In this document: piece after piece, positions 1-64,000 of the stretch
How the letters are laid out: every line of letters starts with the position of its first letter
Position numbering within the stretch: the stretch's first letter is position 1
NCBI GenBank assembly: GCA_038087875.1
Contig: CM075987.1
Span: 24,368,001-24,432,000 of the forward strand
Direction of reading: 5' to 3'
DNA: 64,000 nucleotides
Source of the DNA: Malacoraja senta
Taxonomy: Eukaryota
Notes under the pieces: model-generated
Seen by the model: only the letters and a program-made list of their open reading frames with translations
The model's database searches: none
Told to the model about the DNA's origin: nothing
Translations under genes and position numbers: made by a program

Positions 1-674
1 GCAGTGGGAGGATAAGGGGGGGGGGGAGATAGGATGTGCATGCTAACACGAACCATCTGCAACCTGTAAATCAGAAGAGACTGTGGGCCGAGGCAGAACG
101 CAGTTTTGAAGTTTTGAGGAGAAAGTTTATATGTGACGAGCCCACAATCAGGATTTTCACCATCCCTGCGATTGACCAAAGTCTCGCCAAAGCATGGTCC
201 TTTTTTTAAAAACCACCATAGGGTTTTGAACATGCCAGCATCTTCACAGTTGTTTACCGTTAGCTCTGGACTGAAGTCCATCTTCTCAGGTGAGTGAGGG
301 AAATACGGCAGTCATGTGGTATTTAGACCGATGTACATGCAAGCTTGCAGCAGGCCGGAGGGTGAGAGGGTGGGGCCAGCTTGATCGAAGTTGTTAGCAG
401 GTGAACGTGGAGAGTGAGACACAATTGGAGGAGTTCAGGCTGGTGTAGTTGATGGGATACAGCATCAGAAGGGTGACCATGGCCACTATTGAACACTTTG
501 CAGTCTGCTCTGGCCCCCTGGTCTTTGATCCCTAACATTGGCCTCCCATTGACGTTAGGAGGTGTGCGTTTAACATCTTCCTGTCTTTACTCCAGTGTGC
601 GCTTTCCTGAAGCAAATCCAACTCTCTCCCTTTTTTCCGTTGTCTCGTTGTACATCAATTGGCATACCACTGCC

Positions 675-1885
675 ATAGAGTCATAGACAGTCATAGAGAC
701 TCATAGAGTGATACAGTATGGAAACGGCCCTTCGGCCCAACTCGCCCACACCGACCCACAATGTTGCAGCTATACTGGTCCCACTTGCCTGCATTTGATC
801 CATATCGCTCCAAACCTGTCCTATCCATGTACCTGTCTGTTTCCTAAACAATGGGATAGTCCCAGACTCAACTACCTCCTCTGACAGCTTGTTCCATACA
901 CCCACCACTCTTTGTGTGAAGAAGTTACCCCTCAGATTTCTATTAAATCTTTTCCGCTTCACCTTGAACCTATGTCCTCTGGTCCTCGATACTGTGCATC
1001 TACCCGATCTATTCCTCCCATGATTTTGTACACCTCTATAAGATCTCCCCTCATCCTCCTGCGCTCCATGGAATAGAGACCCAGCCTACTCAACCTCTCC
1101 CTGTAGCTCACACCCTCTAGTCCTGGCAACATCCTCTGAACCCTTTCAAGCTTGACAATATCCTTCTTATAACATGGTGCCCAGAACTGAACACAATATT
1201 CTAAATACGGTCTCACCAACGTCTTATACAACTGCAACATGACCTCCCAACTTCTATACTCAATACTCTGTCTGATGAAGGCCAAAGTGCCAAAAGCCTT
1301 TTTGACCCCCTTATCTATCTGCAACTCGACCTTCAAGGAACTATGCACCTGCACTCCTAGATCACTCTGCTCTGCAACACTACCCAGAGGCCTACCATTC
1401 ACTGTGTAGGTCCTGCCCTTGTTCGACGTCCCAAAATGGAACACCTCACACTTCTCTGTATTAAATTCCATCAACCATTCCTCTGCCCACCTGGCCAATC
1501 GATCCAGATCCTGCTGCAATCTTTCACAACCATCTTCACTATCTGCAAAACCACTCACTTATGTATCATCAGCAAACTTGCTAATCTTGCCCTGTACGTT
1601 CTCATCCAAATCATTGATATAGATGACAAACAGTAACGGGCCCAGCACCGAACCCTGAGGCACACCACTAGTCACAGGCCTCCAGTCTGAGAAGCAACCT
1701 TCCACCATTACCCTCTGCTTCCTTCCATGGAGCCAATTTGCTATCCATTCTGCTATCTCTCCTTGGATCCCATGCGATCTAACCTTCCAGAGCAGCCGAC
1801 CATGCGGAACCTTGTCGAACGCCTTATTGAAGTCCATGTACACAACATCTACAGCTCTGCCCTCATCAGCCATCTTGGGAACGGT
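675..1885 (-). mobile_element. CR1-clade LINE (HER1-like), 5'-truncated, broken RT ORF
   Basis: [26 protein letters not shown] and RPYLEYCVQFW motifs; (tcatagag)-type tail at 675-712. Confidence 0.95.
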
Positions 1886-2169
1886 CTCCACCACTTGCTG
1901 CACACACAAAGCACCCTCACTTTAATAGGATTAAACCCATTCAAATGAGAGCTAACCTCTCATCTATTTAGTCCCCCATTGATGGTTTAGAACCTGCAAC
2001 AGCACGCACTTGAAAGACAATGGGAGGTCACTGCTAGGGATCAAAGACTAAGGACACAGAGCAGTCTGAAAAGTTCTCAATTACCTTACTGAATAATAAT
2101 CACATTAATAGGACCCTGTGGACATTCTGAAGTATAAGTAGCGCCAGATTCTTCCTCCTTGTAGTGAAA

Positions 2170-2508
2170 CAAGGGCAAGGAACAGACTAGCCATGTTGTA
2201 CAAGGTTCAAAAGGGGATGGTGGGCATAACTCCAGATAGATACATCACATACTCAACAGAAAGGAGAACACAAAAGAGAAATGATATGCAAATAGAAACC
2301 CCATTCGCCAGGACAGATATTTATAAGAACTCATTCGTTGTAAGAACCTTAAGGGAATGGAATAAACTTGACAACAATATAGTCAAATCACCTTCACTAG
2401 ACAGTTTTAAGGGTGCACTAACAGCACGTTAGTATGCACAACACATCCAAGTTGGCGATATGCAGAGTACTGCCCTGCCGACTACAAATTCAGAAGATTC
2501 AGAAGATT
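2170..2508 (+). mobile_element. 3' fragment of a different CR1-group LINE family
   Basis: RLAMLYK...RTDIYKNSFVVRTLREWNKLDNNIVKSPSLDSFK C-terminal motif, short 3'UTR and (cagaagatt)2 tail. Confidence 0.7.
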
Positions 2509-2544
2509 TGACCAAGTAGTGGGATGTGATTCACTTTCGCCTCA

Positions 2545-3645
2545 AGGGCCTGTCCCACTTACGCGACCTTTACAGGTGACCAGAAAGACGCTACCACTCT
2601 TTGGAGACTTCTCACGACCATAGGTGACCTCTCACGACCCTACAGGCGACCCCTGGTGACATGTCGCGGGTGACCTCTCACGACCATAGGAGACCTCTCA
2701 CGATCATATAGCCTGTAAGGCCGTGAGAGGTCTCCTATGGTCAGACTATTATCTAAATGGTGGCCGATTAGGAAATGGGGAGATGCAGCGAGACCTGGGT
2801 GTCATGGTACACCAGTCATTGAAAGTAGGCATGCAGGTGCAGCAGGCAGTGAAGAAAGCGAATGGTATGTTAGCTTTCATAGCAAAAGGATTTGAGTATA
2901 GGAGCAGGGAGGTTCTACTGCAGTTGTACAGGGTCTTGGTGAGACCACACCTGGAGTATTGCGTACAGTTTTGGTCTCCAAATCTGAGGAAGGACATTAT
3001 AGCCATAGAGGGAGTGCAGAGAAGGTTCACCAGACTGATTCCTGGGATGTCAGGACTTTCATATGAAGAAAGACTGGATAGACTTGGCTTATACTCGCTA
3101 GAATTTAGGAGATTGAGAGGGGCTCTTATAGAAATGTACAAAATTCTTATGGGGTTGGACAGGCTAGATGCAGGAAGATTGTTCCCGATGTTGGGGAAGT
3201 CCAGGACAAGAGGTCACAGCTTAAGGATAAGGGGGAAATCCTTTAAGACCGAGATGAGGAAAAACTTTTTCACACAGAGAGTGGTGAATCTCTGGAACTC
3301 TCTGCCACAGAGGGTAGTTGAGGCCAGTTCATTGGCTATATTTAAGAGGGAGTTAGATGTGGCCCTTGTGGCTAAGGGGATCAGGGGGTATGGAGAGAAG
3401 GCAGGTACGGGATACTGAGTTGGATGATCAGCCATGATCATATTGAATGGCGGTGCAGGCTCGAAGGGCCAAATGGCCTACTCCTGCACCTATTTTCTAT
3501 GTATCTATGTATCTATGTGAGAGGTCTCCAAAGAGTCGTAGCGTCTTTCTGGTCGCTGCTGAATTTTCAACATGTTGAAAATTTCGGCAACCTATGACGG
3601 GTGCCGGCAGTCGCCTGTAAAGGTCGCGTAAGTGGGACAGGCCCT
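2545..3645. mobile_element. PIF/Harbinger-type MITE containing a nested CR1
   Basis: Perfect 32-bp TIR AGGGCCTGTCCCACTTACGCGACCTTTACAGG; 3-bp TSD TCA on both sides. Confidence 0.85.
2743..3516 (+). mobile_element. CR1 LINE 3' fragment nested in a MITE
   Basis: Open ORF2 C-terminus (RPHLEYCVQFWSP...FFTQRVVNLWNSLP), 3'UTR and (tatctatg)n tail. Confidence 0.95.
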
Positions 3646-4167
3646 TCAACTGGTTCTGTATGACATAGATGTGATATCGGCCTGGGTAGAGTGAATGTGG
3701 AGAGGTTGTAAGGCAGCGACTCTCCCGCTGCGCCACTGTGCCGCCCCTTTCTCCGGGACCTCCGGTTTCCTCCCACTTTCCAAAGACGTACAAATGGTAA
3801 AATTGTAGATCGTCCCTCGTGTGTATTACAGTGCTTGTGTACGGGATAACCGCAGGTCGGCACAGACTCGATGGGCCGACGGGCCTGTGTCCTCCCTGTA
3901 CCTCTAACGTCTGAAGTCCGACTGCACTAGATTCTGAAACCAGGGAAGACACCCCACAAACTTAATCCTGATAAGGACTGACGGGAGGAAAGACTCAGTG
4001 ATGTTGGCAGCCTTGGCAAGAAGAGGGTGCCCACCCCCAATAAGTTAATGGACGTTTCATGTTCAACAAGAAAGGAGGACCCGGCGTGCGTGGACCACCG
4101 TGAGGGAGGGCAGAGAGCAATGGGGACCTGGCGCGGGGGGGGGGGGGGGGCATGGGAGGGATTTGTA

Positions 4168-4692
4168 ACATTATTGCCATAGAGGGAGTGCAGAGAAGGT
4201 TCACCAGACTGATTCCTGGGATGTCAGGACTGTCTTATGAAGAAAGACTGGATAGACTTGGTTTATACTCTCTAGAATTTAGGAGATTGAGGGGGGATCT
4301 TATAGAAACTTACAAAATTCTTAAGGGGTTGGACAGGCTAGATGCAGGAAGATTGCTCCCGATGTTGGGGAAGTCCAGGACAAGGGGTCACAGCTTAAGG
4401 ATAAGGGGGAAATCCTTCAAAACCGAGATGAGAAGAACTTTTTTCACACAGAGAGTGGTGAATCTCTGGAACTCTCTGCCACAGAAGGTAGTTGAGGCCA
4501 GTTCATTGGCTATCTTTAAGAGGGAGTTAGATGTGGCCCTTGTGGCTAAGGGGATCAGAGGGTATGGAGAGAAGGCAGGTACGGGATACTGAGTTGGATG
4601 ATCAGCCATGATCATATTGAATGGCGGTGCAGGCTCGAAGGGCCGAATGGCCTACTCCTGCACCTAATTTCTATGTTTCTATGTTTCTATGT
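4168..4692 (+). mobile_element. CR1 LINE 3' fragment (young subfamily)
   Basis: Nearly identical to the 3' part of 2743-3516; (tttctatg)n tail. Confidence 0.95.
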
Positions 4693-7600
4693 AACGTTGT
4701 AAGCACCCTTTATGGGTGACTATTTGCAATAGCTTGGGTAAGCAGGCAGAGAGTTTCACTGCGACTTATCACAGGTGACAATAAAGTATTCAATTCAATT
4801 CGATTCAATGTGCCAGCGTTCAGCTGTTGATGGCTAAATCTGTGTTTATCCTCTGTCTGCAGAGAAAAGTTCCATCAGGCGGAGGGAACAGTTTCACGTC
4901 CAGAGATGTTGCCATGTCCCAGAACAACTAAGGGCATTCACAGAGGAACTTGTGTAGTGTGTAACTGGCGTAGGCGACGAGGTCTGGCATCAGTACTTTC
5001 AAATACCTCAGCTGAAGGCTGTGGGTTAAGTTTGTCGTACACACAAGAATCAACAACTTTCATTATGTACCACCTTTTGCTTTGAGGGACGTCCTTCACA
5101 GGGGTGCCATCAGGCCAGTAGCTACACTATAATGAAGTAAAAGTCAATAGACAATAGGTGCGATCATGGCTGACCATCCCCAATCAGTACCCCGTTCCTG
5201 CCTTCTCCCCATATCCCCTCACTCCGCTATTTTCAAGAGATCTATCTAGCTCTCTCTTGAAAGCATCCAGAGAACCGGCCTCCACCGCCCTCTGAGGCAG
5301 AGAATTCCACAGACTCACCACTCTCTGTGAGTAAAAGTGTTTCCTCGTCTCCGTTCTAAATGGCTTACTCCTTATTCTTAAACTGTGGCCCCTGGTTCTG
5401 GACTCCCCCCAACATCGGGAACATGTTTCCTGCCTCTAGTGTGTCCGGCATAGTGGCACAGCTAATCAAACCATTGTCTCCCAGCTCCAGCCACGCAATT
5501 CATGGCGCAGCTGGTAAGAGTCGCTGCCTCACAGCGCCAGAGGTCCGGGTTCGATCCTGACCACGGCTGCTGTCTGTAGGGAGTTTGTACCTTCTCCCCC
5601 TGACCAGGTTGGGTTTCCACCGGGTGCTTCGGTTTCCTCCCACATCCAAAGACACGGAGGTTGGAACTATAAATTGTCCCGAGTGTGCAGGCGAGCGATA
5701 GAAATGGAGGTGGGAAGTGGGGGAGTTGATTAGAATGAGGCATGAAAATAAACAATGGGGGTTCATGTAGCATTAGTTTAAGAGGGAAGTTTCTTAGGTT
5801 TCAGTTTAGTTTATCATCATGTGCAACGAGGTACAGTGAAAAGCTTTTGCTGCCTGCTAACCAGTCAGCGGAAAGACAATACATGATTACAATCGAGCCG
5901 TCCACAGTGTACAGATGCATGATAGGTGAAAGGCTTGGATAGAGTGGATGTGGAGAAGACGTTTCCACTGGTGGGAGAGTCTAGGACTAGAGGTCATGGC
6001 CTCAGAATTAAAGGATGTGCTTTTAGGTAGGCGATGTGAAATTTATTTCGTCAGAGGGTGGTGAATGTGGAATTCTTTGCCACAGACGGCTGAAGTGGCC
6101 GTCAGTGGATATTTTAAAGGAAGAGATAGATAGATTCTTGATTAGTACGGGTGTCAGAGGTGATGGGGAGAAGGCAGGAGAATGGGGTTAGGAGGGAGAG
6201 ATAGAATGGCAGAGTAGACTTGATGGGCCGAATGGCCTAATTCTACTCCTATTCCTTATAACTAGAATAACATGGGTAATGTTTAGTGCAAGATAAAGTC
6301 CAGTAAAGTCCCGATCAGAGATTAAGTAAGAAAGACTGCTGTTGTTAGAGTAAAGATCTATAAGATTGGAGCCATTGTAATGCGTGATTGCAGATTCACT
6401 TCTGTGACCAGCACACAAAGAGGCGCCCGGCTCGGGCGCCATCTTGGATCATGAAGTTAATAGTCACTATGGATCCAGTGGGTCAGAGGGCCTGTTTCCA
6501 TGCTGTCGTGGTCACCGAGGTCACGTGGTCAAAGGGATCTGGATTTAAAAGATGATGTTAAAGGAAGAAAAGAAGGTGGCGAGTTTTGGTGACAACTGGG
6601 CAGTCACGGAGGCGCAGCGGTAGAGTTGCTGCCTTACAGCGAATGCAGTGCCGGAGACCCGGGTTCGATCCCGACCACGGGTGCTGTCTGTACGGAGTTT
6701 GTACGCTCTCCACGTGATCCGCGTGGGTTTTCTCCGAGATCTTCGGTTTCCTCCCACACTCCAAAAACGTACAGGGTTGTAGGTGAATTGGTTTGGTAAA
6801 TGTGACAAGACACCCATTCCTTACAAATCAGGCCAATTGTAGTTTAGAGATACAGCATGGAAATAGGCCCTTCAGCCCACTGAGCCAGTGATCACCCATA
6901 CACTAGTTCCATTCTACACTCTAGGGTCAACTTACAGAAGCCAATGAACCTGCACGTCTGTGGAGTGTTGGAGCGGGTAGTTTTAGGAAAGAGATGAGGA
7001 AGAATGTCTTTAGTCAGAGGGTGGTGAATCTGTGGAATTCTTTGCCACAAAAGGCTGTGGAGGCCAAGTCAATGTATATTTTTAAGGCAGAGATTGATAC
7101 ATTCTTGATTAGTACGGGTGTCTTGGTTCTTGGTCCTCCAAAATATTCCAAATGGAATTTAAACTGGAGGTGGTGGAGGGAGGACTTAAGCCAGAAAGGG
7201 TTCAGGAGTTATGGGGAGAAGGCAGGAGAATGGGGTTGAGAGGTAAAGTCATGATTGAATGACAGAGTCGACACAATGGGCCGAATGGCCTGATTTTGTT
7301 TCTACCGCTTGTGAACTTATGAAACCGAAGCACCTGGAGAAAACCCACGCAGTCACGGGGAGAACGTACAAACTGCGGACAGACATACGTAGTCAGAATC
7401 GAACCCAAGTCTCTGGCGCTGTGAGGCAGCAACTCTACCAACTTGCCGTCCTTCAGAACGTTAGAGAAAGAGATGAGGATTTCAAGAGGGTTAAGGCTAA
7501 GGCAGAAATCTGTAAAGTTACCAAAACACAAACAGGCATTTAGTAGGAGAAATGCTTGTTAAAAACAGGAATGATATTTGGGAGCCCCTGATAGTATATA

Positions 7601-7914
7601 CAGTTCTGAGCAACAAAGCTAAATGCGCCTCGTGCACTGAATGTAATCGATTTGTGAATAGCATTAAAAATACCATTGTAATTGTATACATGATCTGAAA
7701 TGCCCAATAAACTAAAGAGTCAAAACTGCAGATGCTGGTTTACACTGAAGATAGACACAAAATGGTGGAGTAACTCAGCGGGACAGGCAGCATCTTTAGT
7801 TTAGTTTAGTTCAGAGATACAGCGTGGAAACAGGCTCTACGGCCCACCGAGTTCGCACTGACCAGCGATCCCCGCACATTAACACTATCCTACTAATTTA
7901 CGCATACACCAAAC

Positions 7915-8245
7915 CACTGTAAGAGTGAGGCCCAGCGCATATTGGAGGAACAGCACCTCATATTTCGCTTGGGTAGTTTACACCCCTGCGATATGAACAT
8001 TGACTTCAGATAGCCCTTGCTTTCTCTCTCCATCCCCTTCCCCTTCCCAGGTCTCCCACCAGTCTTACTGTCTTCAACTACATTCTATCTTTGTCCCGCC
8101 CCCCTCCCCTGACATCAGTCCGAAGAAGGGTCTCGACCTGAAACTTCGCCCATTCCTTCTGTCCAGAGATGCTGCCTCACCCGCTGAGTTACTCCAGCAT
8201 TTTGTGTCCACCTTCGATTTAAACCAGCATCTGCAGTTCTTTCTT
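7915..8245 (+). mobile_element. Penelope-like element 3' end (GIY-YIG C-terminus plus terminal repeat)
   Basis: HCKSEAQRILEEQHLIFRLGSLHPCDMNIDF*, followed by a decayed hammerhead-like terminal repeat. Confidence 0.75.
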
Positions 8246-8595
8246 ACAAACCTACAAACCTACAAACCTGTACGTCTTTGGAGTGGGGGGGGGGGGAACC
8301 GGAGATCTTGGAGAAAACCCATGTGGTCACGGGGAGAACGTACAAACTCCGTACAGACAGCGTTTCTAGATAGAAGGAACGGGTGATGTTCAGAGTTGAG
8401 ACTCTTCTGAAGAAACGTCACCCATTCCTTCTATCCAGAAGATGCTGCCAGTCCCGCTAAGTTACTCCAGCATTTGTGTCTATCTAATAAAAAATAGGGA
8501 CTGGTAATAAGAATGCAAGAGCTTACTTCAGATGCAATGCAGAAGAAATGGTGAGATTCAACAGGTCAAAGGCTGCTCAGAGCTTAAGAACATAA

Positions 8596-9163
8596 TGCCC
8601 CTGTCCCACTTAGAAAACTTGAACGGAAACCTCTGGAGACTTTGCGCCCCACCCAAGGTTTCCGTGCGGTTCCCGGAGGTTTTTGTCAGTCTCCCTAATG
8701 GTCGAAAGTGGTTTCCACTTCTTCTATGTTCCGGCGATTATTTCAAAAAATTCAAAACCGGACGCGACTAAAAATAGGTTGCCGTTTAAAAAATCTGTAA
8801 TTTTTTAGTCAAAGCCGGTTGTGATGCTACTTGAAGGTGGTTGCCGGAGGTTGCATGTGGTTGCCGGAGGTTGCAGGTAGTGGAAGGTCTTACCTTCCAC
8901 TACCTGCAACCTCCGGCAACCACCTTCAACTAGCATCTCAACCGGCTTCGACTAAAAAATTACCGATTTTTAAAACGGCAACCTATTTTTAGTCGCGGCC
9001 GGTTTTGAATTTTTTGAAATGATCGCTGGAACATAGAAGAAGCGGAAACCACTTTCGACCATTAGGGAGACTGACAAAAACCTCCGGGAACCTCCGGGAA
9101 CCTTGGGTGGGGCGCAAAGTCTCCAGAGGTTTCTGTTCAGGTTTCCTAAGTGGGACAGGGGCA
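8596..9163. mobile_element. Fold-back (almost entirely palindromic) Harbinger-type MITE
   Basis: Ends TGCCCCTGTCCCACTTAG / CTAAGTGGGACAGGGGCA; arms are complementary up to a centre near 8890. Confidence 0.85.
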
Positions 9164-10439
9164 TTAGGAACAGTGATGCAACTTTGACCAAAGCTGAAAG
9201 AGAAATATAAGCAGTTAAATCATATCACCACAGACATTAACAAAAAAGAGTTGTGATATTTCAAGGAGACTTTTGCGAAGGAAAATCTCCAGAGATATTT
9301 GACAATGATTCTGCTGTCACGTGGCCTTTGTATTATAGAGTCCTCTGCCTGAAGTAGACTTCATTCAACCGCTGAACATAAATGAAGAAATGTGCGACAT
9401 GCAATTGGCTGCCGCAGAGGACAATCACTTATAACAGATTACATTCCAAGCAGGTCAAGGCAACTTTCAAACCTCTGCAACTGTCAGATGCCAGTTTAAC
9501 GTGACGCATGTGCGGTATTATAAGTCAGTAGCACAACTTGTTCTAAAATATATCATGTGAATTGGCCATCTAAAGAACAAGCTTTTGACTGAAGTTCGCT
9601 CAACTTGCAGTAGAATCCTTCATCCAAGTACTTGACTTTTTGGCATTGCACAACTGGCTTTTATGACTTGCACATATTTTTTACAAGATTGTTGGGTCTG
9701 CCTCAATCATTCATGCAAAGTGTAAATTTATCATAACCTACAGAGTTTTCTTTCGCAAAGGATGAACAAGTTAACATCTTGGAGATGATGTTTCCACCAG
9801 CGGCAGAGTCGAGGAACCAGAGGCCATAGCCTCAGAATAAAAGGATGTACCTTTGGCAAGGAGATGAGGAGGAATTTCTTTGGTCGGAGGGTGGAGAATC
9901 TGTGGAATTCATGGCCACAGACGGCTGTGGAGGTCAAGTCAATGGATATTTTAAGGCGGAGATAGATAGATTGTTGATTAGTGCAGGTGTCAGGGGTTAT
10001 GGGGAGAAGGCAGGAGAATGGGGTTAAGAGGGAAAGATGAGGTAGACAAAAAGCTGGAGAAACTCAGCGGGTGAGGCAGCATCTATAGAGCGAAGAAATG
10101 GATGACGTTTCGGGTCGAGACCCTTCTTCAGACTGATGTGTAAGATAGATTAGCCATGATTGAATGGCGGAGCAGACCTGATGGGCCGAATGGCCTAAGT
10201 CTGCTCCTGCAGCTTGTGAACCTATGAACGTACCGTATAAACTCATACAATATAAAATGGAGTTTTGGAGCATCTGGAATACCTGGAACAGAGCAGTCTC
10301 TCCTCATTTCTCATTATTTTTGGACAACTTAATCACTTTGATAAATATACACCGCGAAATATGTTAATCTACGAAAGAAATGGAAATGTTAATTAATGGG
10401 TCTTTGTGGAGGATAAAGAGGAAAAGCTTGTTTCCATTA

Positions 10440-13148
10440 AATAATGCGTCTACAAGTATTTTATTTGTTGGTTCAGAAATAAGAGCTGTGTGTCTCACCT
10501 TTTATGTAGGGAATGGGAAAACCCGACCACCATCTGCTTAACACAAAACATTTGAAATGTTGGCATTGAGCCTCAAGGTTATAAAACATACCATTAAATA
10601 AATGTTTGAATAGCAAAGCGAAAATTAGATGGAGTGGGAAGGCAGAACTTAGCATGATAATATATTAATAATTTTACACAAAGCACTTAATTAATTGTCC
10701 GTTAAAAAAAACTGAAGCAAAAATGTTCACTTTTCATTCAAACATTGAGAATTTCAAAAAAAAAGTCCCTATTTTTATGAGCTTAGCTTTGACCTTTTAG
10801 TTTTGCTTTGAGGGAAAGGGTTGCTAGTATTTCATATCATGTGTGCAACACTTACTTTTTTTTTTTAATGGTATTCACAACTCCATTACATCCAGTGAAC
10901 GAGATGCTTTTAGTTTCGTTGCTCGGATCTGTATCTGGGGCTTTCCAAATACCTTTGCTGTTTTTAACAAGCATTTATCCCACCAGACATTCTCAACTTT
11001 TAGAGTCAAATAAATTCCTCTTTAGTGCCGTGCAAATTGTAAACTTAAACTGCACTCTGTACCATTACTGGACGGCATGGTGGCACTACTGCCTTACAGC
11101 GCCAAAAACCCGGGTTCGATCCTGACTACGGGCGCTGTCTGTATGGAGTTTGCACGTTCTCCCCGTGACCTGAGTGGATTTGCTCCGAGATCTTCGGTTT
11201 CCTCCCACACTCCAAAGACGTACAGGTTTGTAGGGTAATTGGCTCGGATGTAAATGTAAAAATTGGCCCTTGTGTGCGTAGGGTAGTGCTAGTGTGCGGG
11301 GATCGCTGGTCGGTACGGACTCGGTGGGCCGAAGGTCCTGTTTCCGCGCTGAATCTCTAAACTAAACCTGCACTAATCAAGAATCTATCTATCTCTGCCT
11401 TAGAAATATCCCTTGACTGGGCCTTTTCACAGCCAGAAAGGCAAAGGTTTCACTTGGAACTGTGAGCCATTGAACAAAATGAGATCGAATCAGAACGTCA
11501 CATAATACTGGCACTTCATCTTCTGGCAAACGTTGGAATTAACGTGAACTTTATGAGGATCAAAACCCATTTCCTACTCAGATGTCTGTAGTTAATCCCA
11601 TCATAAGCCACGCTAAATGTTTCTAGTTCAAAGCACCTTAGTTGGACACCAGAATTTAAAAGTACCTTCAAATTGTTTAATTCTACATCACATATTAACG
11701 ACTGAAATTAAATATGAGTTTGCAAACAATCCTGACACCAAGTTCCTTTAAATTTATTTGACTGTTGTATAGTATTCTCTTTCTCACCCCCATTCATTCA
11801 TATGCTATCCTGCGATTTTAGTTTTAGAACCTGCTATATCTTCACCTGCTCTTACTTGGCACCGACTACCCTAAGCATCTCCTCGCAACTGCTAGCAAAT
11901 TCTTCCTTTTAAATGGCTGTATAAATATATATATATATATATATACTCTAGCTCATATGCCCACTTTGAGAGGAAAAATAAACTGTTATATCTTACTCCG
12001 TCAAAGCATAAGAGGGAATCGATTACTTTATCTATAAATACCTCCTTTATTGGTGGATAACTCTGGAGGAACCAGGTCAAAACTTCACTCTAATATCTTC
12101 TGAAAGATATGTTCAGTGTCCATGGTTCTGTACTTAATCCAAAAAAAAATAGCCAACATATAAGATAACTGCTACTGTCACTGGAAACCATTTCACTTTT
12201 CAAAGTCATTTATTCTATTTACTTTCAAAGTCTAGGTTAAAGCATTGTTAGGAAATTTCAAGCCAGCATTTTACAGCTTCCATCAGAAAAATTAAGTTGG
12301 TATGCATTGTAGAACATTGTTGCGTACCATTATGTACCAATGCACAACTTGGGTTATCAAAGGCATTTATTAGTTAGTTAGAGGGGCAAAGAATGTAGGC
12401 TTCCTGCTGGTATAATTCACTATAGACTACATCCTCAATCAACAATGAAAATGTTTCTTTATGCACTTGTCTTCTTTTCCCTCAGTCTCTCCACCGCAAA
12501 GACTGGGCAATTTTTGTGGTACGTTTTGCATCTTGTTATTTACAACAGCGATTTGTTAATCGGACTTTTGCAAATCGTGAATCATGAATGATCTGTCATG
12601 ACTACATTTGTGAATTAACTTCGAGAAGTTATTATCTTTACCTGGTCACTGGGCTGAATTCTGCTCTCAATTAAGGCGGATCAAATGATCTACTCCGCCC
12701 ACCTTCCATTCAGTTTCTACAGACCCATTATTCCTCCTGTTACTCTGTATCATTTTGTTAAAATGCTGTGCATTCGCTTCATCGGTCAAATTATAAAAAG
12801 CAAAACAAAAATAGTGCTACATCATTTCACAATAATCTTTCCGGGAATTTTTGGTCAGTTGACTAATTTATGCATCGCCTCGACAACCTCCTTGTTCACT
12901 TGACAGTTGATCGCAATTAAGCACTTCAGATCAACAATCGTGTACTTCCAGTTCGTCTTTCGTTAAACAACAGTTGGACAAGCACCAAAGCCTGGAAGGC
13001 TTATGTTTTACACATGTGTTGTCTGATCGAGTTCGCACTATTGTTTGAGATGAAGATCTGTTTTTATGGGGGTTTTTTTGCCTTGCTTCTTTTAAAATGT
13101 CAAAAGTTGAGCACAAGATGAAAGTTCAGTTCAGTTCGCGAAGCCGTC
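10440..13148 (-). other. Probable long 3'UTR of the astrotactin gene (end uncertain)
   Basis: AT-rich and nearly repeat-free (one SINE) directly after the stop. Minus-strand AATAAA sites occur at + coordinates 12366, 12209, 12046, 11753 and 10460. Confidence 0.45.
11070..11368 (+). mobile_element. tRNA-derived SINE (HE1/V-SINE-like)
   Basis: B box GGTTCGATCC, central GGTTTCCTCCCACACTCCAAAGAC domain, CR1-like 3' end and (ctaaa)n tail. Confidence 0.85.
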
Positions 13149-13386
13149 TCACCACAATGTGCCGTCTCCGTAGATGTTGCGGGGGACAGACATGAGCTTC
13201 TCGTCGCAAGTCACCTTTGCATCGTGTAAGGTGCTGTACCAGACCATCCCCGTGGGTCTGGTCTCTTCCATTCGACAGATGAAGTAGAGAACTGAGTCCA
13301 TCTGGCTCTGAATATAGGCACTGCGTAGCAATGATGCACAGCGGTCACTTATGCTGTCCAGCCGTTTTAGAATCAAGTGCGATTTT
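13149..13386 (-). CDS. ASTN2: Astrotactin-2-type gene, terminal coding exon (238 bp including TGA)
   Basis: ctttcatttcttaccacAG|A AAA TCG CAC... translates to (R)KSHLILKRLDSISDRCASLLRSAYIQSQMDSVLYFICRMEETRPTGMVWYSTLHDAKVTCDEKLMSVPRNIYGDGTLW*. It matches the recalled ASTN2 C-terminus (LLRSAYIQS, GMVWYS, TCEEK, RNTYG) better than ASTN1. Confidence 0.92.
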
Positions 13387-13793
13387 CTGTGGTAAGAAAT
13401 GAAAGAGGAAGGAAAAGACAGATATGATTACAATATTCTGTCATCATAATCATCATAATCATACTTTATTAGCCAAGTATGTTTTGCCACATACGAGGAA
13501 TTTGCCATACAGTCATACCAATAAAAAGCAACAGAACACACAAGCTACATTTTAACATAAACATCCACCACAGTGACTCCTCCACATTCCTCACTGTGAT
13601 GGAAGGCAAAACAAAAGTTCAATCTCTTCCCTTCTTTGTTCTGCCGCGCGCGGTCGGGGGCCTCGAGCCTTCTGCGTCGTTTGGAGCTCCCGACACCGGT
13701 CTCTACCCGAGACTGCGAGATTGTTTTGCAATAGAGAATTGAGCTTAATATTTTCACTTCCATATTTCATGATTAGCTCTCAACACAAAATAC

Positions 13794-14099
13794 GGGCGGC
13801 ACGGTGGCTGCCTAACCGTGCCAAAGACCCGGCTTGGATCAATCCCCACTACGGGTGCTGTCTGTACAGAGTTTGTATGTGTCTCCCCGTGACCTGCGTG
13901 GGTTTTCCCTGGGTGCTCTGGTTTACTCCCACAGTCCAAAGACACGTACAGGTTTGTAGGCTAATTGGCTTCGGTAAAGATTGTAAATTGTCCCTAGTGT
14001 GTAGAATAGTGCTAGTGTACGGGGATCGCTGGTCTGCGTGGCCTCAGTGGGCCGAATGGCCAGTTTCCGCACTGTATCTTTTACCTAAACTAAACTAAA
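13794..14099 (+). mobile_element. tRNA-derived SINE (HE1/V-SINE-like)
   Basis: Same family; starts gggcggcacggtgg and ends with (ctaaa)n. Confidence 0.85.
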
Positions 14100-14144
14100 A
14101 TAGATTTAAAAGTAAATTGATCCTGTAGCTACACTATTTCAGGG

Positions 14145-15048
14145 AAATGTGCATTGTTGAATTTTGGGAAGTCTATCACGGGCAGGACCTACACAGTGAA
14201 TGGTAGGCCTCTGGGGTGTGTTGTAGAGCAGAGGGATCTAGGAATGCAGGTGCATTGTTCCTTGAAGGTGGAGTCCCAGGTAGATCGGGGGGTCAAAAAG
14301 GCTTTTGGCACATTGACCTTCATCAGCCAGAGTTTTGAGTATAGAAGTTGGGAGGTCGTTGCAGTTGTATAAGATGTTGGTGAGGCCGCATTTAGAGTAT
14401 TGTCTTCAGTTCTGGGCACCATGCTACAGGAAAGATGTTGTCAAGCTGGAAAGGGTACAGAGAAGATTTCTGAGGATGTTGCCAGGACTAGAGGGTCTGA
14501 GCTATAGGGAGAGGTTGAGCACGCTGGGACTCTATTCCTTGGAGCGCAGGAGGATGAGGGGTGATCTTATAGAGGTGTATAAAATCATGAGAGGAATAGA
14601 TCGGGTAGATGCACAAAGTCTCTTGCTCATAGGGGAATCGAGGACCAGTGGACATAGGTTTAAGGTAGATAGATAGATAGATAGATATGCCTTTATTGTC
14701 ATTCAGACCGAAGTCTGGACGAAATTGCAGCAGTCATACATATAATACAATAAAAAAAACAACAATAAAATAATAAGGTGAAGGGGAAAAGATTTAATAG
14801 GAATCTGAGGGGTAACTTTTTCACACAAAGGGTGGTGGGTGTATGGAACAAGCTGCCAGGGGAGGTAGTTGAGGCAGGGACAATCCCAACGTTTAAGAAA
14901 CAGTTAGACGAGTACATGGATAGGACAGGTTTGGAGGGATATGGACCAAACGCAGGCAGGTGGGACTAGTGTAGATGGGACATGTTGGCCGGTGTGGGCA
15001 AGTTGGGCCGAAGGGCCTGTTTCCACACTGTATCACTCTATGGTTCTA
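14145..15048 (+). mobile_element. CR1 LINE 3' fragment, interrupted at about 14666-14775
   Basis: QRDLGMQVH, RPHLEYCLQFW and FFTQRVVGVWNKLP motifs; (GATA)n insertion. Confidence 0.9.
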
Positions 15049-15289
15049 TAAGACTCCCCTTTAAACAGAGCGTAAATGTTATTCCCTTATCATGTATTTA
15101 TACACTGTAAATGACTCGATTGTAAACATGTCTTGTCTTTCTGTTGACTGGATAGTGTGCAACAAATGCTTTTCACTGTACCTGGGTACATGTGACTATA
15201 TGTAGAATATAGACAGGGTATCTCATCTAAAGGGAAATGGAGGCCAGCAGCTTGTGCACTCTATTGTTTATCCAACAAGAATTGGTAAT

Positions 15290-15932
15290 AAAGAAAGCAA
15301 AACTCAATGCTAGCATTTATTTCAAGAGGGCTTGTATACAAAATCAGGGATGCAACGCTGAGGCTCTATAAGGCGCTGGTCAGACCGCATTTGGAATATT
15401 GTGAGCAGTTTTGGGCACCATATCTGAGGAAGGATGTGCTGGCTCTGGAGAGGGTCCAGAGGAGGTCTACAGGAATGAGTAGGTTAACCAATGATGAGCG
15501 TTTGTCGGTACTTGGTCTGTACTCGCTGGAGTTTAGAAGAATGAGGGGGGACCTCATTGAAACGTGCAGAATGGTGAAAGGCTTGGATAGAGTGGATGTG
15601 GAGAGGATGTTTCCACCAGTGGGCGAGTCTAGGACTAGAGGTCATAGCCTCAGAATTAATGGACGTTCTTTTAAGAAGGAGATGAGGAGGAATTTCTCAA
15701 GTCAGACGGTGGTGAATCTGTGGAATTATTCGACACAGAAGGCTGTGGAAGCCAAGTCAAGTGGATATTTTTAAGGCAGAGATAGATAGATTCTTAATTA
15801 GTACAGGTGTCAGAGGTGATGGGGAGAAGGCAGGAGAATGGGGTTAGGAGGGAGATAGATCAGCATTGATTGAATGGCGGAGTAGACGTGATGGGTCAAA
15901 TGGCCTAATTCTGCTCCTATCACATGAGTTTA
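15290..15932 (+). mobile_element. CR1 LINE 3' fragment
   Basis: MLAFISRG...RPHLEYCEQFWAP...VVNLWN plus 3'UTR. Confidence 0.9.
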
Positions 15933-17009
15933 TGAGCTCACCCCACGAGCGCACGTACACACACGCGTAACTTTCACAAGCGGTTTGCATTCCCCAATGG
16001 TGAAGGCGGCTGCCCTGTGATTTTCACTAAACTCGCTCTTGAACTGGTTACAGAGCGAGTGGCTGTAGCCAAGTGTTACAGCAGCTCCCACCTCCCTGGG
16101 TGAAGCCCTTCTCTGGAACGGAGACAGTGGCAGATAGGGAACCCAGTGCCATACTGTGTGCCTCGTACTGATCAGTTGCCAGCTTTCCATTACTTACAAA
16201 ACAAAACTGAGTAGGAACTAGCTGGGGGCAGTGGGAAGAAATTCCGTAGTGTTTCCCAAATCTGCTTTGGAACTCAGACATACCCTTTCTGAGGTGTGAC
16301 TGCCAAACTGTTCCTGCTGATATTACAGCTCCTTTGAAAGTTACCAAAAGTTAACCACTGCAAGGGAAAATTCAACATAAGGAAATTATTTGGTTTTCCT
16401 TAGTTACTTAAATATTGTGCATAAACATCTCACACTTCCAGCTCCTTGAAATACTTTTTATTTGTGCTACTGGTATATCGTTATGCAATGTTCACACAAA
16501 GGGTGGTGGGTGTATAGAACAAGCCGCCAGAGGAGGTAGTTGAGGCAGGGACTATCCCAACGTTCAAAAGGCAGTGAAGATAGGCATAAAAAGCTGGAGT
16601 AACTCAGCGGGACAGGCAGCATCTCTGGAGAGAAGGAATGGGTGACGTTTCGGGTCGAGACCCTTCTTCAAGAAACAGTTGCCGATTTAGAGGGATATGG
16701 GCCAAAAGCAGGCAAGTGGGACTAGTGTAGCTGGGACATGTTGGCTGGTGTGGGCAAGTTGGGCCAAAGGGTCTGTTTCCACACTGTATGACTCAATAAC
16801 TCATTGTTTTCCTTAGCCTTGAATTCACCTTAATTTTTTAGAACATATAGGAACATTTGGTACCATTAATAACAGATGCATTTGACAAAATCTAAGGTGT
16901 AACAATTAATTTATTTTCCATGTGTTATAATCAAATGAACCCTTGGCATCAAAGAGCTTTTATTTATTTTTTTATCAAGGAAAGAGAACCGTTTCACCCA
17001 GAGAGCTGA

Positions 17010-17730
17010 GAATTTGTGGAATTGGCCTCTACTGCCTTCTGTGGCAGAGAATTCCACAAAATCACAACTCTCTGGGTGAAAACATTTTTTTCTCATCGTT
17101 TTCTCAACGTTTTATATGGCCTCCCCTTTATTCTTAGACTGTGGCCCCTGGTTCTGGACTCCCCCAACATTGGGAACATTTTTCCTGCATCTAACTTGTC
17201 CAGTCCTTTTATAATTGTACAGGTTTCTATAAGATTCCCTCTCATCCTTCTAAATTCCAGTGAATACAAGCCCAGTCTTTCCAATCTTTCCTCATATGAT
17301 AGTCCCGCCATCCCGGGGATTAACCTCGTGAACCTACGCTGCACTGCCTCAATAGCAAGGATGTCCTTCCTCAAATTAGGAGACCAAAACTGCACACAAT
17401 ACTCCAGATGTGGTCTCACCAGGGCCCTGCACAACTGCATCCGTCCACCCAAAACTATTTCTCACCTAATGCATTTTTTTCAGTTCTTCTGTCTCCCTAG
17501 ATCCTCTGTCCTCCAGAACATCTGGGAGATTGTTTGTATCTTCCTTAGTGAAGACAGAATCAAAGTACCTGTTCAACTCTACTGCCATTTTCTTGTTCCC
17601 CATAACAATTTCACCTGTTTCTGCCTTCAAGGGACCAACATTTCTCTTTACTAATCTTTTTCTCTTAACATACCTAAAGAAGCTTTTACTATCCTTCTTT
17701 ATATTCTTGGCCAGCTTACCCTCATACTTC
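17010..17730 (-). mobile_element. CR1 LINE fragments (internally deleted)
   Basis: ALVRPHLEYCVQFWSP in ORF 17093-17452, plus an upstream ORF2-like piece at about 17520-17730. Confidence 0.8.
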
Positions 17731-18329
17731 TGTGCTGGAGTAACTCAGAAGGCTCTCGATCCAAAACATCGGCCATTCCTTCCAACCAGAGATGCTGCCT
17801 GTCCCGCTGAGTTACTCAAGCATTTTGTGTCTATCTTCTGTAAATTCACGCTCAAACAAGTACAGACTTAATAACAGAGTGTGGTTGTTGTAAAGGCAGT
17901 ATTTTTGAACCAATTGTAATATTTTTTAGCAAAGTAGCAAGCAATTTTAATTACAACAACAAACCTGAGAAACAAAATTAAATTGTGTGAATAAATCTTC
18001 GCAGTCACCATTTTGACAGTCAACGAGTTAATTATGTCAGAATTATTGGGCCAATTCGCGGTAATTAATCGCATCCAGCATTTCAGGGTCAGTAGTCAGA
18101 GGCTCGAGAAGGAAATAACATTGGTTCTCTCAAAGAATCTCAACGACATTTTATAGCATGACTCAACTAGAACTCACAAAAGATGACAAGGAGTTGTTTA
18201 TTACAAGTGAAAGCAAGCTACTGGTGATGACATAACACAACATGGTGCCAGAAAGTACTCTGCGAGAAGTTACAGCAACTATAGGTATGAGCTATTCGGG
18301 GAAGTTTGGACAAACTAGCATTGTTTTTG

Positions 18330-19103
18330 TTTAGAAACTTTAACTTTTCTATGTGGGGGAGGGGGGTAGGGTAAGGGGGAAACTGTTTCCCAGTCGCTTC
18401 CTGGCGGGGACGCGACTATTTCTCCAAGTCGTGTCCTCGCCCCCCTCCTCGCGGCCTACCACCTGGATCGGAGCGGCCTTTCCTGCCGGGGACCGGGGAC
18501 CGGGAACCGGACCAGAGCTGCAACAGCGGCGGCGCAGCGCTGAATTCACCGCGGAGCGGGCGATGCCGACCTGGATCGCCGTTTGAAGCTCCGGAGCGTT
18601 GGGCCGCTGCTCCAACATCGTGGAGCTGCGGTTTGAGAGAGCTTCCAGCATGGCCGGTGCTGAACAACATCGCGGAGTCCTGGGGCCCTTTACCGAGGGC
18701 CGCCAGCATTGAATCTCCGCCCAGCGTGGCCTGCGGACTTTGGGAGCCGCGGACTCCGGTAGGAGGTGGCCGACTCTGATGTCCAGACCGCTGAGGTCCC
18801 CCAGCCCCGACGTCGGACTTACATCACCCCGGCGAGCGGGCCTGAACATCGGGCCGCCCGTAGCGGCGACTGCAGTGGGCTCGGGGAGGCCCCGACCACG
18901 GGTGAACATTGGGGAACATTAGAGGAAGATGACTGACTTTGGTGCCTTCCCTCACAGTGGCTAACTTTGATTCTGCTGTGTGGGGATGTTTTATGTTGAA
19001 CTCTATCGTGTGTTGTGTTCTTTATTTTTATTGTATGGCTGTATGGTGACCACACATTTCACTGTGCCAACTGGCACATGTGACAAATAAATGTATCTTG
19101 TCA
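18330..19103 (+). repeat. GC/CpG-rich interspersed repeat of unassigned family with LINE-like 3' tail
   Basis: Abrupt CpG-rich block ending ttcactgtgcc...catgtgacaaataaa, like the Rex1-type 3'UTRs. The segment 18936-19003 is echoed in reverse at about 13550-13610. Confidence 0.55.
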
Positions 19104-21982
19104 GACATACAGCGCGGAAACAGGCCATTCCGCCTACCGAGTCCGTGCCGGCCAGGGATCGCCGCACACTAACGCTACCCTACACACACTAGGGAACATT
19201 TTTTACATTTACACCAAGCTAATTAACCTACAATCCTGTACGTCTTTGGGGCGTGGGGGGGAAACCAAAAATCTCATCGAAAACTCACACTATTCTACGC
19301 ACTAAATAGGGACAATTTACAGTTTTTATCAAAGCCAATTAACCTACAAACCTGTAGGCCTTTGGAGTGTGGGAGGAAACCGGTGCACCTGGAGAAAACC
19401 CACGCAGGTCACAGGGAGAACGTACAAACCCCATACAGACAGCACCCGTAGTCAGGATCGAACCCGGGTCTCTGGCGCTGCAAGGCAGCAACTCTACCGC
19501 TGTGCCACCGTGCCGCCGTATGAACAAACTTGGATTGTTTTCTCTGAAACATTGGAGGCAGAGGGGTGGCCTGGTGGAAATATATAAAATTATAGCGTTG
19601 ATAGGGTAGACAGTGAGAAGCCTTATCTGGGGGTGGCAACATCAAATACTAAAGGACATAGCTTCAAGGTGCAAGAGGCAAAGTTTAAAAGAGAAGTGCT
19701 GGGAACGTTTTTTTAATGCAGAGGATGGTGGGTGCCTTGAACAAGCTGCCGGGGTGGCAGCAGATACAATAGTGGCATTTAAGATACTTTTGGAGAGGTA
19801 TATCGATATGCAGGGATAGGAGGGAAATGGATCGCGTGTAGGCAGGAGAGATTAGCTTAACTTGAGATCAAGGGCGGCATGGACATTGTGGGCCAAGAAA
19901 ATGTAGGAAAAATGTTCCCGATGTCGGGGGAGTCCGGAACCAGGGGTCACGGTTTAAGAATAAGGGGTAGGCCATTTAGGAGTGAGATGAAGAAAAACGT
20001 TTTCACCCAGAGAGTTGTGAATCTGTGGAATTCTCTGCCATAGGAGGCAGTGGAGGCCAATTCAATGGATGTTTTCAAGTTAGATTTAGCTCTTAGGGCT
20101 AAAGGAATCAAGGGATATGGGGAGAAAGCAGGAACGGGGTACTGATTTTTGATGGCCAGCCGTGATCATATTGAATGGCAGTTCTGGCTCGAGGGGCCGA
20201 ATGGCCTACTCCTGCACCTATTTTTCTACGTTTCTATGTTTCTATGAGAGGCCTGCTCCTGTGCTGTTCAAAGGATGTAATGCTGAGGCTTTGTAAGGCA
20301 CTGGTCAGACATCAGGCATTTGCAGTATTGTGAGCAGTTTTTAACTCCATATCTGAGGAGGGATGCACTAGATGTGGAGAGGGTCCACAGGAGGTTTACG
20401 AGAATGACCATGGGGTTGATTGGGAGTCTTTTGACGGCCCTGGGCCTGCACTCATTGGAGTTTGGAAGGATGAGGTGAGGGGTCGACCCCATTGAAACTC
20501 ACCGAACGATGAAAACGTCTTGATAGAATGGATGTGGAAAGAATGTTACCACCAGTGGGAGAGAAACTGGGGTCGACACAGGAGCTGTGAATTAAGAGGG
20601 GCAGAAAAGGTCTTTGGAAAGCCTTGGAAAGTAACCAAGGCTGTGCTGGACAGCATGGCTCCACTGTGTTAGTAAAACCTGGCGTGGGTACAGGCAAATC
20701 TCCAGGTAGGACGGCGTTTAAAGCATTTTCAAGGCAACTACTCTTGGCCGTCCTTGTAGATTTTTTTCTCATTTTGCTTTTGTTTCCCATTGGTTTTATT
20801 GCCTTTCACATGCCAAGAAATATGCATTTTAAAACAATTTTTCCCTGGCAAAACGCTGGCAAGGCCTCATTGCTTGTTCTTAGTCATCCACAGATGATGG
20901 TCCATGGACAACAATTACTAACGTCCCTCTCCGCAAGCCAGCAATGTTTAACCCATTGACCTACCTGTGATAAGACACAAAATGCTGGAGTAACTCAGCG
21001 GGACAGAATAGAAGGAATGGGTGGCGTTTCGGGTCGAGACCCTTCTTCAGACTGAAGGAGGTAAAAAGGTAAAGCCAGTGAGGTCCGATCAAAGATAGTT
21101 CGAGGGTCACCAATAAGGTAGATAGTAGTTCAGGTCTGCTCTCTAGTTATGGTCATAAGGTCATAAATGATAGGAGCAGAATTAGGCCATTCGGCCCATC
21201 AAGTCTACTCCACCATTCAATCATGGCTGATCTATCTCTCCCTCCTAACCCCATTCTTCTGCCATCTCCCCATAACCCCTTACACCCGTACAGGAGAACA
21301 TTAGCAATCTGTTCAGACTGAAGAAGGGTCTCCACCCGAAACGCATCAAACCCAGGTCTCTGGCGCTGTAAGGCAGCAACTGTACCTCTGTGCCACCCCG
21401 CTGCCCTGTGTAGGAAGGAACTGCAGATGCTGGTTTATACCGAAGATAGACACAAACTGCTGGAGTACTTCAATGGGACAGGCGGCATCTCTGGAGAGAA
21501 GGAATGGATGACATTTTGGGTCGAAGTCTGAAGAAGGGTCTCGACCTGAAACGTCACCCCATCAGTTCAGCTCAATTCAGTTTGGTTTATTGTCACATAT
21601 ACCGAGGTACAGCGGAAAGCTTTTGTTTCCGTCTATCCAGTGATGCTGCCTGTCCAGTTTCTTCCTGCACATTTCGACCTAGCTGTGAGAACGTAATTCC
21701 TTAGTTTAGACTTGATGGGCCGAATGGCCTTACTCTGCTCCTAAAACGTATTAACTTATGAAGGAAAGCAGGTTAGCTTGCTGGTAATATGATGGGTGCC
21801 TCAGAACTTGAAGCTGTCCACCATCTCTACAGCAGCTTAGTCGATCAGGAGAGGTTTGTGTTCACCCACCTCTTCCCTTAACCTTTATGCCTTAAGATGG
21901 CGCCCAAGCCAGGCGACTATTTGCGTGCGGGCCACAGAAGCAGATCTACAATCACACAGTACAATCGCTCCACGCTCGCAAA

Positions 21983-22189
21983 AGGGCCTGTCCCACTTTC
22001 ACGACCTAATTCACGACCTCTGCCGAGTTTGCCCTTGACTCATACTCGCAGCATGGCCGTCACGAGGTCGTAGGTAGGTCGTGATGCTAGTCGTGGCATC
22101 AAGTAGGTCGGGGCGTTTTTCTAGCCTGACGAAAAATGTCCACGAGTAAAAAAGGTCGTGAATTAGGTCGTGAAAGTGGGACAGGGCCT
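21983..22189. mobile_element. Harbinger-type MITE
   Basis: TIR AGGGCCTGTCCCACTTTCACGACCTAATTCACGACC at both ends. Confidence 0.85.
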
Positions 22190-23415
22190 TTAATCTCTAC
22201 TTCTCCACCAACATCTCTTACTTTCTAGACACCGTAAACGGCTCGATTGCAATCGCGTATTGTCTTTCCGCTGACTGGATAGCACGCAACAAAAAGCTTT
22301 TCACTGGACCTGTACACGTGACAATTCAACTAAACTGAACTGAGCACTGAACATTTTTGAACATTATTCCCTCACTTTCTACATCCAGAGAGCAATTAGA
22401 AAACATTGACATCATACATTTAATAGCCTCATTAGGAACATCACTAAGTATTGCAGCGACAGAAACCAAGGATCTCAACTGATGACAGAGTCACAATGTG
22501 AATTTCTACCTTTTTGACATTATCTTTCCTTCCCTGCTTTTATTAATCCACCATTCTTGCAAACCCCCTTATCAAAAACATTCCCTCCATTCATCAGGCC
22601 TGTTACACGCTCAAAACACTTTGATAACAATTTGTGTTAAGTCTCAACTACTTTTCAAAGGCTGAGTTGGTTTGAATTGGAGCCTTTGTTCGGTTTTGAA
22701 GCATTTGCATTCTTACCTTTATAATGCTCTCTCGAATCTTTTACCACCAATGCCAAGCTGGCAGGTTGTTAAATCTGAATAGCAGATTTCTGACTTCTAC
22801 CATTTTAGATCTGAATAATATTTATCGCAAGACAATCATTTCGTGCAAACCCTATAATTAAAGTGCTTGCTGGAAATGGAGCCTCGCCAACCCTAATTCT
22901 TCGCCATGAATATTCCATTTACCTGGCTCGGGCTCCTTGTGAATATTCAAGCAATCAATCGTCTGTTGGAATTAATTTCCTTTAATCAACCTTCACTGCA
23001 AGCCAGCACGCGCGATGTCATTGAAACCTACCGCGGCGACTCACATATGAGAAAGGTCTGGGTGCTTTGTCTGGTAATTTGCGCTAAGTGTTTTCTTATG
23101 TGGCTGAGGTACAGCAAACGCACTTTCCTTCTCACACGCCCACCCCCCCCCCCCTTTGCTCTCTCTTCCCCGTTCCCTGTGTGTTCTTTGGCAAGGCTCT
23201 CCTCCCCCGCTAATGAATCATGCCGCTGATGTGATTGACGACAATTACTCTTTAGGTAATGGGATCTCTGTTGGAGGCAGCGTAGGATTATAGACGGCTG
23301 TGGGGAATTCATACCATTCGCCCCAAAGCATTTCAATTGCGCATACTTTGGATTGTGGACATGTCAGGTTTCATACCACTGCCTTTTAAATAAAACAGTA
23401 CCATAGATCCATAGT

Positions 23416-23564
23416 TCAAGAAGGAACTGCAGATGCTGGAAAACCGAAGGCAGACAAAATTGCTGGAGAAACAGTCTGAAGAAGGGTTTCGGCCCGAAAC
23501 GTTGCCCATTTCCTTCGCTCCATAGATGCTGCCACACCCGCTGAGTTTCTCCAGCAATTTTGTC
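23416..23564. mobile_element. Inverted Penelope-like terminal-repeat unit with TSD
   Basis: 17-bp direct repeat taccatagatccatagt at 23399-23415 and 23565-23581; core ctgaagaagggtttcggcccgaaacgtt. Confidence 0.7.
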
Positions 23565-24839
23565 TACCATAGATCCATAGTGTAGGAAGGAGCTGCAGGC
23601 GCTGGTTTGAACCGAAGTTAGACTCAAAATGCTGGAGTAACTCAGCAGGACAGGCAGCGTCTCTGGAGAGAAGGAATGGGGGTTGAGCATTTGGGTCGAG
23701 ACCCTTCTTCAGACATTTCGACATACCTGTGATAACGTAATTCCCTAGTTTAGTTTATTAATTAGTTTATTGTCACGTGTACCGAGGTACAGTGAAAAGC
23801 TTTTGTTGCGCGCTAACCAGTCAGCGGAAAGACAACACACGATTACAATCGAGCCATTCACAGTGTACAGATACATGATAAGGGAATGTTTAAGAAAGAA
23901 CTGCAGATGCTGGAAAAATCAACGGTAGACAAAAATGCTGGAGAAACTCAGCGGATGAGGCAGCTTTTCTCCAGAGATGCTGCCTGACCCGCTGAGGTAC
24001 TCTGACCTCTTGTGTCTGTCTATAGACAATACAATGTTCTTTCTGCAAAGTTGTTACTTATATTTGCATTGGGGCTTCAACTTGTGAGTCTTTTCATGCA
24101 TGACCTGTTTGTAAAAACACAATTTCTCCTAAAACCTATTGAATGTCCTGCTGCTGTTTAAGACCCGGGTTCGATCCTGACTACGGGTGCTGTCTGTAAG
24201 GAGTTTGTACGTTCTCCCCGTGAGCTGCGTGGGTTTTCTCCGAGATCTTCTGTTTCCTCCCACACTCCAAAGACGTACAGGTTTGTAAGTCAATTAGCTT
24301 GGAATAAATGTAAAACTGACACTAGCGTGTGTGGGATAGTGTTAATGTGCGGGGATCGCTGGTCGGTGTGGACTCAATGGGCCGAATGTCCAGTTTCCAC
24401 TCTGTATCTCTGAAACTAAAGCTAAAACTAGAACTCATTGAAGGTCACTGTCTTCAAGGCCTTTACTCTCATGTTTTTATATTGTCTCCTGGTCCAAATT
24501 CCAGAAGCAAAGGACACTTGGTGGTCGTGGCTGGGAGGGGCAGGGGGGTGGGGGAGCTGGAGGAGATAGCATGGGTAATGTATGTCCTTAGCTTGATGGC
24601 ACCAAAGGAAAGCCAAAAGAATTTGCACACTTTCAAGCAGCTAATCTTGAAAAAAAATAACACAAGCATCATGAGTCAAGAGTATGTATTTGTCACATGT
24701 CCCAGACAGAACAATGACATTCTTACTTGCAACAGCACAACACAATATGTAAACATAGTATTCTGGAAACAATATAATAAACAAGAAAAAAAGTTCAGTG
24801 TGCGTGTTAACAAACAAACAAACAAACAAACGCACGATC

Positions 24840-24844
24840 GCACG

Positions 24845-24921
<77 letters not shown>

Positions 24922-24975
24922 ATATACATACACATACACACACACATACACATAAACATACACATATACACAAAC
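24840..24975. repeat. (CA)n microsatellite
   Basis: Long pure CA run followed by degenerate CA/TA. Confidence 0.98.
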
Positions 24976-25368
24976 AAAAACACAGTTTCATACCACTTCA
25001 AGCAGGGTGCAAGGCCACCAAGTTCAAGTGCAGTTTCATATCATTTCATCAGGGTGCAAGGCCACTAAAGATAGCTAGTCGAGACTGAGCCACACCCACA
25101 CTTCTGGGTTTTATAGTCCCTCCGCCCCTCCCACCAGAAGGAGCGTGGCCTTCATGGCATGATTGACAGGAGAGAGAATCTCAACTTTTTTAAACACTAA
25201 TAACTCTTTTACTTTTCATCGTTGGGAAAAATGCTCAGCACCTGATGAGCGGAGGGGGACTCTGAGTAAGATGGCCAAAAATCACAGCCATACATGGTAG
25301 CATTTTTTCTAAAATCAATATAAAGCGCAAACAGGAAGTGGTCAAGATTAGACTTTTAATTATATAGA

Positions 25369-25762
25369 AGGCAAGGCAGCTTTAATTAGGCAAGGCAGCT
25401 TTAATTAAGCAAGGCAGCTTTAATTAGGCAAGGCAGCTTTAATTAGGCAAGGCAACTTTAATTAGGCAAGGCAGCTTTAATTAGGCAACACAGCTTTAGC
25501 ACTTTCAAACCTTAGGCAACACAGCTTTAGCACTTTCAAACCAAAGGCAACGCAGCTTTAGCACTTTCAAACCAAAGGCAACGCAGCTTTAGCACTTTCA
25601 AACCAAAGGCAACGCAGCTTTAGCACTTTCAAACCAAAGGCAACGCAGCTTTAGCACTTTCAAACCAAAGGCAACGGCAGCTTTAGCACTTTCAAACCAA
25701 AGGCAATGCAGCTTTAGCACTTTCAAACCAAAGGCAACACAGCTTTAGCACTTGCAAACCAA
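25369..25762. repeat. Compound minisatellite: 6 x 19 bp then about 9 x 31 bp
   Basis: AGGCAAGGCAGCTTTAATT x6 (25369-25482), then AGGCAACGCAGCTTTAGCACTTTCAAACCAA x about 9. Confidence 0.95.
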
Positions 25763-25856
25763 AACACACTTTTGCATTTTCAAACTACATTTTCAAACCA
25801 CATTAAGGGCACTGACAGGTCAGTAAAACCACTCACGGTTTAGTAGCCATGTGTGT

Positions 25857-27190
25857 ATAGAAACATAGAAACATAGAAAATAGGTGCAGGAGTAGGCCAT
25901 TCGGCCCTTCGAGCCTGCACCGCCATTCAATATGATCATGGCTAATCATCCAACTCAGTATCCTGTACCTGCCTGCTCTCCATACCCCCTGATCCCTTTA
26001 GCCACAAGGGCCACATCTAACTCCCTCTTAAAGATAGCCAATGAACTGGCCTCAACTACCTTCTGTGGCAGAGAATTCCAGAGATTCACCACTCTCTGTG
26101 TAAAAAATGTTTTTCTCATCTCGGTCCTAAAAGATTTCCCCTTTATCCTTAAACTGTGACCCCTTGTCCTGGACTTCCCCAACATCGGGAACAATCATCC
26201 TGCATCTAGCCTGTCCAACCCCTTAAGAATTTTGTAAGTTTCTGTAAGATCCCTCCTCAATCATCTAAATTCTAGCGAGTACAAGCCAAGTCTATCCAGT
26301 CTTTCTTCATATGAAAGTCCTGACATCCCAGGAATCAGTCTGGTGAACCTTCTCTGTACTCCCTCTATGGCAAGAATGTCTTTCCTCTGATTTGGAGACC
26401 AAAACTGTACGCAATACTCCAGGTGTGGTCTCACCAAGACCCTGTACAACTGCAGTAGAACCTCCCTGCTCCTATACTCAAATCCTTTTGCTATGAATGC
26501 TAACATACCATTCGCTTTCTTCACTGCCTGCTGCACCTTCATGCCTTCTTTCAATGATTGGTGTACCATGACACCCAGGTCTCGCTGCATCTCCCCTTTT
26601 CCTAATCGGCCACCATTCAGATAATAGTCTACTTTCCTGTTTTTGCCACCAAAGTGGATAACCTCACATTTATCCACATTATACTGCATCTGCCATGCAT
26701 TTGCCCACTCACCCAGCCTATCCAAGTCACCTTGCAGCCTCCTAGCATCCACCTCACAGCTAACACTGCCCCCCAGCTTCATGTCATCCGCAAACTTGGA
26801 GATGTTGCATTCAATTCCCTCGTCCAAATCATTAATATATATTGTAAATAGCTGGGGTCCCAGCACTGAGCCTTGCGGTACCCCACTAGTCACTGCCTGC
26901 CATTCTGAAAAGGACCCGTTTACTCCTACTCTTTGCTTCCTGTTTGCCAGCCAGTTCTCTATCCACATCAATACTGAACCCCCAATACCGTGTGCTTTAA
27001 GTTTGTATACTAATCTCTTATGTGGGACCTTGTCGAAAGCCTTCTGAAAGTCCAGATATAACACATCCACTGGTTCTCCCTTATCCACTCTACTAGTTAC
27101 ATCCTCAAAAAAGTCTATAAGATTCGTCAGATATGATTTACCTTTCGTAAATCCATGCTGACTTTGTCCAATGATTTCACCACTTCCAGT
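25857..27190 (-). mobile_element. CR1 LINE, 5'-truncated, with long open RT segment
   Basis: 312-aa ORF with [30 protein letters not shown] and KFADD; (atagaaac)n tail. Confidence 0.97.
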
Positions 27191-27924
27191 GTTATTCACA
27201 GCTCAGACTGAGAATTGCAACCTCTCGCTCCCCCCATTTTGCAGAGAACTGAGGCACCTCCACACTTCTGGGTTTTATAGTCCCTCTGGAAGGGGTGTGG
27301 CCTTCAGGAGAGAGAATCTCAACATTTTTAAAACACTAATAACTCTTTTATTTTTCATCGATGGGAAAAATCCTCTTATCCTGCACAGCGGAGGGGGGCT
27401 CTGAGTAAGATGGCCAAAAATCACAGCCGTAAGTGGCAGCGTTTTTTCTAAAACCAATATACAGTGCAACAGGAAGTGGGCAAGATGAGACTTTTAGTAA
27501 TATAGATACACACACCTACATACACACCAGCTTAGAACTGCTATATTTGATTATTTTCTGTTGTGCTGTTGGCAACATGTCGCCACGGACATCCTTTGAA
27601 TCCTGGTCCCAGATGCTTGACTTCAGTTGATAAGATATTATTAGCTGACGCTCTCAATAAATAGCAGAGCAGGATGTTTTTTCGTTATTAAACATGCAAG
27701 GACGAGTCTCGTTGAGCAGAGGCTGTTGTCAGTGCTCTGTTTTAGCAACTTTTATTACTTTTCTAATTGTACTATCAGCAGTTTTGAACTTCAGAGATTT
27801 TACAGCTAAAGTAGACAGTAATTTTGCTAACTGGAACTGATGATTTTCTCATGGTTAATGGTAAGGTTGAAACGGGTGCTTAAAATTAGAATTCAAAGTG
27901 ATTAAACCAAGGACTGGCACATTT

Positions 27925-28228
27925 TAGTTTAATTTAGTTTAGAGATACAGGCCCTTCGGCCCACCGAGTCCGCACCGACCAGCAATCCCCACACATTAAC
28001 ACTCTCTTACACACACCAGGGACAATTTTACATTTATACCAAGCCAATTAACCTACAAACCTGTACGTCTTTGGAGTGTGGGAGGAAACTGAAGATCTCG
28101 GAGAAAACCCACGCAGGTCACGGGGAGAACGTACAAACTCCGTACAGACAGCACCCGTAGTCAGGATAGAACCCGGGTCTCTGGTGCTGCAAGGCAGCAG
28201 CTCTACCGCTGCGCCACCATGTCGCCCT
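27925..28228 (-). mobile_element. tRNA-derived SINE (HE1/V-SINE-like), near full length
   Basis: A box TGGCGCAGCGG, B-box-like GGTTCTATCC, conserved core and tail. Confidence 0.9.
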
Positions 28229-29034
28229 CAATGAATAATCCAATAAATAAATTCACAAAACAAACCTGCAGTAAATGCCTGTTTCAGCTGGTAGTTGTAT
28301 TTTTCATGGTGCCAGGGGCAAATTTGTGCAGCTTTGTACAGAACTGCCAAGATTATCAAGGCAGGGTTCCAGAGACCAACAGATGGTGCATCTTTTAGAC
28401 TCACATGTTAAACAGAAAGAATAGTGAAGCATGACAGAATCACACATAGTTAGTTATCCCTTGTTAATGGAGCACTTTAGTGCAATGCATTCATCACAAT
28501 ATTTAATTACAGAGTCGCTTACAATCACACTGAGAACTGACCGATTTGGGATTTTTTGTGAATGGGTTGGACAGCAGAGATTGTTTCTTGTCCTGGACCT
28601 CTGACACACAATCCTCTGAACAAAAGGAAATGTTTAGTATCTGTCCGAGAAGGAGAGACTTTGAAATACTGTGCAGGTGCAGAGGAGCTGCAAGGGCAAA
28701 CAGATCAAATAAACAATTGTTTGTGTGATGGTCTGGGCTGCGAAACATAGAAAATGGGAGCAGGAGCATTTGGCCCTTCAAGCCAGCACCATCATTCAAT
28801 ATGATCATGGCTGATCATCCACAATCAGTACCCCGTTCCAGCTTTCTTCCCATATCCCTTGATTCCGTTAGCCCTAAGAGCCATATTTAACTTTTAGAGA
28901 GATATAGAACAAATGAATGAAAGATACACATAAAAGGAATTATGATAAAGGAAACAGGCCATTGTTAGCTGTTTGTTCGGTGAGATCAGACAATGACACT
29001 CAACAAGACGACTTTGAAACAATTGAGTCGAGGG

Positions 29035-29497
29035 TAACGCAGCGAATTGTGACCATCACACAAACCAACCTCCCTTCCATTGACTACATTTATACCTCAC
29101 GTTGCCTCGGCAAGGCCAGCAGCATAATCAAGGACGAGTCACACCCTGGCCACTCCCTCTTCTCCCCTCTCCCATTGGACAAAAGTGTGAAAACGCACTC
29201 CTCCAGATTCAGGGACAGTTTCTTCCCAGCTGTTATCAGGCAACTGAATCATCCTACCACAACCAGAGAGCAGTGCTGAACTACTATCTACCTCACTGGT
29301 GACCCTCGGATTATCTTTGATCGGACTTTGCTGTCTTTACCTTGCAGTAAACGTTATTCCCTTATCTATCTATACACTGCAAATGGCTTGATTGTAATCA
29401 AGTATTGTCTTTCCACTGACTGGATAGCATGCACTAATAAAAGCTTTTCACTGTACCTCGGTACATGTGACAATAGACGAGACTAAACCAAACTAAA
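29035..29497 (+). mobile_element. Rex1/Babar-like LINE 3' end
   Basis: LPSIDYIYTSRCLGKASSIIKDESHPGHSLFSPLP...RFRDSFFPAVIRQLN; 3'UTR ending cactgtacctcggtacatgtgacaata. Confidence 0.8.
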
Positions 29498-31397
29498 GCA
29501 AGTCCAGAATGGAAATAGCCTTTCAAGATTCCCTTTCTTGGGAATTTACAAGAGTCTTGCTTATCAACCACGGAATTAGTTTCCAACCATTTTAATGAAC
29601 ATGAATAGAATAACGGGCTATGATTCTATAATTCCTCAATCCACTCCCTTATGGGTATTAGACACAAAATGCCGGAGTAACTCAGCGGGGCAGGCAGCAT
29701 CCCTGGAGCAAAGGAATGGGTGACGTTTTGGGTCAAGCCCCTTCTTCAGATTGAAGAAGGGTCTCCACCCAAAACAAATTCACTATATCTAATGTAAAGT
29801 TGAAGTATGCATAGAAAGAGGTCCTGGGGACAATTCCGAGTGCCTTGTTGCAGGGAAGGGAATAATGGTTCCCAACCTTGGTGCCTATTAGCTGCCAATG
29901 AGCTGGGAGAAGATGTTGAGAAGGTCAACTTGAGGCTCACCCACGAGTCCTGCTTTATGTTAGAATATGAATTAAGGCGACTTTGCCGTACTGGAAAAGG
30001 AGTCATAGTCATAAGAGCACGGAAACAGGCCCCATTTCACGTTGTCCACGGCAACCAAGATGCCCCATCTAAGCTAGTCCCATTTGCCTGCATATCCCTC
30101 TGGCTCAGATCTCTCACATTTGGCTCGTATCCCTTGAAAACTTTCATATCCATGTACCTGTCCAAGTTCCTTTTAAATGCTGTCCTAGAACCTGCCTCAA
30201 CTACCTGCTCAGGTAGCTTGTTCTCTGTACACCGCCCTCTGGGTGAAAAAGATGCCCCTCGAGGTCTCATTACACCTCTCTTCTCTCACTTTAAAATGTC
30301 CGCTGGCTTTTGATTCCCCAACCCAGGGTGCAAGACTGTGTGCATTCACCCTGAGGAGATAAGCAATAAATGGAGGGATATAGATCATGTGCAGGCAGAA
30401 GAGATTAATTTAGTTTAGTTCAGAGATACAGCGCGGAAACAGGCCCTTCGGCCCACCGAGTCCGCGCCGACCAGCGATCGCCGCACATTAACACTACCCT
30501 ACACACACTAGGAATAATTTTACATTTATATCAAGCCAATTAACCTACAAACCTCTACGTCTTTGGAGTTTGGGAGGAAACTGAAGATCTCAGAGAAAAT
30601 CCACGCGGTCACTGGGAGAACGTACAAACTCCGTACAGACAGTACCCGACATATACTCTTGCTATCATGTTTGGCATGGACATTTTGGGCTGAAGGGCCC
30701 GTTCCTGTGCTGTATCTTCTGAGTCCTATGTTCCAAGTTCTTTTCAAATGCCCTTTACTCTTTTATTTCGGTCACTTCTTATGTGAGCAAATTGCATTTC
30801 TGGTCCCAATTCTTTCCTTCTTTTCCACCAGATACCATCTGATGTCACGGTGCAAATACACTGAAGATGCAAATCCTCCAAGGACTCACCAGAGCTGTAA
30901 TTCTTTATGGATGAACCTTGCAAGATAATGGGTTTGGCAGCCAATGCAAGACTGAGGACCACTAGCAATGAAACTGGTCCTGTCCTCTCTTGATCCAATG
31001 TCCTTTCCACAAAAGAACATTCAGATCTAACGAGGTTACAAAGAATTAGAAGGTCTGTTGACTTTGGCACCAAGTAAGATATGACTTCCACGAGATATGA
31101 ATCTGGAACCCCAAAATGGGTTGCTGGGGTCCAAGCAAGATACAAAATCATAAATTCAGAAGGAAAATGGTCAACTTGTCGACTGCAAATAATAAACCAT
31201 AATCCAATCCCTTGTGGCAATGTTCCTGATCAGTTCGGAAAATATGACGGATAATGTGGTGGAATAATTGCTGCAATTTTAATGAGACACTGGAACCTCA
31301 CAGACGTGGAACCTTGTTAACACACGCCATTGTTTCCCCCTTTCCGACCGAAGGCTCTGAACATGACCAATTGCGGTCTATGTAAACATTCCCAAAT

Positions 31398-31718
31398 GGG
31401 CGGCACGGAGGTGCAGAGGTAGAGTCGCTGCCTTGCAGCGCCAGTGACCAGGGTTCGATCCTGACTACGGGTGCTGTCTGCACGGAGTTTCTACGTTCTC
31501 CCCGTGACCACGTGTGTTTTTCTCCGGGTGCTCCGGTTTCCCTCCCACACTCCAAAGGCGAACAGGTTTGCAGGCCAATTGGCTTCGGTAAAATTGTGAA
31601 TTGTCCCTGGTGTGTGTAGGATAGTGCTGGTGCGTGGGGATCGCTGGTCGGCGCGGACTCAGTGGGCCGAAGGGCCTGTTTCCGCTCTGTATCTCCAAAA
31701 CAAAAAACTAAAACTAAA
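31398..31718 (+). mobile_element. tRNA-derived SINE (HE1/V-SINE-like), full length
   Basis: gggcggcacgg head, GGTTCGATCC B box, core, and CR1-shared 3' end gggccgaagggcctgtttcc. Confidence 0.9.
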
Positions 31719-32455
31719 ATGTTAAAAACATTCATATGAGTGTCTGTGTTGGTAATCTTGGCTAAAGGTAAAATAATGAATCTTGTAAAACTATATGATA
31801 AAGTTGTTTGTTCAGCATTAAAATATTGTAGAATATTGATTCACAATATGATAATTCTGTATATTCTGATCCTTTGACATTTCCCATTTGGAATGGCTTC
31901 AATATTTATTTCATGAAGTGTGGATGGATGGTGTTTACATTTCAATGTATTGTCAAATATTTCACCTTGTTGGTCTATCAGACTGCAGAAAAAAATTCAA
32001 AATATTTGTTTCGATGAGTGCTGAGCCTTGTTTTATTAACCTTTATTCTGTTTTGCTTGAGATTCCAGCTTTTTACGTCTCCCAAGATCTTTGATGCTTT
32101 TGATTCCAAGGAAACAATATTTTTTATTCCAAGTCAACATTGATGGGGCATATGAAGACACAAGGAACTGCGGATGCTGGTTTATAAAGAAAGGCACAAA
32201 GTGCTTGCATAACTCAGCAGGTTAGGCTGCGTCTCTGCACAACATAGATAGGTGATGTTTCAGGTCAGCATCCTTCTTCAGACTGATTTTAGCCTGGAAG
32301 AAAGCTGGATGGGTCCCACCTTAGATCTCATAAGGTTGTAAGAAATAGAATTAGGCCATTCGGCTCATCAAGTCTACTCCGCCATTCAATCGTGGCCGAT
32401 CTATCTCGCCCTCCTAACCCCATTCTCATGCCTTCTCCCCATAACCCCTGACACC

Positions 32456-32690
32456 TGCGAGTTGGGGGCTATGCGTCAGTGGATAGGGCGGTTATGGGGT
32501 AAAAGGAGCAAATTAATAATATTAATATAATATCAAGGGGGGTAGATAGTGTGTGTGCGGGGGGGGGGGGTAGTTAGCGTGTGTGCGGGGGGGGGGGGTA
32601 GTTAGTGTGTGTGACGCAGCATGCCGCCCCCCCCCTACCCCGCAACCACAATTTGGGGGAACAGACCCAACGGGTCTACACTTGGTCTAG
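32456..32690 (+). mobile_element. Helitron-like 3' terminus inserted in a CR1 3'UTR remnant
   Basis: Hairpin AGACCC-aac-GGGTCT (32663-32677), 9-nt spacer, then CTAG|T (32687-32691). Confidence 0.6.
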
Positions 32691-34297
32691 TCTATCTTTA
32701 AAAATTTCCACTGACTTGGCCTCCACAGCCTTCTGTGGCAAATAATTCCAGAGATTCACCACCCTCTGACTAAAGAAACAAAGCTGGAAGGGAAGTGGTT
32801 ACTTTTCCAACTTTCTCCCCATTACTATAATCAGTCGGAAGAAGGGCCCTGACTTGAAACCGCGCCTAAACATGTTCTCCAGAGATGCTGCCTGACACGT
32901 TGAGTTACTTCAGCACCTTGCGCATTTTTATGATGGAGTTGTAGTGGAAGCTGATTACCGGCAAATGTGCGAGAGAGTGAAAAGGGAAGGTTAAAGAAAG
33001 AAGAAAATTAAATTTTCGCAAACAATTTACAACATGATGGGATTAACACATCTGTAATTGATCATTTTCATCACCAGAGGAGTTAATTAGCATTGATGAA
33101 TGCAAATCAAAAGGTTAAATGGAAAGTTGCACTTGTAATGATTGGCCTTGAGTGGTTTAAGATCGGATCTATTGCATTAATACAATAACCATTAAACCAG
33201 ATGCTTTTCAATGATGGCAGATGATGAGGTATCATTAATGGATAACACAACCCAAAGAGCTTAGCAAGTCATAATAACTGTGTTCTGGGGCTTCCTGTCA
33301 AGTTGCTAATTCATGATTAAAATTTGACCTGACAACATTTCTTTTTGCTGGATCGGATAAAATAGCTTATTAATTAGTCACTTCCATGGCCTCGCGCTTC
33401 ATCTGTAAAGAACATGGCTGTTCAACATCAGTTGAGTTATAGACTATTAAAATAAGAGTAAAGCTCCAATAATCCAGCATCAGATTGTTTGGAAATCATG
33501 AGCGTTCAGGAACATTAGTCCAGAATGTGAGTGGTGTGTACGAGTACCACTCGTGAGTACCCGAGAGTATGTGAGGAGGGTGAGTAGGGAACGGGGTTAG
33601 AGTGCATAGGAAGGAACTGCTATTCACCGAAGACAGGCACGAAATGCTGGAGGAACTCAGCGGGTCAGGCAGCATCTCTGGAGAAAAACGAATCGAGACA
33701 CGAATCGTCACCTGTTCCTTTTCTCCGGAGATGCTGCCTGACCCGCTGAGTTACTCCAGCCATTTGTGTCTAATCTTATGGGTTAGAGCGGGGCTGGGGT
33801 TGGGTTCCTGAGTGTGGTCAGAACCAAGACTAGGGTCTGGAGCACCAGGGCACAGGGAGGTGGGTAGGTTTGGAGTCCGAATCTGTAGTACATAGAAAAT
33901 AGGTGAAGTAGGCCATTCGGCCCTTCAATTTGATCATGGGTTGATCATCCAAAATCACTACCCCGTCCCGCTTTTTCCCCATATCCCTTGATTCCGTTAG
34001 ACCTTATGAGCAAAATCTAACTCTCTCTTGAAAACCTCCAGTGAATTGGCCTCCACTGCCTTCTGTGGCAGAGAATTCCACAGATTCACAACTCTCTGGG
34101 TGACATTTTTTTCCCTCATCTCAGTCCTAAATGGCCTACCCCTTATTCTTAAACTGAAGCAATAACAAATAGTCGAGGAAAACTATTAATCCAACACTAA
34201 AAAAAGTTGCTGAGGAATGCAGGGGTGAGTCCAGAAGTAGGAAAAACTGAGATCTTGTGGAAATTAAACTTGGGAATCTGAATATCGCATCAAATCA

Positions 34298-34610
34298 GGT
34301 GGCACGGTGGTGCAGCGGTATAGTTGATGTCTTACAGCGCCAGATACCCAGATTCGATCCCGACTACGGGTGCTGTCTGTACGGAGTTTGTACGTTCTCC
34401 CCGTGACCTGCGTGGGTTTTCTCCGAGATCTTCGGTTTCCTCCCACACTCCAAAGACGTACAGGTTTGTAGGTTAATAGGCTTGGCATGAATGTAAAATT
34501 GTCCCTAGTGTGGACAGGGTGGTGTCAATGTGCAGGTACCACTGGTCAGTGCGGACTCGGTGGGCCCGAAGGGAGCCGACATTAAATGACTATTCTGCTG
34601 TATCTCTAAA
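34298..34610 (+). mobile_element. tRNA-derived SINE (HE1/V-SINE-like)
   Basis: A/B boxes, core and altered 3' end. Confidence 0.85.
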
Positions 34611-35200
34611 AAAATCAAAGCGTGAGTGCACTTGGAGCCGACATTAAATGACTATTCTGTTGCATTTCCAGTCATTCTGTCACACTATACCTTCCAGATC
34701 ATCCAGTTAAACATAGCTTCGCAAGCACAGGAGATGAACAGAACATACAGAGCAAGTCAAGACAAATAAACCAGAATTTTTATTTTAGAGATACAACATG
34801 GAAACAGGCCCTTCGGCCCACTGAGTCGATGCCGACCATCAATCACCCATTTACACTATATCCCACTTTCACATCCACTCCCTGCACACTCGGGGTAATT
34901 TTACAGAGGCCATTTAACCTTCAAACCCACGTGCCTTTGTGATGTGGGAGAAAACCGGAGAACTGGGTGGAGAGCTCATACAGTCACAGGGAGAATATGC
35001 AAACTCCACACAGACAGCGGCCGAGGTCAGGATAGTACCGGGTCCCTGCCTCCGTGAGGCAGCAGCTCTATCATAGAAAATAGGTAGATAATAGGTGCAG
35101 GAGTAGGCCATTCGGCCCTATCAGCTGAGCCACCGTGCTGCGGCCTTTGGGTAACCTGAGGGATGTTAGCTGAAAGGGTTGACTGGAAAAAAAAAACAGT

Positions 35201-35382
35201 GGTAGACAAAAATGCTGGAGAAACTTAGCGGGTGCAGCAGCATCTATGGAGCGAAGGAAATAGGCAACGTTTCGGCCCGAAACGTTGCCTATTTCCTTCG
35301 CTCCATAGATGCTGCAGCACCCGCTGAGTTTCTCCAGCATTTTTGTCTACCTTCGATTTTCCAGCATCTGCAGTTCCTTCTT
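35201..35382. mobile_element. Palindromic Penelope-like terminal-repeat pair
   Basis: 35201-35351 is a near-perfect inverted repeat centred on gtttcggcccgaaac. Confidence 0.8.
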
Positions 35383-36090
35383 AAAAAAAAAAGCAGTGGA
35401 TTAGTCTTGTGAAGCGAAGTTCTGCAGCACATGGAGCGGATTTGGAATAGAAAGTGGAAATATTACTGAGGTGGAACCAGGCATCATTAGTGATGACAGG
35501 ATATGATCAGCGAGTGTTTTGCTTGAATGTACGATGCTCGACCATTGGACTGGTAATCAGGTTGAGTAATACTGATGATACCATGTGTGACCTTATCTCT
35601 CGTGACAACCTTCTGTGGAAATAATGCAATGAATCCTGTTTTCAGGAGCAACCTGCCATTATTATAGTAATTGGCGGTGAGGTTGCATTGTGGCAGCCAA
35701 AACATGTAGTTGCAATCGGACAGCCAGTGTCGAGAGTATCTCTCTTCAAAGAGCTTGTTTTACAAGCTTTCTCAGCTTCATTCACTGGAGTTTTGCCCTA
35801 TCCTCAGGGGAAGGAGAGGGAACAAATAAAGTACAAAGAACTGGGACAGTTGTGCTTCTCAAGAAAGGAAGCGGATCAACTTTAGTTCAGAGATACAGCG
35901 CGGAAACAGGCCCTTCGGCCCACCCAGTCCACGATGACCGGCGATCCCCGCACACCAACACTACCCTACACACACTAGGGACAGATGCTGGTTTACACCA
36001 AATGTAGACACAAAATGCTGGAGTAACTCAACGGGTCAGGCTGGAAGGCTCTCGATCCAAAACGCCACCTATTCCTTTTCTCCAGAGATG

Positions 36091-36578
36091 ACAATAGACA
36101 ATAGACAATAGACAATAGGTGCAGGAAGTAGGCCATTCAGCCCTTCGAGCCAGCACCGCCATTCAATGTGATCATGGCTGATCATCCCCAATTAGTACCC
36201 CGTTCCTGCCTTCTCCCCATATCCCCTGACTGCTGTTTTTAAGAGACCTATCTAGCTCTCTCTTGAAAGCATCCAGAGAACCTGCCTCCACCGCCCTCTG
36301 AGGCAGAGAATTCCACAGACTCACCACTCTCTGTGAGAAAAAGTGTTTCCTCGTCTCCGTTCTAAATGGCTTACTCCTTATTCTTAAAATGTGGCCCCTG
36401 GTTCTGGACTCCCCCAACATCGGGAACATGTTTCCTGCCTCTAGCGTGTCCAAACCCTTAACAATCATATTTGTTTCAATGAGATCTCCTCTCATCCTTC
36501 TAAACTCCGGAGTGTACAAGCCCAGCTGCTCCATTCTCTCAGCATATGACAGTCCCCCACCCCGGGAATTAACCTTGT
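36091..36578 (-). mobile_element. CR1 LINE 3' fragment
   Basis: RRMRGDLIE...FFSQRVVSLWNSLP; (acaatag)n tail. Confidence 0.9.
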
Positions 36579-37347
36579 TCCTCCACTGAGGAACTGCAGA
36601 TGCTTTAACCTTAAGCAAAACGAAGAATGGTCTGAAGAAAGGTCCCGATCCAAAACATCACCGATCCATTCTCTCCAGAGATGCTGCCTGACCTGCTGAG
36701 TTACTCCAGCGTCTTAGCTTTTGCTTACGACTGAGGAAGATGTTTGCCGCCCCTCATTTACAATATATTCAGTTCGATGGGGCAGGAGGACAAAAAAGAG
36801 TTAAGGGGAAAAGCAGAGACACTTTGCAATATTTTGCTGCTGTACAAGCAATCCACAACACGTACAAAACTTCCAGGCAGGCAAGTTTCCAAACAGCTGC
36901 CCCAAGTCTGGCCCAGCCTCACAATGACTGAAACACCTTGACCAGAGACTCTTCATTAGCTTCTTGCCACCCTTCCCTGCAGCTACGTAAACTTCTGAAG
37001 CAATAAAAAGGGAAATGGAACTCAGGTAAATTCCTCCCGCATCTCCCCAGGCGCTGCAAATCAGTATGGTTCAGAACTCATCTTTTTTTTTCCCTTCTTT
37101 TTATTCAAGTAATACCGTGGGAGATGTGCAAAACAATATTGACAGAAAATGTTGCGTCTTCATTTTAAAACCAATTAAGAAAGTTAATAGTTTGCAGTTT
37201 GGATCAACGACTACTGAAATCAACCCGAGCAATTATGTTACCTTATTAACTGGCTCGTTATGGATTGTGCCAAATGCAAGAAAGGCTCGGGCTACTGCAA
37301 GTTATTCAAGTCTTGGGAACAATGTCCATTAACCTGCCCATTCTTTA

Positions 37348-37910
37348 AGGGCCTGTCCCACTTGGGCGGCCTGATCCGCGAGTTCTGGCGAGTTTGTCCC
37401 TCGACTCATACTCGCAGCATGGTTGACACGAGGTCGTAGGAGGTCTTCGTAACTCTCCTTCATGCTCGAGAGTGGTCTCCGCGTACTCGAGGCCTCAGCT
37501 AGGCCGTGGCGTTTTTTTCAACATGTTGAAAAGTGCCCGCGAGGAAAAAAAGGTCGCCATGGAAAAAATCGATACTTTTTTTACTTGCAGGTTTAGTCGT
37601 AGTAGGTCATAATAGGTCGGCATGTTAGTCGTAGGTAATCGAGGGTAGTCAAAGGTAGTCGAAGGTAGTCGTAGATAGTCTTCATCATAGTCGAAGGGAG
37701 GTTGAAGGAGATCGAAGGAGGTCATCTTCACTCTCCAGCATTCGGTGTCCAATTTTCCCGAAGTTAGTCGTAGCTAGTCGAAGCTGGTCTTCAACATTGT
37801 CGAAGGAGGTCGAAGGAGATCTTCTACATAGTTGAAGGAGGTCTTCAACATGTCATTTTTAAAAACTCTTCTAAACTCACCAATTAGGTCGCCCAAGTGG
37901 GACAGCCCCT
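37348..37910. mobile_element. Harbinger-type MITE
   Basis: TIR AGGG(C/G)CTGTCCCACTTGGGCG; TSD TTA at 37345-37347 and 37911-37913. Confidence 0.88.
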
Positions 37911-38806
37911 TTAGACTTTAGAGATGCAGCGCGAAAACAGGCTCTTCTGTCCACTAAGTCCGCACCAACCAGCGATCACCCTGTGCACTAACACTATCCT
38001 ACACACCTGGAACAATTTACAATTTTATCAAAGCCAATTAACCAACAATCCTTCACGTCTTTAGAGTGTGGGAGGAAACTGGAGAGCCCAGAGAAAACAT
38101 ACACAGTCACAGGGACAAGGTACAAACTCCGTACAGACGGCACCCGTAGTCAGGATTGATCCCGGGTCACTGGTGTGAAAAGGCAGCAACTCTACTGCTG
38201 CACAACTATGCCAACCTCCGTGTCTCTGGTTATCAGTGTCATTTAACAACTGCTTTGAGGATGGTCGAAGATCAAATGTCAAAACGTAGAATAATATTAC
38301 AATCAGATTTTGCCTTTTGGTGCAGGACAAAAAGGACACATATTAAGAAAATATTATCATGGCCCAAACAGTCTGAAGAAGGGACTCGACCAGAAACGTC
38401 ATCCATTCCTTCTCTGCAGAGATGCTGCCTGTCCCGCTGAGTCACTCCAGCATTTTGTGTCTATCTCCGGTTTAAACCAGCACCTGCTGTTCATTCTTGC
38501 ACAGTCTACAGTGATGATTAGAGTCATAGATTCCTGCAGCACAGAATCAGGCCCTTCAGCCCAACTTGTCCTGTCCCTCTAAACCTTTCCTATCCATGTA
38601 TCTGTCCAAGTGTCTTTTAAATGCTGTTATTGTATCTGCCTCCCACCATCTCCTCTGGCAGCTCGTTCCATATATCCACCACCCTTTGAGTGAAAAAGTT
38701 GCCCTTTTAAATCTTGCTCCTCTCACCTTAAACCTATATCCTCTGGTAATAAAAAGGAAGTGCAGATGCTAGTCTACACCAAAGATAGACACAAAGTGCT
38801 GAGTTA

Positions 38807-39369
38807 AGGGCCTGTCCCACTTGGATGACCTCATCCACGAGTTTACAAGACCCTAGACGAGTTCAAAAAAATGTCAAGGTCGTGTTGACTTGCCAAAGTA
38901 AAAGACCTCCTACGACTACGTCTACGACCTCCTACGACCCCCCTCGACCTAAGTCTTCCACACTTAAGACCAACTACGACTAGCTACGAGTGGAAAATGA
39001 TCGCATGATAAAATGATGCCATCTTTGCTTTTTTTTCTCAGGCCAGTTACCGACCTACGACAACCTACGACTTACCCACGACTACCTACGACTACCATCA
39101 CGACCTACTACGACAATCTACGACTACCTACGAGTAAAAAGTATCAATTTTTACCATGCCGAACTTTTTGTTACTCGTGGACATTTTTTTATCAGGCTGG
39201 AAAAAACGCCGTGACCTACTTGAGGCCACGGGTACGCGGAGACCACTCACGAGCTTGAGGAAGAGTTACGAAGACCTCATACGACCTCCTGGCGACCATG
39301 CTGCGAGTATGATTCAAGGGCAAACTCGGCAGAGGTCGCCAATTAGGTCGTGAAAGTGGGACAGGGGCT
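38807..39369. mobile_element. Harbinger-type MITE (copy A), inserted in a Penelope terminal repeat
   Basis: AGGGCCTGTCCCACTT ... AAGTGGGACAGGGGCT; (cgac)-rich interior. Confidence 0.88.
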
Positions 39370-39562
39370 TAACTCAGCGGGTCAGGCTGCATCTCTGGAA
39401 AAAACAGACAGGTGACGTTTCAGGTCTGAAGAAGGATCCCGAACCGAAACGTCACCTATCCATTTTCTCCAGAGAAGCTGCTTAACGCAGTGAATTAGTT
39501 CAACATTTTGAGTTAATCTATGGTTCTTGATTTCCTGTACCTTGGGTCAAAGATACTGTGTA

Positions 39563-39985
39563 TAGAAACATAGAAACATAGAAAATAGGTGCAGGAGTAG
39601 GCCATTCGGCCCTTCGAGCCTGCACCGCCATTCAATATGATCATGGCTGATCATCCAACTCAGTATCCCGTACCTGCCTTCTCTCCATACCCCCTGATCC
39701 CTTTAGCCACAAGGGCCACATCTAACTCCCTCTTAAATATAGCCAATGAACTGGCGTCAACTACCCTCTGTGGCAGAGAGTTCCAGAGATTCACCACTCT
39801 CTGTGTGAAAAAGTTTTTCCTCATCTCGGTCTTAAAGGATTTCCCCCTTATCGTTAAGCTGTGACCCCTTGTCCTGGACTTCCCCAACATCGGGAACAAT
39901 CTTCCTGCATCTAGCCTGTCCAACCCCATAAGAATTTTGTACGTTTCTATAAGATCCCCTCTCAATCTCCTAAATTCTAGCGAGT
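39563..39985 (-). mobile_element. CR1 LINE 3' fragment (young subfamily)
   Basis: Near-identical to the 3' part of 2743-3516; (atagaaac)n tail. Confidence 0.95.
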
Positions 39986-40653
39986 TTCACGGTGACTCAC
40001 CCATTCAGCTCCACTATGCACCATGTAACAGTGGACAGACTGGCTGATCCAGTGAACAGCTTATCTGTGTCAAAGGTGATATTCTGAGTAGTCAAATGCC
40101 AGCAACAAGCTACAGGAGACATTTTCCGACGATCGAGATTCTGCAAATGTTTTAACAACCAACTTTAAGCATTGTATAACTCACTTGTCAGGAGTTTGTG
40201 GATCTGGCCTTTTTTGGTGAATATAATGCAGTCCCATAACTTTCACTAAAAGCTTCAGTTTGTATTAACTTTTTCATTCTGTTGCAGGAATACGTTGTGC
40301 ATCTTGGGAATCTATCTAGAGGAGCAGAATCAGTTGGCAAGTCCGGAGAATATGAAAGGCCATCAAATTAGCAGCCCATAAAACCTGGACATAGGTTGAA
40401 CCTGTTAATGGAAGATATCTGGATCTGCGCAAACTTTGCCAATAGGACAATTAAGTGAACACATGAAACCTGTTATAAATACAGAAAATGTTGGCAGCCC
40501 TCAGCAGAACTGGCAGCACTTGTGGAAAGCAAAGCTGACAATATTCCAAGTCAAAGTCCATTCATTTGGAACTGGGGGAATACTAGTTGGTTTTAGGTTG
40601 CCGAGAGTGCGGAGGATGTATGGATGGATGGAATGAAGACAATTGATGCTTAC

Positions 40654-40892
40654 AGGGCCTGTCCCACTTGGCGATTTTTTCGGTGACTGCCGGCATCATA
40701 TCAGGGTCGCCAAAAGATTTTGAACATTTCAAAATCGAGCGGCGACAAAAAAAATGTTGCGACACTTGAGGAGACACACCGTGCGTCAATACATTATCAC
40801 GCCGCGTCACCGCTGCAAATTTTTCGGTGACCTGATACGTCAGTCAATGATGCCGGCAGTCACCGAAAAAATCGCCAAGTGGGACAGGCCCT
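40654..40892. mobile_element. Harbinger-type MITE
   Basis: Long TIR AGGGCCTGTCCCACTTGGCGATTTTTTCGGTGACTGCCGGCATCAT. Confidence 0.88.
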
Positions 40893-43800
40893 TTTTCCAC
40901 TGACAAAGACAATGAGCTGCGATACTTGTTGGTTCATTTTGTTGGTTCACATGCTTGACCAATGGTGTTTTATCATTAATATCTTATTATTATTAATGTT
41001 TAGTGTTTTCTGAGTCATTCGTAACTGTCACTGTATGTCATGTTGTCACTTGTGGGCGGAGCACCAAGGCAAATTCCTTGTATGTGAATACTTGGCCAAT
41101 AAACTTACTTACTGACTTACTTACTTACTTACTTACTAAATACAAAGAGGCAAGAGGTATAGAAGTGTGAAAACGCACACCTCCAGGTTCAGGGACAGTT
41201 TCTTCCCAGCTGTTATCGGGCAACTGAACCATCCTCTCAACAACAACCAGAGAGCGGTCCTGCGCTCCTGTCATCATGAAAAGGGGGTCAAATAATGAGA
41301 GGAGTTTAAAATGTTTAGAGTTTAATTTTTTATTATCACAGCTCGGTAAGGTGAAAAGGTTTTTTTGTTGCATGCTATCCAGTCAATGTAAAAACTATAC
41401 TTGATTACAATTATGCCGTCCACAGTGTACAGATACAGAATAAAGGGTATATCATTTAGTTCACGATAAAGTCCAATTAGAGATAGTTCAAAGGTCGCCA
41501 GTGCGGTAAATGGGAGGTCAGGACCGCTGTCTAGTTGGTGAGTGGATGGTTCAGTTGCCTGGTAACAGCTAGGAAGAAACTGTCCCTGAATCAGGAACCA
41601 GGGGCCACAGATTAAGAATAAGGGAGTAAGCCGTTTAGAACGGAGACGAGGAAACACTTTTTCACACAGAGTTGTGAGTCTGCGGAATTCTCTGCCTCAG
41701 ATGGCGGTGGAGGCCGGTTCTCTGGATACTTTCAAGAGGGAGCTAGATAGGGCTCTTGAAGATAGCGGAGTCAGGGGATATGGGGGGAAGGCAGGAACGG
41801 GGGGGGGTATTGATTGTGGATGATCAGCCATGATCACAGGCTGGCTTGAAGGGCCGAATGGCCTACTCCTGCGTCTATAGTCTATTCCTTCTCTCCAGAG
41901 ATGCTGCCTGTCGCGCTGTTACTGCAGAATTTTGTGTCTATCTTAGTAACTTTGCAGCTGTAGAAGAGATACAACCGCTGTATTTCAGTAGTATTAGTGC
42001 ATCCTTGTGAAAACTCCAAGTAACCCTGTCAGCGTTTGCTACACTCCCCCTCAAACATTGCAATTAATAAACGATTCCTTTTGGTGGGTTTCAGATCATA
42101 CTATTTTGGTAATTGGACCCATTAAGTAATTCATGCGCAGAAGGCAAGTCTAGGCTTAATTCTGTTATTTATTGTTCGGCAGCCTGGCCATCAACAGTTG
42201 TTTTCTCTTTATTGTTGACAGTGTATAGTTAATGTTCCAGATGAAGCCATTACACTCGCATGTTGCATGGGATTTGCTCCGTGCATTGAGGATTACACAT
42301 GATGTATTAGGCTGCTATCCCACAGCTGCCTTCAGTGTTGTGCAGAAACACTTCCAGGACTTATTCAACCCTCAGCTTTGAGCTTCTTCAGCTTCTGACT
42401 GCGTGTCAATAAAAACTCCTGGGCTTATAACGGCCACTTAAAAAAAAAATAATCTCCCATTTTTTAGACATTAACATTCCCGGGCAAAGAGGGGAACATT
42501 TGATAGATAAATCTGACATCTGGTTTTACTTCAGCGGGCCATCGCTCCAGCATTCAGTAACAAGTTATTTTGCACTGTTCCTCTGGGTAACCAGAGGCCC
42601 CCTTTTCCAACGTTTAACATCCATAACCTTGGTGCTTCTCCACTTCACTAAACATGTAGCAGTTCTCTTATTTGGATTGGATGGACTGCTTATAGATAGT
42701 TCACGTCATAGGAGTAGAATTAGGCCATTCGGCCCATCGAGCATACTCCGCCATCCAATCATGGCTGATCTCTTCCTCCTAATCCCATTTTCTTGCCTTC
42801 TCCCCATAACCCTTGACTCCCATTCTAATCAAGAATTTGTCTATCTCTGCCTTAAAACTATCCACTGACTTGGCGTCCGCAGCACTCTCTGGCAATGCGT
42901 TCCACAGATTAACTACCCTCTGACTAAAGAAGTTCTTCTTCAACTCCTTTCGAAAAGAGCGCCCTTTAATTCTGAGTCCTAGACTCTCCCACCAGTGGAA
43001 ACATCGTTTCCACGTCCACTCTATCTATGCCTTTCATTATTCTGTAATTTTCAATGAGGTCCCCCTTCAACCTTCTAAACTCCAGCGAGTACAGGCCCAG
43101 TGCTGTCAAGCGCTCATCATAAGCTAATTACTACACGTGATCTAATTTCAATGGCCTAAAGAGGTCGGACAAGAAGCTCCAAATTTAATTTCTGCTTCGT
43201 TGGTCGACGTTCCTTTGCGATTTTTCTTTTCCCATCTCAGTGAAGTGAATCTGATGATCCTGGAGAGTATGTAGTAAAGATTTTACTAGAAAGAGAGAAG
43301 CTGGGGTGGTTCTCTTCAGAAGGTAGGGCTGCCAAAGAGGTTCGGTCAAAGGAACAACATTTTGGTGACGCTGGAGTTACTCCGCGGGTCAGGCAGCATC
43401 TCTGGAGAACATGGGTAGGTGACGTTTCGGTTCGGAACCCTCCTTCAGACCAAAAGTAGAGTGGGGAGGGAGGAGGGAATGAACTGGAGATGATAAAAGG
43501 CCAGAACAAATCAGGGGCTGGCAATAGGTGACCTAGGAAGGGTGGAGCCCACAATGATCCATTGTTGGTTGGGGGAGGTGTGATACGAGGATGCGATCAG
43601 TGGAACTGGTAGGACGACTAGGGTAGGGGAGAGGTGGGAGAGAGGGGAGGGGAGATTAGAGAAATCAATGTTCATATTGCAGGCTTGTAAGCTGCTCCAG
43701 CATCTGTAGTTTCTTCCTAAACATTTGGCCGATGGTCACCCACGCAGGTGAATTGACCCATTCGGTCTAACGTCCTTTTAGTCTGATGACCAACGCATCC

Positions 43801-44869
43801 AGGGGGAACCACTAATATAATCTCCAGAAGTTGCATTTAGGTGCACCAGGAACAGGAGGTTTTGCATGGGACTCAACTCAACCCAACTCAAGTGAGATGG
43901 ACAGGAAGAAACTGCATCCTCTAGTGAGATGGAGTTTCCTAAACTGAACCGAGCCCCCATATTCACATTCACAAGTTATAGGAGTAGAATTAGGCCATTC
44001 GACCCATCCAGTCTACTCCGCCATTCAATCATTGCTGATCTCTGCCTCCTAATCCCATTTTCCTGCCTTTTCCCCATAACCCTTGACACCCGTTCTAATC
44101 GAGGATTTGTCTATCTCTGCCTTAAAAATATCCACTGACTTGACCTCCACAGCCCTCCACAGTTCCACAGATTAACTACCCTCTGACTAAAGAAGTTCCT
44201 CCTCACCTCCTTTCTAAAAGTGCGCCCTTAAATTCTGAATATTCTGTGCTGGGAGGCAGTTTGTATTTCAGGATCTTCATTGGAACTGACATTCGTCTGA
44301 AATATAGTCTTCAAAACACTTCTTAAGTTTATATTTTGTGTTAAAAGTGTGTGTGATTTCATTATTTTATGTACAAAATCAGAATAAAATTTCACACACT
44401 GACCATTTTTAAATTGCATATTGGTTTTACTTTGATTGCTGGTGGCTCCATGTGTCCTAGTTTCAAAAAACAGCGCTGTTTCCTGGCTGCTAACCAGACA
44501 CAAAATCTTTGAGTGACTATATGGGGAAATATATTGAAATATAATGTGGATGCAAAAGATCGGCAGAAAATGACAACCATCATGACTGCATTATCTGAAC
44601 AGCTCATACATAGAAGACAGGATTCTTACGATCAAATATGAGATTGTTTTGCAATGGTAAATGTATAATGTGATAAAATATAGAATTTCTAAGTACTTAA
44701 CAAAATAACACATAAAGTCATAAGGAATAGGAGTAGAATTAGGCCATTCGCCCCATCAAGTCTACTCCGCCATTCAATCATGGCTGATCTATCTCTCTCT
44801 CTCTCCTAACCTCATTCTCCTGCCTTCCCCCCTTAACCTCTGACACCTGTACTAATCAAGAATCTATCT

Positions 44870-45025
44870 GCCTGTCCCAGGGACTAGTTGTAATGGAATT
44901 CACCTACGACACCTGGAGACAACCTACGACAGCAAAAATTGTTGCCACAGTCGCCGAAAAATTTTCAACATGTTGAAAATTTTGCAGCATTCGCCCCAAA
45001 AAATCGCCTAAGTGGGACAGGCCCT
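44870..45025. mobile_element. Deleted Harbinger-type MITE
   Basis: gcctgtccca at the left and AAGTGGGACAGGCCCT at the right; interior related to 50033-50473. Confidence 0.65.
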
Positions 45026-45606
45026 GTGTCTCTGCCTCATACCAGCAATGCGCAGTAAAGTCATCTAGCGCATGTTCAGCTGACCTGTTTTCTATTTCGA
45101 GAAATAATTTGGGGCTTTAACTCATCGGATTGAGGGAAGCACGGTGACGCAGCGGTAGAGTTGCTGCCGTACAGCACCAGAGGCCCGGGTTTGATCCTGA
45201 CTACGGGTGTTGTCTGTATGGAGTTTGCATGTTCTGCCTGTGACCCCGTGGGTTTTCTCTGGGTGCTCCGGCCTGCTCCCACACGCCAAAGACGTACCGG
45301 TCTGCAGGCTACTTGGCTTCGGTAGAATTGTACATTTTTACCTAGTGTGTGCAGGGTAGTGCTAGTGTAGAGGGTTCGCAGGTCGGCGCGGACTCTAAAC
45401 TAAACAAAACTAAACTAAGATGATGTCACTATAATATTACCCACGCCGCATGGACCCACTGCTTCTCTGTCTTTACTGAGAAGGAATGGGTAATGTATCG
45501 GGTCGAGACCCTTCTTCAGTCTGGTTTAGGATAAGGGAAACGAGAGATATTGGAAATGATGTAGAGAGATAAAGAACAATGAATGAAAGGCTATCCCGCT
45601 GAGTTA

Positions 45607-46530
45607 AGGGCCTGTCCCACTTGGACAACCTAATCCACGAGTTTAGAAGACCCTAGACGAGTTGAAAAAAATGTCAAGGTCGTGTTGACTCGCTGAAGTA
45701 AAAGACCTCCTATGACCTCCTACGACATTGTCTACGACCTCCTACGACATTGTCTACGACCTCCTACGACATTGTCTACGACCTCCTACGACAATGTCTA
45801 CGACCTCCTACGACATTGTCTACGACCTCCTACGACATTGTCTACGACCTCCTACAACAATGTCTACGACCTCCTACGACCCCCCTCGACCTCAGTCTTC
45901 CACACCTAAGACCAGCTACGAGTGGAAAATTATCACAGGATAAAATGATGCCATGTTTGCATTTTTTTTCTCGGGCCAGTTACCGACCTACGACTATCTA
46001 CGACTACCATCACGACCTACTATGACCTACCTACGACCTACCTGCGAGTAAAAAGTATCAATTTTTTCCATGCCGACCTTTTTTTTACTCGTGGACATTT
46101 TTTTCAGGCTGGAAAAAACGCGGCGAACGACTTGAGGCCACGAGTACGCGGAGACCACTCACGAGCACGAGGAAGAATTACGACGACCTCCTCAGACCTC
46201 CTGTGACGTCGTGACGACCATGCTGCGTGTATGAGTCAAGGGCAAACTCGGCAGAGGTCGCCAATTAGGTCGTGAAAGTGGGACAGGGGCTTAACTCAGC
46301 GGGTCAGGCTGCATCTCTGGAAAATACTGACAGGTGACGTTTCAGGTCTGAAGAAGGATCCCGTACCGAAACGTCACCTATCCATTTTCTCCAGAGAAGC
46401 TGCTTAACGCAGTGAATTATTTCAACATTTTGAGTTAATCTATGGTTCTTGATTTCCTGTACCTTGGGTCAAAGATACTGTGTATTCATCCATTCAGCAC
46501 CAATTAGGTCGTGAAAGTGGGACAGGGGCT
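45607..46530. mobile_element. Composite MITE (copy B) with captured flank and duplicated right terminus
   Basis: Left TIR at 45607; right TIR ending 46291; 46292-46498 matches the right flank of copy A; second right terminus at 46500-46530. Confidence 0.85.
45715..45868. repeat. 22-bp minisatellite x7 inside MITE
   Basis: Unit ACCTCCTACGACA(T/A)TGTCTACG. Confidence 0.95.
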
Positions 46531-46963
46531 TAACTCCAGCTTTTTGCGTCTATCTTCGGTTTAAACCAGCATCTGCAGTTCCTTGTTACACTTTGTCTTT
46601 ACTGTAATACCTTTCTTGCAGAGAGATATCCCCAGTGTAATTTTCCATCACTTGTGATCTAGTGCATGCTACAGAAGCCGATACAGTTGCATTCTAATAA
46701 TAACTAATGACAGGCAGATAGAACGAAGATTAACAGTAAATCACAAGTCACTGGTTGAATTTCCAGAACAGTTTCTCTTGTCGTTTCCTCTACAAGCGGG
46801 CATTTCACAATGCTTCTGAAGTTACTGTAGACAAGCAGGAGACTTCAGTGACAATTCTGTCCCCAGCACTTAACAGCGGACAAGAAAGCCATTTGGACAA
46901 TGAAACCTATGCTGACACTCACTCTTCAGTTGCAATGTATTGAAATCTTATAGATATAGATAT

Positions 46964-47078
46964 GGGGTGGGAGATTGCAACCTTCACGTGGTCCACCCTG
47001 TTTCGACTAATGCGACATGCACAAACAAAAGATCAAATAGAACAAGTTGACCAACTTTAGGCTGTGCATGCCATAGGC
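46964..47078 (+). mobile_element. Second, more decayed copy of the HDV-ribozyme short retroelement
   Basis: Homologous to 48427-48573. P1 GGGGTGG/CCACCCT pairs fully and J4/2 is CTAA. 9-bp TSD aatcttata at 46944-46952 and 47079-47087. Confidence 0.8.
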
Positions 47079-47203
47079 AATCTTATACTTCAGTCCTCCA
47101 TCTGTATACCGGGATGAATTTCATTCTAATATTTATAGATTAGCCTTTTTCAGTCCCCTTTAACAGCTGTTTGTAGCCAAATCAAATACCTGGGTAATGC
47201 TTC

Positions 47204-47745
47204 GGAGGGAACTGCAGGTGCTGGTTTTACAGCAAAGGTGGACACAAAATGCTGGAGTAACTCAGCGGGACAGGCAGCGTCCCTGGAGAGAAGGAATGGG
47301 TGGCCTTTCGGGTCGAGACCCTTCTTCAGACTGAGAGTCAGGGGAGAGGGAGACACAGAGATATGGAAGGGTGAAAACGAGATATCAAAGGGGTTGAAGG
47401 TCAAGGAAAATGAAGATTAGACCGTTGTTAGATAGGGGAAGGTGACAACGAGGCATACAACAATGAAATTTAATCAGGTCAGTCAGACTGGTCGGAGAAC
47501 TAGGATGAGGGAGGGATGGAGATAGAGGGAAAGCAAGGGTTACTTGAAGTTAGGGAAATCAATATATATATCACTAGGTTGTGAGCCGCCCAAGCAACAT
47601 ATGAGGTGTTGTTCCTCCACTTTGTGCTGGGCCTCACTCTGACAGTGGAGGAGGCCCAGGACAGAAAGGTCAGTGTGGGATGGGAGGGAGAGTTAAAGTG
47701 TTTAGCAACCGGGAGATCGCGTAGACCCACGCGGACTGAGCGGAG
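47204..47745 (-). mobile_element. Penelope-like element 3' end
   Basis: Frameshifted DLPVAKHFNSPSH...EAQHKVEEQHLI (GIY-YIG C-terminus) followed by the terminal repeat. Confidence 0.8.
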
Positions 47746-48426
47746 GCGGGCAATGATGTTTGTTCACCAAGACAGACACAAAATGCTGAAGTCACTCAAC
47801 GGGTTAGGCAGCATCTAAACGACCAGAATAATACTTGACTTGACTTGACTTGAGCATGTCTGGAGAACATGAATAGTGACGTTTCGTGAAGGGACCCATC
47901 TTGGGTCCCGACCTGTAATGTCATCTATCCATGTTCTGCATTTTGTGTCTTTCACTGGTAAACCAACACCCGCTGTTTCTCGTATCTCGTACAGATCCGC
48001 CACCAATTTTCCAGCTACTGGTGGTCGAGTCCCCCCCCCCCCTCCTCCCTCTTAATCCGGACAAAATCTTCCCCCCAAAAATCCCCCAGAAAATGTGGCG
48101 CCTAGGCCAAGTGAGGCGGCTGATCCCTACCTCAATTGGACTTCTGCGCCGATCGGCGGGCCGAATTTGCCACCTGCGGCCGGGGCTATGGAACTCTAGA
48201 CTGGCCGCAGCCGGCAAATCCATTCCCATAGCCACAACAGCAGCCGACTTTATCAGGCAACAGAACCATCCTACCGCAACCAGAGAGCAGTCGTGAACTG
48301 CTATCTACCTCATCGAGGACCGTCGGACTATCTTGGATCAGACCTCGCTGGCTTTACCTTGCAGTAAACGTGATTCCCTTATCATGTATCTGTACATGTG
48401 AATGGCTCATTGTAATCACCTATTGT

Positions 48427-48480
48427 GGGGGGGGAGATTGCAACCTTCACGTGGTCCGCCCTGTTTCGACGAATGCAATC
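48427..48480 (+). ncRNA. Minimal HDV-like (double pseudoknot) ribozyme, predicted
   Basis: P1 GGGGGGG/CCGCCCT (one mismatch, G.U first pair); P2 GATTGCA/TGCAATC; P3 ACC/GGT; L3 TTCACGT; P4 reduced to about GTTTCGA; J4/2 CGAA with putative catalytic C48470. Confidence 0.75.
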
Positions 48481-48573
48481 AACCTGGCGTGCACAATCAA
48501 ATAAGATCAAATAGAACAAGTTGTCCTACAACTTTAGGCTGTGCACGCCATACGCAAGAAGAAGAAGAAGAAG
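48427..48573 (+). mobile_element. Short non-autonomous retroelement with 5' HDV-like ribozyme fold and (GAA)n tail
   Basis: 13-bp TSD aatcac(c/g)tattgt at 48414-48426 and 48574-48586. The ribozyme fold spans 48427-48480 and the tail is ccatacgc(aag)n. It is inserted into a Rex1-like 3'UTR. Confidence 0.85.
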
Positions 48574-48834
48574 AATCACGTATTGTCTTTCCGCTGACTG
48601 GTTAACACGCAACAAAGGCTTTTCACTGTACCTCGGTACACGTGACAATAAACTAAACAGAACTGACAACTGACTTTGCGGGCCGGTATCTCGGCCCCCA
48701 AGGAGGTGATCCCCGTTGGTCTGGCAAAACGGATAATCCACCTTGCTGTCCTTGTGAAAGCTTTTAGTGACGTTTCAAGATTATATTTTTCAGAATGTAG
48801 AGAGAGGATTTTTCCACTAGTGAGAGAGTCTAGG

Positions 48835-49593
48835 ACAATAGACAATAGACAATAGATGCAGGAATAGGCCATTTGGCTCTTCGAGCCAGAACCGCCCTTC
48901 ACTGTGATCATGGCTGATCATCCCCAATCAGTACCCCGTTCCTGCCTTCTCACCATATCCTCTGACTCTGCTATCTTTAAGAGCTCTATCTAACTCTCCC
49001 TTGAAAGCATCCAGAGAATTGGCCTCCACTGCCTTCTGAGGTAGAGAATTCCACAGATTCACAACTCTTTGGGTGAAAAAGTTTTCCCTCATCTCCGTTC
49101 TAAATGGCTTACCCCTTATTCTTAAACGTAAACCAGAGTCCATAGCCTCAGAATAAAACAAATTTATTCTTATTCTTTATTCTTATTCTTAAACTGTGGC
49201 CCCTGGTTCTGGACTCCCCAACATCGGGAACATGTTTCCTGCCTCTAGCGTGTCCAATCCCTTAATAATCTTATATGTTTCAATAAGATCCCCTCTCATC
49301 CTTCTAAATTCCAGAGTATACAAGCCCAGCCGCTCCATTCTCTCAGCATATGACAGTCCCGCAATTCTGGGAATTAACCTTGTGAACCTACGCTGCACTA
49401 CCTCAATAGCAAGAGTGTCCTTCCTCAAATTTGGAGACCAAAACTGCACACAATACTCCAGGCGTGGTCTCACTAGGACGCTGCACAACTGCAGAAGGAC
49501 TTCTTTGCTCCTATACTCAACTCCTCTTGCTATGAAGGCCAACATGCCATTCGCTTTCTTCACTGCCTGCTGTACCTGCATGCTTACTTTCAT
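48835..49593 (-). mobile_element. CR1 LINE 3' fragment
   Basis: QQAVKKANGMLAFI, RPRLEYCVQFWSP and FFTQRVVNLWNSLP motifs; (acaatag)n tail. Confidence 0.92.
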
Positions 49594-49709
49594 TAAGGGC
49601 AAGAGACTCCATGCATCTGCCCCGATCTATTCCTCTCATGATTTTATACACCTCTACAAGATCATTGCAGTACATTTCTTACCAGCTGGAACATTTCTCC
49701 TACAATTAC

Positions 49710-49893
49710 CTTGGACCGAGTTCATCTTCACTGCGCCACCCAAAGTCTCCAAATTTTTCATAGTGTGAGTTGTAATGATGTATCACTCGATATACCATGG
49801 GGGACGAGATCTCCATCAGCATATTGTAGGCTGTTTGCTGCTCTTTCCCACTGGTGTAACCGTTAAATAGACTGTAGATTATCTCCGATATTT
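49710..49893 (-). CDS. ASTN2: Astrotactin-2-type gene, penultimate coding exon (184 bp); not in the ORF track
   Basis: tttttattgcAG|AA ATA TCG...GGT CCA AG|GTaatt translates to (E)[60 protein letters not shown](R). It contains the astrotactin signatures [10 protein letters not shown] and [22 protein letters not shown]. Phases match both neighbouring exons. Confidence 0.93.
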
Positions 49894-50032
49894 CTGCAAT
49901 AAAAACGTAAGGGAGTTAGAAACAGCTTACCCGCCACTCTCTGTGTCAAACATTAGTCTGGCATATAGTTCAGAGATACAGCGTGGAAATGGGCCCTCCG
50001 GCCCACACCGACCAACGATCCCCGCACATTAA

Positions 50033-50473
50033 AGGGCCTGTCCCACTTAGGCTATTTTTAGGCGACTGCCGGCGACTGTCATAGTCGTAGCCGGTCGCCG
50101 AAAACACGGCGACTGGACCCCCCCTACGACATAAAATTTGAAATATAATCATAACTTTAACAACAAAAACAAAACAAAGTCAGCACCGGCGACAACCTAC
50201 GTCATCCTGGCGACAACCTACGCTAACCTGGCGACAACTACGACAGCACCTACGTCAGGAGAAGTCAAGCTACGCTCATTGGCGTCAAACCCATTGCCAC
50301 CGACTGTCTCCGAAAATTGTTCAACACGTTGAAAATCCAGCGGCGATCAGAAAGACGCTACGACTCTTTTGGCGACTGAGGAGACTTCTCACGACCATAC
50401 AGGCGACACCCCAGCGACCATGTGGCGACAGCCTGTAGTCGCCTAAAAAAATTGCCCAAGTGGGACAGGCCCA
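50033..50473. mobile_element. Harbinger-type MITE nested in a SINE (about 49965-50706, minus strand)
   Basis: TIRs with TSD TAA (50030-50032 and 50474-50476); the SINE sequence resumes seamlessly across it. Confidence 0.9.
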
Positions 50474-50889
50474 TAACACCACCCGACACACACTAGGGAC
50501 AATTTTACATTTATACCAAAGCCAATTAACCTACAAACCTGTACGTCTTTGGAGTGTGGGAGGAAACGGAAGATCTTGGAGAAAACCCACGCAGGTCACG
50601 GGGAGAAGGTACAAACTCCGTACGGACAGCACCTGTAGTCAGGATCAAGCCCGAGTCTCTGGCGCTGCAAGGCAGTAGCTCTACTGTAACGTCACTGTGC
50701 CATCCCACATCTACTTCAAACTTTCCCCCTCTGACCTAAAAGCTGTGCCCTCTAGTATCTGACATTTCCATCCTCATATTTGTCCAAATTAAACTCCATC
50801 TGCCATTTCTCTGCCCATTTCTGTGTATAACTGATTGAAATCCTGCTGCATCCTTTGACAGCCTTCTTCACCATCCGCCACTAACTAGT

Positions 50890-51192
50890 AGGTGGCACGG
50901 TGGCGTAGCGGTAGAGTTGCTAACTTACAGTGCCAGAGACCCGGGTCCCATCCTGACTACGAGTGCTGTTCTGTATGTAGTTTGCACCTTCTCCCCGTGA
51001 CCTGCGTGGGTTTTCTCCGAGATATTTGGTTTCCTCCCACACTCCAAGGACGTGCAGGTTTGTAGGTGAATTGGCTGGGTATAAATGTAAATTGTCCCTA
51101 GTGTGCGTAGGATAGTGTTAGTGTACAGGGATCGCTGGTCGGTGCGGACTCGGTGGGCCGAAGGGCCTGTTTCCGTGCTGTGTCCCTAAACT
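50890..51192 (+). mobile_element. tRNA-derived SINE (HE1/V-SINE-like)
   Basis: A box TGGCGTAGCGG, core and CR1-like 3' end. Confidence 0.88.
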
Positions 51193-51349
51193 CGAAGAAC
51201 TCCAAACTCTATCCACAACTGCACCAATCTTTGTATTGCCTGTAAAATTGTGAACCACCCCATCAACATTTTCGTCCAAGTAATTTGTATACATCAGAAA
51301 CAAGCATTGTGCATAGTTCTGGGTTGCCTCAAGTATTGTGCATAGCTCT

Positions 51350-51566
51350 GGTCCCACTTTCACGACCTAATCCGCGACCTTTTTTACTCGTGGACATTTT
51401 TCATCAGGCTAGAAAAAACGCCCCGACCTACTTGATGCCACGAGTACCTACGACTAGCATCACGACCTACCTACGACCTCCTACGGCCTCGTGACGACCA
51501 TGCTGTGAGTATGAGTCAAGGGCAAACTCGGCAGAGGTCGTGAATTGGGAAAGTGGGACAGGCCCT
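51350..51566. mobile_element. Harbinger-type MITE (same subfamily as 21983-22189, opposite orientation)
   Basis: gtcccactttcacgacc ... aaagtgggacaggccct. Confidence 0.8.
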
Positions 51567-52009
51567 TTACTATAGGAAAGATGTCGTTCAACTGGAAAGG
51601 GTGCAGAACGGGACCACAAGGATGTTACCAGGACGGGACGGCTTGAGTTACAGGGGCTAGATAGACTGGGACTGTCTTTTCTGGAGTTTTCGAGGGTTGT
51701 GGGCAGTACCCTTATAATCATGAGAGCTTAGATAAGTGGCATGGCCACAATCTTTTTCCAAGTTACATGAGTCTAAATCTAAAGGGCATAGATTTAACAG
51801 GAGAGCGGAAAGCTTTAAATGAAGCCTGAGGGGCAACATTTCACACAGAGGGTGGGTGGTGGGTATGTGGAATGAACTGCCAGAGAAAACTGGAGAAACA
51901 GGTACAATTATAATTTTTAAAGACATTTGGACAGGTAAATGGATAGAAATGTTTTGAGAGATATGGGCCAAATGGGACTAGCTCAGGTAGACACTTTGGT
52001 CGATATTGT

Positions 52010-52251
52010 GTAGGAAAGAACTGCAGATGCAGGTTTAAATTGAAGGTAGACACAAAACGCTGGAGTAACTCGGCGGGACAGACAGCATCTCTTGAGACCC
52101 TCCTTCAGACTGAGAATCTCAGTCTGAAGAAGGGTCTCGACCCGAAACGTCACCCATTCCTTCTCTCCAGAGATGCTGCCTGTCCCGCTGAGTTACTCCA
52201 CTATTTTGTGTCTATCTTCGGTGTAAACCAGCATCTGCAGTTCTTTCCTAC
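52010..52251. mobile_element. Inverted pair of Penelope-like terminal repeats with intact hammerhead-like core
   Basis: Palindromic arms; CTGAAGA-A-GGGTC-TC-GACCC-GAAA-CGTC at 52124-52151. Confidence 0.8.
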
Positions 52252-53650
52252 TGACTTATCCATGCTGTTCACCACGATGACTCGAAAATAAAGTCAGCCC
52301 CACAGTCAAAAGCAAGCATTATGAAGCACAGAAGAGAGGGGAAAATAATCACCGAAAGCTTCAAAAAGCAATTGCCTGCTCCAGTAATTAGTTTTCACAA
52401 TTTCTGCACTGCTTAGCTTCAAAACCTCCTCATTCCTGTCAGACCCTGCTTTCATGAGCAATGGGGGAAATGCTTATTGACCATAAAAACCAACGTATAA
52501 CTCACCGCGGTATATAAGTTGTTGTCCACCTTTTTTTAGCCACTCCAAAAAAAAAACACTCATGAAGTCAAGCTATGCACATTTTTCTGATTGCATATTA
52601 CTCCAGTTACACATTGCCTGCATTCCAGGATTAAGGTGCAAAGCAACTGGCCTTGCTGTTAATTAGCTCTGTGGAGACTAGGGGGAGGGGGGGGGGTGCA
52701 AATTTCAAGGGGACTTTGACATGAATTGAAAATGGGCACACATTTAACTTTGAATCGAATAGTAAAAGGCTGGAAAGTGGCCTTGAGTTGAACCTTACAC
52801 TGTCAGTGGGAAAGGTGAAACACTTTGTAGCTGTTACCTGCTCCTTAATGGACACAAAATGCCGGAGTAACTCAGCGGGACAGGTAGCATCTCTCGATAG
52901 AAGGAATGGATGACCTTTCAGGTCGAGACCCTTCTTCAGCCTCCTTCAGGTTCTGCAGAAGGGTTCTCGATCCGAAACGTCGCCCAATCCTTCTCTCCAG
53001 GGATGCTGCCTGTCCCGCTGAATTGCTCCAGCATTTTGTGTCTGTCTTCGGTTTAAACCAGCATCTGCAGTTCCTTCCTACAGCCTTTAAGGAGAATTTT
53101 TTTGCAACATTTAAATAGTGGGAATGGTGAGGGAGTATAGAGGTGCAGCAGTCCATTAGTTTTGTGCCTGCAGTTAATTTCTTTCACAGCCTCTTCAGAT
53201 AAGTGTTTTTAAGACAGCAGTGAATTGAGATGACTAACGACTGTCTGCTCTCTATAGAAAAATACCTCAATGTACATGGCTGGGCTAAATCAAATAACCT
53301 CACAAATCAGCCTGTAAAATTGTTAGATAAGACTTTATTGCATAGATTTTAAGTCAAAGAGCTCGTCGTAATGGAGCGTTTCATTGCAGCAATTACTGTG
53401 GCAGTAGTTATCCAGACTCACCAATTTTCAATTGCAATGGATATTTTCTTTCAGGGAAAGCTCCTGAATGAATCTAATTTGTAACCTTTGTCTTTCAATT
53501 AATTTATAGGCAAGAGGGAGCGATTCAGTCGATAGAGGAGTTCTGTTTCGCCAAACATCTTTGGTCTCCGTGGCCGCTGATATTCTGAATTAAAGTTTGA
53601 CTCGTCTGACCTGTTTAAAGTTGGGATACTGATAGTTTCTTGATTAGTAA

Positions 53651-53873
53651 TGGGCCTGCCCCACTTGGCGATTTTTTTCGGCGACTGCCGGCATCATTGA
53701 CCGGTCACCATCATCAGGTCACCGGAAAATTTGCGGCGTGACGCGGCGTGATGACGTATTGACGCGCGGTGTTTTTTCAAGTGTCGCAACATTTTTTTTA
53801 TGTTCAAAATCTTTCGGTGACACTGATATGACGCCGGCAGTCGCCGAAGAAATCGACAAGTGGGACAGGCCCT
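53651..53873. mobile_element. Harbinger-type MITE (subfamily of 40654-40892) inside a CR1 3'UTR remnant
   Basis: TIRs tgggcctgccccacttggcgatttt / aaatcgacaagtgggacaggccct. Confidence 0.85.
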
Positions 53874-54206
53874 TTAGGGCGTCGAAGGTTACGGGGAGAA
53901 GGCAGGAGATCGGGGATGAGAGAAAAAAATAGATCGGTCCTGATCGAATGGCGGAACAGATATGTTCCCGTTTCTTAGGTGTTATGGGATAAAAAATGAA
54001 TTAGAATCGATGAGCCGAATGGCCTAATTCTGTTCCTATGTTTTATGACTTATGGTCTCATGGGATTAAAAGAGAATTGGGAACAATTTGTCTAGTTTTC
54101 AAAGATTTACATTTAATGATGGGGGAATCTGAACTAACTAATGTACAGAGCAAGAGAGTAGTAGCATTTCATTCAGCCCCTCCTGCAGTTGAATAAGCTC
54201 ACGGAT

Positions 54207-54759
54207 CTTCTTCTTTCGTGTCCTTATGGGGCTGTCCCACTGTACGAGCTAATTCAAGAGTTCTCCCAAGTTTCCCCTGATTCGAACTCGGAGATTTACG
54301 GTAATAGCCGCTCGTAGGTACTCGGGGCTCTCGTGGACATTTTTCAACATGTTGAAAAAACTCCATGAGTCTTCACGAGCTTGCCGCGTTTCCCGAGTAC
54401 CTGCCGTTGGCGTTGCGAGCCGCTAAGAGACGTCCCCGAGCTCCGACGTACCCGCTAACTACATTCTACGTGCTTACCACGAGTTAGATTTTTTTTTTTT
54501 ACTCGGGAGAGCTCTTGAATTACCTCGTACAGTGGGACAGGCCCTTTATGCTATATAGTGGCTCGCTACTGCTGTACGCATCGTTGCGAGTGTTGGAGTG
54601 GTGCATGCATTATCCAGCAATGGGCATTGCAGTAGGTGTTGCATTGTCTGGGTCTGTGTGCCACAGCCACAGGTTGTTGTACCCTCGATGTAGCCCCATT
54701 TGTGCATTGTCACCCTTGACCCCGGATCGCAGTCGGTTGAGACATCTCCACACATCTCC
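54207..54759 (-). mobile_element. 5'-truncated Vingi/Ingi-like LINE 3' end, interrupted by a MITE
   Basis: Frameshifted WRCLNRLRSGV...MHKWGYIEGTTTCGCGTQTQTMQHLLQCP (CCHC knuckle). Tail gacacgaaagaagaaga lies beyond the MITE. 11-bp TSD agctca(c/t)ggat at 54196-54206 and 54760-54770. Confidence 0.65.
54227..54545. mobile_element. Harbinger-type MITE nested in the Vingi-like LINE
   Basis: TIR core CTGTCCCACTGTACGAG; TSD TTA at 54224-54226 and 54546-54548. Confidence 0.88.
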
Positions 54760-56207
54760 AGCTCATGGATAAGAAAGGGTTAATGTTGATTGGAAGGTAC
54801 ACAATTATAATCCTTATCTTATTCCTGCCATTGAAGAAGGTTGGGGGAAAATAAAAAAAACCGTAAGCAGATGGGCGGCACTGTGTCGCAGCGTAGAGTT
54901 GCTGCCTTACAGCGCCAGAGACCCGAGTTCCATCCTGATTATGGTTGCTTCTCAGTACGGTTTGTACATTCCCCATGTGACTGCGTGGGTTTTCTCCGGG
55001 ATCTCTGGTTACCTCCCACATGGCAGCACGGTGGCGAAGCGGTGCCTTACAGCACTCGCAGCACCGCAGATCCGGGTTCCGTCCCGACTACGGATGCTGT
55101 CTGTACGTAGTTTGTACGTTCTCCCCGTGACCGCGTGGGTTTTCTCCGGGTGCCCCGGTTTCCTTACAGACACTTACAGAGAAGCATGCTTCAAGGCCTT
55201 GCCATTTTTCGAATTTGTTATTAAGAACACGATAGGAACACATTAGGAACACAATGGTTTGCTGAAGAGATAAAGACACCAATAATCTTAATAATGCGAA
55301 TTCTATTAATAATAATTCTAATGCGAGAAGGTAAAACGGGCACCTTGAGCAAAAGAGTCAAGAGTGTGAAGTGATTCCACTGCCTTATCTCATCACCTGA
55401 ATACTTCTCCATTGCCCATTCTCCATTCAGTTTCAGTTTAGTTTATTGTCACGTGTACCGAGGTACATTGAAAAGCTTTTGCAGTGTGTGTTCACTGCAC
55501 ATCCATGGGCCTGTATCCAACAGCCTCTTAAATACAATTACTTGGGACTGCAGATACTGGTTTGTACCGATGAAAGGCACAAAATGGTGGGAAACTCAGC
55601 GGGTCAGGCAGCATCTCCATGGAGAACATGGATAGGTGACGTTTTGGGTCAGGACACTTCTTCAGCCTCATAAATGCCTCTATCATGTCTGCGTCCTCCA
55701 CCACCCTTGGCAACGCGTTCCAGGCACCCACCACCCTTGGCAACGCGTTCCAGGCACCCACCACCCTCAGTGTAAAAATACTTGCCCCATTAATTTTTTA
55801 ACATCTCCTTTAATCTTTACCACTCTCACCTTAAAGCTATGCCCCCTGATGTAGGTATTTACAACCTTGGAAAGAGGTTCAAACTGTTTATCCTATCTAT
55901 GCCTCTCATAATTTTATATACTTTAGCAGATCTCCCTTCAGCCACAGGCATTCCAGAGGAAGCAATCAAAGCCGAGCTGACCTATCCTTAATGCTAATAC
56001 CATCAATAGACAATAGACAATAGGTGCAGGAGTAGGCCATTCGGCCCTTTGAGCCAGCACCGCCATTCAATGTGATCATGGCTGATCATCCCCAATCAGT
56101 ACCCCAAATGCAAGCATCATTCTGGTTAGCCTCTTCGAACCCTTTCCAAAGCCTCCACATCCTTCCTCAATTGGGGTAAACAAACCTGCTCACAATGCTG
56201 CAAACAA

Positions 56208-56513
56208 GGGCAAGATGGTGGCGCAGCGGTAGTGTTTCTGCCTCACAGCGCAGAGCCCCGCATCCCGACTACGGGTGCTGTCTGTACGGAGTTTGCACGT
56301 TCTCCCCGTAACTTGCGTGGGTTTTCACCGGAGGTCTTCGGTTTCCTCCCACACTCCAAAGACGCACAGGTTTGTAGGTTAATTGACTTGGTATAAATGT
56401 AAATTGGCCCCAGTGTGTGTAGGATAGTGTAAATGTGCGGGGATCGCTGGTTGGCGTGGACTCGTTGGGCCGAAAGGCCTGTTTCCGCTCTGTTTCTCTA
56501 AACTAAACTAAAC
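56208..56513 (+). mobile_element. tRNA-derived SINE (HE1/V-SINE-like)
   Basis: A box, core and (ctaaa)n tail. Confidence 0.85.
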
Positions 56514-56577
56514 ATGCAATCTTCTACAGGCAACACCAAAGGTCAGGATTGAACCAGACTGTTGGTATGTTAAAGCA

Positions 56578-57066
56578 GCAGATCACCCCGATCCTGGCCT
56601 CTCTCCACTGGCTCCCTGTGCGGTTCCGTATAAATTTCAAGATCCTCCTCTATGTCTACAAAGCCCTCAATGGGCTTGCCCCCATCTACATTAAAAGTCT
56701 TCTCACCCACCACTCCACCTCCAGGTCCCTTAGATCGGCCGACTTGGGGTTGCTGAAGATCCCACGGTCTAGGCATAAGCTCAGGGGCGACCGCGCCTTT
56801 GCGGTTGCAGCCCCTAGACTGTGGAACAGCATCCCTCTTCCCATCAGAACTGCCCCCTCCATCGACTCCTTTAAGTCAAGACTAAAAACTTATCTATACT
56901 CCCAAGCCTTTCTTGACGTCCTTTGAGCGAGGGCTATATGTATATATGTATGTAGTTTGTTTGTTTATATTATTCTTATAACAAATGTAAAGCACTTTGG
57001 CCAACGAGAGTTGTTTTTTAAATGTGCTATATAAATAAATGTGACTTGACTTGACTTGACTTGACT
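56578..57066 (+). mobile_element. L2-clade LINE 3' end
   Basis: ITPILASLHWLPVRFRINFKILL...RSLRS...GDRAFAVAAPRLWNSIP...FKSRLKTYL; tgtaaagcacttt and aaatgtgctatataaataaa 3' motifs; (gactt)n tail. Confidence 0.9.
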
Positions 57067-58578
57067 ACTAACGGTGAAACAAAAATTCTAGGAGCAGAAT
57101 TAGGCCATTCGGCCCATCAAGTCTACTCCGCCATCCAATCATGGCTGATCTATCTATCCCTCCCAACCCCATTCTCCTGCCTTCTCCCCATAACCCCCGA
57201 CACCCGTACTGATCAAGAATCTATCTATCTCCGCCTTAACAATATCCATTGACTTGACCTCCGCAGCCATAAATATGAAAAGAGTAAAAGAAGATAAACA
57301 GCTCAAAAGAAACAGGTATTAAAAATTGAGCAAAGGAGAACTGAAAACACACAATAAACTTTCGACCAAGGAAAATACGTTTCAAAAGGAAATAGTACAA
57401 TATTTGCGAATTGTTTCCAGGTATAGGAAAAGTCAAAGTTTGGAGTCGTAAATGTCAAATAACCAAGATGGGAATTTAATAAAATCTCCATTGCAAAAGT
57501 GGGGTTAAAATGTGGAGGCAACTAACTATTGGGACAACTAGTTAAGGCAAATACCGTGGATGCATTAAAGAGGAAGTTGGATAATGACAAGATGGAGAAA
57601 TGAACAGAAGGTATGCTGATCGGATTAGCTGGAAGCAGAGTAAAAGGAAGCTTGTGCCAAGCATAAACAAGGCTATCAACCAGTTGGGCAGAATTGTCTG
57701 ATCCTGTATCTTAATCCCCTTGTAAATTAAATCCAATAAATTTGAGATTCGTGTAGCCTGACTCTTTAGTTTTGGTTTAGCACGGAAACAAGCCCATCAG
57801 CCCACCGAGTCCGTACTGGCCAGCAATCCCGCACACCAACACTATCCTACACACACTGGGGACAATTTACAACATTACCCCAGCCAATTAACATACAAAC
57901 CTGTATGTTTTTGGAGCACTATCCTGCCTCTTATACCTGTACCTTGTTGGGGCGACCCCCTCATTGAAACTTACCGAATAGTGAAAAACCCGGATAGAGT
58001 GGATGTGGAGAAGATTTTTCCACTTGTGGGAGAGTCTTGGACCAGGGGTTAAAGCCTCAGAATTAAAGGACATTCCTTTAGGAAGGAGATGAGAAGGAAT
58101 GTATTTTGTCAGAGGGTGGTGAATCCGTGGAATTCATTGCCACAGAAGGCTGTGGAGGCTAAGTCAATGGATTTTCTTTAAGGCAGAGATAGATAGATTC
58201 TTGATCAGTACGGGTGTCAGTGGTTATGGGGAGAAGGCAGGAGAATGGGGTTAAGAGTGAAAGATAGATCAGCTATGCTTGAATGGCGGAGTAGATTTGA
58301 TGGGCCGAATGGCCTAATTCTGCGCCTATCACTTATGAAATTATGAACTTATTTTAGATTTGTAAAACAAAAACACCTCTGAAATGTAACAGCACATCAA
58401 AGATGAAGAAGGGTCTCGACCCAAATTGTCATCCATTCCTTCTCTCCAGAGATGCTGCCTGTCCGGTTGAGTTACTCCAGCTTATTGTCTGTATGTTCGG
58501 GTTAAGCCAGCATCTGCAGTTCCTTCCTAAACGTCAAAGCAGAGAGGATGAAGATAAAGAGAAGGAAAGGGAACTTAC

Positions 58579-58679
58579 CTTCAGCTTTGATGTCGTCAAC
58601 CAGTTGGCAGGTTGTTCGTGTGGTGACTGCACTTGGTTCCGATCTCCTCCCTCTGCTGTCCAAGGCATACAGTGTAAAC
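58579..58679 (-). CDS. ASTN2: Astrotactin-2-type gene, third-from-last coding exon (101 bp; end of FN3 region)
   Basis: Minus strand reads ttattgccttAG|G TTT ACA CTG...AAA GCT GAA G|GTaagt, translating to FTLYALDSRGRRSEPSAVTTRTTCQLVDDIKAE. This resembles recalled ASTN2 FTLYAVDTRGRHSELSTVTLRTACPLVDDNKAE. The terminal G joins AA of the next exon to give GAA. Confidence 0.9.
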
Positions 58680-58757
58680 CTAAGGCAATAACAAGACACT
58701 CGGCAGGTAAGAGATCCACTCCAAGTGTGATATTTAACATCCACAGCACACCTTCAT

Positions 58758-59075
58758 TTAGACTTCAGACTTTTAGAGATACAGCGCGGTAACAGGCCCT
58801 TCGGCCCACCAAGTCCGCGCCGACCAGCGATCCCCATGCACTAACACTATCCTACACACACTAGGGACAATTTACAATTGTATCGAAGCCAATTAACCTA
58901 CAAACCTGTACGTCTCTGGAGTGCGGGAAGAAACAGATGCGCCCGGAGAAAACCCACGTGGACACGGGGGGGAGAACGTGCAAACTCCATGAAGGCAGCA
59001 CCCGTACTCGGAACGAACCCGGGCCTCTGACTCTGTAAGGCCCAGCATCTCTACCGACACACCAATACGCTGCCC
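58758..59075 (-). mobile_element. tRNA-derived SINE (HE1/V-SINE-like)
   Basis: Reverse-complement core and 3' end, about 80 bp from an exon acceptor. Confidence 0.85.
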
Positions 59076-59319
59076 TTGCACATAATGTTTGTAATGTACG
59101 TCCTTGTACGTAATGTCATGTACGTAATCCTATCATTATTTAATATTGTGCTGTGATTTCCATTTCACTATGGTTAGACTTCCCAGTTCAGCAATTAGTG
59201 TCTTAAGAACAAAACTGGCAAATAGCACATTTCAGTTTAGTTTGAGTTTAGTTTATAATTGTCATGTGCATCGAGGTACAGAGTAACGCTTTTTGTTGCG
59301 TGCTATCCAGTCAATTAAA

Positions 59320-60000
59320 ACAACCTCTTGTATAAAACTTCATGGATTTTGGAGTGATATTTTCGAAATATTTACAAAACTATTTAAGACAAAAATGGAA
59401 CCCAATAATGAATTGATTATATTTGGGGTAATGGAAGACGGGAACAAATTGAGTTCATCTCAAAAGTCAATTTTTAATTATGGTTTAATAATAGCAAAAA
59501 AATTAATATTGAAATTTTGGAAAAATACACCAATACCAACGCTCAAAACGTGGATTGCAAGTATGTTGGATACCGCACATCTTGAGAAAATGCGATTCCT
59601 CCTAATAGATAAATTTGACCAATTCATAACGAGTTGGTCTCCATTTGTCGTCTTTTTGGAAACGTATGGTGCAAAACAGGTGTAAAAGCTAATCCGTGAC
59701 TGCGGATGGTCAAGATTATAAATGATCTCCTTCTATTTTCTTTTCTCCTCATCTTTTCTTTTATTCTCTCTCTTCTATTTTCTATGTCTCAACTTTCTTA
59801 TTTCATTCTTTATTTTTCTTTTTCACACACTATATATCTCACATTTTTCTATTTTTCATTATCTAACTTTTTTCTTTTTCTTCTTTATTTCAAAATGTTT
59901 TTAAAATAAGAAGCTGTACATGAAAGGTATTATGAAAATATGATTGTATACAATTGTACTTACTTCTAATAAAATAAAAATTAAAAGAAAAACAAAAAAC
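59320..60000 (+). mobile_element. L1/Tx1-clade LINE 3' end
   Basis: CIKLHGFWSDIF...IAKKLILKFWKNTPIPTLKTW...LEK...F...WSPF; T-rich 3'UTR, AATAAA and A-rich tail. Confidence 0.85.
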
Positions 60001-60309
60001 AACCTCTCCCTGATAACAATCAAGATGTTAGGAGTGTACAGATACAGTATAAAGGGGAGAACATTTAGTGTTATCATTTGATGAGTTGGCTGCACCAGAA
60101 CATTAAAAAAAAAAAATTTGGAAAAAAAAATGGGCAAGTAAGTTAGGAGCAAGATAGCCGAGATAGAATGATATCGTGGAGTCAGACAGTCATACAGCAG
60201 GGAAACAGGCCCTTCAGCCCAACTAGTCCACGCTGACCAAAATGCCCCATCTACCCGCCTTGAACCCATATCCCTCTAAACGTTCCCGTTCATGTACCTG
60301 TCCACAATA

Positions 60310-60783
60310 GGACACAAATTGCTGGAGTAACTCAGCATGTCAGGCAGCATCTATGGAGAGAAGGAATGGGCGACGTTTCGGGTCGAGACCCTTCCTCAGA
60401 CTGATGTCAGGGGAGGGGGCGGGACAGGGACAAAGATAGAATGTAGTCGGAGACAGTAAGACCGGTGGGAGAACTGGGAAGGGGAAGGGGATGGAGAGAG
60501 AAAGCAAGGGTTATCTGAAGTTAGAGAAGTCAATGTTCACACCGCTGGGGTGTAAACTACCCAAGCGAAATATGAGGTGCTGTTCCTCTAATTTGCGCTG
60601 GGCCTCCTTCTGACAATGGAGGAGGCCCAGGACAGAAAGGTCAGATTGGGAATGGGAGGGGGAGTTGAAGTGCTGGGCCACCGGTCGATCAGTTAGGTTA
60701 AGACAGACTGAGCAGAGATGTTTAGTGAAACGATCGCTGAGCCAACGCTTGGTCTCGCCGATGTAGAGAAGTTGACACCTGGT
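60310..60783 (-). mobile_element. Penelope-like element 3' end
   Basis: Minus strand PVAQHFNSPSHSQSDLSVLGLLHCQKEAQRKLEEQHLIFRLGSLHPSGVNIDFSNFR*, then terminal repeat with CTGAGGA...GAAACGTC. Confidence 0.85.
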
Positions 60784-61481
60784 CAGACAGCATCTCTAGA
60801 CAGCTGTGATGATTTGGGTCTGGGTCTTCTTCTGAAGGACGGTCTCAGCCTGAAACATCACCTTTCTATGTTCTCCAGGGATGCTACCTGACTCATTGAG
60901 TTACTCCAGCACTTTGTGTCTTTTTGTGTATTAACCAGCATCTACATTTCCTTCTTTCTATATGTACAGTACCTGTCCATATGAAAGTAGATATTATAGA
61001 TGGAGTCATCGAGTTACAGTCATACAGCGTGGAAACAGGACCTTCAGCCCAACTTGCCCACACTGACCGACTTGTCTCATCTACACGAGCCCCACCTGCC
61101 TGCATATGGCCCATATCCCTCTAAACCTGTCCTATCTATGTTTTGATAGTACCTGCCTTAACTTCCTTCACCGACAGCTCGTTCCACCACACTTTGCGTG
61201 AAAAAGTTACCTCTCAGGTTCCTATTAAATCTTTCCCTCCTCGCCTTAAACCTGTCTCCTCTGGTTCTCGATTCCCTACTTTGGGCACGAGATATTATAG
61301 AAAATTTAGACATTAGCCTCAAATTAAAAGAAGAAAATTTCAGCCCAAAATCAGGAAAAACTTCCCATAGCTTGATTAGTATCAGAGGTTATGGGGAGAA
61401 GGCAGGAGAATGGGGTTAGGAGGGAGAGATAAATCAGTCATGATTGAATGGCGGAGTAGACTTGATGGGGTTGGACAGGCT

Positions 61482-61827
61482 TCTTAAGGGGTTGGACAGG
61501 CTAGATGCAGGAAGATTGTTCCCGATGTTGGGGAAGTCCAGAACAAGGGGTCACAGTTTAAGGATAAGGGGGAAGTCTTTTAGGACCGAGATGAGAAAAT
61601 CATTTTTCACACAGAGAATGGTGAATCTGTGGAATTCTCTGCCACAGAAGGTAGTTGAGGCCAGTTCATTGGCTATATTTAAGAGGGAGTTAGATGTGGC
61701 CCTTGTGGCTAAAGGGATCAGGGGGTATGAAGAGAAGGCAGGTACAGGATACTGAGTTGGATGATCAGCCATGATCATATTGAAGGGCCGAATGGCCTAC
61801 TCCTGCACCTATTTTCTATGTTTCTAT
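61482..61827 (+). mobile_element. Young CR1 3' fragment inserted in an older CR1 3'UTR
   Basis: LDRLDAGRLFPMLGKSRTRGHSL...; (tttctatg) tail; the host resumes at gggccgaaatggcc. Confidence 0.9.
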
Positions 61828-62876
61828 GGGCCGAAATGGCCTAATCCTACTCCTGTTCCTTATGACCTTATGATGGCTAGAGGCTCGAGATCAAATCGTG
61901 AAGGTAAATACTCTGGAAATATTTGATTTAAAAAAAATGAATGTTGTAATGGCAGTGACACTTCTTTAGTCACCAAAATGGCAATCGGTGCTGGAGCCAG
62001 GGTTGGTAATTGAGGTTTTAAACGAGTACTTCTCATCTGTGCTCACTAAGAAGACAGACTCTGTAGTTGGAGAATCCATGAAGTGGTGGGAGGAGGGAGG
62101 TGGGGACTTGGATCGTGAAATCCAAGAACAATGTTTGGAAAAAGGGAAGGTGAGATCGATGATTCCCGAGCCGATATGATAATCAGTGTTAACCTTTATC
62201 ACTTCCGAAGGACCGTGCAAAAAACACACATCGCTCCCGTCGATGCCAGTTTCAGATGCAGGAGTCTCAGATTCTGTTAAGACTATCAGAACTAAATATT
62301 CAGTTTATCACAGAAAATAAACCAAGCTGACGAGTTTCTAGGATTACAAACTAAAATCAGATTTACCAATCAAAATTGAAAACCAGCCAAAGTGAAAAAA
62401 ATATATATATAATGTTTCTCAAGTGCTGCTCCACCTGAAGATCCCAAGGCCCAGATTTAACTTAAACAAAATAAATATGAGGCCCCAGTGAGGAATGCAG
62501 GGGCACCAAAAAATGACTGGTCTCATTTAGTTTGTGCAGACACTCCACGCAATTCACTGCAACAATTCAGTATTCAATAAACCAGACACATTTTTTTATC
62601 ACGAGAGGACTAGATCGGGTAGATGCACAGAGTCTCTTGCCCAGGGTAGGTGAATCGAGGACCAGACAACATCGGTTTAAGTTTTAAGGTTTGTCTGTTT
62701 ACAGTTTGAATGGTGGCTGTTTAAATAGTACAGATTCCGGGAAAGATCAGGATTAGGAAAACTTAACCATTGTGATTTTTCAGAATGTTGAAATTCAAAA
62801 CCTGGCATGAATTGAATTTTGATGTTGCAATTGGGATTCCTTGTCAGATTAAACTGTTGATGCTTGATAAAGTGGC

Positions 62877-63230
62877 CATGAGAGGAATAGATCGGGTAGA
62901 CGCACAGAGTCTCTTGGCCAGAGTAGGTGAATCGAGGACATGAGGACACAGGTTCAAGGTGAAGGGGAAAAGATTAAATAGGGATCTGAGGGGTAACTTT
63001 TTCACACAAAGGGTGGTGTGTGTATGGAACGAGCTGCCAGAGGAGGTTGTTGAGGCTGGGACTATCCCAACGTTTAAGAAGAAGTTAGACAGATTCATGG
63101 ATAGGGCAGGTTTGGAGGGATATCGGACAAATGCTGGCAGGTGGGACTAGTGTAGCTGGGACATGTTGGCCAGCGTGGGCAAGTTTGGCCGAAGGGCCTG
63201 TTTCCACTCTGTATCACTCTATGACTCTAT
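62877..63230 (+). mobile_element. CR1 LINE 3' fragment
   Basis: FFTQRVVCVWNELPEEVVEAG plus 3'UTR and (actctatg) tail. Confidence 0.9.
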
Positions 63231-64000
63231 AAAACCTTGACAGTATTCTTGCTTCGGTGAATAGTGCCCAGGATTAATCTCTATTTGGTCGACACTATAA
63301 CGTGTGCCTTTTGTCATCAATGTCACGCCGAGTTCTATCTGCTGCAGTGCATACGATCCAATTGAATCATTGAAAGATGAGGGTCTTCCCTCTTTCTTTA
63401 CACCCTGTCTCCCTCCATCCGCATCCCCATCTCCATCCCACTCACGCACGGTTTGGCCAACACTGGACTATTTTCTCTGCGGTGTCGGAGACGGAGGGAA
63501 ACCAGATGGAATGGAATGGAACGGAATACTTTATTGTTACATGTGACAAGGCACAGTGAAATTATTTGCTTGCACACACAAGGTATACAAATAGTCGCCA
63601 CATAAAGGGCACGGACAAAGTTACAAAGTACCCCCATTGTTCTTCCCCCTCCCCCCCCTCATAATGGTTCCCGTCAATATAATTGTGTACAAGTGTATAT
63701 AAGATTATAAGAGGCATATATGGGGTAGATAGACATAGATAGATAGACAGTCCTTTTCCCCAGGATAGTGTTAACGTGCGGGGATCGTCAGTCGGTGTGG
63801 ACTAGGTGGGCCGAAGGGCTGTACCTTTAAACTAAAAAAGACTACACTAAACTTAAAACCTCTTAATATTTCCATTGCGAGCGTGGTTTTAGTGTCAATC
63901 ACCAGCCCAACAGCATTATGGCAGCATTCCAAATTTTCTCAACAATTAAGATTACATCAGATAGCTAATCATATTTACAGATTTTACAAGGCCTGGATAA

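What the first reader, a model, noticed from the sequence alone, without database searches (positions are those of the whole stretch)
48427..48573. 147-bp ribozyme-headed retroelement: minimal HDV-like ribozyme, structured body and (GAA)n tail
Seen: the element is bounded by a 13-bp TSD and begins exactly at the first G of a 54-nt segment with complete HDV-type topology. The pairings are P1 48427-33/48456-62 (G.U at position 1, one internal mismatch), P2 GATTGCA/TGCAATC, P3 ACC/GGT, L3 TTCACGT, a P4 shrunk to a TTCG loop, and C-GAA before P2'. The remainder folds into an 11-bp stem (TGGCGTGCACA 48485-95 / TGTGCACGCCA 48540-50) enclosing an AAGTTGT-cct-ACAACTT hairpin. It has no tRNA A/B boxes and no ORF. 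Established: HDV-like ribozymes cleave just 5' of P1 and define the 5' ends of R2, L1Tc/ingi and some RTE elements. Inference: this is a promoter-less SINE-like family that releases its 5' end from read-through transcripts by self-cleavage and borrows a LINE enzyme. I do not know of it being described in elasmobranchs. It lies antisense to the astrotactin pre-mRNA, so it should not cut that transcript.
Basis: partly seen in the sequence, partly recalled or inferred. Interest (0 to 1): 0.8.

Follow-up and report, generated by a model that had tools for sequence, protein, structure and literature searches.

The report
Ribozyme-headed short retroposon family
This 147-base insert is one copy of a young, very abundant short retroposon whose first 54 bases fit the hepatitis-delta-like self-cleaving ribozyme pattern, which probably cuts the element's RNA free at its first base.

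Summary
Window 48427-48573 is a precise insertion with a 13-bp target duplication (12 of 13 identical). Four paralogous empty sites confirm the boundaries.

It belongs to a family with at least 7,196 copies in the 1.94-Gb assembly. Copies have their own TSDs, (GAA)n tails and 5' ends at the same G.

The family's majority sequence fits every element of a published HDV-like ribozyme descriptor. It has a 5-nt linker in place of P4. That descriptor hit 47 times in 713 kb of real DNA, always inside family copies, and never in 20 Mb of random sequence.

The window copy is a rare P1 mutant: 99 of 100 sampled copies have T at position 5, which completes P1.

Pol III transcription is unlikely. The element has no A/B boxes, and retroposed variants carry T4-T8 runs.

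Still open: self-cleavage is untested, no LINE partner was found, Rfam models do not match, and the family shows no internal covariation.

Verdict: a new member of a known kind, namely ribozyme-headed non-autonomous non-LTR elements, here with a minimal ribozyme in a vertebrate. Confidence is about 0.75 and interest 0.6.

The parts
48414..48426 (+). left target-site duplication AATCACCTATTGT
   Evidence: It repeats at 48574-48586 with one mismatch. The 13-mer is single in 4 paralogous empty sites.
48427..48433 (+). P1 5' strand. The predicted cleavage site lies just 5' of G48427. The window copy reads GGGGGGG; the family majority reads GGGGTGG.
   Evidence: In one search, 99 of 100 listed copies have T at position 5.
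48434..48435 (+). J1/2 (GA)
   Evidence: Descriptor element s1. A GA to AA variant is seen in a subfamily.
48436..48442 (+). P2 5' strand GATTGCA
   Evidence: It pairs with 48474-48480. 97% of cells are paired in 55 copies.
48443..48445 (+). P3 5' strand ACC
   Evidence: Watson-Crick pairing with 48453-55.
48446..48452 (+). L3 loop TTCACGT. C48448 can pair with G48463 to form a 1-bp P1.1.
   Evidence: It matches the published L3 motif TYYHCGY. The same loop occurs in the sea-urchin ribozymes aligned in that supplement.
48453..48455 (+). P3 3' strand GGT
48456..48462 (+). P1 3' strand CCGCCCT
   Evidence: It directly follows P3, as the descriptor requires.
48463..48464 (+). J1/4 (GT; descriptor element RN)
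48465..48469 (+). 5-nt linker TTCGA in place of P4 (minimal form)
   Evidence: Descriptor element s5 needs at least 4 nt. G48468 varies freely.
48470..48473 (+). J4/2 CGAA (descriptor CNRA). C48470 is the putative catalytic cytosine.
   Evidence: The N position is G in 54, T in 26, A in 11 and C in 3 of 100 copies, while the C is changed in 6 of 100 (hand tally).
48474..48480 (+). P2 3' strand TGCAATC; end of the 54-nt ribozyme
48485..48550 (+). 3' structured body: an 11-bp stem (48485-95 with 48540-50) encloses the hairpin at 48518-34. It is the presumed reverse-transcriptase recognition module.
   Evidence: Fold. The last ~27 nt and the stem are shared by all subfamilies, while the middle differs. 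The hairpin loop base 48527 varies among A, G, C and T.
48558..48573 (+). (GAA)n tail. Its border with the right TSD is ambiguous by 2 nt.
   Evidence: Tails of variable length occur in other copies.
48574..48586 (+). right target-site duplication AATCACGTATTGT
46964..47080 (+). second, older copy of the family (83% identity). It has the GGGGTGG head and the CTAA variant, and the 3' strand of P2 is deleted.

Best explanation
The 147 bp are one copy of a young family of short, non-coding, non-LTR retroposons. The family is SINE-like but has no Pol III promoter, and it counts at least 7,000 copies.

Each element has three modules:
1. A 54-nt minimal HDV-like self-cleaving ribozyme. It has P1, P2, P3, L3, a 1-bp P1.1 and J4/2 CNRA, with a 5-nt linker instead of P4.
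2. A variable middle.
3. A conserved 3' stem plus a (GAA)n tail.

Proposed mechanism: a copy is transcribed as part of a longer Pol II transcript. The ribozyme folds and cuts just 5' of its own G1, which gives an RNA that starts exactly at the element's first base. A reverse transcriptase supplied in trans recognises the 3' stem and tail, primes on a nicked target and copies the RNA to its 5' end. This leaves a 9-15-bp target duplication.

Shown here: the family, its TSDs, tails and common 5' end, and the full descriptor fit.
Inferred: catalytic activity, read-through transcription and the LINE enzyme.

The window copy carries a T5-to-G change in P1. It is probably a dead copy, or at best a weakened one.
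For: Family size and identity:
- 41 matches at 95-100% identity.
- 7,196 matches to the 45-nt core with up to 3 mismatches, against 0 for the reversed control.
- 5,010 matches and 2,099 matches to shorter patterns.

Retroposon hallmarks:
- Each copy has its own TSD and a (GAA)n tail.
- One search examined 30 loci. A TSD was called in 25, of which 2 are spurious G-rich matches. Of the 23 valid ones, 10 heads start exactly at GGGGTGG and 6 more are ambiguous by one G.
- Paralogous empty sites exist for the window copy.

Ribozyme:
- The majority sequence is GGGGTGG|GA|GATTGCA|ACC|TTCACGT|GGT|CCGCCCT|GT|TTCGA|CGAA|TGCAATC. It meets every element of the published hdv-looseP4 descriptor (supplement of PMC4870747 read; match).
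- The descriptor gave 47 hits in 712,956 scanned bases, all inside family copies. It gave 0 hits in 20 Mb of Markov random sequence.
- The nested MFE of the 54-mer is exactly P1 + P3.
- The sea-urchin HDV-like ribozymes aligned in that supplement share ACCTTCACGTGGT, CCCTGTT and the GGGGT start. Their P2 sequence is different but still complementary.
- Of 119 metagenome loci that hold the same 15-base core, 3 fit the whole descriptor with unrelated but complementary P1 and P2. One of them, L159, has the same 5-nt linker. Shuffled flanks gave a mean of 0.045 passes, and 0 of 200 rounds reached 3.
- 99 of 100 sampled copies have T5, which completes P1.
- All variants at 11% or more inside the ribozyme are changes the descriptor tolerates: G32A 31, G42A 16, G45T 26 and G45A 11 of 100. 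Only 54 of 162 possible single substitutions are tolerated.
- Subfamilies differ strongly in the body but keep the ribozyme.

Against Pol III transcription:
- No tRNA and no Rfam hit, and no A or B box inside the element.
- Subfamily B carries a T4 run. A 460-nt composite that carries an inserted TIR element with T5 and T7-T8 runs was still retroposed at least 3 times, each copy with its own TSD and the same 5' end.
- The 5' flanks of different copies are unrelated, so no upstream promoter travels with the element.
Against: - No cleavage data and no RNA 5'-end data exist.
- Rfam covariance models give no HDV-type hit at E <= 10, either on the window copy or on a majority-type copy.
- There is no covariation within the family: 91.7% of cells are paired against 91.5% in shuffles, and 114 of 500 shuffles do as well. 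The copies are too alike for this test, and the sample was biased towards window-like copies.
- Fold stability is unremarkable (z = -1.27; shuffled 54-mers fold on average more stably).
- P1.1 has only one Watson-Crick pair, and P4 is absent.
- Minor variants that break the descriptor exist at 2-7 of 100: C24T 7, G25A 6, C44T 5, C24A 3, G25C 2. G25C occurs in 6 of 55 copies of the biased alignment, so a small lineage may have multiplied without an intact L3.
- No LINE was found that shares either the ribozyme or the 3' module.
Confidence: 0.75

Rival explanations
1. The 5' module is an internal promoter, either Pol II as in Pr77 of L1Tc or an unrecognised Pol III type. That promoter sets the 5' end by transcription initiation at G1. 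The HDV-like fold is then a relic or a secondary feature.
For: A precise common 5' end fits a fixed start site equally well. In L1Tc the same 77 nt act as both promoter and ribozyme (abstract of PMC3383444 in the listing). No cleavage evidence exists here.
Against: No A or B boxes, tRNA or Rfam similarity were found. Retroposed variants carry T4-T8 runs, which argues against Pol III. A complete fit to the HDV descriptor is far beyond chance, and a promoter role alone would not explain it.
Confidence: 0.1
2. The HDV-like fold is kept for a role other than cleavage, such as binding the reverse transcriptase at the 5' end or protecting the RNA end. The catalytic activity has been lost.
For: According to the review passages read (PMC6765202), the R2 protein binds a pseudoknot within its 5' ribozyme. 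Here P1.1 is minimal and P4 is missing. Small lineages with changes in L3 exist.
Against: Every position the descriptor treats as essential is the majority state: G1.U, the L3 motif and the C of CNRA. The element begins exactly at the predicted cleavage site.
Confidence: 0.08
3. The family is an internally deleted derivative of a ribozyme-headed LINE that is still present in this genome and mobilises it, as R2 SIDEs and NARTc are. This concerns origin and is compatible with the main mechanism.
For: The layout is a 5' ribozyme plus a 3' end with little between, like SIDEs (abstract of PMC3414825 in the listing). The family tolerates large internal cargo.
Against: - searched for the ribozyme followed by non-family sequence. 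It gave 221 hits, and the 100 listed showed no recurrent LINE continuation.
- searched for the 3' module without the family body. They gave 64 and 82 hits, all listed. Most were indel-bearing, 5'-truncated, subfamily B or composite family copies, a few had unrelated upstream sequence, and none formed a recurrent LINE 3' end.
- searched for the same L3/P3 core with a different P1. It gave only 19 hits, almost all mutated family copies.
Confidence: 0.3
4. The pairings are a chance resemblance in an ordinary repeat.
For: The window copy alone has a P1 mismatch, its fold is unremarkable and Rfam does not match.
Against: The descriptor gave 0 hits in 20 Mb of random sequence and 0 hits outside the family in 713 kb of real DNA. 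The match starts exactly at the TSD-defined first base, and the majority sequence repairs the mismatch.
Confidence: 0.01

Closest known systems
Sea-urchin (Strongylocentrotus purpuratus) HDV-like ribozymes, as aligned in the supplement of PMC4870747
   Same: P3-L3-P3 is identical (ACC TTCACGT GGT). The GGGGT start, the CCCT-GT end of P1 with J1/4, and the CNAA J4/2 are shared. They are multi-copy genomic ribozymes.
   Different: P2 has a different, still complementary sequence, and P1 differs at positions 5-7. The urchin forms have a longer P4 region of about 14-20 nt. Whether the likeness reflects common descent or convergence is not known.
L1Tc/NARTc Pr77 ribozyme of Trypanosoma cruzi (PMC3185411 and PMC3383444; abstracts seen)
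   Same: An HDV-like ribozyme forms the first nucleotides of a dispersed non-LTR element and of its non-autonomous partner. It releases the element from co-transcripts.
   Different: There the module is 77 nt, also acts as a promoter, and the LINE partner is known. Here it is 54 nt, the partner is unknown, and the host is a vertebrate.
R2 elements and their SIDEs (PMC3414825 abstract; review passages)
   Same: A 5' HDV-like ribozyme defines the 5' end. Short internally deleted non-autonomous copies use the enzyme in trans.
   Different: R2 and its SIDEs insert at one site in 28S rDNA and carry a ribozyme of about 184 nt. This family is dispersed, with variable TSDs and a (GAA)n tail.
Minimal, P4-less HDV-like ribozymes (drz-Mtgn, theta ribozymes; preprint 10.1101/2023.06.13.544163, passages read)
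   Same: No P4 domain, and a size of about 50-55 nt. Metagenome locus L159 has the same 5-nt linker layout.
   Different: Those come from metagenomes or phages, lie next to tRNAs, and have an unknown or tRNA-processing role. This one heads a retroposon in a vertebrate genome.
Ribozyme-bearing SINE-like elements of Schistosoma (twister variants: PMC8501958 abstract; hammerhead SINEs named in the review)
   Same: Short non-autonomous retroelements that carry a self-cleaving ribozyme.
   Different: They use a different ribozyme class.

Membership tests
HDV-like (delta-like) self-cleaving ribozymes | Nested double-pseudoknot strand order: P1, J1/2, P2, P3, L3, P3', P1', J1/4, (P4), J4/2, P2' | tested here: met
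   The majority sequence matches the published descriptor map over positions 1-54.
HDV-like (delta-like) self-cleaving ribozymes | P1 of 6-7 bp that begins with G paired to a pyrimidine, with cleavage just 5' of that G | tested here: met
   GGGGTGG pairs with CCGCCCT as G.U, 3 G-C, U.G, 2 G-C. T5 is present in 99 of 100 copies. The window copy has one mismatch.
HDV-like (delta-like) self-cleaving ribozymes | 3-bp Watson-Crick P3 closing a 7-nt L3 of the form TYYHCGY | tested here: met
   ACC / TTCACGT / GGT.
HDV-like (delta-like) self-cleaving ribozymes | J1/4 starts with a purine that can form P1.1 with L3 | tested here: met
   J1/4 is GT, and C22-G37 is possible. Only 1 bp forms, as in the sea-urchin sequences.
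HDV-like (delta-like) self-cleaving ribozymes | J4/2 = CNRA with the catalytic C, directly before P2' | tested here: met
   CGAA, or CTAA in 26 of 100 copies. The C is kept in 94 of 100 (hand tally).
HDV-like (delta-like) self-cleaving ribozymes | P4 helix (present in the classical forms, absent in the minimal ones) | tested here: not met
   Only a 5-nt linker, TTCGA, is present. This places it with the minimal P4-less forms.
HDV-like (delta-like) self-cleaving ribozymes | Match to a curated Rfam HDV-type covariance model | tested here: not met
   No such hit at E <= 10 on the window copy or on L099. These models are lineage-specific and cannot score pseudoknots; that point is my own knowledge, not a tool result.
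HDV-like (delta-like) self-cleaving ribozymes | Compensatory base changes in P1 and P2 among relatives | tested here: inconclusive
   None within the family. Across unrelated sequences with the same core, P1 and P2 differ but pair. Those sequences were chosen by the descriptor, so only their excess over shuffled flanks (3 observed against 0.045 expected) counts as evidence.
HDV-like (delta-like) self-cleaving ribozymes | Site-specific self-cleavage that gives a 5'-OH product | not testable with these tools
   No raw RNA reads were on offer; the runs laid are contigs only.
LINE-dependent non-autonomous retroposon (SINE in the wide sense) | Dispersed multi-copy element with variable TSDs, a simple-repeat 3' tail and no ORF | tested here: met
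Canonical SINE | Internal Pol III promoter in a head derived from tRNA, 7SL or 5S | tested here: not met
   ARAGORN found nothing, Rfam found nothing, and no A or B box with up to 2 mismatches lies in the element (the box motifs are recalled). T4-T8 runs occur in retroposed variants.
LINE-dependent non-autonomous retroposon (SINE in the wide sense) | 3' end shared with an autonomous LINE of the same genome | tested here: inconclusive
   The pattern searches found only family variants.

The most novel reading that the evidence does not exclude
This is a Pol III-independent class of vertebrate SINE. Its 5' end is made by a P4-less minimal HDV-like ribozyme, which gives the 'minimal' delta-like ribozymes a eukaryotic genomic home. 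The family was active recently, with at least 7,000 copies at 95-100% identity, and it is abundant in runs from several coded organisms. Copies that lie in sense orientation within introns would therefore place thousands of potential self-cleavage sites in host pre-mRNAs. That should show up as an orientation bias of copies within genes.
Probability: 0.45. Interest if true: 0.75.

Novelty: new member of a known kind. Interest (0 to 1): 0.6.

Why it matters
Vertebrate SINEs are, as far as I recall, almost always built on Pol III genes (tRNA, 7SL, 5S). A very successful vertebrate family that instead depends on a self-cleaving ribozyme and on host read-through transcription would widen that picture.

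It would also provide a natural 54-nt HDV-like ribozyme for study. And it would raise a testable question: do thousands of ribozyme copies shape intron content and pre-mRNA integrity?

The composite copies show that the 5' and 3' modules alone can carry at least 325 nt of foreign cargo through retroposition. That marks out the minimal cis requirements of the still unknown reverse transcriptase.

Tried and rejected
- RNA evidence: no holder on record as RNA was listed. The four runs laid are contigs whose kind is only guessed, so they cannot show RNA ends. They show that the family is very abundant in coded organisms A, B and C.
- Genome DNA searches with 60-76-nt pieces returned nothing, because common words are skipped.
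- LINE partner hunt:
  - 'Not'-code patterns for the body without the ribozyme (64 hits), for the ribozyme without the body (221 hits, 100 listed), and for the 3' end without the hairpin (82 hits).
  - A scan of all held DNA for other (GAA)n tails (14 sites, none LINE-like).
  - Low-stringency BLAST.
  - Fetches of candidate places.
  - The same core with another P1 (19 hits, nearly all mutated copies).
  - All of these yielded indel copies, subfamily B, SINE + TIR-element composites and one rearranged solo ribozyme. None yielded a LINE.
- The within-family covariation test was uninformative.
- Earlier findings of this scan: nothing.
- The papers PMC3308841 and PMC3256349 are not held, so the original descriptions of HDV-like ribozymes in retrotransposons were not read.
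- The Greenland shark preprint mentions ribozymes only in an RNA count.
- The CpG-site tally gives only weak support, because tolerated and non-tolerated minor variants occur at similar low levels.

Full report
**1. The observation**

A 13-nt direct repeat flanks it: AATCACCTATTGT at 48414-26 and AATCACGTATTGT at 48574-86, so 12 of 13 bases match. The element starts with eight G and ends in (GAA)n. All stated pairings are present, including the G.G mismatch in P1.

Two checks gave nothing. The 147 nt as a whole do not fold unusually well (z = -1.27; 25 of 200 shuffles fold at least as well). Rfam gives no HDV-type match at E <= 10.

The insertion is precise. The element sits inside another repeat, and four other copies of that host repeat run straight through the site with the 13-mer present once. 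They are at window 29284-29475, window 5800-5924, L002 and L024.

**2. It is a family**

- The 147 nt found 41 matches at 95-100% identity in the window's own 1.94-Gb assembly. Of the 40 long matches, 33 start at query base 1 and the other 7 at bases 2-5.
- The 45-nt core with up to 3 mismatches occurs 7,196 times as reported (3,598 on each strand), against 0 for the reversed control.
- Thirty loci were taken in contig order from exact core matches, so they were not chosen by their 5' ends. All 30 carry the same body and a (GAA)n tail, and their flanks are unrelated.
- A TSD search on those 30 called a duplication in 25. Two of these are spurious G-rich matches, three loci had none and two lacked the tail anchor. 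Among the 23 valid ones, 10 heads begin exactly with GGGGTGG, 6 more are ambiguous by one G, and the rest lie within 1-3 nt.
- Three pairs of these loci are duplicates of each other.
- A second, older copy lies at window 46964-47080.

**3. The window copy is atypical; the majority is a better ribozyme**

The usual head is GGGGTGGGA, not GGGGGGGGA. A pattern with K at position 5 found 2,099 exact matches. Of the first 100 listed in contig order, 99 have T and 1 has G.

With T5, P1 becomes a complete 7-bp helix, GGGGTGG with CCGCCCT. It reads G.U, three G-C, U.G and two G-C.

**4. Test against an a priori definition**

The supplement of the RNArobo paper (PMC4870747; part 4 read) prints the descriptors used to find HDV-like ribozymes:
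- P1 starts with G or R, paired to Y.
- J1/2 is 1-51 nt.
- P2 is 6 bp.
- P3 is 3 Watson-Crick bp.
- L3 is TYYHCGY.
- P1' follows P3' directly.
- J1/4 is RN.
- The loose P4 region is 4-54 nt.
- J4/2 is CNRA, directly before P2'.

The majority sequence is GGGGTGG|GA|GATTGCA|ACC|TTCACGT|GGT|CCGCCCT|GT|TTCGA|CGAA|TGCAATC, and it meets every element.

My script version of the descriptor gave 47 hits in 712,956 scanned bases (window plus all loci then held, both strands). All 47 lie inside family copies. It gave no hit in 20 Mb of first-order Markov sequence. The window copy itself fails because of its P1 mismatch.

The nested minimum-energy fold of the 54-mer is exactly P1 + P3 at -12.4 kcal/mol, and P2 + P3 is worth -7.3. 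Shuffled 54-mers fold on average more stably, so energy alone proves nothing.

**5. Relatives of the core**

The sea-urchin HDV-like ribozymes aligned in that same supplement share ACCTTCACGTGGT, the GGGGT start, CCCT followed by GT, and a CNAA J4/2. Their P2 has a different but complementary sequence.

A scan of metagenome contigs for the 15-base core gave 119 loci. Three of them (L150, L159, L182) fit the full descriptor with unrelated, complementary P1 and P2. With shuffled flanks the mean was 0.045 passes, and 0 of 200 rounds reached 3. L159 has the same 5-nt linker in place of P4.

According to a preprint, minimal P4-less forms were first found in metagenomes and their origin and role are open (10.1101/2023.06.13.544163; passages read).

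**6. Variation**

In contigs of three coded organisms the family is extremely abundant. The only variants at 10% or more inside the ribozyme are at 48458, 48468 and 48471.

A pattern with N at the four CpG sites found 5,010 matches. I tallied the 100 listed by hand:

| Site | Counts among 100 |
|---|---|
| L3 C24/G25 | CG 82, TG 7, CA 6, AG 3, CC 2 |
| P1' C31/G32 | CG 58, CA 31, TG 6, TA 3, AG 2 |
| Linker C41/G42 | CG 77, CA 16, TG 7 |
| J4/2 C44/G45 | CG 54, CT 26, CA 11, TG 5, CC 3, GA 1 |

The four frequent variants are G32A, G42A, G45T and G45A. G32A turns U.G into U-A, G42A lies in the linker, and G45T and G45A fall on the N of CNRA. The descriptor tolerates all four, while only 54 of 162 possible single substitutions are tolerated.

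This is modest support. Minor variants at 2-7% include both tolerated and non-tolerated changes. G25C occurs in 6 of 55 copies of a biased alignment.

Formal covariation within the family is nil: 91.7% of cells are paired against 91.5% in shuffles, and 114 of 500 shuffles do as well.

**7. Subfamilies**

- Subfamily B is about 116 nt long (L095, L096). It keeps the ribozyme and the last ~27 nt, replaces the inner hairpin with another sequence, and contains a T4 run. In one search, 14 of 82 hits show its signature and 8 more show near variants.
- A 10-nt-deletion form has J1/2 AA.
- A composite of about 460 nt (L098-L100) is the element with a ~325-nt insert that has terminal inverted repeats. 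The insert lies between the hairpin and the 3' stem. Each of the 3 copies has its own TSD and starts at GGGGTGG. They carry T5 and T7-T8 runs.

**8. What transcribes it**

No tRNA, no A or B box and no Rfam family match lie in the element (the box motifs are recalled). Runs of four or more T terminate Pol III; that is established knowledge, not tested here. The retroposed T-rich variants therefore argue for Pol II transcripts.

The 5' flanks are unrelated, so no upstream promoter travels with the element. This leaves read-through transcription followed by processing at G1, or an internal Pol II promoter.

**9. Context**

Pfam scans of 150 stop-to-stop ORFs found astrotactin exons on the minus strand. 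An Fn3 exon lies at 58505-58753. An exon with the end of the annexin-like domain and the ASTN2 hairpin lies at 13152-13427.

**10. The partner enzyme**

None of seven attempts found a LINE that shares the ribozyme or the 3' module. The borrowing of a LINE enzyme is inferred from the TSDs and the simple-repeat tail only.

**11. Known or new**

Ribozyme-headed non-LTR elements and their non-autonomous derivatives are in print:
- L1Tc/NARTc and R2 SIDEs (abstracts in the listing).
- The review PMC6765202 (passages read) states that hundreds of intergenic HDV-like copies with conserved downstream sequence exist in some genomes, and that some SINEs use HDV-like ribozymes.

Searches combining HDV-like or ribozyme terms with shark, skate or elasmobranch found nothing relevant. 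One search, which combined HDV-like ribozyme with fish, LINE and non-autonomous, listed nothing on fishes either. Dfam and Repbase could not be consulted.

**12. Verdict**

Catalysis, read-through transcription and the partner enzyme are unproven. I file it as a new member of a known kind, notable for its minimal ribozyme, its vertebrate host and its copy number.

Noticed in passing
window 46964-47080 (+): A second, older copy of the same family lies 1.35 kb upstream, at 83% identity. It has the GGGGTGG head and the CTAA variant. The 3' strand of P2 is deleted and no (GAA)n tail is left.
   Followed up: partly
window 48300-48426 and 48574-48700; paralogues at window 29284-29475 and 5800-5924: The element sits inside another interspersed repeat, whose right part ends in ...CACTGTACCTCGGTACACGTGACAATAAACTAAAC. 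Several copies of this host repeat occur in the window and in the loci. It was not classified.
   Followed up: partly
window 26264-27202 (-) and 1562-1921 (-): Two reverse-transcriptase (Pfam RVT_1) ORF fragments of LINE-like elements (E 1e-25 and 1e-17). No (GAA)n tail was seen near them and no link to the family was found.
   Followed up: partly
window 58505-58753 (-) and 13152-13427 (-): Astrotactin exons: the end of the ASTN1/2 Fn3 domain, and the end of the annexin-like domain plus the ASTN2 C-terminal hairpin. The gene runs on the minus strand across most of the window.
   Followed up: yes
L098 (rc 1128-1560), L099 (rc 1101-1555), L100 (rc 1088-1559): A composite of about 460 nt: the retroposon carries a ~325-nt element with terminal inverted repeats (CCCTGTCCCACGGTACGAGTTCATTC...) inserted at ACAACTTTA|GGCTG. 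The whole was retroposed at least 3 times. L101 and L091 show further joins between this inverted-repeat element and the family.
   Followed up: partly
L002, L005, L009, L013, L024, L028, L030, L049 (5' junctions): Some copies have long G runs or tandem GGGGT-like repeats in front of the head, up to about 17 G. This looks like slippage or repeated copying at the RNA's 5' end by the reverse transcriptase. The window copy's GGGGGGGG head belongs to this minority.
   Followed up: no
L091 = L092 (identical over 1.2 kb); also L049 = L050, L052 = L053, L056 = L057: Pairs of loci on different places or contigs have identical flanks, so they are segmental or assembly duplicates. L091 holds a solo 54-nt ribozyme flanked by the inverted 12-mers AGCTCGTGTAAT and ATTACACGAGCT.
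   Followed up: no
L017 1345-1483 (-) and 1501-1642 (+): Two family copies lie head to head, with their 5' ends 17 nt apart.
   Followed up: no
L159 105-155 (-), metagenome contig Ga0079224_100000008: A 51-nt candidate minimal HDV-like ribozyme. It has the same L3/P3 core, J1/4 GT, a 5-nt linker and CTAA, but unrelated P1 and P2. Its organism and context were not examined.
   Followed up: no
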